Source: a virus
UHGV virus genome: UHGV-0180488
Strand: one strand, 5' to 3'
DNA length: 10,275 nt
The notes under the pieces: generated by a model
What the model saw: only the letters and a program-made list of their open reading frames with translations
Told to the model about the DNA's origin: nothing
The model's database searches: none
Program-made: the position numbers and the translations under genes
Shown here: positions 1-10,275 of the stretch, one piece after another
How the letters are laid out: the number at the start of each line of letters is the position of its first letter
Position numbering within the stretch: the stretch's first letter is position 1

Positions 1-173
1 ATGCCAATAAGCGTACCGCGCTAAACAGTGCGCTGCTATTTCTACGCCGTAACGGTATACAGGTATATGATTCTCCCGTGCTGGTGGAACTTGCGGTGGG
101 GGCCGCAACTGGTGAAATCCCCGTATCTTCAGTAGCGGAAAAACTACGTGAATTATTTGGTTCCAATATTTGA
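1..173 (+). CDS. doc: Doc toxin (Fic-fold kinase of the phd-doc addiction module), 3' end only; 5' part lies outside the window
   Basis: Frame beginning at nt 3 translates to ...ANKRTALNSALLFLRRNGIQVYDSPVLVELAVGAATGEIPVSSVAEKLRELFGSNI and stops at TGA 171-173. This matches my recollection of the C-terminal half of phage P1 Doc almost residue for residue, including the NKR end of the Fic/Doc motif. Not in the supplied ORF track because it has no start codon in the window. Confidence 0.75.
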   Translation, partial: ANKRTALNSALLFLRRNGIQVYDSPVLVELAVGAATGEIPVSSVAEKLRELFGSNI

Positions 174-176
174 AAA

Positions 177-202
177 GAAGCCCGCTCAACCAGGCGGGCT
201 TC
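177..202 (-). terminator. Intrinsic terminator hairpin closing the minus-strand accessory operon (may also serve doc)
   Basis: Perfect 9-bp stem GAAGCCCGC (177-185) / GCGGGCTTC (194-202) with an 8-nt loop. On the minus strand the stem is followed directly by TTTTCAA. It lies 55 nt downstream of the 268-aa ORF stop and 4 nt after the doc stop. Confidence 0.55.
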
Positions 203-256
203 CTACTATCACTCAATGATTTTTTCTGCTGTCAGCCAGCTAATTCGGTGATGTTT

Positions 257-1063
257 TTAGGCGTCAGCATCAGCATCCTCCGCTACCTCTGCTTCCACAT
301 CAGCCACGGCTTCATCGGACGGTTCTTCTTTGGCCTGATCTGCAATCGCCGCACGGCATTTCGCCCTGGCTGTAGCGATTGCTTCAGCTCGCACATCATC
401 AGGAATCGTTGACGTGATATACATATCCAGTTCTTCGGCGCGGAACACTGTTTGGTCCAGATATTCGCGTAGCATCCAGGTAAATTCGAAATCACACGCG
501 ATAATCTCTGCGCTACCTTCCGCACCATTAGGGAAGTGGATAAACGCTTGTTTGGCTAAACCAATAACACGACATGCGGTTGCCAAAACAGCGACAACCA
601 GGTTTACATTTTCACACGCTACGGGCTGATTAACGCCGGAGATTACTCCATTTAACTGTCGGTTATATGGAAGGTAGTTTGAGATGCGTTCTACGCGCCA
701 TGTGCCAGTCAGGCTGCCATTTCTAAAGATGATTGGGGTAACGGACAGCCCAAGCTCGCGGATAAGTCGTTGCGCTATAGCATGATCATTAAACAGGTCC
801 AATGCTACACATTCGAAAGACTGTGCAAGGGTAAACAGTTCTTCCAGAGAGTAGTCTTTTCCTCTGGCTGTAATATGACGACGAGCGCCGTTATCTGCAT
901 CGCTCCATATAGCTACGCCATGCTCTTCATTCAGTTCTTCATTAAAGCCGAGATACGTCATGATAGTGCGTTCAATCGTGTCAAACGGCAGTGACATGTC
1001 GGCGTTAACAGCCACCAGCAGGCCATTACGCAAGCGGTATTGAATTGCTTTAGTATTTTCCAC
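257..1063 (-). CDS. Hypothetical protein, 268 aa, with a poly-acidic C-terminal tail
   Basis: Long ORF with a GTG start preceded by GGTGGAG 9 nt upstream; its start is 6 nt after the stop of the upstream gene. C-terminus EEPSDEAVADVEAEVAEDADADA. I recognise no catalytic motif. Confidence 0.7.
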   Translation of the reverse strand: MENTKAIQYRLRNGLLVAVNADMSLPFDTIERTIMTYLGFNEELNEEHGVAIWSDADNGARRHITARGKDYSLEELFTLAQSFECVALDLFNDHAIAQRLIRELGLSVTPIIFRNGSLTGTWRVERISNYLPYNRQLNGVISGVNQPVACENVNLVVAVLATACRVIGLAKQAFIHFPNGAEGSAEIIACDFEFTWMLREYLDQTVFRAEELDMYITSTIPDDVRAEAIATARAKCRAAIADQAKEEPSDEAVADVEAEVAEDADADA

Positions 1064-1069
1064 GTTAAA

Positions 1070-1738
1070 TCACTCCACCACAAACCAGTCACATGCCAGT
1101 AAGTCGCCTACAGAAGGAACCCACGGAACAACTACACCTTGTGCATTTTTTAAGGCGAAATAAGCACCATACGGAACGAGGTCGCCGGGGAAATATCCCT
1201 TAATGGCTTCCATTCGTGCCGGGTACTGTCCTTCAGGAACCAGCCAGCAGAATTGGTTTTCGCCGTTCCACCCGCGCCGGGCAACTTTCTTGCCATCCTT
1301 CAGCCACATCAGCGCGTCAGAAAAGTCGGCTGCTTCAAGGTCGATTTCTTCTTGTTTGGTAATGATGCCACCGGCAGCAATAGTTACGTCCCTGGCTGTA
1401 ATGAATGTCACACCATTGTGATCAATGCTGAGCGATACCCCATTTTCGAAGAAGTCGTTAGTCCGACTAAAGCCTTCTTCAAATGTTTTTTCTGGTGAAT
1501 AGGACAGACAACCATCTTGATCAACGAGCAGATACCCGCCAATCTCTGGTCTGTATTTTTGTAGAAACATTGCATCAACACGAACCGTTACGCCTTTTGG
1601 CTCAGTGACTGTGATATCACCCCAAAGAGTAAATGTGCCAATCAGATTGATCTTTTTGATTTTCGATGCGCGAATGATTCCGTGGTGTTTGTACTTAGGG
1701 AGCGTCTTTAAAAGCTCTTTCGTTGCTATGTTGTCCAT
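1070..1738 (-). CDS. Hypothetical two-domain protein, 222 aa: unknown N-terminal domain fused to a C-terminal DUF2829 (Tad2-like) domain
   Basis: ATG at 1738-1736 preceded by GGGGAAAG. The C-terminal ~84 aa (approx. nt 1070-1324), FSDALMWLKDGKKVARRGWNG...VVPWVPSVGDLLACDWFVVE, fits the DUF2829 pattern as I recall it (G-K-K-V-x-R-x-G-W-N-G near the start, P-W-x-P-S-x-x-D-L-L-A-x-D-W at the end). The N-terminal ~138 aa has no motif I recognise. Confidence 0.8.
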   Translation of the reverse strand: MDNIATKELLKTLPKYKHHGIIRASKIKKINLIGTFTLWGDITVTEPKGVTVRVDAMFLQKYRPEIGGYLLVDQDGCLSYSPEKTFEEGFSRTNDFFENGVSLSIDHNGVTFITARDVTIAAGGIITKQEEIDLEAADFSDALMWLKDGKKVARRGWNGENQFCWLVPEGQYPARMEAIKGYFPGDLVPYGAYFALKNAQGVVVPWVPSVGDLLACDWFVVE

Positions 1739-1800
1739 AGTCTTTCCCCTGCTTAAAACTTTTCGTACTTATGCGGTTGGCGCTTGATTTCAAAGTGGTC

Positions 1801-2247
1801 TTACGATGTGCTACCAAAGCCACCAGCACCACGTTCCGTTTCGTTGAGTTCTTCAGCCTCGACTAGTGAGACTTGTTCAACACGCTCAAAAATGCCTTGC
1901 ATGACAGCCATTCCAGGCTTGAGACAAACGCCTTCCCCGCCGGGATCAGTAATTAGTTTTGCCATGATTTCGCCGCGATAATCGGAGTCGATAATTCCTA
2001 CGCAGTTAGCCAGGCGAGTATGTTTTTTGCAGCCCAATCCGGATCGCGGATAGAGTTTCAGACACCAGCCGGGCGGGATCTCCATAGCCAGTCCGGTATA
2101 CACCCACCAGCTTGAGGAAATTGCACCATTGCTATCGACGCATGGTGTTATTTCAACAGCCTCAAAATCCATTGCTGCCGATCCTGCGGTGGCATAGAAC
2201 GGCAGTTTTGCACCAGGATGCAGGCGCTTCACTTTTACGTTAATCAT
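1801..2247 (-). CDS. dut: dUTP diphosphatase (trimeric dUTPase), 148 aa
   Basis: From the internal ATG at 2247-2245: MINVKVKRLHPGAKLPFYATAGSAAMDF...LYPRSGLGCKK...GIIDSDYRGEI...RGAGGFGSTS, which carries the conserved dUTPase motifs (RSG, G-x-ID-x-DYRGE, C-terminal R-G-x-GGFGS). The 249-aa track ORF 1801..2550 is an upstream extension that overlaps the preceding gene. Start is 2 nt after the stop of the 163-aa ORF. Confidence 0.9.
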   Translation of the reverse strand: MINVKVKRLHPGAKLPFYATAGSAAMDFEAVEITPCVDSNGAISSSWWVYTGLAMEIPPGWCLKLYPRSGLGCKKHTRLANCVGIIDSDYRGEIMAKLITDPGGEGVCLKPGMAVMQGIFERVEQVSLVEAEELNETERGAGGFGSTS

Positions 2248-2731
2248 GCTTCTTTGCTCTTTTGGTGAAGGTGTAAATTCGACGTTTAATATGCGGGGCA
2301 GTCGGTACGGATACGTTTGTGGATTCGATAATGCCTTGCTCTTCAAGAGAGCGAACGGCACGCAGGAACTGAGACGCATCGCCGCCACCGGACAGCCAGA
2401 ATTTACGGGCGTAAATGCTGCCGTTACGGATAATTTCAGCAACGACACGAGACTGGGTTTGTGTTTCACGATAGGCAAACAGTTGCCGGGCTTCTTCCGG
2501 CGTAATAGCCAGTTGATAGCCTTTCCCCTTATGGGCGCGAAGAAAACCAAACGACACCAGGTGTTTTAGTTCCCTGCGCGTAGTCTCATAACCGTATTCC
2601 TGTATCTGGAGATTGAGATCGGCGGGCTTTAGCCATGCTTCCGGCGACTCAGTAAGAAGCACCAGCAACTTACCGGATAGCTCAGGGGAGGAAGACGGGT
2701 AACAGTTAAGAGATGGGTAATAGTGTTTCAT
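2240..2731 (-). CDS. Hypothetical protein, 163 aa, probably two winged-helix-like DNA-binding modules
   Basis: ATG at 2731-2729 with AAGGGGG 6 nt upstream, overlapping the stop of the upstream 114-aa ORF (ATGA). The pattern of hydrophobic helices followed by G-K-G-Y and basic stretches (FGFLRAHKGKGYQL; IYARKFWLSGGG) suggests wHTH folds. This is inference, not a motif match. Confidence 0.7.
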   Translation of the reverse strand: MKHYYPSLNCYPSSSPELSGKLLVLLTESPEAWLKPADLNLQIQEYGYETTRRELKHLVSFGFLRAHKGKGYQLAITPEEARQLFAYRETQTQSRVVAEIIRNGSIYARKFWLSGGGDASQFLRAVRSLEEQGIIESTNVSVPTAPHIKRRIYTFTKRAKKHD

Positions 2732-3072
2732 TTGCGCCCCCTTACTGGATAATGAGAGCGGGCATCAACCGGAGCAATGAATCCGGTTGTAGGGCGGGAA
2801 AATACGAGATCAATCTTCTCGGTCATGGCGCGATAGTTTTCCTGATAGTGGGCCAGGAGTTTTTCAGCAGCAATGACGGTTACTCGCCGGACGTAGCTTT
2901 CAGCTTCGCCCAGGTTTGACCATTTCTTTTCGAGGGTAAGTACAGGTACGGTCTCAAGCCCTGTCATGATTCCAAACACCACGACAGCCTCGCCGCGCTT
3001 AACGCCAGCAGCAAAGGTTACGGTGTAACCGTCAACCGTGAAACGCCTTGATTCCGTGATACGACTCTGCAA
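2728..3072 (-). CDS. Hypothetical protein, 114 aa if the TTG start is used; first gene of the accessory operon
   Basis: ORF in the gap between dre and the 163-aa gene. The only plausible start is TTG at 3072-3070, preceded by CTGGGGG; an internal ATG at residue 36 would give 79 aa. Its stop overlaps the next gene's start. Confidence 0.5.
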   Translation of the reverse strand: MQSRITESRRFTVDGYTVTFAAGVKRGEAVVVFGIMTGLETVPVLTLEKKWSNLGEAESYVRRVTVIAAEKLLAHYQENYRAMTEKIDLVFSRPTTGFIAPVDARSHYPVRGRK

Positions 3073-3128
3073 AGTACCCCCAGAAAAAACAGGCGTACTT
3101 TACAGTAAAATGCAGTGTTAAAAAAGGG

Positions 3129-3138
3129 TGTTAGAAAT
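3129..3138 (-). promoter_or_regulatory. Operator-like motif TGTTAGAAAT between the dre stop and the accessory operon
   Basis: One of five copies of the 8-mer GTTAGAAA in the window, all intergenic. It sits in the 72-bp gap upstream of the 114-aa ORF, beside a TTAACA hexamer. Confidence 0.3.
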
Positions 3139-3144
3139 TTAATC

Positions 3145-4173
3145 TCATGAATCCATGAGGCGGCTATTGGCACCTGCTGTCACACCGCCACGACGAAGAT
3201 AACGCATCAGTGTTTCGGGCTTCTTCCATGTACCTTCCTGCATAATTTCAACCAAAGACACCTGTTTTTCAGCCATATCTATGGCGGCACCAACACGCGC
3301 ACTGTGGCCTGTCCACGTCCGGTAACGGCCTTTATTGGGGGTGGCATCACTCTTACCCAGCAGCGCCCAGGCGTCACTGAAAATCTTCTCCATCGCGGGC
3401 ACGGTTAATGGCGTGGTGGTGATCCGCGCTTTGTTGCTCCGGTGTACTGGCGGGAAAAGTATCGCATCCGGGTGCTCACGTAGTCCGGACGCGTCCAGCC
3501 AGTCATTGAGAACCGCAGTTGTCCAGCGGGAGAGCACCTTATCAAGTCCGGCGGCGGTCGTGATGGTTTTGGTGTGGGATACGTGAAGCGTTACAGTGTC
3601 ACCAGTCTGTTCCAGATCGCGAACACGCACGCGGGACATTTCAGCCATACGCAACAGGGTATTGTAGGCCAGGAACAGAAAAGCCCGGTTGCGCAGATCC
3701 ACCAGCCTGTCAGAGCGGGAGAGCAGCACGTCGAGCAGTTTCAGGTCATCCCAGCGCAGGGGCACTGCCTGGCCTGTGCGTTCGCCTTTTTCGGTTGCAG
3801 CTTCGCGCCGGATGCGCCGCATCGCCAGGGATACGCTTTTGTCATCAGAGAGTTGCGGCAGTCCGCATTGTGACAACAGCATATTGAGCATGGCGTAATG
3901 CTTTTCAATGGTGGTTGAAGCCAGATCCGCATCATGCAGTTGAAGCAGGTATTCGCGGGCAGCTTCCGGGGAGATCGGAAACCACGCAAGACCACGAGCG
4001 TGGCACCATCGCGCCCAGGAGTGAAAGACCAGGCGCAGATCGCGCAGTGTATTAGGTGAGTAAGCACCCTGGTCATTAAGGAACTGCATGAAATTTTTGG
4101 CGGCTTCCTGGTACTCAGCACCAATATCACGAAGAAACATGCCAGGATTACCGGAGATAATAAGTTTACTCAT
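3145..4173 (-). CDS. dre: Cre-family tyrosine site-specific recombinase, Dre-like, 342 aa
   Basis: The translation aligns along its length with P1 Cre as I recall it (e.g. AYNTLLRMAE vs AYNTLLRIAE; GHSARVGAAIDMAEKQVSLVEIMQEGTWKKPETLMRYLR vs GHSARVGAARDMARAGVSIPEIMQAGGWTNVNIVMNYIR, with the catalytic Tyr context conserved), at roughly 40-45% identity by eye. A rox-like site rather than loxP lies 153 bp upstream, which is why I call it Dre (the Cre homologue of phage D6). ATG at 4173-4171 with AGAGGTGA upstream. Confidence 0.92.
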   Translation of the reverse strand: MSKLIISGNPGMFLRDIGAEYQEAAKNFMQFLNDQGAYSPNTLRDLRLVFHSWARWCHARGLAWFPISPEAAREYLLQLHDADLASTTIEKHYAMLNMLLSQCGLPQLSDDKSVSLAMRRIRREAATEKGERTGQAVPLRWDDLKLLDVLLSRSDRLVDLRNRAFLFLAYNTLLRMAEMSRVRVRDLEQTGDTVTLHVSHTKTITTAAGLDKVLSRWTTAVLNDWLDASGLREHPDAILFPPVHRSNKARITTTPLTVPAMEKIFSDAWALLGKSDATPNKGRYRTWTGHSARVGAAIDMAEKQVSLVEIMQEGTWKKPETLMRYLRRGGVTAGANSRLMDS

Positions 4174-4316
4174 GTAATCATTTCACCTCTATAAATTGGT
4201 GTCGCTACGCGAAAAAACAAAAAATGACAGGCTAGTTATCCGTGAGAATTTAAAATTTAAGCCCTTGATTCGAACCATGACTTTTTGAGTCTGTCAATAC
4301 TGATCGTTTGATCATT

Positions 4317-4344
4317 ATTATATACTAACTTTAAATAATGCCAA
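4317..4344 (-). promoter_or_regulatory. Putative sigma70 promoter for dre, with its -35 inside the rox-like site
   Basis: On the minus strand: -35 TTGGCA (4344-4339), 16-bp spacer, -10 TATAAT (4322-4317). Predicted start near 4310, inside the GATC pair at 4302-4305 and 4310-4313. Sequence-only prediction. Confidence 0.35.
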
Positions 4345-4357
4345 TTATCTAAAGTTA
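4326..4357. other. rox-like recombination target site for the Dre-like recombinase
   Basis: TAACTTTAAATAAT (4326-4339), spacer GCCA (4340-4343), ATTATCTAAAGTTA (4344-4357). This is the rox site as I remember it (TAACTTTAAATAATGCCAATTATTTAAAGTTA) with one difference, C instead of T at 4349, which makes the arms imperfectly symmetric. Flanking C (4325) and G (4358) extend the palindrome. Confidence 0.85.
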
Positions 4358-4509
4358 GAAAGGGAGAAAATTTTTTTGAAAAAAAGGATCAAGTGATCAA
4401 AAAAGAAACCGTGCTATTAGTGGTAGTTAGACGCTTAAACCCAGGATTTTGAAGAAGGTTTTCTAAGAAGAACAATAAAAAATTCCATGTTGATCCTTTA
4501 CTCATCGTG

Positions 4510-4537
4510 TTGTACCGCTTAAATTTGAGTACATAAT
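4510..4537 (+). promoter_or_regulatory. Putative sigma70 promoter for the c1-like gene
   Basis: -35 TTGTAC (4510-4515), 16-bp spacer, -10 CATAAT (4532-4537). Predicted start around 4544-4546, about 25 nt before the ATG at 4570. Sequence-only prediction. Confidence 0.3.
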
Positions 4538-4541
4538 TTTA

Positions 4542-4551
4542 TGTTAGAAAA
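4542..4551 (+). promoter_or_regulatory. Operator-like motif TGTTAGAAAA over the predicted c1 transcription start
   Basis: Copy of the GTTAGAAA 8-mer lying 19-27 nt upstream of the c1-like ATG and just downstream of the predicted -10, a position typical of an autoregulatory operator. Confidence 0.35.
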
Positions 4552-4569
4552 CTAATTCGAGTAGGAAGG

Positions 4570-5607
4570 ATGAATAAAAGAACAATCGAGAAAGAGTACA
4601 AACAGTTCCGGTCTGTTGCTGAACGTTGGAAGGAGCTGGTGGTATCAAACTCAGTGTTCCATGACACCAGTTATAACGGAGAGGAATTCCGTCATGTTGC
4701 TTTGACACATGATCCAGACGTCTTGAAAGAAGCCGAAGAATGCCTGGTCGCCTGGAAAGCATTTGTGGACGTATGCCGCAATGCTGGTGGGAAAAAGCTG
4801 AATATCGTTGAGACAGTATATCTTCCGATCCCATTCATCATTGAGGACACGAATCAAAGTACACACATTGTCGTATCTACAGCTTCGACTACCAGAACGT
4901 TCACTCGCGAGAGTTTGCTGAAAAAGTACGATAATGTCATTAAGAAAAGTAAAAAAAGCCCTATCTTTTCTCAGGTCGTAGATGCCCTTGAAAAAGAAAG
5001 ACATTTCTTTGCAATGGAGCCGGAAGGCGAACTCTATCGCGCACGAAAAGATGACTATACCGATGTGGTGCTGACCTCTGATCTCACATCTGACAACACC
5101 CTGTCTCGCTTAAGAGTGGGTGCGCACGGGGCGCTGGTGTTCTCACGCAATAAAGAATTGAAGATCCCTGTGGTTAATAACGTAGATGAACGCCGTAGTA
5201 TTACCGTTTATTCCGGTGTGAAGCCTATCCCTTGTGGCCCGCTGGGCGATTTTAGTCTGTATCGTGTGAACGACATCACCAGGAGTCAGCCAAGCTATGT
5301 GGCTAAGGCCTATATTCTGCGTAGCATTGAGTCCAGAAACCTGAGTTTTAACAACAAAAGCCAGGCGCTTCTGAACTCTACGCCGCCTGAGATCCTCCAG
5401 GTCATTGAAAGAAAGGTGAACGCGGCGAGAGAGGCGCTTATCCGCCTGGAAAAAATGGACATGGAGTTGATTGATGTCATGATGGCATCAGGCGATGACC
5501 TGACAGGTATCCGGCTGACCGATGCACGCAAGAAATACGGCAAAGAAATTGAGGAACGATACGGATACACGTTCAATCAAACAATGTCAGCAACAAAACT
5601 TCGTTAA
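4570..5607 (+). CDS. c1: C1-like phage repressor of lysogeny, 345 aa
   Basis: Position matches the P1/D6 layout (convergent with pacB, divergent from the lox/rox-recombinase unit). Local matches to P1 C1 as I recall it: LNIVETVYLPIPFII vs LNIPKTILYPVPNIL, VNNVDERRSITVYSGVKPI vs INGEFEKAKFSLYDSIEPI, SLYRVNDI vs KIYRLADI. Overall identity is low (perhaps ~30%) and the protein is about 60 aa longer than P1 C1. Confidence 0.7.
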   Translation: MNKRTIEKEYKQFRSVAERWKELVVSNSVFHDTSYNGEEFRHVALTHDPDVLKEAEECLVAWKAFVDVCRNAGGKKLNIVETVYLPIPFIIEDTNQSTHIVVSTASTTRTFTRESLLKKYDNVIKKSKKSPIFSQVVDALEKERHFFAMEPEGELYRARKDDYTDVVLTSDLTSDNTLSRLRVGAHGALVFSRNKELKIPVVNNVDERRSITVYSGVKPIPCGPLGDFSLYRVNDITRSQPSYVAKAYILRSIESRNLSFNNKSQALLNSTPPEILQVIERKVNAAREALIRLEKMDMELIDVMMASGDDLTGIRLTDARKKYGKEIEERYGYTFNQTMSATKLR

Positions 5608-5613
5608 TCCACC

Positions 5614-5633
5614 AGCCCCGCAAAAGCGGGGCT
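5614..5633. terminator. Hairpin between the convergent c1-like and pacB-like genes
   Basis: 8-bp stem AGCCCCGC (5614-5621) / GCGGGGCT (5626-5633) with an AAAA loop, followed on the plus strand by TTAAATAT. It sits in the 26-bp gap between the c1 stop (5605-5607) and the pacB stop (5634-5636). The U-tract is weak on both strands. Confidence 0.5.
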
Positions 5634-7139
5634 TTAAATATCCAGTTCCGGCATTTCGACATCCGCCAGCACTTTATCGCGCAAGGCCAGCATTTCAGCC
5701 GTAGCCTCTTCATTTGCAGGGGTGTAATCCACCAGCCAGGCAAAACAGTAGGTATCCCAACGGTCTGGGGAAGGAATATTCAGTTTTTGCCGCATGACTT
5801 TCTTTTCTGTCATTTTAAGCGTGCCGTCTTCCTTCAACTCATAAGGAATACGTGATGCTTGCGTGGCAGTCTTCTCGCTGGAATCAAGCCGCATCCGACC
5901 GCTCATAATCGCATCCCTTGCAGAAAAGTTGGCGAAGGTACGCTGATTTGCATAACGTTTTTTGTCCTCTTTCGAGAACATTGGGGATCCCCACCGTATA
6001 CGGACAGGGCTTGCACCACGGCGTACCAACTGATCAGCCGTTGCCGCGCCGATACCGTCTGAGTCAACAGCAATGGTGATATTGGGGTAACGTTCCTGAG
6101 TGCATTCGTTATAGATAAAGTCGGCAAACATCAGCGGATCCATTGTGCCCGGCATTTCCAGAATCTTAAACGGAACAACGCGGCGTTTTTCACGCTTCCC
6201 TGATACTTTCATGATATTCAGGACAGACTTATCGCGACCATTACCAACGTCAGCGGTAGCCACCCAGCCCCAGTCTTTTTCCAGCAACACCTTGCGCCGT
6301 GCGGCGCGATCACATTCGTCACGACCAAGCAAGTAACCGTTAATTTCTCGCGGGAATTGCCCCAGCACCTTAACCATGTACTCAAGGGAATCCCGCCCAC
6401 CGTATTCAATCAGTTTTTCCTTGATAAATTTAGGCTCAACAAACGGCGACTCTTCCGAATTCAGAATGATCGATGTCCAGGTGCCATTCGGATTATGTTC
6501 GCTTTTCGCATTTTTATGGTGTGAATCATAAAAATAACCACTCGGACGCGTCGGCTGTGACATCATGAGCATACGGTTATCCTTCTCCGTCAATGCCCCG
6601 GTTAAGATGTTTATCGCTTTGTCAGAGATACCTGATGCTTCATCAAGTATCAGGAATAAGTGTTTGGCGTGCTCGCCCGCCAGTGATTCCTCGTTACCAG
6701 GCCTGTAGCCTTTACAAAGCACTTCCCAGATCCCCTTACGTGAGCGTTCGTAAAAAACCGTGTCAGTGAGGATAAAGTATTGTTTAAGCCAGCTATGCCG
6801 TCTGACAGCGTTCTGCCAAAAGATTTTGACGTACTTAAATACACCACTTTTGACCTGGCTAATTTTGTTTGCGACGATGACAACACGCGCATCGGGGAAC
6901 AGAATCATATAGATCAGCAACAGCATGGCTGTCAGGGATGATTTACCCGTACCGTGGCCTGATGTGACCGTTGTTCTGCTGCCAATATCCTGAACGGAAT
7001 TAATGATTTGCTCTTGCTGGTGGGATGGTATCAAGCCAAATAACTCAACAACCGCAAGAGCAAAGTTTAGTCTGTATTTAATCGACAATTGCCGCCAGCG
7101 TGGGTCGCTGGTTACGCACTTAATCTTCCCTCCCGCCAT
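5634..7139 (-). CDS. pacB: Terminase large subunit, PacB-like, 501 aa
   Basis: Walker A TSGHGTGKSS and Walker B LFLILDEASG in the N-terminal half, followed by an acidic nuclease-like region (IAVDSDGIG). Size is similar to P1 PacB. ATG at 7139-7137 with AGAGGAAG upstream, 2 nt after the stop of the upstream gene. Confidence 0.85.
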   Translation of the reverse strand: MAGGKIKCVTSDPRWRQLSIKYRLNFALAVVELFGLIPSHQQEQIINSVQDIGSRTTVTSGHGTGKSSLTAMLLLIYMILFPDARVVIVANKISQVKSGVFKYVKIFWQNAVRRHSWLKQYFILTDTVFYERSRKGIWEVLCKGYRPGNEESLAGEHAKHLFLILDEASGISDKAINILTGALTEKDNRMLMMSQPTRPSGYFYDSHHKNAKSEHNPNGTWTSIILNSEESPFVEPKFIKEKLIEYGGRDSLEYMVKVLGQFPREINGYLLGRDECDRAARRKVLLEKDWGWVATADVGNGRDKSVLNIMKVSGKREKRRVVPFKILEMPGTMDPLMFADFIYNECTQERYPNITIAVDSDGIGAATADQLVRRGASPVRIRWGSPMFSKEDKKRYANQRTFANFSARDAIMSGRMRLDSSEKTATQASRIPYELKEDGTLKMTEKKVMRQKLNIPSPDRWDTYCFAWLVDYTPANEEATAEMLALRDKVLADVEMPELDI

Positions 7140-7141
7140 CG

Positions 7142-8464
7142 TCAGTCTTCCTCTGGCGGGGTAATAGCAATATCGTCGTAAATATCAGCCGTAGCGGATG
7201 GGTCAAGCTCCAGTCCTTCATCATCGGCTTCAAACTCACCAGCTTTTCTTTCACCGTTGGCGTCGTAATCCCCCAGGCCTAACTGGTCAACTACTCTGGC
7301 AACATCTTCACGGCGCTGTTTGAGCCACTCTGAAAGCTCTGCTTTTTGTTTGGCGTACTCTTCGGCTTCACGCTGGATCTGGTCATCATCAACATCACTG
7401 CTGTCAACTACTGGCGGTTCCAGAAGCGTGATAGCTTTCGCCGCACGCGCAGCCAGGATTGCAGGAACACTTACCCCTTGCCGCTCGATGTATTCCGCAA
7501 CACCTATATCGTCCAGTTCTTCGCGCTCGCGCATACGTATAGCGGTTGCAATAACCCTGGCGGCGCGTGCATCAGCGCCAAGACGATAGTCAATCTCTTT
7601 GCTACGTTGCTCTGCCTGTAGGCGTGCAATGTCCAGTTTTTCTCTGGCCTCAGCCTCTTTAAATGCCTGCTGCCGCGCCCCCTGAATCAGTTTTTCCTGG
7701 CCTTGCTGGAGTTTTTGCTCTGTCTGATAAATGGCTGCGAGGCGGCTGATGAAGTCGTTCATGTAATAGGCGGCATCCTGCATGAGGCCGCAGAGACGCT
7801 GGGCCGGGTGTATCCCTTCCGGCTCGCCATCGCCTAAAATATCAATTTCTTTACGTAGCCGTGCCGCCTCCATGTCTACAATTGACTGGTATTCTATGGC
7901 GCGTTCCTGAGCCATCAGGATGGCCTTACGCAGATGTTCAGCCGCACCGTTCTGCATCATTTCACGGGCGACATTTTTCGACGGCAAGGTGGCACATTGT
8001 GCTGATTCGCCGTGGATCATTTGCGATGATCTCTGACTTGAAGATGCCTTTTTATCCTTTTCTGGGATCATTTTTGCTTTTTTATCGGCAAATGATCCCT
8101 TTGATAAATCCACTAACTCACTGTTATCAATGGGCTTATCAGCATGATCCGCGTTACGCTTGCGTGGCATCTCCCTGAATTGACTTGTCGCCGGCTTATT
8201 GTCAGTTTTTGTAAATTCTGATTCTTTTCCGCTCGCTCGTTGCTGTTTTTTTGTCCCACCAGCACGGGGTTGCTGGCGTGTTCTGGCGCGGTTCTTTGAT
8301 GGTTTAACTTTGGCCTGCACCTCATTTTTTTTCATATTGAGATGCTTTCTGGCAGTGTTGAAACTAAGGCCATTTTGTTCACAGTATTCCTTTACCGTGA
8401 TCCCTTTTTCCTCTTTCAGCGCCAGAAACCGGGCACGATGCTCTTCCCAATTAACCAGTGTCAT
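7142..8464 (-). CDS. pacA: Terminase small subunit, PacA-like, 440 aa
   Basis: N-terminal HTH-like segment (ITVKEYCEQNGLSFNTARKHL), a basic low-complexity linker, a coiled-coil-like middle and an acidic C-terminus. It lies immediately upstream of, and is coupled to, the large terminase gene, and contains a GATC cluster like the P1 pac site. Called by synteny and architecture, not by strong sequence recall. Confidence 0.65.
   Translation of the reverse strand: MTLVNWEEHRARFLALKEEKGITVKEYCEQNGLSFNTARKHLNMKKNEVQAKVKPSKNRARTRQQPRAGGTKKQQRASGKESEFTKTDNKPATSQFREMPRKRNADHADKPIDNSELVDLSKGSFADKKAKMIPEKDKKASSSQRSSQMIHGESAQCATLPSKNVAREMMQNGAAEHLRKAILMAQERAIEYQSIVDMEAARLRKEIDILGDGEPEGIHPAQRLCGLMQDAAYYMNDFISRLAAIYQTEQKLQQGQEKLIQGARQQAFKEAEAREKLDIARLQAEQRSKEIDYRLGADARAARVIATAIRMREREELDDIGVAEYIERQGVSVPAILAARAAKAITLLEPPVVDSSDVDDDQIQREAEEYAKQKAELSEWLKQRREDVARVVDQLGLGDYDANGERKAGEFEADDEGLELDPSATADIYDDIAITPPEED
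8015..8149. other. Candidate pac (packaging cleavage) site: cluster of five GATC hexamers inside pacA
   Basis: GATC at 8015, 8028, 8066, 8094 and 8146 (five in 135 bp against about 0.5 expected), in TGATC/GATCA contexts that resemble the TGATCA/G elements of the P1 pac site. The rest of the 1.3-kb gene has only two GATC. Confidence 0.45.
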
Positions 8465-8853
8465 ACAGCAACACCACGGCGTTTAATGGCTTCATTCCAC
8501 AATCTGTTAGCCATGTTCACCAGTTCACGGCGTTCCGTCTGATTCTTGCCAGTGATAAATCGGTTGGAATTCTTTACAAGCAGGCGGTCAAACTGCGGTG
8601 TACGTCCGCGTACCTTAAACTGATACCCGTCAAGGCCATGAAGCCAGTATTTGCGCGGGTATACGCGGTCATCGCGCTCACAAATAGCCCTGCTCGAACG
8701 AACAAAGTGACGGATGATATTGTTAACATTGACACGTGATACGTGAAGATGAGGATATTTATCTTTGGCGAGGGTGGTTATCTCAGTGACTGTAAGATAA
8801 CAGTCTTTCCTGATCATGATATCCGCTATTTCAGCACTGCTGATTTTATCCAT
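8461..8853 (-). CDS. Hypothetical protein, 130 aa, first gene of the packaging operon; possibly an Lpa-like late activator by position only
   Basis: ATG at 8853-8851 with GGGGGGA upstream; its stop overlaps the pacA start (ATGA). In P1 the late-promoter activator gene lpa precedes pacA, but I cannot confirm sequence similarity. Confidence 0.55.
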   Translation of the reverse strand: MDKISSAEIADIMIRKDCYLTVTEITTLAKDKYPHLHVSRVNVNNIIRHFVRSSRAICERDDRVYPRKYWLHGLDGYQFKVRGRTPQFDRLLVKNSNRFITGKNQTERRELVNMANRLWNEAIKRRGVAV

Positions 8854-8933
8854 TAAATCCCCCCGGGCAGAGAATGACCAGGGGTATATTAATCAGTATG
8901 TTAATTGTTTATAGACTGTCTAAAGGCGAGTAG

Positions 8934-8963
8934 TGTTAGAAATTACAGGTTTTATTTCTAACA
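8934..8963. promoter_or_regulatory. Inverted repeat TGTTAGAAAT-N10-ATTTCTAACA upstream of the packaging operon; candidate operator
   Basis: Perfect 10-bp arms at 8934-8943 and 8954-8963 with a 10-bp spacer, containing two inverted copies of the GTTAGAAA 8-mer. It lies between the stop of the 131-aa gene (8964-8966) and the 130-aa gene start (8853), upstream of TATAAA and TAATAT hexamers on the minus strand. Confidence 0.4.
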
Positions 8964-9356
8964 TTACCATCTGCTTAAACGAACAATATGTCTTACTTTT
9001 GCGGACCACTTCCCTTTGGTTTTGTTGACTACCGCCTGCGCCAGCCTTAACTCGCTTTCATAATCAGCCTTACGCCCATCGTTTTCCGACAGCAAATAGC
9101 CTTCAACTTGTGGTACGGTCAGATAGTCCTGATCAACATTAAGTGGTCCTGTGGGTGCTCTGAACGGCGTTAGTTGCTTTGCGTTCCAGTTAAATCGAAT
9201 ACGTACGTCACGAACGGCAAGGGTTGCATACCCATGCACGGTACTTTCGTAACCTAGTTTTGTTTCGCCTGCATGACATGACGTGATTTTGCAGTCAAGC
9301 AACTTCCAGTCCATTTCCTTAGCTTGTGCAACTGTTAGCTTCTGCTCTTCGTACAT
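8964..9356 (-). CDS. Hypothetical protein, about 130 aa
   Basis: ORF on the minus strand. I prefer the ATG at 9356-9354 (GGGAGG 7 nt upstream) to the TTG one codon earlier used in the track. The ATG overlaps the TGA of the upstream gene by 1 nt. Confidence 0.6.
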   Translation of the reverse strand: MYEEQKLTVAQAKEMDWKLLDCKITSCHAGETKLGYESTVHGYATLAVRDVRIRFNWNAKQLTPFRAPTGPLNVDQDYLTVPQVEGYLLSENDGRKADYESELRLAQAVVNKTKGKWSAKVRHIVRLSRW

Positions 9357-9931
9357 CAAAATGCCTCCCAGTCAGTTGCCATAATGTCTACGCTGCTGGC
9401 AAACCAGTCAGAACGTGCTTGCAAAGCACCATCCATCATTACCAGACGTGGAAGCACGGAGACTTTGACGCCCTTTTGCACGTTGAATATTTCTTCCGGA
9501 AGAAAGCTAACCATCTTGTCCTTACTTTCAATGCAGCCGGGTTCAAGTGATATGTACTGTCCTTTAGGCCAGGATTTTCGGCGTGCGTCTAATCCGTTCA
9601 TTAACCAGTGGATTGCGACAGAAAAAGGAATGTTTGCTTTGGCAATGGACAGTCCACCAGCGACAGCCTGTTTATGAAACTTGAGGAGTTTTACAGCGGC
9701 CTCGGCAAGCGCAACATAAGGTTCTGGATGGACTTCGGTAAGGCTGCATCCACGAACTGTTACTGTCACAGCATGGGAATCGCCTTCTGATGCCGTTTCG
9801 ATGTTGACCCCTTTGTTTGACAGTGCGTGATACAAAGCGTCACCCATGCATGACCAGCGTTCATTGCGTCCAATGAACTCACTCAGGATGCGATCCTGCT
9901 CTGTATACGTTGCATTAGTCAAAACAGTCAT
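9356..9931 (-). CDS. Hypothetical protein, 191 aa
   Basis: ORF with a strong ribosome-binding site (AAAGGAGAGG before the ATG at 9931-9929), coupled to the next gene. No motif recognised. Confidence 0.65.
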   Translation of the reverse strand: MTVLTNATYTEQDRILSEFIGRNERWSCMGDALYHALSNKGVNIETASEGDSHAVTVTVRGCSLTEVHPEPYVALAEAAVKLLKFHKQAVAGGLSIAKANIPFSVAIHWLMNGLDARRKSWPKGQYISLEPGCIESKDKMVSFLPEEIFNVQKGVKVSVLPRLVMMDGALQARSDWFASSVDIMATDWEAF

Positions 9932-10275
9932 AACCTCTCCTTTCCTTCAGACGTAACTATTCCCCGGATACCCGGTAGTGTGTGTCTTGTTTCGTATTAG
10001 TATGAGATACAGCCTTAGCGACTATATGATGGGTTGAGATAGGGTTGTGGCGGTGGTGCCTCCACCTGCCAGGACAGCCACCCCTGGCGACGACACTTAC
10101 CAGAACGATTTTGTTTATACAAAAAAGTTGAAGAAAATGGCTTCGTCACGTGCGCATAGCCGCAATTACCACAACGGTAAGGATGTTCATTGCATCGACC
10201 GCCAAGGGCTGCTTTTCGATGATGACTCTACTTCGCAAGCGATAATGACGCGCTAATCAAACACCCTTACCTGTT

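Follow-up and report, generated by a model that had tools for sequence, protein, structure and literature searches.

Several members of the Tad2 family of phage proteins have been described. The family corresponds to DUF2829, which is now named "Thoeris anti-defense 2-like" in Pfam (PF11195). Tad2 sequesters 1''-3' gcADPR (10.1101/2023.05.01.538930). ModTad2 sequesters His-ADPR (10.1101/2024.01.03.573942) and also cUMP/cCMP (10.1101/2025.08.24.671296), and HgmTad2 binds cyclic dinucleotides via its insertion (10.1101/2023.11.15.567273). Specificity differs among family members, and about a quarter of the sponge homologs assayed failed to inhibit any of seven systems (10.1101/2025.08.24.671296).

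Phage-plasmids of the P1 and D6 types are common in E. coli, Salmonella, and Shigella; they move resistance genes and serve as genetic tools. In P1, ssb lies behind the C1 operator Ossb and is followed by isaA, with no Tad2 gene. In phage D6, the published genome already carries annotations for orf113 to orf117. Here we describe the equivalent five-gene block in a 10,275-nucleotide stretch of the virus genome UHGV-0180488, which we call the window. The window comes from a D6-like phage-plasmid: at the nucleotide level it is 84.5% identical to phage D6, whose gene order it shares, and 97 to 98% identical to Shigella and E. coli plasmids.

Five genes lie between dre and doc

As originally predicted, the minus strand carries five co-oriented open reading frames between dre and doc (Table 1). 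All five are intact in phage D6 and related plasmids, with dN/dS values of 0.07 to 0.57, and they are therefore real genes rather than chance open reading frames. They are under purifying selection. The product of the upstream neighbor is 89% identical at the amino acid level to D6 Dre. An Rfam search over the whole window gave no match.

The junctions proved looser than first thought. Four of the five had been expected to overlap or to lie within 2 to 6 nt, but only three are tight: a 4-nt overlap between orf117 and orf116 (ATGA), an 8-nt overlap, and a 6-nt gap. Gaps of 72 nt and 62 nt separate dre from the 114-aa gene and dut from the 222-aa gene, respectively. The 62-nt gap results from a window-specific nonsense change in dut, GAA to TAA at 1803..1801, that shortens the product by 16 aa compared with its relatives. 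The change is absent from the four relatives that we aligned, and in the four relatives that retain the Tad2 gene the gap is 14 nt.

Table 1. Features of the orf117-orf113-like operon and its borders in the window
Feature	Coordinates	Strand	Basis
dre-like tyrosine recombinase gene, upstream neighbor, same orientation	3145..4173	-	Pfam Phage_integrase
C1-type operator-like site GTGTTAGAAATTTAAT	3128..3143	+	9-mer statistics, conservation
TAAAGT, candidate -10 element of a putative weak promoter	3097..3102	-	conserved block
orf117-like gene, 114 aa, TTG start	2728..3072	-	phrog_1968
orf116-like gene, 163 aa	2240..2731	-	phrog_6669
dut, trimeric dUTPase, 148 aa	1801..2247	-	PF00692, NF001862
222-aa fusion protein, DUF2829/Tad2-like	1070..1738	-	PF11195
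Tad2-like domain, aa 134-222	1073..1339	-	phmmer to ModTad2
IsaA homolog, 268 aa, GTG start 6 nt past the Tad2 stop	257..1063	-	P1 IsaA similarity
Intrinsic terminator closing the operon, between isaA and doc	165..204	-	terminator scan, fold, conservation

An operator-like site and a terminator border the operon

The operon had also been predicted to be preceded by a putative operator motif, and counts and conservation both bear this out. The site lies directly past the dre stop codon (3145), ahead of the first gene of the operon. Its 9-mer core, TGTTAGAAA, has four copies in the window, where 0.14 would be expected, and every copy is intergenic. In the D6 genome there are 12 copies, against 0.9 expected, some of them upstream of c1 and ref. 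The motif is unchanged in five relatives, and its core also persists in the divergent Raoultella-type relative L017, in which the remainder of the spacer is unrelated. The P1 C1 operator consensus, ATTGCTCTAATAAATTT, gave no match with up to three mismatches, so the operator sequence is D6-specific.

The candidate repressor is a C1-like protein encoded by a 345-aa gene at 4570..5607; it has a weak match to the NCBIfam model phage_rep_C1, and a homolog carries PF27008 (Phage_P7_repressor_C1). Dispersed intergenic copies of an asymmetric operator, including those upstream of c1, together with a C1-like repressor gene, are the features of a P1-type C1 regulon. The operator position is consistent with derepression on induction. 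We only infer C1 control and early timing, because the operator points the opposite way to the operon and is not followed by a consensus promoter: a sigma-70 scan found no passing promoter in 3073..3144, nor in 1739..1800. The P1 late-promoter -22 box was sought in the dre-orf117 spacer and was absent. A block in this spacer, CTGTAAAGTAC, is invariant in five relatives, with variable flanks, and TAAAGT, accompanied by a T-rich -35 region, may be the -10 element of a weak promoter.

A hairpin at the dre stop codon was flagged by the terminator scan but was rejected as a terminator, being weak and not conserved. With no convincing terminator after dre, read-through from dre into the operon is possible. 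At the distal end, the terminator proposed beside doc was confirmed: a minus-strand hairpin (175..204) precedes UUCUUUUC and has a folding ΔG of -21.4 kcal/mol (z, -3.55), and the structure is kept in relatives. The doc gene ends at 173, adjoining it.

The 222-aa protein has the hallmarks of a Tad2 sponge

We assign the 222-aa protein to the known Tad2 family, with which it agreed in every computational test of membership applied, in sequence and in fold. It scored 79.9 bits against PF11195 (cut-off, 25) over aa 138 to 221, and phmmer matched it to five solved Tad2 proteins. It consists of a small N-terminal beta-barrel (about aa 14 to 93), a low-confidence linker (aa 95 to 134), and a Tad2-like sponge domain (aa 134 to 222). 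The pTM of the monomer model is 0.40 because the linker is flexible. The Tad2-like domain matches ModTad2 (9eib/8v3e) with a phmmer E value of 7e-21, 40 of 89 residues being identical. W157 and W206, which show no variation across 49 homologs, align with the ligand-stacking tryptophans W25 and W73 of SPO1 Tad2. Identity of 45 to 49% does not allow ligand specificity to be read from the sequence. A paralog, labeled an MW1434 toxin by PGAP, is encoded in the window at 9931..9356.

Turnover is confined to the Tad2 slot

Across relatives, the Tad2 gene had the highest dN/dS (0.39 to 0.57, versus 0.05 to 0.22 for its neighbors). It is missing in pK91 and a decayed remnant in L017, its N-terminal domain is deleted in D6 and pHX138, and a dut-Tad2 fusion (P0066) also exists. 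The β2-β3 insertion of the Tad2 domain occurs as at least three cassettes, one class of which has flanks 98 to 100% identical to those of the window allele. The order orf117-orf116-dut-isaA is fixed from D6 to the Raoultella-type relative. The suggestion that the interval might be a variable hotspot thus applies to the Tad2 slot, which can be absent, decayed, shortened, fused, or fitted with swapped loops, and fails for the block as a whole. The arms-race signature is confined to the Tad2 gene.

The Tad2-fusion gene is present in 229 plasmid records. About 45 records of D6-derived conjugative hybrids retain dre and doc but have lost the whole module. The module is therefore dispensable for plasmid life; the losses are silent on any role during infection.

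The other four genes encode a dUTPase, an IsaA homolog, and two small families

The dut product is a trimeric dUTPase, a standard enzyme of nucleotide metabolism. It matched PF00692 at 9e-14 and the NCBIfam equivalog NF001862 at 118.2 bits (cut-off, 103). The sequence contains the dUTPase motifs PRSG, GIIDSDYRGE, and RGAGGFGST, and motif V at the C terminus is retained, the 16 missing residues falling beyond it.

The expectation that none of the five proteins would resemble a P1 gene product was overturned by the 268-aa protein, which is a homolog of P1 IsaA (47% identity over 262 aa; E, 5e-86) and matched phrog_2326 at 2e-133. When all five were compared by BLASTP with P1 Cra, Cre, C8, Ref, Mat, Lxc, Ulx, Ssb, IsaB, and Hxr, IsaA remained the only match. 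The acidic C-terminal tail of the IsaA homolog is not conserved. It was considered as a DNA mimic and rejected as a family feature, as many homologs lack the tail.

The remaining two genes represent very small families that are restricted to this lineage and for which no fold could be assigned. The orf117 product matched phrog_1968 at 6e-40 and had no Pfam, NCBIfam, PDB, or PADLOC match. An exhaustive phmmer search of 1.84 billion representatives recovered only 13 clusters for its family, all of them lacking a Pfam domain, and its gene has a dN/dS of 0.22 versus D6. For orf116 (dN/dS, 0.07), the product matched phrog_6669 at 3e-73, and 11 homologs were found in all. Its other matches were below threshold (PadR, 0.061; Rrf2, 0.13; EutK, 0.6; and Trp repressor). 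These faint similarities hint that it possibly has two winged-helix domains and may bind DNA.

PDB sequence and profile searches with the orf117, orf116, and IsaA proteins returned nothing significant. PADLOC, run on all five proteins, gave no match, and a defense role for them is therefore unsupported. Family, PDB, and PADLOC searches for an anti-defense identity among the four proteins other than the Tad2-like one found none, leaving one recognizable gene where an island calls for at least two. Of the five genes, only the Tad2 gene is assignable to counter-defense.

Discussion

We consider it probable that the D6-like orf117-orf113 operon is a composite accessory operon with one Tad2 sponge gene, extending from the C1-type operator to the doc-side terminator. 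The earlier description of the operon as an anti-defense or auxiliary module holds for the Tad2 gene, through its family membership. It does not extend to dut, which encodes an ordinary enzyme, and for orf117, orf116, and isaA there is no evidence either way.

We propose that the operon begins just past dre, where the C1-like protein would repress it, and stops at the terminator beside doc. The dut product would lower dUTP during phage DNA synthesis. By homology, the Tad2 domain should be tetrameric and should capture immune signals derived from nucleotides, which would keep the host effector from being activated. The candidates for the bound signal are gcADPR or His-ADPR made by Thoeris TIR proteins; cUMP/cCMP or cyclic dinucleotides might also be bound, via the variable β2-β3 insertion.

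Could the whole block instead be a dedicated anti-defense island, in which orf117, orf116, IsaA, and perhaps Dut each counter host immunity and orf116 is an Aca-like regulator? These genes form one transcription unit with a Tad2 sponge gene behind a repressor operator, and the three unassigned proteins are small, phage-restricted, and without housekeeping homologs. Moreover, P1 isaA is non-essential (PMC10695390) and lies in a variable region beside the dar anti-restriction genes (PMC9603915). This argument, however, is guilt by association. Unlike the Tad2 gene, orf117, orf116, dut, and isaA keep a fixed order and strong purifying selection over deep divergence, and none of their products resembles a known anti-defense protein or fold. 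We therefore regard such an island as improbable.

We strongly doubt that the operon works chiefly for the benefit of the prophage-plasmid or its host, by helping to establish or maintain lysogeny near dre/rox, by nucleotide-pool hygiene, or by excluding other phages, with Tad2 as a passenger. The fixed synteny with dre does recall c8, ref, and mat after cre in P1, dut encodes a metabolic enzyme, and the orf116 product has its weak winged-helix matches. Yet none of the proteins resembles P1 C8, Ref, or Mat, PADLOC returned no defense match, and the conjugative hybrids that keep dre and doc show that maintenance does not need the module. It is very unlikely that the DUF2829 protein is an anti-CRISPR (AcrIIA7-like), a toxin, or a protein whose role is set by its N-terminal barrel: although its sequence and fold resemble PDB entries titled AcrIIA7 or "Inhibitor of Type II CRISPR-Cas system," its paralog carries the PGAP label "MW1434 family type I TA system toxin," and its N-terminal domain has no assigned function, gcADPR and cyclic dinucleotides are ligands of HgmTad2/AcrIIA7, a section of the HgmTad2 report states that Tad2 does not antagonize SpyCas9 (10.1101/2023.11.15.567273), the nearest solved structure is that of ModTad2 in complex with His-ADPR, and the N-terminal domain has been lost repeatedly while the Tad2 domain was kept.

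Within the composite operon that we favor, there is a rather small chance that the Tad2-IsaA cassette, possibly with orf117 and orf116, encodes undescribed counter-defense. The N-terminal barrel might add to the action of the sponge or complement it, as might IsaA, and the swapped insertions might mark specificities for new enterobacterial signals. If so, P1/D6-like phage-plasmids would offer a natural allelic series for finding new signals. One or two Tad2-family sponges per element would predict which signaling defenses (Thoeris, Pycsar, and CBASS) it overcomes, and natural variants in which Tad2 is absent, truncated, or fitted with another loop cassette should be useful for mapping sponge specificity. 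IsaA, orf116, and orf117 are conserved proteins worth attention.

The closest described locus is orf117-orf113 of phage D6 (NC_050154, 87343..89889), which has the operon, its order, the operator, and the terminator in common with the window. It differs in its shorter Tad2 protein (146 aa), from which an internal deletion has removed the beta-barrel, in its full-length Dut (164 aa), and in having pdcA between doc and isaA. Divergence between the two is uneven, being far greater for dre, orf117, and orf116 (dS, 0.7 to 3) than for dut, tad2, and isaA (dS, about 0.2).

Among solved proteins, ModTad2/MoTad2 (9eib, 8v3e), from a Myroides odoratus prophage, is 89 aa long and lacks the 133-aa N-terminal extension (beta-barrel plus linker) of the window protein, whose host is enterobacterial. 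SPO1 Tad2 (Gp34.65; 8sme) and HgmTad2/AcrIIA7 (8kbi) share the DUF2829 fold, and the equivalents of SPO1 Tad2 W25 and W73 are conserved in the window protein. They are less similar to it (E, 1e-9 and 1e-11, respectively), and their insertions, which determine the second pocket (10.1101/2023.11.15.567273), differ from its own.

The P1-like phage SJ46 has the order ssb, Tad2 fusion (J46_0048), isaA, hxr, ddrB. Its Tad2 fusion and IsaA form the same cassette as in the window, with 82% and about 49% amino acid identity, and nucleotide identity to window positions 1023..1759 is 88%. The Tad2 gene and the isaA homolog travel as a two-gene cassette, which follows ssb next to hxr, ddrB, and darA in P1-like phages, whereas in the window it lies next to dre and dut.

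The operon and its neighborhood

Judged by its sequence, the window (10.3 kb) belongs to a D6-like plasmid prophage. In a nucleotide comparison, positions 1-4300 aligned to Escherichia phage D6 at 84.5% identity and 88% query coverage with the same gene order; their identity to plasmids of Shigella dysenteriae and E. coli is 97-98%. The locus is already annotated in the published D6 genome, where the operon corresponds to orf117, orf116, orf115 (dut), orf114 (DUF2829), and orf113 (annotated "similar to P1 isaA"). DUF2829 has been equated since 2023 with Tad2, a family of sponges that sequester bacterial immune signal nucleotides. A sigma-70-like promoter (11/12; TTGGCA-16-TATAAT, minus strand) overlaps the rox-like repeat and is directed toward dre.

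Features of the operon and its surroundings, in window coordinates
Feature	Position	Strand	Remarks
doc	end at 173	+	Neighbor of operon
Terminator	175..204		Hairpin, then U-run
isaA (268 aa)	1063..257	-	6-nt gap after 222-aa gene
Tad2-fusion gene (222 aa)	1738..1070	-	62-nt gap after dut
dut (148 aa)	2247..1801	-	8-nt overlap with orf116
orf116 (163 aa)	2731..2240	-	4-nt overlap (ATGA) with orf117
orf117 (114 aa)	3072..2728	-	72-nt gap after dre
Operator-like motif	3128..3143		Immediately past dre stop
dre-like tyrosine recombinase gene	4173..3145	-	Neighbor of operon
rox-like inverted repeat	4317..4358		15-nt arms, 4-nt spacer, one arm mismatch
Further motif copies	4542, 8934, 8955		
C1-like repressor gene	4570..5607		Window neighbor
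pacB, pacA, lpa			Further window neighbors
Second Tad2-like gene (191 aa)	9356..9931	-	PF11195, 43.4 bits; phrog_7362

The five co-oriented reading frames were confirmed at their predicted lengths, all on the minus strand. All five are unbroken in each phage-type relative inspected, and their dN/dS values against D6 and pEC213_2 are 0.07-0.57, so they are real genes. The terminator predicted beside doc is likewise real (dG -21.4 kcal/mol, z -3.55) and is kept in relatives. The original prediction that four of the five junctions are tight was overstated for the window, given the gaps that precede orf117 and the 222-aa gene. The latter gap results from a nonsense change specific to the window among the relatives compared: positions 1801..1803 read TAA, replacing the GAA of D6, pK91, pHX138, and pEC213_2. 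In the four relatives that retain the Tad2 gene, the gap is 14 nt. The change removes a 16-aa C-terminal tail from Dut and leaves motif V, which precedes that tail. Dut scores above the NCBIfam equivalog threshold, with the trimeric dUTPase motifs present.

A probable Tad2 protein with an N-terminal fusion

Pfam PF11195, whose current name is "Thoeris anti-defense 2-like domain," matches residues 138-221 of the 222-aa protein with a score of 79.9 bits (cutoff, 25). Sequence searches of the PDB with this protein returned ModTad2 (E 7e-21, 40/89 residues identical) as well as HgmTad2/AcrIIA7, SPO1 Tad2, and SptTad2. In an AlphaFold2 model based on 49 homologues, a beta-rich N-terminal domain (aa 14-93, pLDDT 75-89) is joined by a low-confidence linker (aa 95-134) to a confident C-terminal domain. 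In SPO1 Tad2, W25 and W73 stack on the ligand (10.1101/2023.05.01.538930). Their counterparts here, W157 and W206, are invariant in the 49 homologues. The Pfam match, the matches to solved Tad2 proteins, and these tryptophans together argue strongly for Tad2 membership, which we consider very probable.

Tad2 proteins are tetrameric sponges whose specificity varies by member. Recorded ligands are 1''-3' gcADPR (type I Thoeris); N7-cADPR (type IV Thoeris); His-ADPR, bound by ModTad2 (type II Thoeris) (10.1101/2024.01.03.573942); cUMP and cCMP (Pycsar), bound by ModTad2 too (10.1101/2025.08.24.671296); and cyclic dinucleotides, held via a beta2-beta5 insertion (10.1101/2023.11.15.567273).

The second Tad2-like protein in the element, encoded two genes upstream of lpa, is the homologue of D6 orf6. 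A homologue of it carries the PGAP name "MW1434 family type I TA system toxin." This second protein and the 222-aa protein have unrelated N-terminal halves.

A fixed core around a variable Tad2 slot

A comparison across relatives had been suggested to see whether the interval is a variable hotspot. The Tad2 gene varies; orf117, orf116, dut, and isaA are fixed in order, and dut is the only one of these four with an assigned housekeeping role. They follow the same order beside dre in D6, pHX138, pEC213_2, p1_000533, and four further contigs, and also, at about 55% protein identity, in a Raoultella-type element. In the latter, the doc region downstream of isaA has given way to cargo, part of which is an ars operon and an acetyltransferase gene. 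In p1_000533 (L003:1709-2803), an extra gene 3' of isaA encodes a 364-aa protein with an N terminus like that of PacB, the terminase large subunit, and a differing PacB GHGTGKSS-equivalent region.

The orf117-to-dut block occurs in 166 plasmid records, 121 of them complete and about 45 with a remnant only. In the conjugative hybrid pQnrS1_005237, a single deletion of window positions 332..3051 removes the whole module and keeps doc and dre, so the module is dispensable for plasmid life. Synonymous divergence from D6 across 257..4173 is mosaic, with dS of 0.7-3 in dre, orf117, and orf116 and about 0.2 in dut, tad2, and isaA, which points to a recombination breakpoint near the orf116/dut junction.

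Within the operon, dN/dS is highest for the Tad2 gene (0.39-0.57). This gene is precisely missing from pK91, and in the Raoultella-type element the dut-isaA spacer (L017:6980-7098) is a 119-nt decayed Tad2 remnant (LMWLK..VAR and SQTDLLADDWRVIN*). D6 and pHX138 have lost the N-terminal barrel through internal deletion. In P0066, a 241-aa E. coli protein, a deletion has brought Dut motif V (ERGAGG) directly up to the Tad2 linker (GGITTQQEE), fusing Tad2 in frame to dut. The beta2-beta3 insertion exists as at least three different cassettes, and in one class the flanking sequence is 98-100% identical to that of the window allele.

A putative D6-type operator

The operator-like motif GTGTTAGAAATTTAAT has a 9-mer core present in four copies in the window (0.14 expected), all intergenic: one 3' of dre, one 14 nt 5' of the c1-like start, and two 5' of lpa that form an inverted pair. 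The complete D6 genome has 12 copies of the core (0.9 expected), nearly all intergenic; the motif at these sites reads (A/G)TGTTAGAAAA(C/T)TAAT. Copies lie upstream of D6 c1 and ref, genes that C1 controls in P1. The post-dre site is invariant in five relatives despite divergence of the surrounding spacer, and the core TTTCTAACAC is retained in the Raoultella-type relative, where the rest of the spacer is unrelated. A search for the P1 operator consensus found none, and we therefore take the motif to be a D6-type operator; on sequence grounds, the set probably represents the C1 regulon of D6-like phages.

The operator motif proposed to precede the operon is real and conserved. A promoter scan found no consensus promoter between it and orf117, a stretch in which a conserved TAAAGT is the only candidate element. 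The motif points the opposite way to the operon, an orientation for which P1 offers a precedent at Omat. Read-through transcription from dre into the operon is possible.

Interpretation and comparison with P1-like phages

None of the five proteins matches a PADLOC defense model. For orf117, a set of 1.84 billion representative proteins yielded 13 clusters, and no domain match was found; orf116 has 11 detectable homologues, and its winged-helix matches are all subthreshold. We favor as the likely reading a composite accessory operon consisting of a fixed core, dut, and one fast-turnover counter-defense gene of a known family; counter-defense functions for all five genes seem unlikely. In the literature searched, we found no description of the fused N-terminal barrel or its repeated loss, the series of insertion cassettes, the additional Tad2-like paralogue that this element carries, or the D6-type operator set.

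The view that none of the genes resembles those of P1 was wrong for the 268-aa protein, a homologue of P1 IsaA (47% identity, E 5e-86) with an acidic tail that is not conserved among homologues. P1 isaA is nonessential by CRISPRi (PMC10695390), and P1-like phage-plasmids have eight variable regions, the isaA-IS1-isaB segment among them (PMC9603915). P1 itself has no Tad2 gene. The closest nucleotide match to the window Tad2 copy (88%) is that of the P1-like phage SJ46, which carries the same Tad2-fusion and isaA pair, but 3' of ssb and abutting hxr, ddrB, and darA. In P1, ssb is preceded by a C1-controlled operator, Ossb.

What the first reader, a model, noticed from the sequence alone, without database searches (positions are those of the whole stretch)
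1070..1738. DUF2829 (Tad2-like) domain fused to an unknown 138-aa N-terminal domain
The last ~84 aa of the 222-aa protein match the DUF2829 signature as I recall it. DUF2829 is the fold of Tad2, a phage protein that sequesters Thoeris gcADPR signals and, in some homologues, CBASS-type cyclic nucleotides. Tad2 proteins are normally single-domain and about 90 aa. Here the domain is preceded by a beta-rich domain with no motif I recognise, which could be a second ligand-binding or targeting module. It sits in an accessory operon just downstream of the recombinase, where P1-type elements carry variable counter-defence cargo.
Basis: partly seen in the sequence, partly recalled or inferred. Interest (0 to 1): 0.7.

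Follow-up and report, generated by a model that had tools for sequence, protein, structure and literature searches.

The report
Tad2 immune-signal sponge with Dec-like domain
A phage-plasmid gene encodes a well-supported Tad2-type "sponge" that should soak up bacterial alarm molecules. It is joined to an unannotated small barrel domain, and that domain turns up again and again attached to unrelated sponge proteins, so it is a lead worth testing.

Summary

The gene is already in databases as "DUF2829 domain-containing protein". It occurs in 229 P1/D6-type plasmids. The reference P1 genome lacks it, and phage D6 carries a version without the N-domain.

The "unknown" N-terminal part is an OB-fold at residues 11-93, followed by a low-confidence beta-rich linker. 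It belongs to a large family with no Pfam model (about 1,800 proteins), most of them stand-alone and about 90 aa. The only solved relative is the OB domain of the phage L decoration protein Dec (hhalign 95.6%).

When this domain is fused to something Pfam recognises, the partner is almost always an immune-signal sponge: Tad2, Sequestin, Acb4, Acb2/Tad1 or RyR-Tad. A 2026 preprint found the equivalent domain of RyR-Tad inactive and dispensable against type I Thoeris.

Best reading: a Tad2 sponge with an accessory domain of unknown role. In this allele that domain is divergent and evolves fast. I rate it a new variant of a known kind, of moderate interest.

The parts
1070..1738 (-). Complete CDS, 222 aa plus stop: OB-like domain, linker and Tad2 domain
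   Evidence: ORF list and translation. The identical protein is in NCBI as 'DUF2829 domain-containing protein' (P0001). PHROG 872 matches the full length at E=4e-53.
1745..1750 (-). Shine-Dalgarno-like AGGGGA, six bases upstream of the ATG
   Evidence: Read directly from the sequence. No promoter-like site was found in the 62-nt gap after dut, so co-transcription with the upstream genes is inferred.
1460..1708 (-). N-terminal OB-fold domain (residues 11-93), Dec-like, a member of a large unannotated phage family
1340..1459 (-). Beta-rich linker (residues 94-133) of unknown structure; it is retained in the OB-less D6 allele
   Evidence: pLDDT is below 50 with two short predicted strands. It occurs in two allelic classes. 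No significant similarity was found to the Dec tail or to any PDB chain.
1073..1339 (-). Tad2-like domain (residues 134-222; Pfam envelope 138-221)
1262..1270 (-). W157-N158-G159, the beta1-beta2 loop motif of the ADPR-signal pocket
   Evidence: Aligns with SPO1 Tad2 W25/N26 and HgmTad2 W21/N22/G23. The ligand contacts are described.
1103..1123 (-). W206-V-P-S209-V-G211-D212, the C-terminal pocket segment
   Evidence: Aligns with SPO1 W73/S76/T78/D79. W, S and D are kept, and T78 is replaced by G211 (contacts).
1172..1240 (-). Insertion between beta2 and the next core strand (residues 167-189). In HgmTad2 and MoTad2 this region forms the second pocket, for cyclic nucleotides
   Evidence: It aligns with the MoTad2 insertion with a single one-residue gap (its placement differs in the MAFFT alignment). 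pLDDT is below 50 in the monomer model. Three length alleles exist among plasmid homologues. The role of the region is described.
257..1063 (-). isaA-like gene, which always follows the Tad2-like gene (start six bases after its stop)
   Evidence: 47% identical to P1 IsaA. PHROG 2326, function unknown. The same pairing is seen in the P1-like and D6-like contexts.
1801..2247 (-). dUTPase gene immediately upstream on the same strand
   Evidence: Pfam dUTPase E=4e-13. D6 annotation. The start at M102 of the listed ORF is my inference, based on the dut-Tad2 fusion P0052.
3145..4173 (-). Cre-like tyrosine recombinase at the head of the same-strand gene run
   Evidence: Pfam Phage_integrase and SAM-like domains. 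D6 'similar to P1 cre'. A promoter-like site lies at 4317-4344 on the minus strand.

Best explanation
The gene encodes a Tad2-family immune-signal sponge carried as accessory cargo by a D6/P1-type phage-plasmid.

Shown here: the C-terminal 85-90 residues have the Tad2 sequence and fold and keep the core pocket residues. They are under strong purifying selection.

Inferred from solved homologues: this domain forms a homotetramer. Its inter-protomer pockets bind a TIR-made ADP-ribose-derived alarm molecule, so the host's Thoeris effector is never switched on. The closest characterised relative, MoTad2, binds His-ADPR from type II Thoeris, and binds cUMP/cCMP at a second site built by the insertion. 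That is the best guess for specificity, but it remains only a guess.

The N-terminal 93 residues are an OB-fold homologous to the capsid-binding domain of phage L Dec. They belong to a large unannotated phage family that is recurrently fused to unrelated sponge families. I take this domain to be an accessory module that the Tad2 sponge activity does not need. Its own role is unknown. In this particular allele it is divergent and fast-evolving.
For: Tad2 membership:
- Pfam gives 79.9 bits against a cut-off of 25.
- Sequence search finds ModTad2 at E=6e-20 with about 50% identity.
- W157, N158, W206, S209 and D212 align with the SPO1 and HgmTad2 ligand contacts (contacts).
- The Tad2 domain has dN=0 with dS of 0.03-0.24 among most alleles.

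Accessory status of the gene:
- 229 PLSDB plasmids carry it.
- Reference P1 lacks it between ssb and isaA.

N-domain identity:
- The family has 1,812 proteins at E<=1e-5, all named 'hypothetical' and none with a Pfam domain.

N-domain not needed for sponge function:
- D6 and Shigella plasmids carry a 146-aa in-frame OB-less allele.
- The RyR-Tad gp68 N-domain is a homologue (hhalign 96.7%). Tested alone it had no activity, and the C-domain alone sufficed against type I Thoeris.
- The OB part has dN/dS of about 0.4-0.5 and falls into four allelic classes.
- This allele keeps 17 of 23 family-conserved positions, against a family median of 22.
Against: No oligomer model, ligand docking or assay could be run, so tetramer formation and ligand identity rest on homology alone.

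The residues on the adenine side of the pocket differ from SPO1 Tad2 (T78 to G211, T65 to N198, D67 to Q200, H71 to V204). Tad2 homologues differ widely in ligand (3'cADPR, His-ADPR, N7-cADPR, cyclic di- and mononucleotides). Specificity therefore cannot be called.

Calling the N-domain 'accessory and dispensable' rests on one published split experiment, on a distant homologue, tested only against type I Thoeris. A dN/dS of 0.4-0.5 is still below 1, so the OB domain is not free of constraint.
Confidence: 0.7

Rival explanations
1. Dual-sponge fusion. The OB-like N-domain is itself a ligand-binding anti-signalling module, a new sponge family for a signal not yet tested. The protein would then neutralise two signalling systems at once, as Acb4-Tad2 and Acb4-Sequestin fusions do.
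For: Tal et al. discovered Sequestin by looking for domains fused to known sponges. The same logic points at this domain.
- Of 72 multi-domain family members, the only Pfam partners at E<=1e-3 are Tad2 (5), Sequestin (5), Acb2/Tad1 hairpin (3) and Acb4 (2).
- In an independent IMG/VR sample the partners are RyR (2), Tad2 (1), Sequestin (1) and DUF4406 (1).
- Both domain orders exist (P0090 is Tad2 then OB). Triple fusions also exist: OB-Tad2-Sequestin and OB-Sequestin-Acb4.
- Stand-alone members are about 90 aa, the size of a sponge, and some sit beside Tad2, Acb4, Acb2-like or Lockin genes.
- OB folds classically bind nucleotides and oligosaccharides (established knowledge).
- Because the domain has no Pfam model, the published Pfam-based fusion screen would have missed it.
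Against: - RyR-Tad gp68_N (1-86), a homologue, showed no apparent activity.
- The neighbourhood signal is weak. Only 5 of 60 diverse viral loci have a sponge fused or within 6 kb by my own HMMs, and no background control was run.
- This allele has lost K20, Y73 and Y77, which are at least 92% conserved in the family.
- OB-less alleles persist in nature.
- No oligomer or pocket could be modelled.
Confidence: 0.25
2. Protein-binding or assembly module. The OB domain works like its relative Dec and binds a protein surface. That surface could be a capsid or other virion protein that triggers immune sensors, or a host factor. Alternatively the OB domain together with the beta-rich linker builds higher-order assemblies of the sponge.
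For: - The only solved relative is the capsid-binding OB domain of Dec.
- Some phage records name family members 'capsid decoration protein'.
- In Ralstonia phage GP4 the homologue lies between the portal and major capsid genes.
- Published work shows that Thoeris systems can be triggered or escaped through tail-fibre and capsid-vertex proteins.
- The linker resembles VgrG-type beta-helix repeats only faintly (E=1.2, not significant).
Against: - None of the five Dec capsid-contact residues is conserved (K30/Y31/Y49/Y71/E73 correspond to N31/L32/R53/D75/C77).
- The linker shows no similarity to the Dec trimerisation tail.
- The 3.7 A GP4 capsid contains only the major capsid protein and an Ig-like cement protein, not the OB homologue.
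- A trimeric spike would clash with a tetrameric Tad2.
Confidence: 0.12
3. Decaying passenger. In this clade the OB domain is a relic of an ancestral fusion that no longer functions and is being lost.
For: - In-frame OB deletions occur in D6 and Shigella plasmids.
- The dut-Tad2 fusion P0052 removes the OB domain altogether.
- dN/dS is four to five times higher than in the Tad2 part.
- 6 of 23 conserved positions are lost in this allele.
Against: - dN/dS of 0.4-0.5 is still below 1 across deep divergence (dS of about 0.6-0.7).
- The reading frame is intact in all eight alleles examined.
- The SJ46 allele keeps 21 of 23 positions.
- The AF2 model is confident for this domain.
Confidence: 0.15
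4. The protein is not an anti-Thoeris sponge. It is instead an anti-CRISPR (AcrIIA7-like) or a type I toxin-antitoxin toxin ('MW1434 family'), as DUF2829 proteins have been labelled.
For: - AcrIIA7 chains match the C-domain (8KBI at 4e-10, 9KZR at 8e-10).
- PGAP named the window's second DUF2829 homologue 'MW1434 family type I TA system toxin' in a Shigella plasmid.
Against: - HgmTad2/AcrIIA7 showed no Cas9 inhibition when re-tested and acts as a sponge.
- The MW1434 model is not in the current NCBIfam and neither protein matches any NCBIfam model.
- Enterobacterial hosts of P1/D6 plasmids lack type II-A CRISPR (established knowledge).
Confidence: 0.03

Closest known systems
MoTad2 / ModTad2 (Myroides odoratus prophage Tad2; PDB 9EIB, 8V3E)
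   Different: MoTad2 is an 89-aa single-domain protein, whereas this protein has 133 extra N-terminal residues. The residue at the T78 position (SPO1 numbering) is G here and S in MoTad2. Binding of His-ADPR or cUMP is untested for this protein.
SPO1 Tad2 (gp34.65; PDB 8SME/8SMF) and HgmTad2/AcrIIA7 (8KBI)
   Same: Same fold and same core pocket residues.
   Different: Only about 32-36% identity. The adenine-side contacts differ. The HgmTad2 insertion is about twice as long and binds cGG and cGAMP.
Published sponge-sponge fusions (Acb4-Tad2 of Pasteurella phage Pm86, Tad2-Sequestin, Acb4-Sequestin gp59 of phage Ab09)
   Same: A Tad2 domain joined through a flexible linker to another small phage domain. 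The same OB family is also found fused with Sequestin and Acb4.
   Different: In those fusions both halves are proven sponges. Here the partner is an uncharacterised OB-fold.
RyR-Tad gp68 of Pectobacterium phage vB_PatP_CB1
   Same: Its N-terminal domain is a homologue of this N-domain (hhalign 96.7%, E=3e-10). The layout is the same: OB-like domain at the N-terminus, sponge at the C-terminus.
   Different: The sponge half is RyR-repeat-like, not Tad2. The gp68 N-domain is shorter and keeps only 11 of 23 family positions. It was tested and found inactive against type I Thoeris.
Phage L decoration protein Dec (PDB 6E3C)
   Same: A homologous OB-fold, followed in both proteins by a beta-rich segment that is disordered in the monomer.
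   Different: The Dec tail forms a trimeric spike and its OB domain binds the capsid. Here the capsid-contact residues are not conserved, the tail is not similar, the gene lies outside the head-gene cluster, and a Tad2 domain follows.
Phage D6 orf114 (YP_009914791, 146 aa) and SJ46 J46_0048
   Same: Orthologous locus with a Tad2 domain identical at the protein level.
   Different: D6 lacks residues ~21-98 (all but the first strand of the OB domain). SJ46 is annotated with a 56-aa upstream extension and carries a different OB allele (65% identity in the OB part).

Membership tests
Tad2 (Pfam PF11195, Thoeris anti-defence 2) | Sequence match above the curated Pfam threshold, covering the whole domain | tested here: met
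   79.9 bits against a cut-off of 25; profile positions 2-73 of 73.
Tad2 (Pfam PF11195, Thoeris anti-defence 2) | [quoted passage not shown] | tested here: met
Tad2 (Pfam PF11195, Thoeris anti-defence 2) | Core ligand-pocket residues (SPO1 W25, N26, W73, S76, D79; HgmTad2 W21, N22, G23, W87, S90, D93) | tested here: met
   W157, N158, G159, W206, S209 and D212 align with them. Contacts are described.
Tad2 (Pfam PF11195, Thoeris anti-defence 2) | Base-side contacts that set ligand specificity (SPO1 T78, T65, D67, H71) | tested here: inconclusive
   Replaced by G211, N198, Q200 and V204. Family members with different residues bind different ligands.
Tad2 (Pfam PF11195, Thoeris anti-defence 2) | Homotetramer with inter-protomer pockets | not testable with these tools
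   Only monomer prediction is available.
Tad2 (Pfam PF11195, Thoeris anti-defence 2) | Sequesters a TIR-derived signal and rescues phage from Thoeris | not testable with these tools
   Needs binding and plaque assays.
Phage L Dec-type capsid decoration protein | Homologous OB-fold domain | tested here: met
Phage L Dec-type capsid decoration protein | C-terminal trimeric beta-helix spike | tested here: not met
   The linker shows no alignment with the Dec tail at E<=100, and a Tad2 domain follows instead. The linker structure itself is unresolved (pLDDT below 50).
Phage L Dec-type capsid decoration protein | Capsid-contact residues K30, Y31, Y49, Y71, E73 | tested here: not met
   The aligned residues are N31, L32, R53, D75 and C77.
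Phage L Dec-type capsid decoration protein | Encoded with head-assembly genes | tested here: not met
   Here the gene lies between dut and isaA in an accessory run downstream of the cre-like gene. Dec lies next to the terminase genes.
Unnamed sponge-associated OB-like family (PHROG 11049; N-domain of RyR-Tad gp68) | Match to the family profile, including the CHK and GGY.V.Y.DGY.S.SP..FE.GY motifs | tested here: met
   PHROG 11049 at E=1e-20. 1,062 representative clusters at E<=1e-3. This allele is divergent, keeping 17 of 23 conserved positions.
Sequestin (PF21825), Acb4 (PF13876), Acb2/Tad1, Lockin, TadIV-1, considered as the identity of the N-domain | Sequence or fold match of residues 1-137 to any known sponge family | tested here: not met
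   No Pfam hit at E<=1. No PDB hit other than Dec and generic OB folds. Published descriptions of Lockin (hexameric cog) and TadIV-1 (two-helix dimer) do not fit.

The most novel reading that the evidence does not exclude
The Dec-like OB domain defines an unrecognised family of phage anti-signalling proteins with about 1,800 or more members, most of them stand-alone and about 90 aa. It could be a sponge for a signal that has not been tested. Or it could be a helper that benefits any sponge, for instance by blunting host systems that sense sponges or by masking a virion protein that triggers the sensor. On this reading, its fusion to five unrelated sponge families (Tad2, Sequestin, Acb4, Acb2/Tad1, RyR-Tad) marks it in the same way that fusion marked Sequestin, and the capsid decoration protein Dec would be an exapted member of the family.
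Probability: 0.3. Interest if true: 0.8.

Novelty: new variant of a known kind. Interest (0 to 1): 0.55.

Why it matters
Tad2 sponges are a major way for phages to silence Thoeris, CBASS and Pycsar signalling. Finding one as variable, mosaic cargo on common E. coli, Salmonella and Shigella phage-plasmids suggests these elements are under pressure from signalling immunity. It also offers natural alleles for structure-function work: with or without the OB domain, with three insertion lengths, and with WNG or WKG in the pocket.

The larger payoff concerns the N-domain. It has no Pfam model, so fusion screens based on Pfam could not see it. Yet nearly all its recognisable fusion partners are sponge families. 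If it proves active, it would add a widespread new player to phage counter-defence. It would also link that player to a capsid decoration protein.

Tried and rejected
- **Linker as a Dec-like trimeric tail.** Residues 94-137 give no alignment to the Dec tail and no significant PDB hit (VgrG beta-helix at E=1.2 only). The pairwise BLAST alignment that ran into this region is carried by the OB part.
- **N-domain as Lockin, TadIV-1, Sequestin or Acb4.** Rejected: no sequence or fold match, and the published descriptions differ.
- **OB homologue of Ralstonia phage GP4 as its cement protein.** Rejected: the cement protein is a 157-aa Ig-like protein, a different gene.
- **Neighbourhood enrichment of sponge genes around stand-alone OB genes.** Two of six looked-up contigs were suggestive. 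A 60-locus IMG/VR sample scanned with my own HMMs gave only 5 loci. This is weak and lacks a background control, so I do not rely on it.
- **P1 IsaA as a remnant fusion of the Tad2-like gene.** Rejected: no similarity. Its extra N-terminus corresponds to the upstream leader that SJ46 annotates as part of its DUF2829 gene.
- **N-domain of the second DUF2829 protein as the same OB family.** Rejected: hhalign 0.65%.
- **NCBIfam.** No match for either DUF2829 protein.
- **Published Tad2 test sets.** No supplementary tables were held, so I could not check whether a two-domain homologue has been assayed.
- **MoTad2 His-ADPR contact residues.** Not given in the accessible preprint, so that pocket could not be compared residue by residue.

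Full report
**What is there**

The window is a D6/P1-type phage-plasmid segment. It is 84% identical to phage D6 over positions 1-4341. It is about 94% identical over its whole length to 76-80 kb plasmids of Shigella dysenteriae and E. coli. It carries a doc fragment, a Cre-like recombinase, a C1-like repressor, pacA/pacB and lpa.

The finding's coordinates hold a 222-aa ORF on the minus strand, from the ATG at 1738 to the stop at 1070-1072. AGGGGA lies six bases upstream of the ATG. The ORF is the fifth gene of a same-strand run: cre-like, two small ORFs, dut, this gene, then isaA-like. The only strong promoter-like site lies upstream of the cre-like gene.

**The C-terminal domain is Tad2**

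- Pfam PF11195 scores 79.9 bits against a cut-off of 25 (E=2e-22) over residues 138-221.
- Against solved structures, the best sequence matches are ModTad2 (9EIB/8V3E, E=6e-20, about 50% identity), HgmTad2/AcrIIA7 (4e-10) and SPO1 Tad2 (6e-9).

The residues that hold the ribose-diphosphate core of gcADPR in SPO1 Tad2 are W25, N26, W73, S76 and D79. In HgmTad2 they are W21/N22/G23 and W87/S90/D93. They align with W157, N158, G159, W206, S209 and D212 here. The base-side contacts differ: T78 becomes G211, T65 becomes N198, D67 becomes Q200 and H71 becomes V204.

Tad2 homologues are now known to bind 3'cADPR, His-ADPR, N7-cADPR, cyclic dinucleotides and cUMP/cCMP. The ligand therefore cannot be read from sequence. 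The MoTad2 clade, which binds His-ADPR and Pycsar nucleotides, is simply the nearest.

**The gene is known, common and mosaic**

The identical protein is in NCBI as a "DUF2829 domain-containing protein" from Salmonella. PHROG 872 covers the two-domain architecture. In PLSDB, 229 plasmids carry it, nearly all non-mobilisable and 87-110 kb. It lies either between ssb and isaA (P1-like backbones) or between dut and isaA (D6-like backbones).

Reference P1 has ssb followed directly by isaA, with no such gene. D6 and the Shigella plasmids carry a 146-aa allele, which is an in-frame deletion removing nearly all of the OB domain. Some E. coli plasmids have a dut-Tad2 fusion.

Pairwise codon analysis of eight alleles gave:

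| Segment | dN/dS | Notes |
|---|---|---|
| Tad2 part | about 0-0.1 | Protein identical in six of eight alleles, dS 0.03-0.24; a seventh differs by one residue; one alternative allele at 70% identity has WKG in place of WNG and a short insertion |
| OB part | about 0.4-0.5 | dS about 0.6-0.7; four allelic classes |
| Linker | 0.3-0.7 between allelic classes (up to about 1.1 within a class) | Two allelic classes |

The three segments recombine independently.

**The N-terminal part**

Residues 11-93 are predicted with pLDDT of about 85-90 as a small beta-barrel. Residues 95-135 have pLDDT below 50. No Pfam or NCBIfam model matches. PHROG 11049, of unknown function, does match.

A full scan of 1.84 billion representative proteins found 1,062 clusters at E<=1e-3. 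A profile of 50 stand-alone members found 1,812 proteins at E<=1e-5, all named "hypothetical" and with no Pfam domain apart from one Sequestin fusion among the 120 listed. Most are stand-alone proteins of 83-110 aa. Their motifs are very conserved: LP.Y.CHK.V.A.KI and KH.P..GGY.V.Y.DGY.S.SP..FE.GY.

The only solved relative is the OB-fold of the phage L decoration protein Dec:

- phmmer E=0.058
- family profile E=2e-4
- hhalign 95.6%, E=1e-8
- Foldseek E=8e-4

The domain is not a Dec-type decoration protein. The five capsid-contact residues of Dec are not conserved. The linker does not resemble the Dec trimeric tail. The gene is not in a head-gene cluster.

**The fusion pattern**

I scanned 72 family members of 130 aa or more against Pfam. 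The only families found at E<=1e-3 were:

- Tad2 (5 members)
- PF21825 (5)
- Acb2/Tad1 hairpin (3)
- PF13876 (2)

PF21825 is Sequestin and PF13876 is Acb4, both proven sponges. Sequestin itself was discovered because it is fused to known sponges.

An independent IMG/VR sample of 19 long OB-containing frames gave RyR (2), Tad2 (1), Sequestin (1) and DUF4406 (1). The RyR domain is the sponge half of RyR-Tad. [quoted passage not shown] A negative control gave 0.65%.

Both domain orders and triple fusions occur. The domain is thus tied to five unrelated sponge families.

Several results argue against it being active as a sponge in this protein:

- gp68_N alone had no apparent activity, and the sponge half alone sufficed against type I Thoeris.
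- Natural OB-less alleles persist.
- The window's allele keeps only 17 of 23 family-conserved positions (K20G, Y73D, Y77C, Y90F, V22I, V71L). The family median is 22 and the minimum 19. The OB-Tad2 protein of Klebsiella phage SopranoGao keeps all 23.
- The gene-neighbourhood evidence is weak.

**Verdict**

It overstates how unusual a multi-domain Tad2 is. It leaves the N-domain's role open.

Most likely this is a Tad2 sponge with an accessory Dec-like OB module that sponge activity does not need (confidence 0.7). The most interesting reading still open is that this unannotated OB family is itself a new class of anti-signalling protein (about 0.3). Neither oligomeric state nor ligand binding could be tested with the tools at hand.

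Noticed in passing
window 9356-9931 (-): A second DUF2829/Tad2-like protein lies in the same 10-kb window. It is 191 aa, with Pfam E=5e-11 over residues 103-190, and belongs to PHROG 7362. Its pocket is divergent (W-P in place of W-N, no G) and its N-domain is different and not an OB fold. PGAP once named its Shigella homologue 'MW1434 family type I TA system toxin'. Among sequenced phages only D6 has a homologue (55% identity).
   Followed up: partly
window 257-1063 (-) and loci L002, L013-L018: The isaA-like gene always follows the Tad2-like gene directly, starting about six bases after its stop. This holds in both P1-like (ssb-upstream) and D6-like (dut-upstream) backbones, so the two genes look like a cassette. 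IsaA has no known function (PHROG 2326).
   Followed up: partly
L020 (phage P1) 21051-22531; L002 (SJ46) 6048-6893: Reference P1 lacks the Tad2-like gene between ssb and isaA. The 56-aa N-terminal extension annotated on P1 IsaA is the same leader peptide that SJ46 annotates as the N-terminus of its 281-aa DUF2829 protein, so at least one of these start codons is probably mis-called.
   Followed up: partly
alignment A2 (plasmid homologues), corresponding to window 1172-1270: Plasmid alleles differ in exactly the regions that set ligand choice in Tad2. There are three insertion lengths (short GSVNLHGIHVP, medium as in this window, long KQGASRL...INFDSPLAP). One allele also has WKG in place of WNG and D or A at the G211 position. 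This suggests diversification of specificity.
   Followed up: no
proteins P0052 and P0021: Two chimeric variants were seen: a dUTPase-Tad2 fusion in which the deletion joins dut to the end of the linker, and a protein with a phage tail-fibre repeat N-terminus joined to the OB-Tad2 body.
   Followed up: no
L010 5001-5581; L004 (phage GP4) 2992-3491: In two unrelated phage contexts the stand-alone OB-family gene is immediately followed by a CsrA (carbon storage regulator) homologue.
   Followed up: no
window 4570-5607 (+): The 345-aa protein annotated elsewhere as 'phage repressor protein' matches the NCBIfam P1 C1 model only weakly (28.8 bits against a cut-off of 500), so the D6-type repressor is very distant from P1 C1.
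   Followed up: no
loci L055 and L056, frames 3888-5234 and 5551-6897: A 449-aa viral protein contains two to three tandem copies of the OB-family domain and no Pfam domain.
   Followed up: no
one of the 19 OB-containing frames in alignment A6 (IMG/VR loci L051-L095); which one was not identified: One OB-family fusion partner is DUF4406 (E=2.5e-28). It is the only recognised partner that is not a known sponge.
   Followed up: no

Follow-up and report, generated by a model that had tools for sequence, protein, structure and literature searches.

The C1 operators of bacteriophage P1 number about 22 and are dispersed, asymmetric sites of 17 bp (PMC8546580). The stretch of DNA analysed here (the window, 10,275 nucleotides) belongs to a D6-like plasmid prophage related to P1 and represents its immC region. 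Its gene map, based on the genes annotated in relatives, runs doc, the dut operon, dre, rox, c1, pacB, pacA and lpa and leaves 10.7% of the window non-coding. This order is shared with the immC region of D6 (GenBank AY753669 and MF356679; Sauer & McDermott 2004; Gilcrease & Casjens 2018), to which the window is 77-84% identical in DNA sequence, the C1 proteins being 69% identical. The putative D6-type operators, the expected counterpart of those of P1, apparently went unannotated: neither D6 record carries operator annotation. Compared with P1, the genes around c1 are rearranged (dre-rox-c1-pacB-pacA-lpa) and, unlike in P1, the coi/imcA/imcB cluster is absent between the recombination site and c1, where 4174-4569 holds only unsupported ORFs of 21-42 aa. 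Two complete relatives were scanned genome-wide, D6 and a 94%-identical Shigella plasmid (CP026818), and record AF234172 was the P1 reference for annotated operators. The genes and the recombination site that concern us are these:

2728-3072, minus strand: orf2, first gene of an orf2-orf3-dut-DUF2829-isaA-like operon, as arranged and annotated in D6 and the Shigella plasmid
4326-4357, no strand assigned: rox, the site for Dre (TAACTTTAAATAAT-GCCA-ATTATCTAAAGTTA), aligning with the annotated rox of D6 record AY753669
4570-5607, plus strand: c1, encoding a D6-type C1 repressor of 345 aa, the presumed binder
8461-8853, minus strand: lpa, late promoter activator (Pfam PF25716 BPP1_LPA, E 2e-48)

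Five exact copies of GTTAGAAA occur in the window, at 3130-3137, 4354-4361, 4543-4550 and 8935-8942 on the plus strand and at 8955-8962 on the minus strand. The original prediction had set these five copies against about 0.3 expected by chance, and our recount agrees with it: 200 dinucleotide-preserving shuffles yielded a mean of 0.25 copies and a maximum of 3, with none of the 200 reaching 5. It had placed the inverted copy at 8956-8963, one base off. The 8-mer is the most frequent in the non-coding DNA of the window and all five copies lie outside the genes annotated in relatives (chance P=1.4e-5). The claim that no copy falls inside a coding region holds, for the only ORFs that are overlapped (3018-3173 and 4544-4834, both on the minus strand) are annotated in no relative and were judged spurious. 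Motif enrichment, which had been proposed as a check, was assessed in the complete relatives and found the motif to be almost exclusively intergenic. D6 has 13 copies, 11 of them in its 10.2% of non-coding DNA (binomial P=8e-10), at a density about 48-fold above that in coding DNA, and the 8-mer ranks within the top three intergenic 8-mers there; in CP026818, 14 of 15 copies lie outside annotated CDS. P1, used as a control, has five copies, all within genes and none with the flank consensus.

That consensus was found in the complete relatives, where GTTAGAAA forms the core of a longer asymmetric motif, WRTGTTAGAAAWYTAAnnT. Across 32 sites, T is present at -1 in 31, A at +11 in 27, A at +12 in 29 and T at +15 in 25. 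A position weight matrix (PWM) was trained solely on sites outside the region of the window, those from D6 and the Shigella plasmid being partly orthologous and so not independent, and was then applied to the window. It gave 26.5 bits at 4543, 23.5 bits at 3130, and 13.4 and 10.2 bits at the 8935/8955 pair; shuffled sequences gave 0.09 hits of at least 12 bits. The flanks alone put the sites at 3130 (+8.4) and 4543 (+11.5) above the 99.9th percentile and those at 8935 and 8955 near the 98th and 95th. Ten loci with C1 proteins down to 45% identity have the same core, without variation, at matching positions, and in loci where C1 is only 45-52% identical and the flanking DNA can no longer be aligned the core persists at c1, orf2 and lpa. 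Inverted (convergent) pairs number eight, all at a 20-bp offset, and the divergent pair at c1 has an offset of 83-84 bp in seven loci. The copies might instead be by-products of other features, namely the rox arm (4354), the tail of a dre terminator (3130), the c1 leader or ribosome-binding site (4543) and a chance palindrome (8935/8955), or of AT-rich composition, and the rox-c1 spacer is indeed only 36-37% GC. The failure of every shuffle to reach five copies speaks against this, as do the presence of the extended motif 11-14 times in the non-coding DNA of the relatives, with near absence from coding DNA, and its conservation where the flanks vary. Such an origin is highly improbable for the set and is largely refuted for four of the five copies.

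The motif has its counterparts in P1. Its positions correspond to the annotated Oc1, Olpa, Oref, Omat, Oc4, OrepL, Odmt, OpmgR, Oppp and OpmgT, the shared locations being c1, lpa, both ref ends, immI, hrdC-dmt, pmgR/S and repL, so that the proposed mirroring of P1 C1 operators extends to about ten sites annotated in the P1 record. D6-type elements have about 15-17 sites compared with 20-22 in P1. Like those of P1 and P7, they are asymmetric, of about 17 bp, found in either orientation (with mixed orientation relative to the downstream gene, as in P1) and mostly monovalent with a few inverted bivalent pairs; as in P1 (Oc1a-e and Olpa), there are several sites at c1, presumed to be autoregulatory, and one presumed to control the late activator gene lpa. 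The bivalent geometry differs, being core-N12-core with a 20-bp offset here while in P1 the overlapping pairs Obanab and Oc1ab are offset by 11 bp. The sequence differs too. The asymmetric 17-bp P1 consensus ATTGCTCTAATAAATTT is unrelated to the D6-type operator save for a possible TCTAA pentamer, and the CTAA core that the two had been said to share comes down to this five-base likeness, which is indistinguishable from chance. The original prediction saw no exact P1 operator, and none was found in the window with up to 3 mismatches; P1 core 8-mers, of which P1 has 15-16 copies, are no more frequent in D6 and the Shigella plasmid than chance predicts. With its enrichment, intergenic restriction, P1 synteny, deep conservation and fixed pair geometry, the repeat is a real motif.

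The C1 protein of the window aligns with P1 C1 at 24% identity over 168 aa (BLASTP, E 4e-8) and both match PHROG 1678 (E 1e-131 and, for P1 C1, 3e-140). Homologues of the window protein carry the precomputed Pfam family PF27008, Phage_P7_repressor_C1. Against NCBIfam NF041318, the P1 C1 equivalog model with a cut-off of 500 bits, the window protein scores 28.8 bits over residues 7-240. Judged by these comparisons, it is a distant homologue of P1 C1 and not its equivalog. By analogy with P1 and from the positions of the sites, we estimate a probability of roughly 0.75 that GTTAGAAA is the invariant core of the operator for the D6-type C1 repressor, the master repressor that would keep the lytic genes silent. 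This is the dispersed operator set for a C1-like repressor, with a specificity unlike that of P1, which the original prediction put forward; enrichment, synteny, conservation and the shared PHROG strongly back it. One observation counts against C1 as the binder: the core does not co-vary with the protein, being the same from 45% to 100% C1 identity. Constancy of this kind would suit a binding site for some other regulator, either an orf2-, orf3- or orf5-like product or a host factor, and conserved proteins annotated without a function are encoded beside the sites (PHROGs 1968, 6669 and 7004). We consider another regulator unlikely given that the c1 leader itself contains the best-conserved site in every lineage, that the distribution of sites mirrors the P1 C1 regulon gene by gene, and that monovalent and bivalent sites are mixed as they are among C1 operators. 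The motif is also unlike the known IHF, Fis, DnaA and LexA consensus sequences. The sites and promoters relevant to the C1 operator interpretation are as follows:

3127-3145, plus strand: putative monovalent operator, core 3130-3137, extended sequence TGTGTTAGAAATTTAATCT, between the dre stop (3145) and the orf2 start (3072)
4354-4361, plus strand: fifth exact copy, at the edge of rox
4460-4467, minus strand: c1-distal operator-like site, a 7/8 core (CTTAGAAA on the minus strand), 83 bp upstream of the proximal site
4497-4525, plus strand: candidate c1 promoter, TTTACT (4497-4502), 17 nt, TAAATT (4520-4525), between the two c1 operators
4540-4558, plus strand: putative c1-proximal operator, core 4543-4550, 19 bp ahead of the c1 ATG (4570)
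8895-8922, minus strand: predicted lpa promoter, TAGACA-16-CATACT, 9/12 in a consensus scan
8932-8965, no strand assigned: putative bivalent (inverted-pair) operator upstream of lpa, cores 8935-8942 (plus) and 8955-8962 (minus), core-N12-core

At c1, the proximal site includes TTTTATGTTAGAAAA, which is invariant in 10 loci, among them loci with C1 proteins only 45-52% identical, and this copy is a credible operator on sequence grounds. The candidate promoter is suggested by conservation: it scores 8/12, under the threshold of the scan, and both hexamers are conserved in 9 of 10 aligned loci. It would place the 4543 site at about +12 to +19, and not over the c1 transcription start as had been supposed. 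The distal site contains TTTTCTAA, invariant in 6 relatives, and in loci L013, L015 and L016 (84-bp offset) and L017 (96-bp offset) its counterpart matches GTTAGAAA exactly; in the window its flanks lend no support (flank-only score -11.3). This copy, conserved in position, had been missed by the original prediction.

Between dre and orf2, the motif at 3130 includes TGTTAGAAAWTTAAT, invariant in 6 relatives with variable flanks; L013, L015 and L016, with C1 proteins 46-52% identical, also have the motif at this position. One feature counts against it. A terminator-like hairpin stands at the end of dre, on the minus strand, with a 6-bp stem (3159-3144) and then ATTAAATTTC, which overlaps the motif copy; the T-rich tail is the motif in reverse complement. 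The by-product explanation would derive the copy from this tail. The T-run is poor, and the motif is conserved beyond the needs of a terminator tail. The 3130 copy is a credible operator, with orf2 as its presumed target. Promoter prediction found no promoter for orf2.

Both cores of the pair at 8935/8955 are exact, and the Shigella plasmid carries the pair unchanged. In D6, E. coli and E. marmotae the left copy survives as ATTAGAAAATTAAT; the D6 site has a ATTAGAAA core and a decayed partner. The flank scores of the pair in the window are only modest, which counts against it, but its two copies are credible operators, with lpa the presumed target. A distance of 12 nt separates the proximal operator core from the -35 hexamer of the predicted lpa promoter downstream, and a -35-like box together with GTCT is conserved in the relatives (TTGACA in E. 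marmotae, TTACCA in D6). The pair had been described as lying upstream of the packaging operon; the upstream placement stands, and the description was imprecise in that lpa heads the lpa-pacA-pacB cluster, a situation like that of P1 Olpa.

The proximity of many sites to start codons (15-90 bp ahead) raises the possibility of a promoter element, either an early sigma-70 element in which TGTTAGAAA resembles an extended -10 (TGnTAtAAt) or the late box recognised with Lpa. TG-T-TAGAAA has the TG and fits 4 of the 6 positions of the -10 hexamer, yet the last base of this supposed -10 is invariably A where sigma-70 strongly prefers T. Orientation is mixed (against the gene at orf2 and orf86, with it at c1, pmgS and ref), palindromic pairs hold a fixed 20-bp offset and sites lie upstream of lpa and c1 themselves, all of which make a promoter element very unlikely. 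Lpa-dependent late promoters of P1-like phages, which precede the late operons for morphogenesis and lysis, have a conserved box centred near -22 and a -10 hexamer. In the D6 lineage the box is AAATCACA, followed by a -10-like element and found upstream of the tail, head and lysis operons; the P1 box is AAGTGACTT. GTTAGAAA was rejected as a late box, being distinct from both and sitting upstream of lpa and c1. A role in RNA, in which an antisense RNA (compare the C4 RNA of P1 immI and its targets) or a translational regulator would bind mRNA leaders through the motif, would fit c1 and pmgS, where the motif lies 14-19 nt ahead of the start codon in sense orientation and probably in the 5' UTR. 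It is exceedingly improbable for the set, since several sites are antisense to the gene or upstream of a predicted -35 (orf2, lpa, orf86) and inverted pairs at a fixed spacing point to recognition of double-stranded DNA.

If the sites are C1 operators, the full operator would be asymmetric and about 17-19 bp long, as in the extended motif, with weaker preferences reaching to about 26 bp. In a lysogen C1 would occupy three control regions of the window, those of lpa, c1 and the accessory operon. The bivalent pair at 8932-8965 would lie just upstream of the -35 of lpa. Its occupancy would hold lpa silent and so prevent late transcription, pacA and pacB, the terminase genes downstream, being among the genes affected. 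The strong site in the c1 leader, with its degenerate partner at 4460-4467, would provide autoregulation, possibly by looping, and the single site at 3127-3145 would cover the upstream and -35 region of the accessory operon promoter. Another 10-15 operators elsewhere on the element (ref, immI, repL, hrdC-dmt, pmgR/S and others) would complete the regulon. Promoter positions and repression by occlusion or looping are inferred here, and the geometry of repression is uncertain because the promoter predictions are weak (lpa 9/12, c1 8/12, orf2 none).

The C1 of the window is 62 aa longer than that of P1 and has a predicted C-terminal helical hairpin. E. coli Tus is a monomeric protein that clamps on an asymmetric Ter site of about 21 bp; Tus-Ter acts in replication-fork arrest while C1 acts in transcriptional repression. 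A possible, though doubtful, reading is that of a second heterospecific C1 regulon in which C1, a monomer with the Tus fold, would close around asymmetric DNA sites of some 17-26 bp, each with TGTTAGAAA as its core and a TAA..T tail, and would be paired by the C-terminal hairpin. C1 has no sequence similarity to Tus, and its predicted model, built from an 11-sequence alignment, gives TM-scores of only 0.33-0.40 with it. If the reading were true, pairing by the hairpin would account for the rigid 20-bp offset of the bivalent sites and for the conserved loop of 83-84 bp at c1 and would replace the Lxc and Coi accessories of P1. C1 proteins as a family, that of P1 among them, would then be the first Tus-fold transcriptional repressors.

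The remaining copy, at 4354-4361, is the one to which the by-product explanation probably applies. The right arm of rox ends with the GTTA of this copy (4354-4357), and the GAAA that follows varies among relatives: D6 and E. coli have GTTATAAA here, the Shigella plasmid and Salmonella GTTAGAAG, and the copy is absent from D6. Its total PWM score is -2.8 and its flank-only score, -17.8, equals the background mean. The position that the original prediction gave it, at the edge of the rox arm, is correct to the extent of four shared bases; the operator role is not borne out, and the copy is probably fortuitous or at most a weak operator. The spacer at 4174-4569 is occupied by rox and by the predicted promoters and operators.

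The 8-mer GTTAGAAA belongs, in our judgement with a probability of about 0.9, to a real family of cis-regulatory sites. Megablast identified the window as a region of a D6-like, P1-related plasmid prophage that is 91-94% identical over almost its entire length to plasmids of Shigella dysenteriae, E. coli and E. fergusonii, and 77-84% identical to phage D6 in parts only. Its gene map follows the D6 records AY753669 and MF356679 and the annotation of plasmid CP026818; lpa was also recognised by Pfam (BPP1_LPA, E 2e-48).

Genes and sites of the window
to about 170, plus strand: doc, 3' end
257-1063, minus strand: isaA-like gene
1070-1738, minus strand: DUF2829 gene
about 1801-2247, minus strand: dut
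2240-2731, minus strand: orf3
2728-3072, minus strand: orf2
3145-4173, minus strand: dre
4326-4357, no strand: rox
4570-5607, plus strand: c1
5634-7139, minus strand: pacB
7142-8464, minus strand: pacA
8461-8853, minus strand: lpa
8964-9931, minus strand: two small genes

The window has five exact copies of GTTAGAAA, the number originally predicted, at 3130, 4354, 4543 and 8935 on the plus strand and at 8955-8962 on the minus strand; four had been placed correctly and the inverted one was one base off. Only 0.25 copies are expected and none of 200 shuffles gave five. All five do lie, as had been claimed, in the non-coding 10.7% of the window (P=1.4e-5), where GTTAGAAA is the most frequent 8-mer. 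The enrichment extends to whole relatives, namely the complete D6 genome and the complete 94%-identical Shigella plasmid. In D6 11 of 13 copies are intergenic (intergenic DNA is 10.2% of the genome; binomial P 8e-10) and GTTAGAAA is one of the top three intergenic 8-mers; far from being equally frequent in coding DNA, which had been named as evidence against an operator, it is about 48-fold denser in intergenic DNA. In the Shigella plasmid 14 of 15 copies lie outside annotated CDS. The flanks of 32 sites show preferences (T at -1 in 31, A at +11 in 27, A at +12 in 29, T at +15 in 25) from which the asymmetric consensus WRTGTTAGAAAWYTAAnnT was derived. P1 has five copies of GTTAGAAA, all within genes and none with the flank consensus.

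To score the window copies independently of their discovery we used a PWM trained on D6 and Shigella sites only, with the window's homologous region left out.

PWM scores of window sites (total; flank-only)
4543, plus strand: 26.5 bits; +11.5 bits
3130, plus strand: 23.5 bits; +8.4 bits
8935, plus strand: 13.4 bits; -1.7 bits
8955, minus strand: 10.2 bits; -4.9 bits
4354, plus strand: -2.8 bits; -17.8 bits
4460, minus strand, 7/8 core: -1.8 bits; -11.3 bits

Shuffled windows gave 0.09 hits at >=12 bits, and the flank-only background has a mean of -17.0 and 95th, 99th and 99.9th percentiles of -4.7, +0.3 and +6.2. The scores thus define two strong sites (4543 and 3130) and a moderately supported pair (8935/8955), and they offer nothing for the copy at 4354, on the edge of rox, past the 8-mer itself. 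The GTTA of that copy is contributed by the rox arm. D6 and E. coli CP028585 have GTTATAAA at this position, and the Shigella and Salmonella plasmids have GTTAGAAG. The 4354 copy is probably fortuitous; the operator set proposed for five copies is supported for the other four and for one further copy, at 4460-4467.

Alignment of six relatives shows the motif as an invariant island between diverging flanks, retained at the dre-orf2 junction as TGTTAGAAAWTTAAT and in the c1 leader as TTTTATGTTAGAAAA. Upstream of lpa the left copy is retained: the window and the Shigella plasmid both have GTTAGAAA, and D6, E. coli and E. marmotae have ATTAGAAAATTAAT. The right copy decays. A protein search reached C1 homologues as distant as 45% identity, and we compared four divergent loci whose intergenic DNA is unalignable apart from the motif. 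All four have an exact GTTAGAAA about 30 bp upstream of c1 and a second, inverted copy further upstream, offset by 84 bp in three and by 96 bp in one; three have a copy ahead of the orf2 homologue. The window counterpart of the upstream c1 copy is a 7/8 match at 4460-4467 that the original prediction did not include. Co-variation between operator and C1 is uninformative, the core being the same even where C1 is as little as 45% identical. In one divergent locus (L015, JGI contig Ga0397306_00023) the called start of the C1 homologue (P0007, 359 aa) is the ATG in tATGTTAGAAA, inside the operator at 10001-10010; translation probably begins about 14 codons further on.

Between the two c1 sites lie conserved, promoter-like hexamers, TTTACT (4497-4502) and TAAATT (4520-4525), separated by 17 nt. 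The promoter scan tool made no call for this promoter in the window, so we infer its position from conservation. The hexamers would put the proximal c1 copy at roughly +12 to +19 rather than over the transcription start, where it had been placed.

From the 20 C1 operators annotated in the P1 record (AF234172) we extracted the consensus ATTGCTCTAATAAATTT; that consensus, and about 22 P1 operators, are also cited by PMC8546580. The P1-like placement of the copies was borne out, with the D6-type motif at about ten P1 operator positions.

P1 operators and the corresponding positions of the D6-type motif
Oc1a-d: c1 leader (window 4543, 4460)
Olpa: upstream of lpa (window 8935/8955)
Oref: upstream of ref
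Omat: 3' end of ref
Oc4: upstream of icd-ant (immI)
OrepL: upstream of repL, GTTAGCAA, 21.6 bits
Odmt: upstream of hrdC-dmt
OpmgRa/b: between pmgR and pmgS
Oppp: at pmgM
OpmgT: downstream of pmgS

P1 has bivalent operators (Obanab, Oc1ab) and the D6 lineage likewise has paired sites: all eight of its convergent pairs, including the window pair upstream of lpa, have a 20-bp offset (core-N12-core). The motif faces either way with respect to the gene it would control, just like the P1 operators. The window has no P1-type operator with up to three mismatches, in keeping with the reported absence of an exact one. In one orientation the D6-type motif and the P1 operator have only TCTAA in common, and in the opposite orientation they agree at 6 of 16 positions; the CTAA core said to be shared is therefore present, but we do not count this resemblance as a sign of common descent.

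C1 is the likely binder of these sites. The 345-aa protein of the window is 69% identical to D6 C1 and 24% identical to P1 C1 over 168 aa; it shares a PHROG with P1 C1 but scores well under the NCBIfam equivalog threshold. It is a distant member of the P1 C1 family, which fits the altered specificity that had been suggested for it. A local Pfam-A search of C1 gave no hit, the family being seen solely in precomputed annotations; searches of the PDB by sequence gave no match with the single sequence or a profile, and BFVD had no significant match. An AlphaFold2 model based on 11 homologues (mean pLDDT 83.4, pTM 0.51) had significant PDB matches only to E. coli Tus-Ter complexes (Foldseek E 1.3e-7 to 3.2e-7, about 305 aligned columns, TM 0.33-0.40). 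The resemblance suits the anatomy of the operator, since Tus clamps a long asymmetric site as a monomer; given a predicted model and modest TM-scores, a Tus-like fold for C1 may be followed as a lead.

Two other readings of GTTAGAAA were rejected. P1 late promoters have AAGTGACTT near -22, and in the D6 lineage AAATCACA precedes the operons for head, tail and lysis functions; since the late box of the lineage is AAATCACA, GTTAGAAA is not the Lpa box. As an extended -10 element GTTAGAAA is poor because its last base is always A, and its orientation is mixed and its pairs are palindromic. It is also not known to resemble the consensus sequences of common host factors. The bivalent palindrome TGTTAGAAA-N10-TTTCTAACA had no hits in IMG/VR and 36 in GTDB representative genomes, all in unrelated phyla and none in Enterobacteriaceae; by a rough estimate this number is close to chance, and the scan is uninformative, probably because the enterobacterial species representatives lack D6-like plasmids.

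The box AAATCACA, followed by a -10-like element, recurs before the late operons of D6 (L003 and L004) and the Shigella plasmid (L005 and L006), and it is probably the late-promoter (Lpa) box of the D6 lineage, the counterpart of AAGTGACTT in P1. At 9062 and 54192 in D6 it comes immediately after a GTTAGAAA operator. The first of these lies in 1.2 kb of the D6 record without annotation (L003, 7850-9085), between tRNA genes and pmgS, where two strong operators (8918, 9074) accompany the late-promoter-like box; an unannotated gene or RNA may be present there.

The predicted lpa promoter (TAGACA-16-CATACT, 8922-8895, minus strand) keeps a -35-like box in relatives, TTGACA or TTACCA, then GTCT. 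C1 on the bivalent operator at 8932-8965 would abut this promoter and switch off Lpa, and with it late transcription and packaging, the same role as that of Olpa in P1. At 4540-4558 C1 would autoregulate c1, aided by the distal site 83 bp upstream, and at 3127-3145 it would control the orf2-orf3-dut operon. We infer where the promoters lie and how repression works, be it by occlusion, roadblock or loop.

Invasive and multidrug-resistant lineages are among the E. coli, Shigella and Salmonella in which D6-like phage-plasmids are common (PMC6799933; bioRxiv 10.1101/2025.09.12.675607). The immunity circuitry of these elements has nonetheless so far been without annotation. Neither D6 GenBank record annotates a D6-type operator, and literature searches for the motif or a D6 operator found no description; the primary D6 papers lay outside the literature searched, so one may stand in their text. 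P1 provides the familiar example of such a system; the D6-type operator sequence is apparently unannotated but may already have been described. The consensus permits sequence-based prediction of the C1 regulon in any D6-like element, including the genes that stay silent in its lysogen, such as lpa and, through it, the packaging and late functions. D6-type operators would explain heteroimmunity with P1, supply an orthogonal repressor/operator pair beside the popular Dre/rox recombinase, and provide DNA targets for structural work on a C1 family that has no solved structure and perhaps a Tus-like fold.

Several features of the region deserve mention in their own right. A near-consensus sigma-70 promoter (TTGGCA-16-TATAAT, 11/12) at 4317-4344 on the minus strand lies partly inside rox and partly beside it and is directed at dre, and its -35 hexamer covers the rox spacer, which is GCCA in the window and ACTA in the Shigella and Salmonella relatives; the right arm of rox in the window has a T-to-C mismatch at 4349. 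A terminator-like hairpin, CTCATGGATTCATGAG (3144-3159, minus strand), spans the dre stop codon, and the 3130 operator, read as its reverse complement, forms the weak T-rich tail of this hairpin. The TTG start of orf2 and its presumed Shine-Dalgarno sequence lie inside a conserved hairpin, AAAGTAC...GTACTTT (about 3070-3110, minus strand), which in E. marmotae and D6 has a perfect 11-bp stem with different inner bases (AAAGTACCCTC/GAGGGTACTTT), suggesting compensatory change.

Chi (GCTGGTGG) is strongly over-represented in the window, with 12 copies (80, 1012, 1820, 2104, 3699, 4635, 4783, 5609, 5729, 7016, 8256 and 9654) against 0.33 expected, eight on the minus and four on the plus strand and almost all within genes. 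Of the four divergent relatives, L013 (31 copies in 21 kb), L017 (18) and L016 (14) have Chi as their top 8-mer, and in L015 (9 copies) it is among the top ones; P1 has also been described as Chi-rich. Finally, the conjugative IncFIB plasmid pK91 of Salmonella Typhi (L012, NZ_CP029912) has a 97%-identical doc-to-c1 fragment with both operators, cut off by IS26 within pacB and a few kb from qnrS1; a D6-like immunity region has thus been left stranded on a plasmid that carries resistance.

Follow-up and report, generated by a model that had tools for sequence, protein, structure and literature searches.

Sauer and McDermott reportedly noted in 2004 that the 32-bp rox site supports Dre recombination by itself; the Dre/rox pair is widely used in genome engineering, and the searchable literature says essentially nothing of its native regulation. 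Dre/rox recombination is established for the phage D6 system (Sauer and McDermott 2004, as cited in PMC4777119), and the 32 bp of rox alone are enough for it, mammalian cells included (PMC4777119). For phage P1, three Dam sites are marked in the cre control region of the deposited record (AF234172). The −35 hexamer (TTGATC) of P3cre (Sternberg's pR1) contains site 3, and site 2 is located 8 bp upstream of site 3, a layout consistent with the title of Sternberg et al. 1986. One cre promoter, P4cre, lies directly upstream of lox and reads through lox toward cre, together with the C1 operator Oc1e, while three more (P3cre/pR1, P2cre and P1cre) are located downstream of lox; no promoter hexamer is annotated within lox, unlike what we describe here for rox. 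P1 also has cra, coi and imcAB, all of which are absent from the window, i.e., the whole stretch of 10,275 nt (virus genome UHGV-0180488) analysed here.

The window is a D6-like, P1-type plasmid prophage, whose control locus is built on three features.

3145..4173, minus strand: dre-like tyrosine recombinase gene (342 aa), assigned from the ORF list, Pfam and identity to D6 Dre
4326-4357, no strand assigned: rox-like recombination site, a 14-4-14 inverted repeat reading TAACTTTAAATAAT GCCA ATTATcTAAAGTTA
4570..5607, plus strand: c1-like repressor gene (345 aa), divergent from dre

The recombinase shares 89% identity with D6 Dre over 342 aa and 42% with P1 Cre, and it carries the Pfam Phage_integrase domain together with a SAM-like N domain. 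The c1-like product shares 69% identity with D6 C1 and is distant kin of P1 C1 (24% over 168 aa), and its counterparts in relatives are labelled 'phage repressor protein'; terminase-like ORFs are found downstream. Between the dre ATG (4173) and the c1-like ATG (4570) lies a spacer of 396 bp with 31.6% G+C. The rox-like site matches D6 rox (AY753669) at 31 of 32 positions, the single mismatch, in the c1-side arm, being a common natural polymorphism among relatives, and the distance from the rox end to the dre ATG is 152 nt in the window, in D6 and in nearly all relatives. With its 14-bp inverted arms and 4-bp spacer forming a 32-bp site upstream of dre, the locus is assigned by sequence and layout to the Dre/rox family, and, given the D6 experiments cited in PMC4777119, we infer that the Dre-like protein of the window would recombine its own rox. 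Extra Dre half-sites were also searched for, and one match with three mismatches (4533-4546) was obtained, which is within chance.

D6 (AY753669) and the window have the gene order pacB, c1, rox, dre in common; however, their DNA is only 77–79% identical (~77% in the intergenic DNA), so that the window is distinct from D6, and this level of identity is also why a megablast of the phage collection returned no match. The nearest record is an Escherichia fergusonii plasmid (NZ_CP099330.1, locus L137 in our set), with 95.5% identity over the spacer, and related spacers occur in ~190 plasmid records and in 82 of 5426 complete E. coli genomes. Note that 4 of 83 E. coli spacer matches are on records labelled chromosome (e.g., NZ_CP010143.1, 4689478-4689874), where integrated copies or assembly artefacts are possible. 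For comparison, we gathered 36 IMG/VR loci through the recombinase, three plasmid loci, D6 and the E. fergusonii plasmid, and added 20 metagenome loci picked by a rox-only pattern; conservation counts refer to 56 oriented loci, representing 44 unique 259-nt segments, D6 included.

The preliminary description of this DNA had placed the best sigma-70 promoter toward dre across the recombination site, with its −35 on the rox spacer and its −10 just outside the arm. Our promoter scan returned the same two hexamers, with 11 of 12 consensus positions matched, and all other sequence features of that description are likewise present where it put them.

4339..4344, minus strand: −35 hexamer TTGGCA (promoter scan)
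4317..4322, minus strand: −10 hexamer TATAAT, 3 bp beyond the dre-proximal rox arm (promoter scan)
4308..4312, minus strand: predicted dre transcription start zone, placed from the −10 position (−7 at 4317) and giving a leader of ~137 nt

The −35 hexamer consists of the rox spacer (GCCA on the plus strand) plus the innermost base of each arm, and the 16-nt promoter spacer consists of 13 bases of the dre-proximal arm plus the 3 bp that separate the −10 from rox. The recombination site thus spans about −48 to −17 of the predicted promoter, and the near-consensus hexamers stand within the 16–18 bp spacing of sigma-70 promoters. TTGGCA-16-TATAAT toward dre is the only 11/12 match in the 10-kb window, the next best reaching 9/12, and, of 3000 shuffles of the spacer that preserved its dinucleotides, 2.2% (P = 0.022) gave a match of at least 11/12 on either strand, keeping in mind that our shuffle statistics, those on GATC below as well, are post hoc and bear on features chosen by eye.

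TATAAT is found 3 bp beyond rox in all 56 related loci (44 unique), D6 included, with a spacing that is likewise invariant, and it was present in 19 of 19 metagenome loci recovered by the rox-only pattern. When 31 unique sequences with recombinase identities of 72–99% were aligned, TATAAT appeared as an exact 6-nt invariant island amid variable columns: the three bases that precede it vary (GTA, GGC, GGT, GAC, TCA, AGC) and the bases that follow differ by lineage. A rule-based scan of 35 unique relatives recovered the dre promoter in all 33 D6-like sequences, and this same scan gave no other positionally conserved match of at least 9/12 toward dre. D6 itself carries the identical TTGGCA-16-TATAAT over rox, also at 11/12, and its deposited record (AY753669) has no promoter annotated there; full-text literature searches returned no mention of a dre promoter in rox, though an earlier description may exist.

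The −35 behaves differently from the −10, since it follows the changes of the rox spacer. The hexamer reads TTGGCA in 48 of the 56 loci, TTAGCA in three, TTAGTA in two, TTGGAG in two and TGGGGA in one, the last eight keeping 3–4 of the six consensus positions; in dre orientation, the corresponding rox spacers are TGGC (48/56), TAGC, TAGT, TGGA (with an adjacent arm change) and GGGG. These variants should weaken the dre promoter. As the −35 is lost upon a spacer change, selection at these bases therefore bears on recombination and not on the promoter, and recombination specificity appears to take priority over promoter strength at the rox spacer. Taken as a whole, the pattern is that of purifying selection, with the −10 and its spacing retained throughout and the −35 retained except where it tracks the rox spacer. 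At the sequence level, the putative dre promoter agrees with everything we looked for in a sigma-70 promoter.

Variant rox spacers (window positions 4340-4343) were observed in loci L001, L079, L101, L110, L119, L120, L124 and L134, and they may represent natural heterospecific sites that separate plasmid-prophage lineages. In locus L080, a dre-side flank of the window type is joined to the c1-side flank of another lineage (compared with L084 and L086), which suggests that a mosaic junction lies at rox or close to it; such a junction would be expected if prophages sharing a cell are recombined by Dre.

Altogether, we hold it to be fairly probable that a near-consensus sigma-70 dre promoter is interleaved with rox and that Dre bound at rox would repress its own transcription. 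In the proposed mechanism, RNA polymerase and a Dre dimer, whose footprint on rox is taken by homology with Cre on loxP, would vie for the same DNA; Dre at rox would exclude RNA polymerase, resulting in negative autoregulation of dre, and polymerase bound at the dre promoter would in turn hinder recombination. The rox spacer would then have a double duty, setting recombination specificity as well as promoter strength. Since rox covers about −48 to −17, the geometry argues strongly for occlusion of the dre promoter by Dre; that the promoter fires, where it starts and in which direction Dre acts on it are predictions.

Further sequence elements are conserved between the dre promoter and the dre gene.

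4292..4297, minus strand: conserved TTGACA, 20 nt downstream of the −10 (alignments)
4203..4216, minus strand: conserved leader block TTTTTCGCGTAGCG, an invariant run, 12 of 12 identical to P1 upstream of cra
4184..4189, minus strand: Shine-Dalgarno sequence GAGGTG for dre, within AGAGGTGAAA, a block common with P1 upstream of cra

Two sequences, TTTCGCGTAGCG and AGAGGTGAAA (window 4203-4216 and 4180-4189, minus strand), are common to the window and to P1 (L115, 163-206), where they lie upstream of cra; therefore, the rox-to-dre leader is homologous to the P1 lox-to-cra interval, with dre in the place of cra. The invariant leader blocks (TTGACA, CCTGTCA and TTTTTCGCGTAGCG) suggest that additional controls likely act downstream of the dre promoter, and TTGACA may serve as the −35 of a weak second promoter or bind a protein. 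As a second-promoter −35, TTGACA (4297..4292) was tried and set aside, given that it has no acceptable −10: TCGAAT, at 18-nt spacing, is not usable because it has no A at position 2. No RNA structure was supported in the ~137-nt leader (z = +0.88; consensus fold of −3.8 kcal/mol with negligible covariation). Two other candidates were discarded by eye, namely a P1-like LexA box (D6-like sequences read ATG-N10-CAG instead of CTG-N10-CAG) and a small ORF from 4314, which is not conserved and meets an early stop in D6.

The first alternative, which we regard as unlikely, is that the resemblance to a promoter simply follows from the AT-rich sequence of the site, dre being transcribed from the conserved TTGACA (4297..4292), from a segment homologous to P3cre (4275..4245) or by read-through from upstream. 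More distant systems bear directly on this point. A scan of genome contigs recovered only distant relatives of the Pantoea/Rahnella type, with 43–49% recombinase identity, and most of the 74 loci from Pantoea, Rahnella, Erwinia and Mixta (L004-L077) have lox/rox-like inverted repeats of 13–14 bp upstream of the recombinase. The arms of this whole family of sites intrinsically read TATAAT or AATAAT (TATAAT in the Pantoea-type loci), the central TTGGCA also occurs in Pantoea sites without a downstream TATAAT, and in one Pantoea-type subgroup a −35 of the form A[TG]GACA abuts the proximal arm and is followed 17 nt on by TATCAT or TATGAT. Promoter-like matches near rox/lox-like sites thus arise easily, because the sites are AT-rich and their arms are TATAAT-like. 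Two closer loci, L112 (1404-1449) and L113 (57–60% recombinase identity), carry a rox-like site, TAACTTTATATAAT GTCA GTTATATAAAGTTA, and a different 11/12 promoter, TTTACA-16-TATAAT, whose −10 coincides with the inner end of the distal arm; they represent a second, independent overlap of a predicted promoter with its site and, like the P4cre of P1 that reads through lox, speak for the dre promoter in rox. The leader hexamer TTGACA is kept even in L112 and L113, which favours transcription from the leader, as does the homology of the rox-to-dre interval to the part of P1 that is home to P3cre. However, the TATAAT of the D6-like loci is located outside rox, is invariant in 56/56 amid varying neighbours and always stands 16 bp from the spacer hexamer; in addition, TTGACA lacks a usable −10, and no other match toward dre combines a score of at least 9/12 with a conserved position. 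These observations argue for the promoter interleaved with rox.

The second alternative concerns the GATC sites of the spacer. Five of them had been reported in the 396 bp of AT-rich DNA, at 4302, 4310, 4387, 4395 and 4492, and all five are indeed present.

4302..4313, no strand assigned: pair of GATC sites, 8 bp from start to start, TGATCGTTTGATCA, covering −3..+9 of the predicted dre promoter; specific to one sub-lineage
4387..4398, no strand assigned: second pair of GATC sites, again 8 bp from start to start, GGATCAAGTGATCA, around −77 to −88 of the predicted dre promoter; in 2 of 56 loci
4492..4495, no strand assigned: GATC directly next to the −35 of the candidate c1 promoter
4497..4525, plus strand: candidate c1 promoter TTTACT-17-TAAATT, an 8/12 and thus weak consensus match

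On the c1 side, the candidate promoter is positionally conserved in 31 of 34 unique relatives. A perfect inverted pair of TTAGAAAAC (4458-4466 and 4544-4552) brackets it and could represent C1 operators of D6 type; as an operator repeated across the window, TTAGAAAAC was rejected, since only the two intergenic copies are found, which is not above chance. The window has no match to the P1-type C1 operator (consensus ATTGCTCTAATAAATTT) with up to three mismatches. Among the GATC sites of the spacer, the one at 4492 is retained most widely, yet it is lost in several lineages.

It had been suggested that the Dam methylation logic of P1 cre may be conserved here. In the corresponding alternative, Dam methylation of the GATC pairs would set dre expression as at P1 cre, for example through a burst from hemimethylated DNA after replication or through SeqA silencing; we judge this to be quite improbable. 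In its favour, when the spacer was shuffled 5000 times with its dinucleotides preserved, at least five GATC turned up in 0.28% of the shuffles (mean 1.06 per shuffle), one or more pairs spaced by exactly 8 bp in 0.3% and two pairs of this spacing in none, while the whole window shows no GATC enrichment (44 versus 36.6 expected). The P3cre −35 is overlapped by P1 Dam sites 2 and 3, which are likewise spaced by 8 bp; P1 and the window have the double TGATCA motif with this 8-bp spacing in common, and GATC-N4-GATC-N4-TTG, read in recombinase orientation, keeps one and the same register in both. Moreover, the closest relative, from E. fergusonii (L137, 228-242), carries a 15-mer, TGATCATTTGATCAA, that is identical to P1 at 15 of 15 positions (L115, 97-111), a match that outscores all 500 shuffles.

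Against this stands, above all, the distribution of the sites among relatives. A GATC at 4310 occurs in 6 of 56 loci and one at 4302 in 25, where it toggles with GAAC even among near-identical relatives; both are present in 4 loci and the c1-side pair in 2, while 29 loci (D6 and 28 others) lack any GATC in the first 60 bp downstream of the rox centre. Spacers of relatives hold 0–3 GATC each, near expectation, and that of D6 holds one, which is not near the promoter. In addition, both hexamers of the conserved dre promoter are free of the sites (4313..4310 covers −3..+1 and 4305..4302 covers +6..+9), unlike Dam-responsive promoters of the P1 P3cre/pR1 or IS10 pIN type, in which a GATC falls in or overlaps the −35 or the −10. 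In P1, the Dam sites are in or beside a −35 located ~87 bp downstream of lox, whereas in the window they are at the start site; the 'same logic' is therefore not positionally conserved. The double-GATC motif TGATCATTTGATCAA is also inverted relative to the recombinase gene between P1 and the E. fergusonii relative, and an alternative global alignment places the Dam-bearing −35 of P1 opposite TTCGAATCAAGGG (4275..4263), which has no GATC. Of the likeness to P1, the 8-bp spacing of Dam sites 2 and 3 and the 15-mer identity hold up, while the position of the GATC sites and their conservation among relatives do not.

Given the P1-like spacing and the 15-mer of the closest relative, the start-site GATC pair is probably not random in the sub-lineage of the window. 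The GATC pairs are best described as an add-on of this one sub-lineage (the window, E. fergusonii CP099330, L078, L080, L119 and L124), outside the conserved design. They may, speculatively and by analogy with P1 Dam sites 2 and 3, give that sub-lineage Dam or SeqA sensitivity; the Dam aspect is probably a lineage-specific detail, and P1-style methylation control would not be a conserved property of the D6 group. Elsewhere in the window, five GATC fall within 135 bp (8015-8149), mostly as GGATCA or TGATCC, inside a pacA-like ORF of 440 aa (7142..8464, minus strand); this cluster resembles the Dam-dependent pac site of P1.

Finally, it is very improbable that TATAAT and its adjacent bases form an accessory element of recombination or architecture (an extra Dre contact or the site of a bending protein), since the invariance of TATAAT beside rox and a weak likeness of this flank to a rox arm (9/14 by eye) are outweighed by a c1-side flank without mirror-image conservation in the alignments of relatives, a one-sidedness that is therefore directional, fits a −10 and argues against an extended recombinase site, by the sufficiency of the 32-bp rox for Dre recombination (PMC4777119), by the lack of further arm-like sites beyond chance and by a conserved island that is exactly a consensus −10 at canonical spacing.

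A dre promoter interleaved with rox and repressed by Dre would have several consequences. If Dre represses itself through rox, this would be feedback control of a Cre-type resolution system in a minimal form, and it would explain a low recombinase level in a low-copy plasmid prophage. A practical warning also follows for users of the system: a native rox with only 9 bp more on the dre side comprises a near-consensus E. coli promoter directed outward, and spacer edits made for heterospecific rox sites change a −35 element too. A broader reading, to which we give little credence, is that the dual use of the rox spacer, for specificity and as a −35, lets spacer variants create heterospecific lineages and retune dosage at the same time under Dre feedback, with one sub-lineage having a P1-type double-TGATCA Dam module; if true, this would suggest that a methylation-sensitive element is portable among the control regions of the Cre family.

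The autoregulatory design proposed here is plausibly one of a known kind. In Tn3 and gamma-delta, the resolvase represses its own promoter through its site at res, and Lane et al. reportedly described in 1986 the self-repression of the F-plasmid ResD (D protein) at rfsF. In these systems, as in the window, the recombinase site and the core promoter of the recombinase gene occupy the same DNA, and the expected outcome would be alike, namely negative feedback in plasmid multimer resolution. In contrast, the Tn3 resolvase is a serine recombinase that works with accessory sites, whereas the window has a simple Cre-type site with the predicted −35 in the crossover spacer itself.

Follow-up and report, generated by a model that had tools for sequence, protein, structure and literature searches.

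The window analysed here is the whole 10,275-nt stretch of a viral contig (UHGV virus genome UHGV-0180488). It carries, in order, the end of doc, a 268-aa ORF, a Tad2-like ORF, dut, two small ORFs, a dre-like gene, a rox-type site, a c1-like gene, pacB, pacA, lpa and a second Tad2-like ORF. This is the gene order of the immC region of phage D6, lpa-pacA-pacB-c1-rox-dre-orf-orf-dut. The features around the recombination site are as follows:

3145..4173, minus strand: gene for a Dre-type tyrosine recombinase of 342 aa, 89% identical to Dre, with matches to PF00589 and PF02899
4326..4357, plus strand: rox-type site, natural 'C25' allele; its 32-mer recurs in over 20 independent contigs and plasmids
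4326-4339: dre-proximal arm of the rox-type site
4340-4343: rox core GCCA
4344-4357: c1-proximal arm, with T changed to C at 4349 (position 25 in loxP numbering)
4570..5607, plus strand: gene for a c1-type immunity repressor of 345 aa, annotated as c1 or phage repressor in D6 and in plasmids

Comparison with public sequences confirms that the window belongs to a D6-type (P1-like) phage-plasmid of a lineage separate from D6. Nucleotide identity to D6 is 84.3% over 38% of the window (the dre side) and 76.7% across the immC part; at 76–84% overall, the window falls short of species-level identity to the phage (MF356679 / AY753669). The c1 gene is about 68–72% identical to that of D6, and the flanking intergenic DNA together with c1 is 64–73% identical. 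The best full-length relatives are plasmids of Shigella dysenteriae, E. coli and Escherichia fergusonii, at 91–94%, and the intergenic region that bears the site is nearest to E. fergusonii plasmids, at 94–95.5%. An identical c1 gene has PF27008 (Phage_P7_repressor_C1) on record, and a search for a P1-type C1 operator near the site gave no match at up to 3 mismatches. The original prediction of a D6-type element therefore holds as to type, given the immC gene order, the Dre-like enzyme and the rox site, but the element is not D6 itself. In short, the locus is a natural allele of a well-known site next to an uncharacterised ortholog of a well-known enzyme.

Two other aspects of the neighbourhood deserve mention. 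Of the two ORFs with a Tad2-like domain (anti-Thoeris, PF11195/DUF2829; 1070-1738 and 9356-9931, minus strand), the first encodes 222 aa, of which an N-terminal extension of ~135 aa has no family match; its counterpart in the close relatives L177-L180 is 146 aa long. Separately, dre-rox(-c1) segments bounded by IS26 or IS1 are present in large resistance plasmids, namely L003 (S. Typhi pK91) and L170-L175 (IncHI1B/IncFIB/IncY/IncN). In these fragments pacB is truncated, and some adjoin qnrS1. Such fragments may be kept as multimer-resolution modules after loss of the phage genes.

The recombinase had been described from its sequence as a member of the Cre family much closer to Dre than to Cre, and the comparison bears this out. 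It aligns with D6 Dre without gaps over its full length at 305/342 identical residues (89%; 37 amino-acid differences), whereas identity to Cre is ~40% as read off the alignment with the Cre entries of the PDB, which match at E = 5e-73; the PF00589 match scores 56.7 bits. The catalytic residues R175, K202, H290, R293, W316 and Y325 are intact and at the same positions as in Dre, for which R175, H290, R293, W316 and Y325 have been described (PMC4777119); K202 is the lysine of the beta2-3 hairpin. Three residues, which in Cre numbering are R43, P259 and K263, have been shown by experiment to discriminate rox from loxP (PMC4957104). The window enzyme has the corresponding R44, P259 and K263, which do not vary among 54 close relatives. 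The gene order, the 342-aa length, these specificity residues, the catalytic residues and the GCCA core are all shared with the Dre/rox system of D6 (AY753669; MF356679), and the differences include A258V in the enzyme and one arm base, at position 25, in the site. Two substitutions, R217W and A258V, are private to the window enzyme relative to the 20 other members of its clade (21 enzymes in total). The exact protein is found on 12 public contigs, two of them NCBI isolate assemblies. A protein scan of species-representative genomes returned only relatives of 42–49% identity, because the species representatives lack D6-type plasmids, and these served as an outgroup only. The window enzyme presumably recombines two copies of the site at 4326-4357 without accessory factors. 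Indirect support for this comes from the mismatch tolerance published for Dre and from the persistence of the allele in finished circular plasmids and beside enzymes 100% identical to Dre.

The site itself, TAACTTTAAATAATGCCAATTATCTAAAGTTA on the plus strand, reads as TAACTTTAAATAAT-GCCA-ATTATCTAAAGTTA. Our reference was the D6 site TAACTTTAAATAATGCCAATTATTTAAAGTTA, a misc_recomb feature of AY753669 (4909-4940 of that record, our L001) labelled 'region of crossover (rox) site for Dre recombinase'. The two are identical at 31/32 positions and the sole change is T to C at 4349, as had been proposed. The window site thus conforms to the rox pattern TAACTTTAAATAAT-GCCA-ATTATTTAAAGTTA at 31 of 32 positions and lies 152 bp upstream of the recombinase gene, a distance (~150 bp) shared with D6. 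A rox search allowing up to 3 mismatches hit the window at this place alone and gave no match in any of 200 dinucleotide-preserving shuffles. No second or orphan rox was found in the window at up to 3 mismatches or in the 21-kb loci at up to 8 mismatches, and both collection scans gave one site per contig.

The 14-4-14 layout proposed earlier is literally correct, in that the two 14-nt arms are complementary at 13/14 positions around an asymmetric 4-nt core, but the functional layout is probably different. When aligned to loxP with a 1-nt offset, the window site matches at 21/32 positions, against 8 at other offsets. This alignment, together with mutagenesis (PMC4777119) and natural variation, suggests a loxP-like layout with arms of 12/13 nt and a crossover region of 6–8 bp. 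The mutagenesis study suggested that the rox crossover region is similar in length to that of loxP, and found changes limited to the four central bases to be less disruptive than changes at positions 2 and 7 (PMC4777119). Natural variation points the same way. At least five central regions occur beside near-identical Dre-type enzymes (ATGCCAAT, ATACTAAT, ATGCTAAT, ACTCCAAT and ATCCCCAT; L002, L003, L079, L101, L110, L154, L176), and the changes all fall at loxP-numbering positions 15, 16, 18 and 19, the innermost base of the nominal arm included. This pattern supports a functional spacer of 6–8 bp, and the natural central regions may represent heterospecific rox classes. The engineered heterotypic sites rox7, rox8, rox12, rox61 and rox85 (Chuang et al. 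2016) resemble these natural relatives in that the central region is varied and the arms are kept, although the engineered changes are at positions 2 and 7 of the 8-bp region and the natural ones at 2, 3, 5 and 6. The window site differs from both: its core is canonical and its change lies in an arm, a part of rox that Chuang et al. 2016 did not mutagenise.

To place the variant base in context, we assembled 65 loci (57 distinct) from viral contigs, metagenome contigs and finished plasmids, each with its site, recombinase and two flanks. At the position equivalent to 4349, C is present in 19/57 loci, T in 36/57 and A in 2/57, the last being distant loci. Because the loci are phylogenetically related, these counts overstate the number of independent events. 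That C at 4349 is a sequencing or assembly error can be dismissed for practical purposes. The window is a metagenome contig (ENA ERZ1034969 NODE_1346) whose record name indicates ~7x coverage, which would make such an error conceivable, but the same 32-mer recurs in more than 20 independent assemblies, finished circular plasmids among them, and this recurrence refutes it. The elements that carry the C site include plasmids completed as circles in E. fergusonii, S. dysenteriae and E. coli isolates.

The C allele adjoins enzymes that are 100% identical to Dre (in L084, L090 and others) as well as window-type enzymes, and canonical rox adjoins window-type enzymes in L156, L170, L174 and L175. Across all variable columns of 54 close enzymes, no protein column separates C sites from T sites; the scan returned clade-level associations only, the best at position 307 (p = 0.002), and the association of allele with enzyme clade has p = 0.07. 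Since both alleles adjoin both enzyme types and no column covaries with them, C at 4349 is a circulating rox polymorphism that is unmatched to the enzyme. As a widespread natural variant that also stands beside genuine Dre, it is ordinary and not a special adaptation.

Instead, the allele follows the c1 side of the locus. Within the true-Dre clade, where the enzyme is constant, C is present in 8/9 loci with one c1 type and in 0/18 with the D6 c1 type (Fisher p = 4e-6, a value that ignores relatedness). Within the window clade, the allele follows the right-flank (c1-side) haplotypes, and the spacer and left flank reassort against it. C was always on the c1-proximal arm (19 loci), and the mirror change was seen in 0/57: on the dre-proximal arm, the mirror base is A in 55/57, T in 2/57 and never G. 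The restriction to one arm is explained by this linkage to the c1-side flank. The C allele does occur on two c1-side flanks that cannot be aligned with each other, which implies either two origins or an exchange within ~13 bp.

Asymmetry of the arms is itself normal in the Cre-type site family. The Panto/pox system and related systems of Pantoea, Rahnella and Erwinia have arms of the TAACTT(T/C)ATATA type ~150–250 bp upstream of a Cre-type gene, as in the window, and a one-base arm asymmetry is frequent among them: the arms are unequal in 23/44 natural sites beside enzymes 42–49% identical to that of the window (Pantoea, Rahnella, Erwinia and allies). Asymmetry at the position equivalent to 4349 was seen in 0 of these 44 sites. 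Up to two asymmetries are explicitly tolerated by the criteria published for finding such sites (PMC10250229). These systems differ from the window in protein sequence (42–49% identity), in having T or C at position 10 on both arms and not A or G, and in the lack of an embedded promoter. Panto and Dre each recombine both rox and pox (PMC4957104).

Two further rox-like patterns turned up in the survey. The viral contigs L112 and L113 encode recombinases 55–57% identical to Dre beside a symmetric site, TAACTTTATATAAC-TGAC-ATTATATAAAGTTA, which at position 10 carries T, like loxP and the Pantoea-type sites, and not A or G; position 10 is therefore a lineage-variable specificity position. The sole match with both arms changed in the metagenome pattern scan, L160 (TAGCTTTAGATAAC-GGGG-GTTATCTAAAGTTA), was considered as a donor of the variant arm and rejected as unrelated. 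It lies on an actinobacterial-type contig of 60–75% GC with no Cre-type gene. There, at 411-512, GTTATCTAAAG is iterated in 4 copies, two of them forming the rox-like inverted repeat, upstream of a 467-aa replication-like ORF. These repeats are probably iterons or operators, and the resemblance to rox a coincidence of motif.

Could the variant base nevertheless matter for recombination? Position 4349 corresponds to loxP position 25, the mirror of position 10, in the C8-G9-T10/A25-C26-G27 block that separates loxP from rox and pox (PMC4957104), and the change from T to C turns A10:T into G10:C on the c1-proximal arm. Because 4349 falls within this specificity trinucleotide, a small effect on affinity at one half-site is possible. 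It is unlikely, however, that the C arm binds the recombinase appreciably less well and thereby alters cooperativity, the order in which strands are exchanged or the direction in which dimers are resolved. Such a reading draws on the position of the base in a trinucleotide that faces K43, R259 and G263 of Cre (R, P and K in Dre), and on a molecular-dynamics model of Dre/rox in which P259 and A258 pack against the thymine methyls of the base pairs around position 10 (PMC7438526); in that model, replacing A:T by G:C would remove a packed methyl. The confinement of C to one arm (19 loci against 0 with the mirror change) might also be taken as a sign of function, but linkage to the c1-side flank accounts for it. 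Moreover, in many independent plasmids the allele is stably associated with true Dre or with window-type enzymes, and Dre is experimentally tolerant, recombining sites with 1–4 half-site mismatches (PMC4957104, PMC10250229). Its substrates include pox, which differs by 1 repeat nucleotide and is recombined even without induction, lox8 (2 mismatches) and lox11 (4 per half-site) (PMC4957104, PMC10250229).

The original prediction had suggested that the asymmetry could affect binding cooperativity or the directionality of dimer resolution. The first of these finds no support in an allele present in 19/57 loci, some of them encoding Dre itself, and in the tolerance of Dre just described. The second fails on symmetry: two identical asymmetric sites regenerate themselves on crossover, so the exchange has no directionality, and the mirror variant that a bias would need was seen in 0/57 loci. 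A bias like that of an LE/RE-type pair, which by the logic of lox66/lox71 requires partners changed on opposite arms, is impossible between identical sites, and we found C on one arm only, with one site per contig.

Another way in which the base could matter is through the enzyme. The private A258V lies beside P259 and might compensate for, or exploit, the G:C pair at position 10/25. V258 is confined to the window lineage (1/54 close distinct enzymes), the C site is present in 6/6 contigs examined (of 12 on record) that encode the window enzyme, and residue 258 contacts exactly these base pairs in the molecular-dynamics model (PMC7438526). In the same study, hydrophobic residues at 258 raised the rox activity of engineered Cre, and the authors remarked that a bulky hydrophobic residue at this position is absent from natural enzymes (PMC7438526). 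Nonetheless, we consider co-adaptation very improbable. C is far older and wider than V258 and is present with A258 enzymes in at least 18 distinct loci, the other arm keeps A:T, so that an adaptation would need to serve both arms, and the six contigs that combine V258 with C are one lineage and hence a single event from which co-adaptation cannot be established.

The site may have a second function in transcription of the recombinase gene. The predicted elements around it, with the candidate pac site farther into the window, are:

4317..4344, minus strand: predicted sigma-70 promoter directed toward the recombinase gene, 11/12 match to consensus
4344..4339, minus strand: predicted -35, TTGGCA, made up of the rox core and one base on each side
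4322..4317, minus strand: predicted -10, TATAAT, separated from the -35 by a 16-nt gap that corresponds to the dre-proximal arm
4302..4313: pair of GATC (Dam) sites on the dre side (at 4302 and 4310), just downstream of the predicted -10
4387..4398: second GATC (Dam) pair, on the c1 side (at 4387 and 4395)
8015..8149, minus strand: candidate pac site, five GGATCA/TGATCC-type hexamers in pacA, by analogy only

D6 has the same arrangement of a -35 in the core and a TATAAT -10, and TATAAT is kept at a fixed spacing in every D6-type lineage, down to a clade of 70% identity, while the adjacent flanks diverge. An enzyme bound at rox would cover this promoter, so autoregulation of dre through it is a reasonable inference from the sequence. 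We rejected the idea that the whole family shares the embedded promoter: 0/42 Pantoea-type sites had a usable -10, in a test controlled with the opposite strand. P1 also differs, since all annotated cre promoters lie outside lox and cra is located between lox and cre (436 bp), whereas in the window the predicted -35 is inside the site and there is no cra.

With the c1-proximal arm directly upstream of the -35, the promoter raises the possibility that 4349, at about -40, matters for transcription and not for recombination, with A or G tuning UP-element-like contacts and thus dre expression. In favour of this are the 11/12 match of a promoter whose -35 lies in the rox core and the -10 retained at fixed spacing across D6-type lineages despite divergence of the flanks; the two arms would also stand at different promoter positions, which would provide a reason for unequal constraint. 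We regard this as improbable nonetheless. The promoter is a prediction, and spacer variants that cut the -35 match to 3/6 are also common (the natural central-region variants leave 3–4 of 6), which suggests weak constraint on the embedded promoter. A lone change from A to G at -40 is expected to have a small effect.

The GATC pairs that flank the site are the main polymorphisms among its relatives, where GATC is replaced by GTTC, GAAC or GGTC, and unlike the window, D6 lacks them. By analogy with P1, where three Dam sites are marked in the regulatory region of cre, the pairs may reflect Dam-dependent regulation. Analogy with P1 also underlies the candidate pac site. The hexamer cluster spans ~130 bp, 320–450 nt into pacA, and resembles the hexamer-flanked pac site of P1, which likewise lies in pacA; the distance is ~4.0 kb from lox in P1 and ~3.7 kb from rox in the window. 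A role in cyclisation is known for the P1 system, and the geometry of the candidate pac and rox would fit cyclisation of packaged DNA.

If the arm base is not matched to the enzyme, the distribution of the C allele calls for another explanation, and comparison of the flanks points to exchange at the site itself. Mosaic relatives of the window have their junctions at or within rox. On the left, up to -1, L080 follows the window (246/291 informative sites); on the right, from +6, it follows L084 (361/432). In the flank alignment, L080 shows no difference from the window across the dre side and all of the site but diverges 5 nt beyond it, and L084 and L090 show the opposite pattern. L084 in turn agrees with D6 as far as -1 and, from position 24 of the site, with L080, which places a crossover within site positions 1-23. 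Informative sites thus map one junction between -1 and +6 around the site and another to positions 1-23, an interval centred on the crossover region. In addition, L170 resembles L003 with only the central bases exchanged.

We therefore favour, with good though not full confidence, a model in which the locus is the recombination module of a D6-type phage-plasmid and T to C at 4349 is a common, old and tolerated rox allele, inherited with the c1 side, with crossovers at rox reassorting the modules on either side. The module would consist of a tyrosine recombinase orthologous to Dre and its rox target, which lies ~150 bp ahead of the recombinase gene. If the analogy with Cre/lox and Dre/rox holds, each of the four arms of a pair of sites would be bound by one monomer, and strands would be exchanged in the central region. 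In cyclisation and dimer resolution, the module presumably has the roles of P1 Cre/loxP: after infection, exchange would close the terminally redundant phage DNA into a circle, and before partition it would resolve dimers of the plasmid. For P1 Cre/lox, these roles are attributed to Austin et al. 1981 (cited in PMC10879196). Because crossovers would fall in the central region and each arm would stay with its own flank, the C arm would be passed on together with c1, the immunity side. Where two D6-type elements share a cell, the same crossovers would reassort dre-side and c1-side modules, and for this reason the C arm would be found both with Dre and with the window-type enzyme. The mosaic exchanges were presumably catalysed by Dre-type enzymes. 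RecA-mediated short-homology recombination on the conserved 32-mer could mimic the pattern of breakpoints and is a weaker alternative.

A more elaborate reading would make rox a three-way composite, serving at once as recombination target, as the junction at which the c1 side and the recombinase side are swapped, and as the -35 of the recombinase promoter, with A258V an adaptation to the G:C pair that the variant arm carries. We consider this doubtful as a whole. If it were true, central-region changes would reset the exchange partners and the amount of enzyme together.

The comparison with P1 provides a frame for these results. Cre/loxP belongs to the same family and fold class as the window system, and its site also lies between c1 and the recombinase gene, ~4 kb from pac, but the arms differ at the trinucleotide 8-10/25-27, the central region is different and the proteins are only ~40% identical. 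For the finding as first stated, a known site beside a known type of enzyme, our analysis changes little. Some of its by-products, namely the junctions at rox, the diversity of central regions and the embedded promoter, may already have been described in the literature. The locus and its relatives have value as tools, since they offer a rox variant changed at a specificity position of the arm, four or more alternative central regions and a Dre ortholog of 89% identity, all of which could be assayed for orthogonality and activity. For the biology of D6-type elements, the junctions within the 32-bp site provide population-level evidence that the site of cyclisation and resolution is also a seam along which immunity and other modules are reshuffled.

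Follow-up and report, generated by a model that had tools for sequence, protein, structure and literature searches.

Background

The closest described counterparts of the locus presented here are the ImmC regions of the plasmid prophages P1 and P7 and that of phage D6. In P1, the region of about 700 bp from lox to the repressor gene c1 contains coi, imcB and imcA together with the five operators Oc1a-e; a sequence-only reading that preceded our analysis had likewise put these three genes ahead of c1, between it and the operators. Coi inactivates C1 one-to-one, Lxc stabilises C1 on its operators and counters Coi, and the operator itself is asymmetric (PMC8546580). Further asymmetric operators are dispersed over the P1 genome at lpa, ref and mat. 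In both P1 and P7 the repressor gene is located between a Cre-type recombinase with its site and the convergent gene pacB, and the repressor promoter is flanked by operators.

The original description of the D6 immC region by Sauer and McDermott in 2004 reportedly noted deletion and substitution relative to P1. The D6 sequence was deposited in the same year (AY753669), and a second record followed in 2017 (MF356679); neither contains anything between rox and c1, and D6 possesses no coi, imcA or imcB. The layout that we discuss below is hence already known, and our DNA largely re-describes it.

Phage-plasmids of the D6-like type are frequent in Escherichia, Salmonella and Shigella, and some of them carry resistance genes or have merged with resistance plasmids. 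The usual assumption is that they decide between lysis and lysogeny in the manner of P1, yet both Coi and Lxc are missing from their switch. An independent study of a D6-like plasmid also detected no Lxc and suggested that lysogeny is controlled differently (PMC6799933).

Gene order and relatives

The window, i.e. the whole stretch of 10,275 nucleotides of the virus genome UHGV-0180488 that was analysed, matches D6-like plasmid prophages over its entire length. Phage D6 covers positions 1-4341 at 84% identity. A larger share, 93-97% of the window, aligns at 91-94% identity with complete plasmids of Shigella dysenteriae, E. coli and E. fergusonii. The genes follow each other as doc, several small genes, dut, orf3, orf2, dre, c1, pacB, pacA and lpa; from dut to lpa, with rox between dre and c1, both order and strands are those of D6. 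The gene named dre in AY753669 (3145-4173, minus strand) encodes a Cre-like tyrosine recombinase of 342 aa (Pfam Phage_integrase, E 3.5e-15). The c1-like gene (4570-5607, plus strand) is an ORF of 345 aa, exactly the length of D6 c1, and converges with pacB (5634-7139, minus strand), beyond which pacA (7142-8464) and lpa (8461-8853) are likewise encoded on the minus strand. A strand-neutral GC-rich hairpin (5614-5633; -17.2 kcal/mol, z -4.5) separates the convergent stop codons of c1 and pacB and is a probable bidirectional terminator. We consider it quite probable that positions 4174-5633 represent the ImmC-equivalent of a D6-like, P1-family plasmid prophage and form a self-contained, autoregulated repressor cassette.

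Despite this shared layout, the window is not a copy of D6. Its proteins are 69% (C1), 89% (Dre) and 67% (PacA) identical to those of D6, and the differences in C1, PacA, one rox arm, the rox-c1 spacer and the operator flank lead us to treat it as a separate D6-like lineage, to which plasmids of E. fergusonii, Shigella dysenteriae and E. coli are closest. An interpretation of c1 as a divergence hotspot or as the product of an immunity swap was dropped, given the similar identities of C1 and PacA.

Among deposited phages, a C1 of the 345-aa D6 type was found in D6 only. Plasmids are a much richer source: tblastn recovered a D6-type C1 from 155 plasmid records, mostly of Escherichia, Salmonella, Citrobacter and Shigella, and in six of these the layout was inspected. 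The compact arrangement of dre, rox and c1 is common to the 35 D6-like loci examined. Loci with a C1 of 44-52% identity keep it, with no gene called in the interval from the recombinase to c1, and it is found also in Pantoea and Citrobacter plasmids with a C1 of 27-30% identity. Because it occurs in loci with such highly divergent C1 proteins, the compact layout is best understood as ancestral to the D6-like lineage. A profile search of genome contigs with the family alignment yielded no confirmed locus, and searches of viral contigs for the nearest short-form relatives (P0023 and P0024) gave no match.

The rox site and the rox-c1 spacer

The rox-like site is the strand-neutral 32-mer TAACTTTAAATAATGCCAATTATCTAAAGTTA (4326-4357), an inverted repeat with 14-bp arms and one arm mismatch, which departs at one position (T to C at 4349) from rox as read from the D6 record. 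Overlapping it, a sigma-70 promoter-like site, TTGGCA-16-TATAAT (4317-4344, minus strand), points toward dre, matches the consensus at 11 of 12 positions and has its -35 within the rox spacer. The TATAAT box and the rox core are conserved in relatives, and we infer from the sequence that this element may act as a promoter in the direction of dre.

From the rox-like site to the c1 ATG at 4570 the distance is 212 bp (4358-4569), compared with 210 bp in D6 and with the roughly 700 bp of P1, and this spacer, in contrast to its P1 counterpart, holds no gene. The sequence-only reading had put the gap at about 210 bp, close to the measured value, and had asserted that no ORF of the size of coi, imcA or imcB lies within it; this holds, since no ORF on the c1 strand exceeds 19 aa. 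The ceiling of about 12 codons that it had given is accurate for ATG starts (longest ORF 11 aa) and is slightly surpassed when GTG starts are admitted (19 aa).

The comparison was extended to 26 distinct spacers from the 35 loci. They measure 197-257 bp, plus one of 368 bp, and their longest c1-strand ORFs range from 0 to 33 aa, plus one of 84 aa. When both strands were scanned down to 8 codons, no ORF was common to spacers of different sub-lineages, and a conserved small ORF was accordingly not found in the relatives. The spacer itself returned no match to Rfam at gathering or at permissive thresholds. These data show that the 212-bp spacer encodes no conserved protein.

The two halves of the spacer differ strongly. 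An alignment of eight relatives reveals the left half as hypervariable and, with a 16-bp indel, as the most variable part, and in sequence it is unrelated to the corresponding part of the D6 spacer. The right half is conserved, and the promoter and operator-like blocks that it contains are the same in D6. A probable c1 promoter is located at 4497-4525 on the plus strand, with a -35 TTTACT (4497-4502), a 17-nt spacer and a -10 TAAATT (4520-4525). Its consensus score of 8/12 is below the threshold of the scanner; both hexamers and the 17-nt spacing are retained, while the intervening sequence varies, even where C1 is 44-52% identical. The putative promoter is bracketed by two inverted motifs of the TGTTAGAAAA type, 85 bp apart in the window, which would correspond to the operator-flanked repressor promoter of P1 and P7. 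The upstream one, TCTTAGAAAAC (4458-4468, minus strand), has one mismatch to the TGTTAGAAAA core; its TTTTCTAA block is invariant in the alignment of eight relatives, and in four divergent loci the site is a perfect TGTTAGAAAA. The downstream one, TGTTAGAAAACTAA (4542-4555, plus strand), lies between the -10 and the ribosome-binding site, has an exact core and is the top PWM match in the window (31.7 bits); almost all 35 D6-like loci retain it, at 84-85 bp from the upstream site. A ribosome-binding site, TAGGAAGG (4562-4569, plus strand), can be read directly before the start codon, and its GTAGGAA is kept in the eight aligned relatives. The spacer thus has the appearance of regulatory DNA, in which two operator-like sites accompany a conserved, probable promoter of c1. 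By occupying the downstream site, between the -10 and the ribosome-binding site, C1 would shut off its own promoter.

An operator-type motif in D6-like genomes

Chi aside, no 10-mer in D6 is more strongly over-represented than TGTTAGAAAA. The exact core GTTAGAAA occurs there 13 times, and according to our reading of the D6 annotation tables 11 of these 13 are intergenic. Sites are found upstream of c1, upstream of ref, in opposite orientation at the 3' end of ref, beside icd and elsewhere; one precedes the late major capsid gene by 135 bp. The sites at the 5' and 3' ends of ref are arranged as Oref and Omat are in P1. All seven matches with at most one mismatch in the window are intergenic, where intergenic DNA makes up an estimated 11% or so of the sequence.

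Several of these positions recur between genomes. Upstream of lpa, at a position equivalent to that of P1 Olpa, the window has an inverted pair of exact TGTTAGAAA sites (8934-8963; 21 bp from centre to centre), which is found again in the Shigella plasmid and belongs to the same putative regulon as the c1 sites. Another exact TGTTAGAAA site (3129-3137, plus strand), between dre and the downstream orf2, has counterparts at the equivalent place in D6 (89949) and the Shigella plasmid (44799). The closest complete plasmid possesses 15 exact sites, three of them inverted pairs like the one at lpa.

On the basis of its over-representation, intergenic placement and synteny, TGTTAGAAAA(C/T)TAA is probably the operator of D6-type C1 and distinct from that of P1. 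The P1 operator ATTGCTCTAATAAATTT has no match in the window even with up to three mismatches, and a comparison by eye finds 9 of 17 positions in common between it and TGTTAGAAAA(C/T)TAA. An initial candidate for the operator, GCTTAAATTT, had two exact copies and was replaced by the genome-wide enriched TGTTAGAAAA. A role of TGTTAGAAAA as a late-promoter element was also considered and discarded, as the -22 box of P1 late promoters is a different sequence, A[AT]GTGACTT. C1 bound at the sites outside the c1 region would silence lpa, ref and further early operons.

On its 3' side the operator core tends to be followed by T-rich sequence in the sub-lineage of the window, in contrast to AC in D6. 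The core itself is unchanged across C1 proteins that are only 44% identical, which would be unusual if the core alone set immunity specificity.

The C1 core and a possible resemblance to Tus

Relationship of the c1-like protein to P1 C1 is distant: BLASTP aligns the two at 24% identity over aa 77-236 (E 4e-8). The c1-like protein matches phrog_1678 over almost the full profile (E 1.2e-131, positions 2-346 of 347), compared with positions 1-280 only for P1 C1. PF27008 (Phage_P7_repressor_C1) is recorded on all 12 of 12 homologue clusters, one of which is 95% identical; a Pfam set without PF27008 gave no match for the c1-like protein, P1 C1, Coi or Lxc. The NCBIfam equivalog NF041318 (phage_rep_C1) is hit with 28.8 bits and its cut-off of 500, which P1 C1 exceeds with 607.5, is not reached. 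The gene is located, as in P1, between a Cre-type recombinase with a lox-type site and the convergent pacB. Judged by sequence and gene order, the 345-aa protein is a long-form, distant C1-family repressor, with a repressor core homologous to that of P1 and P7.

This C1-family DNA-binding core (phrog_1678) occupies aa 1-232 (4570-5265, plus strand). A profile search of 1.84 billion representatives returned a family of 86 representative clusters, and all members share profile positions 1-245, a region that ends near residue 232-245. Most representatives are 247-290 aa long and match these positions only.

The AF2 model of the full-length protein (pLDDT 83) predicts an alpha/beta fold for the core. 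Foldseek finds a sole significant PDB match for the full model, the E. coli protein Tus (PDB 1ECR, 4XR0-2), with E-values of 1.3e-7 to 3.2e-7, a probability of 1.00 and about 305 aligned columns. The superposition yields TM-scores of 0.33-0.40, short of the 0.5 looked for in a global match, and a sequence identity of 8%, and it involves a predicted model only. At the sequence level no signal to Tus was detected, even when a family profile built from 75 sequences was used. Searching the PDB by sequence and by profile retrieved no solved structure of any C1-family member, the fold search of the full model against BFVD gave no match, and a link between C1 and Tus was not found in the open-access literature. 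Tus binds its asymmetric Ter site as a monomer, and asymmetry is a feature of the P1 C1 operator too. The two proteins differ in function, replication fork arrest in Tus versus repression of transcription in C1.

The C-terminal module

The sequence-only reading had described the protein as about 60 aa longer than P1 C1 and had located the surplus at the C-terminus. Both points were borne out: the lengths are 345 and 283 aa, and family alignment and census place the extension after the shared core. Counted from the invariant R232, 113 residues follow in the c1-like protein versus 46 in P1 C1; the tail of the latter is basic, whereas the former is predicted to be structured and helical. The module (aa 233-345 and the stop codon; 5266-5607, plus strand) consists in the model of a hairpin (H233-270/H273-306) and a three-helix cap (316-342). 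Within the full AF2 model these two long antiparallel helices and three short capping helices reach pLDDT values above 90, and modelled alone the module attains a pLDDT of 88.8 and a pTM of 0.77. Residues in the D6-type tail are invariant across the clade, and a dN/dS of about 0.16-0.18, compared with about 0.08 for the core, indicates purifying selection. The extension is a real, selected and autonomous module.

Its distribution within the family is limited. Tail length in the family forms a continuum from 6 to 171 residues; a D6-type tail of about 113 residues is present in roughly a fifth of the 86 clusters, and P1 C1 and the majority of the family lack it. Searched by fold against the PDB on its own, the tail gave a best E of 2.8.

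What the tail does can be approached from the spacing of the operator-like sites. Most likely, the C-terminal hairpin would let operator-bound C1 molecules associate with each other, and such an association could span the paired sites, those at c1 with their 85-bp spacing as well as the inverted ones at lpa and ref with 21 bp. We prefer this bridging role as a guess because the 85-bp and 21-bp site pairs are conserved. The tail might also take over part of the role that Lxc has in P1, i.e. stabilise binding. Against a role in self-association counts that P1 C1, which is without this tail, still loops DNA and uses bivalent operators. Alternatively, the tail could be a docking surface for an antirepressor.

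A more far-reaching reading, which we regard as unlikely, joins the tail to the resemblance with Tus. The C1-family repressors of P1-like phages would have the Tus fold and clamp asymmetric sites as monomers, and the D6 lineage would have added a C-terminal coiled-coil arm that bridges operator-bound monomers (at the site pairs of c1, 85 bp apart, and of lpa and ref, 21 bp apart), builds in the stabilising role of Lxc and makes Coi dispensable. If true, this would define a structurally new class of phage master repressors and would illustrate a modular evolution of control logic.

Missing partners and alternative readings

P1 Coi, ImcA, ImcB and Lxc were searched by tblastn in the window, the complete sequences of D6 and of the Shigella plasmid and all retrieved loci, and nothing credible was found. 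The best match to Coi (E 0.033) falls inside the tail sheath gene, with the limitation that the query has only 69 aa and a very divergent analogue could escape; ImcA and ImcB gave nothing below E 0.04. Beyond the window, tblastn against the D6 genome and the closest complete plasmid likewise gave no coi-like gene. Since neither of these two encodes a homologue of Coi or Lxc, the control of C1 must differ from that in P1, and the earlier suggestion that antirepression may work differently is thereby supported. The other option raised by the sequence-only reading, that the extension stands in for missing partners, gained no support from the profile and fold comparisons.

A rival reading is that the spacer hides a regulator that plays the role of Coi or the Imc proteins. 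The candidates are a small protein, such as that of a 38-aa ORF on the minus strand (4389-4505) or a 19-aa ORF on the plus strand (4393-4452), and an antisense RNA; the left half of the spacer has no function assigned to it. An intact 38-aa ORF is found in the window and its two closest relatives. It is, however, not retained in D6-type or E. marmotae-type spacers, where the ORF has 23 aa or is non-homologous, it is preceded by no Shine-Dalgarno sequence, and the few residues that are shared fall on the DNA blocks conserved as -35 and operator. Five spacer types possess no plus-strand ORF of at least 10 aa; the ORF region is the very part of the alignment that varies most and includes the indel, and the lack of an Rfam match speaks against an RNA. 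We hold such a hidden regulator to be highly improbable. Only marginally better is the prospect that the C-terminal module is a fused former partner, Coi- or Lxc-like, so that the extension literally replaces the missing genes. That Coi and Lxc are both missing from D6-like genomes, that the tail folds as an independent unit when modelled alone, and that its 113 aa are somewhat more than the 82 aa of Lxc or the 69 aa of Coi would all agree with a fusion. Yet hhalign assigns the tail profile probabilities of only 0.2% for Coi and 0.1% for Lxc, the continuous variation of tail length displays no clean fusion pattern, and fusing C1 to Coi, its inactivator, would be self-defeating; we deem a fused partner very unlikely.

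A reading with somewhat better prospects, though still an unlikely one, concerns the motif: TGTTAGAAAA could mark something other than C1 binding, for instance a second repressor, a host protein or part of an early promoter, and C1 would have its true operators elsewhere. The invariance of the core across highly divergent C1 proteins would be in line with this, as would the D6 site in front of the late major capsid gene. The occurrence of the sites in both orientations and at variable distances to genes is nevertheless unlike a promoter element, and the sites differ from the late-promoter -22 box of P1. Moreover, the sites occupy the positions of P1 Oc1, Olpa, Oref and Omat, our own comparison reveals a TTG..TA..AAA..T skeleton common to the motif and the P1 operator, and D6 offers, apart from Chi, no comparably enriched word. 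We thus retain TGTTAGAAAA(C/T)TAA as the probable C1 operator; together with the putative promoter and the separable tail, it provides an experimental handle on a C1 switch that works without Coi and Lxc.

Lytic induction of D6-like prophages cannot use Coi, as a coi homologue is missing, and presumably would proceed via ImmI-type antirepressors. The D6 ant genes found no match in the closest complete plasmid by tblastn. In D6 itself, where orf18 and orf82 are the candidate Ant proteins, two icd-ant (icd-antirepressor) modules are annotated, and these would be the obvious alternative route.

Discussion

The predicted fold of the repressor core (aa 1-232, 4570-5265) has a single significant counterpart in the PDB, the Tus protein of E. 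coli, to which Foldseek aligned the AlphaFold model of C1 over about 305 columns with E-values of 1.3e-7 to 3.2e-7, a probability of 1.0 and a TM-score of 0.33-0.40. No likeness between C1 and Tus was found by sequence and profile comparison, nor did we find a connection between the two proteins in the open-access literature. Tus is a replication terminator protein that acts as a monomer on an asymmetric site; the operator of C1 is asymmetric as well. In the sub-lineage of the window, lpa, ref and another early operon are preceded by inverted pairs of operator-like sites with a centre-to-centre distance of 21 bp (window 8934-8963; 32177-32206 and 34070-34099 in locus L048; 9647-9676 in the Shigella plasmid NZ_CP026818.1). 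Because of this inverted, 21-bp arrangement, the sequence suggests that two associated repressor molecules bind such pairs of putative operators.

A strong promoter-like site (TTGGCA-16-TATAAT, 11/12 matches; 4317-4344, minus strand) is directed towards the recombinase gene dre and is kept in the alignment of relatives. Its -35 hexamer lies within the rox spacer, and recombinase expression from this predicted promoter could therefore be coupled to the occupancy of the recombination site. Five GATC (Dam) sites were read from the sequence at 4302, 4310, 4387, 4394 and 4492, i.e. within 194 bp (4302-4495) spanning rox and part of the spacer to c1, where about 0.8 are expected; Dam sites are likewise annotated in the cre regulatory region of P1.

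Coi-sized reading frames are present in the longer recombinase-c1 spacers of other loci, unannotated and on the c1 strand (+): one of 68 aa upstream of a 277-aa c1 in E. kobei (L053, 2508-2714), one of 68 aa upstream of a 316-aa c1 in Serratia (L052, 2498-2704), and one of 84 aa upstream of a 359-aa long-form c1 (L046, 3640-3894). None of the three resembles P1 Coi; they may be Coi analogues or else chance ORFs.

The closest complete plasmid, Shigella NZ_CP026818.1, gave no tblastn match to the ant genes of D6, its repL is annotated in two pieces (24442-25403), and the element may be a defective prophage. Its PacB shares only 77% identity with that of the window (5634-7139), whereas Dre, C1, Lpa and the products of the small ORFs flanking pacB are 96-100% identical, so that the terminase large subunit gene looks like a mosaic replacement. 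Exactly between the stop codons of the convergent c1 and pacB lies a GC-rich hairpin (5614-5633; -17.2 kcal/mol, z -4.5), overlooked by a simple terminator scanner, which is likely a bidirectional terminator.

The same doc-to-c1 segment, with an intact c1 of 345 aa, is found at 5001-10781 of pK91 (NZ_CP029912.1), a conjugative IncFIB plasmid of S. Typhi carrying the resistance gene qnrS1. Stranded on this non-phage plasmid, c1 could confer immunity to D6-like phages; it is followed by a pacB remnant, cut off beside an IS26 transposase gene.

Follow-up and report, generated by a model that had tools for sequence, protein, structure and literature searches.

Does the group of GATC tetranucleotides within the pacA gene of this viral DNA mark the packaging (pac) site of its terminase? 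The question concerns a short segment of the window, by which we mean the whole stretch of 10,275 nucleotides that was analysed. The original prediction took this segment for a candidate methylation-gated pac site written into the codons of a low-complexity linker, and the comparative evidence described below supports that reading. We regard it as probable that the cluster serves as the recognition component of the pac site of a D6-type phage-plasmid, located in codons for a poorly constrained linker of PacA. By analogy with phage P1, we also infer terminase binding, nearby cleavage and methylation gating at the cluster.

The pacA locus and its GATC sites

On the basis of open reading frames and profile matches, the window represents the lpa-pacA-pacB-c1-rox-recombinase region, in reverse orientation, of a D6-like, P1-related phage-plasmid, and this gene order agrees with that of P1 and D6. 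The features are collected in Table 1. The PacA-like identity proposed for the gene holds: it encodes a PacA homologue and adjoins the gene for a PacB homologue. Because lpa overlaps the start of pacA, the latter belongs to the late operon, as in P1.

Table 1. Features of the window, with positions counted from its first nucleotide
Feature	Position	Strand	Remarks
lpa (late promoter activator)	8461..8853	-	PF25716, 2.2e-48; overlaps pacA start
pacA (small terminase / pacase A, 440 aa)	7142..8464	-	PHROG 1711 'terminase', 2e-132
pacB (large terminase / pacase B, 501 aa)	5634..7139	-	55% identity to P1 PacB
c1-like repressor	4570..5607		
Cre/Dre-like tyrosine recombinase	4173..3145		
rox site	4326-4357		one mismatch vs phage D6 rox
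Conserved nucleotide island GAATTTACAAAAACTGACAA (20 nt)	8199..8218	-	pacA nt 247-266, 50-70 bp 5' of site 1
GATC cluster, five sites, candidate pac recognition region	8015..8149	-	pacA nt 316-450 of 1323, codons 106-150
Site 1	8145..8150	-	pacA nt 316; coding strand GGATCA(T), Asp-His
Site 2	8093..8098	-	pacA nt 368; coding strand GGATCA(TT), Gly-Ser; D6: Arg-Ser (AGATCA)
Site 3	8065..8070	-	pacA nt 396; coding strand (AAA)TGATCC, Met-Ile
Site 4	8027..8032	-	pacA nt 434; coding strand AGATCA, Arg-Ser
Site 5	8014..8019	-	pacA nt 447; coding strand (CAA)TGATCC, Met-Ile

The match to the PHROG 1711 profile spans residues 4-433 of PacA, which is near its full length, and PHROG 370 and PHROG 51 (small terminase) match residues 1-115. 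In a BLASTP comparison, the protein is 21% identical to P1 PacA with an E value of 3e-9. It consists of an N-terminal helix-turn-helix (residues ~1-45), a variable basic linker (~46-160) and a conserved C-terminal part. The segment that bears the GATC sites is the linker, rich in Lys and Ser, that follows the helix-turn-helix.

Non-mobilizable plasmids from Shigella dysenteriae, E. coli and E. fergusonii are the closest records, with approximately 91-94% DNA identity over the window. Phage D6 is the sole characterised phage with a similar PacA (66.5% identity to that of the window); megablast of pacA against phage records gave no match, and scans of genome contigs for relatives found none. P1-type pacA lies out of the reach of tblastn at E <= 1e-3, and the P1 sequence was taken by accession. 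D6-type pacA is found on 145 plasmid records, and plasmid-prophages of the D6 kind occur commonly in E. coli, Shigella and Salmonella.

The coordinates given for the cluster in the original prediction are confirmed: GATC occurs at 8015-8018, 8028-8031, 8066-8069, 8094-8097 and 8146-8149, that is, five times in 135 bp. In the coordinates of pacA, these sites lie at nt 447, 434, 396, 368 and 316, respectively. From site 1 to site 5, the successive spacings are 52, 28, 38 and 13 bp, so that the largest internal gap is 52 bp. The codon pairs listed there (D-H, G-S, M-I, R-S and M-I) were also recovered on the coding strand of pacA, and the hexamers TGATCC, GGATCA and TGATCT had been quoted correctly.

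When each hexamer is read in the orientation that begins with TGATC, the cluster contains four copies of TGATCC and one of TGATCT. Since TGATCC/T is not palindromic, the hexamers carry an orientation. The 7-mer GGATCAT/ATGATCC occurs five times in the window, and four of these occurrences are inside the cluster, at four of the five sites. Orientation by this 7-mer on the coding strand runs forward, forward, reverse, forward, reverse; in particular, site 3 points opposite to sites 1 and 2.

No excess of GATC is seen over the entire window (44 in total versus 36.6 +/- 5.9 expected). At least five GATC in any 135-bp span were found in 2.4% of 2000 dinucleotide-preserving shuffles of the window. 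The cluster is bordered by GATC-free stretches of 639 bp and 250 bp. No 135-bp span of the D6 genome (91,159 bp, 325 GATC) other than the cluster holds more than three GATC. Within the window, density alone, with a p value of ~0.02, is modestly unusual and suggestive; it is conservation in relatives that raises the cluster well above chance.

Conservation of the sites in D6-type genes and in the PacA family

Besides D6 itself, this comparison used pacA from six D6-type plasmids, from a single IMG/VR contig and from 41 further metagenome or IMG/VR loci; the hosts of the D6-type plasmids compared are E. fergusonii, S. dysenteriae, E. coli and E. marmotae. All five GATC are found at identical positions of pacA in 46 of the 48 D6-type sequences. 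The other two keep four sites each, site 2 being missing in one (L043) and site 3 in the other (L058). The original prediction had named absence of the cluster from close relatives with the same terminase as a possible refutation; in fact, relatives with this terminase, whether near or remote, have the sites at identical positions.

The D6-type sequences form three lineages, namely, the window clade, the E. marmotae type and D6 proper, and their pairwise identity over pacA nt 301-460 is 61-64%. When the 33 distinct sequences are compared over nt 151-460, the columns that vary number 203 of 290 outside GATC and 2 of 20 within it (Fisher p = 1.2e-7). This variation in 70% of the non-GATC columns bears out the earlier statement that protein constraint at the cluster is weak. 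Among 4-mers that do not touch a GATC, 5.5% are invariant across the three lineages.

Conservation of the flanks differs from site to site. The flank cgGATCa of site 1 is invariant across the three D6-type lineages. At site 3, AAATGATCCC is invariant even when the Enterobacter type (51% identity) is included, and at site 5, AATGATCC shows no variation among the 33 distinct sequences or in the Enterobacter type. Site 4 is constant in its GATC core only, with GGATCA in the E. marmotae type and GGATCT in D6. The encoded amino acids also change: Gly-Ser at site 2 of the window is Arg-Ser in D6, and Arg-Ser at site 4 of the window is Gly-Ser in D6 and in the E. marmotae type, with GATC retained in each case. 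Such amino-acid swaps with retention of GATC point to selection on the DNA rather than on the protein, and the sequence comparisons indicate that the five GATC are under purifying selection at the DNA level.

Outside the D6 type, every PacA relative examined, P1 included, has GATC clusters within nt 140-480 of the gene. Two clusters are found in this segment in pacA of Citrobacter, Leclercia, Xenorhabdus, Serratia, Pantoea and the P1 type, and pacA of a P1-like plasmid from Salmonella Newport also has its GATC clusters there. The usual pattern in the family is an upstream run at 12-bp spacing, in Asp-His/Asp-Gln codons, together with a smaller downstream group. The Enterobacter type retains sites 2, 3 and 5 with their flanks and has a degenerate site 1 (GATTC); it has an additional three-site cluster upstream, and its arrangement is one of 3 + 5 sites with a 199-bp gap. 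On the basis of these sequences, a GATC-studded segment of pacA is thus a trait of the whole PacA family, and the window contains the D6-lineage version of it.

The original prediction also held that the hexamers are not those of P1 and that this suggests a co-evolved terminase specificity, which agrees with the relation observed between hexamer and protein. The helix NTARKHLN pairs with TGATCC in the D6 and Enterobacter types, and the helix NTARR[E/Y]L pairs with TGATCA/G in P1, Pantoea, Serratia and Xenorhabdus. The hexamer type follows the helix-turn-helix of PacA; the pattern, which rests on essentially one evolutionary split, fits a co-evolution of PacA as the reader and the hexamers as its sites.

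The hosts of these elements, Escherichia, Shigella and Salmonella, are Dam-positive. In addition, D6_63 is a Dam-family methyltransferase (TIGR00571, 249 bits with a cut-off of 115; PF02086, 1.9e-56), and the closest plasmid, pEF-4, has at the same position an intact 301-aa ORF that is 88% identical to D6_63. Note that this ORF is missing from the gene table of the plasmid. Judging from these matches, the parts needed for the P1 methylation mechanism are present in the D6 lineage. The GATC core, which is more conserved than its flanks and is all that stays constant at site 4, and the Dam-family methylase of D6 and pEF-4 give indirect support for a role of methylation and for a possible methylation dependence of cleavage.

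Alternative readings and the proposed mechanism

The GATC sites could be a by-product of protein coding (Met-Ile-Pro, Asp-His, Gly/Arg-Ser) or of chance, without a function at the DNA level. The modest density within the window would allow this, and Met-Ile-Pro does recur at sites 3 and 5, in the Enterobacter type too. However, every Ile at the sites is encoded by ATC, which accounts for 44% of the local Ile codons, every Asp by GAT, and every Gly or Arg by GGA or AGA ahead of a TCN codon for Ser. With the amino acids and the local codon usage taken into account, the probability that each of the five sites has codons compatible with GATC is ~1e-3 per lineage, and the joint probability is ~1e-9 for the three lineages if these are independent. 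With the changes of amino acid at sites 2 and 4 in a variable linker, this evidence leads us to reject the explanation as highly improbable. Alternatively, the cluster might be a Dam/SeqA-dependent element unrelated to packaging, used, for example, for sequestration or for the timing of pacA, pacB or replication, with pac located elsewhere. Conservation of the GATC core while the flanks of site 4 vary would suit any Dam-dependent function, the spacings (13-52 bp) would allow SeqA to bind cooperatively, and neither an IHF site nor the two-cluster layout of P1 was found. On the other hand, a promoter scan found no promoter-like site in or near the cluster, so that a Dam-regulated promoter was rejected. 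The cluster also occupies the segment of pacA in which pac of P1 was mapped by experiment, and all PacA homologues bear such clusters irrespective of the plasmid replicon. Moreover, four of the five flanks are conserved as the 7-mer GGATCAT/ATGATCC, which argues for a protein that recognises this sequence and not for SeqA or Dam on their own, and the hexamer type tracks the DNA-binding helix of PacA. We therefore give a function apart from packaging only a small chance.

Another explanation starts from the conserved island GAATTTACAAAAACTGACAA, which is possibly a further component of pac, perhaps a cut or bending region. The cluster would then be one arm of pac, with the cut made upstream at the island, and the D6-type pac would be a one-armed site of ~200 bp. 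The island is kept down to the 51%-identical Enterobacter type, and its third codon positions are retained while first and second positions, and with them amino acids, change. In the Enterobacter type, the two GATC clusters are equally far from it on either side, a location that corresponds to the cut in P1, and its CTGACAA is the reverse complement of TTGTCAG, which bears the annotated primary cuts of P1. Against this, an inverted 7-mer match is weak, with a chance of ~1% per 100 bp; D6 itself reads ATTGACAA; no copy of the motif occurs between the clusters of Pantoea, Leclercia, Citrobacter and the P1-like S. Newport plasmid; and a short protein motif, (E/K)(F/L)T(K/E)xD, could account for the island instead. 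We consider the one-armed arrangement rather unlikely; it refines rather than excludes the main reading of the cluster as pac. As a family-wide cut motif, TTGTCAG/CTGACAA was rejected, being present in some lineages and absent in others, and is a lead only. If the role of the island is real, the cut would be placed ~60 bp to the 5' side of site 1, with the cluster as a single arm. An extended form of this idea, to which we likewise assign a low probability, is that the D6 pac was rebuilt as a compact, one-sided, IHF-independent site, with oriented TGATCC hexamers located only 3' of a cut at CTGACAA and a change in the PacA recognition helix from RR[E/Y]L to RKHL, the Enterobacter arrangement (3 + 5 sites with this island between them) being an evolutionary intermediate.

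We return to the reading of the cluster as the recognition component of pac. By analogy, the D6-type element most probably works like P1 pac. PacA, via its N-terminal helix-turn-helix, and PacB would bind the GATC hexamers on concatemeric phage DNA, and cutting would take place only once the GATC adenines are methylated on both strands. Fresh hemimethylated copies would be bound yet spared until the host Dam and the phage Dam-family methylase have acted, and the cut would then launch a series of headful packaging events.

D6-like plasmid-prophages probably transduce host DNA in the manner of P1. A known D6-type pac signal would be useful in several respects: packaging-competent phagemids orthogonal to P1 vectors could be constructed, pseudo-pac sites and transduction hot spots could be predicted, and it could be tested whether methylation-timed packaging is general in the PacA family. 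The paired change of the hexamer (TGATCA/G to TGATCC) and of the PacA helix offers a simple system for the evolution of terminase specificity. A rebuilt one-sided pac, if true, would provide a natural series in which a methylation-gated site and its reader shift specificity jointly.

Comparison with known systems

Closely spaced GATC whose post-replication methylation could serve as a timer are shared with oriC and its sequestration by SeqA and with the IS10 transposase promoter, in which GATC clusters are read via hemimethylation. These systems act on replication initiation or on promoters, whereas the cluster of the window lies in a terminase gene, without a promoter-like site. A site inside the gene for the small terminase subunit itself is also known from P22 (gene 3), SPP1 (gene 1) and Sf6, where the recognition site of the terminase is embedded in its own small-subunit gene. 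The pac sites of these phages are not known to consist of Dam sites, nor to be subject to methylation gating.

Phage D6 (AY753669, MF356679) is the type member of the group and the source of Dre/rox. It shares the gene order of the window, its rox site is one mismatch apart, and its five GATC are at identical positions of the gene. The differences are in the flanks of sites 2 and 4 and in the length of PacA, which is 454 aa in D6 and 440 aa in the window. The GenBank records AY753669 and MF356679 contain no pac annotation. Full-text literature searches for a description of D6 pac returned nothing relevant; the main D6 papers lie outside the search, and an earlier mention is possible.

The mechanism of P1 pac, a site of 161-162 bp with a central cut that PacA/PacB make under the control of adenine methylation, was described in the 1980s, and it is the closest parallel to the proposed site. 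In both cases, the sites occupy the linker that follows the small-terminase helix-turn-helix, within the 5' third of pacA, and consist of several hexamers with a GATC core, TGATC being common to both. In both, the gene adjoins pacB (the PacB proteins are 55% identical) in a late operon after lpa, and a phage-encoded Dam-family methylase is present, in the case of the window in its relatives.

P1 pac comprises 161 bp inside pacA with seven TGATCA/G repeats, each containing a Dam site, and it has been proposed that hemimethylated pac is bound and that further methylation permits cleavage (PMC10028697); synonymous recoding of the P1 sites has been carried out there as well. In the P1 record, an IHF site and the primary pac cuts are annotated at pacA nt 256-285, and the GATC hexamers flank the annotated cuts at nt 195, 202, 214 and 229 on one side and nt 325, 337 and 348 on the other; in P1, the two flanking clusters are both of importance. 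The same gene segment of P1 contains six copies of TGATCA and two of TGATCG. The cluster of the window differs in having oriented TGATCC/T hexamers instead of TGATCA/G, five sites instead of seven (4 + 3), and one cluster of 135 bp instead of two with a gap of 96 bp between the inner GATC. The 4 + 3 layout of hexamers around a spacer of ~90 bp is absent from pacA of the window, which has no GATC at the equivalent of the left cluster of P1 (nt 64-315). In a protein alignment, which is unreliable in the linker, the D6-type cluster falls at and downstream of the right-hand cluster of P1 and not across its cut. A search for the IHF consensus WATCAANNNNTTR with at most one mismatch found no site in nt 300-460 of the three D6-type lineages, which is a weak negative because IHF sites are degenerate; as a control, the same scan recovered the annotated IHF site of P1. 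Phased A-tracts that might bend the DNA in place of IHF were inspected visually, but the Lys codons of the linker confound such a signal. The PacA proteins themselves have diverged to the 21% identity given above. The misses on hexamer identity, on the two-cluster layout and on the IHF site make the candidate site a variant of a P1-type pac rather than a copy of it. The cluster is the expected analogue of the P1 mechanism and involves no new principle.

Conserved DNA segments within pacA

The 26-nt run AGAAAGCATCTCAATATGAAAAAAAA, which includes an A8 tract, shows no variation among the D6-type pacA genes (33 of 33 distinct sequences), and this invariance extends to synonymous positions. A -1 shift at the run leads nearly immediately to a TGA codon, and the predicted product of about 47 aa would comprise the helix-turn-helix only. 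The run could be a slippage site or an additional DNA signal; conservation of it at the nucleotide level is absent in the more distant Enterobacter-type pacA.

The island GAATTTACAAAAACTGACAA is retained as far as the Enterobacter type, which is 51% identical, and there the amino acids differ, yet the third codon positions are kept. In addition, it contains CTGACAA, which reverse-complements to the heptamer found at the annotated pac cuts in P1.

The sixth GATC of pacA is unchanged across all D6-type genes, and the Serratia homologue carries a similar GGGATCAC at nt 54. Because this site is located within a conserved protein domain, selection at the DNA level and constraint on the protein are inseparable here.

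Positions of the features (window coordinates, except for the methylase ORF)
Feature	Position	Position in pacA	Strand	Remarks
Invariant 26-nt run AGAAAGCATCTCAATATGAAAAAAAA	8325-8350	nt 115-140, stretching to about nt 112-144	(-)	From comparison of D6-type pacA
Nucleotide island GAATTTACAAAAACTGACAA	8199-8218	nt 247-266	(-)	Conserved within variable linker
Sixth GATC, context GGGATCAC	8399-8402	nt 63		Gly-Ile-Thr codons of helix-turn-helix
rox-like site	4326-4357			One mismatch to D6 rox
IHF consensus	4258-4270		(-)	Exact match; beside rox-like site, within 4258-4400
Tad2-like (Thoeris anti-defence 2) domain ORF, 191 aa	9356-9931		(-)	PF11195, 5.1e-11; PHROG 7362, 1.3e-70
Dam-family methylase ORF, intact, 301 aa	L064 (E. 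fergusonii plasmid pEF-4, NZ_CP137859.1) 22318-23223			88% identity to D6_63 (methylase of phage D6)

The rox region and neighbouring genes

A pair of GATC lies on either side of the rox-like site (4302/4310 and 4387/4395), and no GATC cluster comparable to that of the window is present at the rox of D6. Together with the IHF match, these pairs may make the promoters of the recombinase or of c1 responsive to methylation. The Tad2-like ORF is positioned upstream of lpa. The gene table of pEF-4 has no entry for the methylase ORF, which falls between glnS and the gene listed after it.

PacA length and comparison with related pacA genes

PacA is 440 aa long in the window and in pEF-4; D6 and the plasmids of S. 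dysenteriae, E. coli HX138 and E. marmotae encode a 454-aa PacA. Comparison with the consensus suggests that the difference of 14 residues lies in the acidic C-terminal tail, encoded in the region 7142-7300 of the window.

The Enterobacter-type pacA genes (loci L007 and L030; 51-52% identity) contain three GATC hexamers at nt 157-181 and five at nt 380-471, and share the hexamer TGATCC with D6. The two clusters lie 199 bp apart, a gap roughly double that of P1. The Enterobacter type looks like an intermediate that links a two-cluster layout of the P1 kind with the single cluster of D6.

Follow-up and report, generated by a model that had tools for sequence, protein, structure and literature searches.

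A probable bivalent C1-type operator upstream of the lpa-pacA-pacB genes of a D6-type phage-plasmid

The closest described counterpart of the locus presented here is the C1 repressor network of bacteriophage P1. The P1 C1 protein binds at 22 scattered operators, and repL and lpa are among the genes under its control (PMC8546580). In the P1 record the operator at lpa, Olpa (formerly Op94), is monovalent; it is a single 17-bp site (ATTGCTCTAATGTATTG) which lies 2 nt after the stop codon of pdcB and 87 nt before the lpa ATG, and which overlaps the -35 of the promoter Plpa (P94). Alongside such single operators P1 also has Oc1ab (formerly Op99a,b), an inverted pair of asymmetric operators that forms an imperfect palindrome. 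The P1 pacA gene has a late promoter of its own, LPpac, which lies between lpa and pacA, and no late promoter is annotated for P1 lpa. No operators or promoters are annotated in the record of phage D6 (MF356679). Full-text literature searches for the motif described below and for D6-like operators returned nothing relevant, the D6 genome paper being outside their reach.

We analysed a window of 10.3 kb (this is the whole stretch of DNA, 10,275 nucleotides), which is part of a D6-type phage-plasmid belonging to the P1 family. The region round the inverted repeat studied here is 98-99% identical to plasmids of ~80 kb from Shigella dysenteriae and E. coli and 91% identical to plasmids of E. fergusonii. 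Phage D6 shows ~73% identity to the region and was reached only by a distant-mode search; megablast of the region against phage records gave no match. Along the minus strand the order is Tad2-like gene, 131-aa gene, repeat, lpa, pacA and pacB. The features of this neighbourhood are the following.

9356-9931, minus strand: Tad2-like gene, first in the gene order towards lpa
8964..9359, minus strand: 131-aa gene, an open reading frame annotated in relatives as a hypothetical protein; its stop codon abuts the repeat
8934..8963, no strand: perfect 10-bp inverted repeat with a 10-nt spacer, core of the proposed bivalent operator
8461..8853, minus strand: lpa homologue (late promoter activating protein, 130 aa), Pfam BPP1_LPA PF25716, E 2e-48
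7142..8464, minus strand: pacA homologue, its start overlapping the lpa stop codon
5634..7139, minus strand: pacB / terminase large subunit homologue, 3' of pacA
4570..5607, plus strand: c1-like prophage repressor gene (345 aa), adjoining the tyrosine recombinase gene
3145-4173, minus strand: Dre/Cre-like tyrosine recombinase gene, next to the c1-like gene

The lpa product is 32% identical to P1 Lpa. The 345-aa C1-like protein is 69% identical to D6 C1 and is a distant homologue of P1 C1 (24% identity, E 4e-8); its match to the NCBIfam family phage_rep_C1 (NF041318) has an E-value of 8e-7 over 234 residues, far below the family cutoff. The initial annotation of this DNA had placed the repeat between the stop codon of the 131-aa gene and the 130-aa/pacA/pacB genes, and the ORF coordinates together with the Pfam match agree with this placement. 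It had called these genes a packaging operon; pacA and pacB are indeed present, but the operon is lpa-pacA-pacB, and the site stands in the first place before the gene for the late-gene master activator.

Several further features were seen in the window. A Tad2-like C-terminal domain (Thoeris anti-defence 2, PF11195) is found in the products of 9356-9931 and 1070-1738, both on the minus strand, with E-values of 5e-11 and 2e-22 for the two proteins; the RefSeq names for proteins with these domains are 'MW1434 family type I TA system toxin' and 'DUF2829'. Chi (GCTGGTGG) is present at 12 sites in 10.3 kb against 0.33 expected (for example at 80, 1012, 4635, 7016, 8256 and 9654), and words containing Chi are the most over-represented 9-mers in the whole related plasmid and in D6.

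The interior of pacA contains five GATC sites in 135 nt (8015-8149). These belong to (A)TGATCC / GGATCAT(T) repeats in both orientations round an A-rich core, and a perfect repeat at 8064-8073 / 8090-8099 is part of the same cluster. The cluster resembles the P1 pac site, which is made up of methylatable hexamer repeats inside pacA, and by this analogy it is a candidate pac site. Adjoining the recombinase gene 3145-4173 is a rox site (4325-4358), an inverted repeat with 15-bp arms (CTAACTTTAAATAAT-GCCA-ATTATCTAAAGTTAG) that differs by one mismatch from the site annotated in phage D6. This repeat has GTTAG ends and was considered as an operator; it was rejected, being a rox recombination site without an operator score.

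The inverted repeat upstream of lpa is perfect, as had been reported. Its arms, TGTTAGAAAT at 8934-8943 and ATTTCTAACA at 8954-8963, are fully complementary and are separated by a spacer of 10 nt. They extend to 14 nt (8930-8943 / 8954-8967) with one mismatch. The repeat abuts the stop codon of the 131-aa ORF and lies ~80 nt upstream of the lpa homologue. Taken alone, it is weak evidence of function, since 19% of Markov-simulated windows contain a perfect inverted repeat with arms of 10 bp or more and a gap no longer than 20 nt (mean 0.22).

The arms of the repeat are two inverted copies of an asymmetric motif of ~19 bp, aaTGTGTTAGAAAaYTAAt, which recurs throughout these genomes. The word GTTAGAAA is found in 5 copies in the window, where 0.31 are expected, and in 15 copies in NZ_CP026808, a related plasmid of 79.7 kb, where the expectation is 2.4; the flanks are similar each time. 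In the Shigella plasmid and in phage D6, TGTTAGAAA is the top over-represented 9-mer after the Chi-related words. We built a 19-nt position weight matrix (PWM) from 13 D6 copies only (consensus AATGTGTTAGAAAACTAAT). At a threshold of at least 12 bits this matrix has 17 matches in the 98.8%-identical Shigella plasmid, compared with a mean of 3.3 and a maximum of 7 in simulations, and 4 matches in the window, compared with a mean of 0.44. At a threshold of at least 16 bits, 15 of the 17 matches in D6 fall in the non-coding 10.2% of the genome (binomial P ~1e-12), although an AT-rich motif would show some enrichment in AT-rich intergenic DNA even without function. The putative operator copies in the window are as follows.

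8949..8967, minus strand: distal half-site at lpa, GTAATGTTAGAAATAAAAC (lpa-coding strand), 14.7 bits; overlaps the TAA of the 131-aa gene
8930..8948, plus strand: proximal half-site at lpa, GTAGTGTTAGAAATTACAG (plus strand; ending in AATTTCTAACAC on the coding strand), 12.4 bits
4538..4556, plus strand: single copy 14 nt upstream of the c1 start codon, 25.9 bits
3125..3143, plus strand: single copy just 3' of the stop codon of the Dre-like recombinase gene, 18.8 bits

The copy next to c1 has orthologous sites in D6 (195-213) and in the Shigella plasmid (74383-74401), and presumably serves the autoregulation of c1. The orthologous site of the recombinase-side copy in D6 is at 89944-89962. At 12.4 and 14.7 bits the two half-sites at lpa are the weakest of the set, compared with 16-26 bits elsewhere.

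The motif is found upstream of c1, lpa, ref, repL, the icd/antirepressor module, rdgC/hrdC, a pdcB-like gene and pmgS, as well as downstream of the recombinase gene, and its positions are kept between D6 and the Shigella plasmid. It is present as a single copy at c1, repL, icd and pmgS and 3' of the recombinase gene. At four loci two 19-mers are inverted and abut exactly, so that one occupies x..x+18 on the plus strand and the other x+19..x+37 on the minus strand. One of these is the site at lpa and the others are listed here.

ref, plasmid 8829-8866: bivalent site, an almost perfect 38-bp palindrome
pdcB-like gene, plasmid 6936-6973 and D6 80705-80742: bivalent site
rdgC/hrdC, plasmid 17580-17617 and D6 64112-64149: bivalent site

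The PWM scan gives four bivalent sites of identical geometry and at least nine single sites. Because the asymmetric unit also occurs singly elsewhere, the repeat upstream of lpa is read as two monomer-type sites placed back to back. The initial annotation had described a dimer-binding site; a site for a protein is indeed favoured, but its unit is the asymmetric site of ~19 bp and not the palindrome.

Conservation at lpa was examined in 29 IMG/VR contigs, D6 and plasmids, which gave 20 distinct sequences, of which 18 are in the alignment. The pattern TTAG-N18-CTAA is invariant in these 18 distinct relatives, with no indels between the cores, and is kept across relatives that are ~72% identical; the same 18-bp distance separates the two cores at all four bivalent sites. 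Conservation of the proximal half-site is good throughout the relatives, where it reads TT(T/A)TCTAA(C/T)A, and its orthologue in D6 scores 21.9 bits. In the distal half-site (T/C)(G/A)TTAG is kept and the remainder is degenerate in most lineages; the perfect 10-bp repeat is therefore confined to the clade of the window, and the second site may be weak or lineage-specific. Within this clade (90-99% identity) the arms vary at one inner position, and the spacer and flanks at several. The region upstream of lpa in D6 (MF356679, 4582-4661) has the site at the same position and with the same TTAG-N18-CTAA spacing, and also carries -35-like and late-like motifs downstream; its distal half-site is degenerate (GCATTAGGTAT, also given as ATTAGGTA), and the perfect repeat of the window's clade is absent. 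The initial annotation had let its reading turn on conservation of the arms in related elements. This conservation is seen for the cores and for the proximal half-site, but for the most part not for the distal one.

The D6-like group is a common one. Its region upstream of lpa is present in 99 of 5,426 complete E. coli genomes. It is always on a plasmid, almost all of these being ~90 kb in size, and one of the 99 genomes carries the window's own clade (>95% identity). D6-like phage-plasmids are also found in Shigella and E. fergusonii, and they have been described in Salmonella too (PMC6799933).

The proximal half-site is the positional equivalent of P1 Olpa. In both cases the gene order is the same and the operator is directly 3' of the stop codon of the upstream gene, ~70-90 nt ahead of the lpa start; the proximal half-site of the window starts 95 nt before the ATG. 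Both sites also belong to a dispersed network that covers c1, ref and repL (PMC8546580). C1 control of P1 lpa, the parallel drawn at the outset, is the best analogy. There are differences in arrangement. Olpa is one site over the -35, whereas the window has two inverted sites with a TGTTAGAAA core, which lie ~10 nt upstream of the best -35-like hexamer. An inverted pair of asymmetric operators alongside single ones is a feature that the window family shares with P1, in the form of Oc1ab; however, the 17-mers of Oc1ab overlap by 6 bp and span 28 bp in total, whereas the D6-type 19-mers abut and span 38 bp.

The operator sequences themselves differ. Even with 4 mismatches allowed, the P1/P7 operator consensus (ATTGCTCTAATAAATTT) is not matched anywhere in the window, and conversely a 10.8-kb part of P1 with 7 annotated operators gives no match to the D6-type consensus. 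Unrelated operators fit the low similarity between the two repressors. Since the sequences differ, the two repressors would differ in specificity, and D6-type and P1 phages are presumably heteroimmune. Other traits of a P1-type network are found, namely a dispersed, mostly intergenic motif, a regulon of c1, lpa, ref and repL, both monovalent and bivalent sites, and a repressor of the C1 family. The element would be a new member of the known P1-type kind of operator, with its own sequence and half-site geometry.

Two promoter-like elements lie between the repeat and lpa.

8895..8922, minus strand: candidate sigma-70 promoter of lpa, TAGACA-16-CATACT, 9/12 matches
8884..8908, minus strand: late-promoter-like motif ACAATTAACATACTGATTAATATAC, 13.5 bits with the late-promoter PWM

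TAGACA-16-CATACT is the only promoter-like match in 8700-9100, a count that is no better than chance in shuffled sequences. Its -35-like hexamer, the best conserved one, begins 11 nt beyond the repeat in the downstream direction, and relatives have TTGACA, TTGCCA or TTACCA in the corresponding columns of the alignment. TAGACA-16-CATACT is a candidate promoter of lpa. The scan predicts no strong promoter, and the operator does not clearly overlap a good one. The hexamer TATAAA (8913-8908) was also considered as the -10 of lpa, in which case the -35 region would be covered by the proximal half-site, an arrangement like that of P1; TATAAA has no -35 that could serve it, its conservation fails in one clade, and it was kept only as an alternative. 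In the lpa leader (8857-8884, minus strand) a conserved CCCCTGG...CCCGGGGGG stem could pair with the lpa ribosome-binding site; its fold of -16.5 kcal/mol is no better than that of shuffled sequences (z -1.3) and is a hint only.

The late-promoter-like motif is a weak copy and lies 26 nt downstream of the repeat and 30 nt before the lpa ATG. It is of a type found de novo in the regions upstream of late operons in the plasmid and in D6, which share gAAAT(A/C)ACA(A/C)ACT(G)-N3-5-TAnnnT, and which together account for essentially all head, tail and lysis operons; this motif is unlike the P1 -22 box. The late PWM was trained on eleven of these regions (mat, 26, 7, upfC, 23, pmgB, R, lydA, ddrB, prt and the lysozyme gene). 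Strong copies, with scores of 19.8-29.5 bits, number 12 in the plasmid; the twelfth is not a training sequence, scores 21.0 bits and is on the strand opposite the lysozyme promoter. After these 12, the motif at 8884-8908 ranks next in the plasmid as a whole, and it is the best non-training match on the coding strand. A match this good would arise by chance at a rate of ~0.0008 per 100-nt upstream window. A late-like motif is present at the same position in all relatives with scores of 9-19 bits (9.0 in D6-like sequences, 14.5 in one clade and 19.1 in another). In P1 pacA is preceded by LPpac, whereas in the window lpa and pacA overlap and the late-like motif is upstream of lpa; because of this arrangement the motif may drive late, Lpa-dependent expression of the whole lpa-pacAB operon. 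Its position before lpa suggests autoregulation by Lpa together with late expression of pacAB.

Most likely, the repeat serves the D6-type C1 prophage repressor as a bivalent operator ('O-lpa'). The match between this regulon and the P1 C1 network leads us to infer that C1 is the binder, and the c1-like gene itself, 3.3 kb from the operator, is preceded by one of the strong copies of the motif. In the plasmid prophage state the C1-like repressor would occupy both half-sites (8967-8949 and 8930-8948), with one C1 molecule on each if it behaves as P1 C1 does. Bound C1 would keep lpa-pacA-pacB silent by interfering with the weak sigma-70 promoter just downstream, by blocking read-through from the upstream 131-aa and Tad2-like genes, or by both. 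Such a block is plausible because the terminator scan of 8700-9100 found no terminator between the 131-aa gene and lpa. Inactivation of C1 would then allow Lpa to be made and the late operons to be turned on, and the weak late-promoter-like motif at 8884-8908 may reinforce the expression of lpa and the pac genes.

A different emphasis, which we regard as rather unlikely, is that the double operator acts mainly as a repressor-dependent roadblock or insulator and, with an Lpa-responsive promoter, gives two-stage bistable control of lpa-pacAB. Were this so, a C1-gated ignition of lpa-pacAB would be followed by self-amplification through Lpa, and the site would form a boundary, with the Tad2-like/131-aa cassette and its possible expression in the lysogen on one side and lpa, as master switch of the lytic cycle, on the other. 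Two-stage control of this kind would be absent from P1, where the annotated late promoter belongs to pacA and not to lpa.

The motif could also be a real dispersed operator whose binder is not the C1 homologue; a host nucleoid protein or a second repressor of immunity might take its place, with lpa still being repressed. The case for C1 is drawn from analogy and from the content of the regulon, the C1-like protein has the low identity to P1 C1 noted above and falls below the NCBIfam equivalog cutoff, and the operator sequence is unrelated to the P1 consensus. We nevertheless judge another binder improbable. The strong copy 14 nt upstream of the c1 start is present in all three genomes and fits autoregulation, the regulon of c1, lpa, ref and repL is that of P1 C1, and no other repressor-like gene was noticed in the window.

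Still less probable is that the repeat acts in RNA, by folding into a hairpin with which the 131-aa mRNA ends and which would weakly terminate transcription, be cut by an RNase or stabilise the 3' end. Its location directly 3' of the stop codon would suit such a role, and a modest stem of 10-14 bp is possible, with a predicted energy of -11.6 kcal/mol and a z of -2.6. However, the stem is AU-rich, there is no U tract 3' of the repeat on either strand, and the repeat was not flagged by the terminator scan of 8700-9100, in line with the initial view that it is not a terminator. It has no match to an Rfam family. In the 18 relatives consistent pairing is limited to the TTAG/CTAA core, most sequences leave several stem positions unpaired, and two-sided changes in the stem are no commoner than in shuffles. 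From these results on pairing, fold and Rfam, the signal is placed at the level of DNA; a hairpin would also leave unexplained the single copies of the motif at many other sites.

The initial annotation had further compared the repeat with inverted repeats in the late promoters of P1, so that the packaging operon would have a late promoter in which the repeat is the element responding to Lpa. The 130-aa Lpa is encoded immediately downstream, and in P1 the late promoter LPpac precedes pacA. An Lpa-dependent late promoter has a conserved box ~22 nt ahead of the start and a -10 but lacks a -35, and stands before morphogenesis and lysis operons. The comparison is not supported by the distribution of the arm motif: none of the head, tail and lysis operons is preceded by it, and the gAAAT(A/C)ACA(A/C)ACT motif is found there instead. 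The P1 -22 boxes (AAGTTACTT and ATGTGACTT) are absent at the repeat, and the -22 box GT[TG]ACTT is not enriched in these genomes. In addition, the centre of the repeat is ~60 nt from the likely transcription start and not at -22, and a separate late-like motif is already present at 8884-8908. We therefore give this explanation very little credence. The remaining explanation, a functionless chance repeat in AT-rich intergenic DNA, could appeal to the frequency of similar perfect repeats in simulated windows, but it is effectively refuted by the PWM scan and the non-coding enrichment, the motif being genome-wide, its two-site layout identical at three other genes and its cores kept across relatives.

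The reading of the repeat as a C1 operator does not overturn what has been learned from P1, and the site is the counterpart that would be expected of a known P1 control site. For the D6-like group, the operator aaTGTGTTAGAAAaYTAAt, its regulon and the late motif together form a testable map of the lysis-lysogeny circuit. The operator, the repressor and the late promoter could also be used as parts, as those of P1 are.
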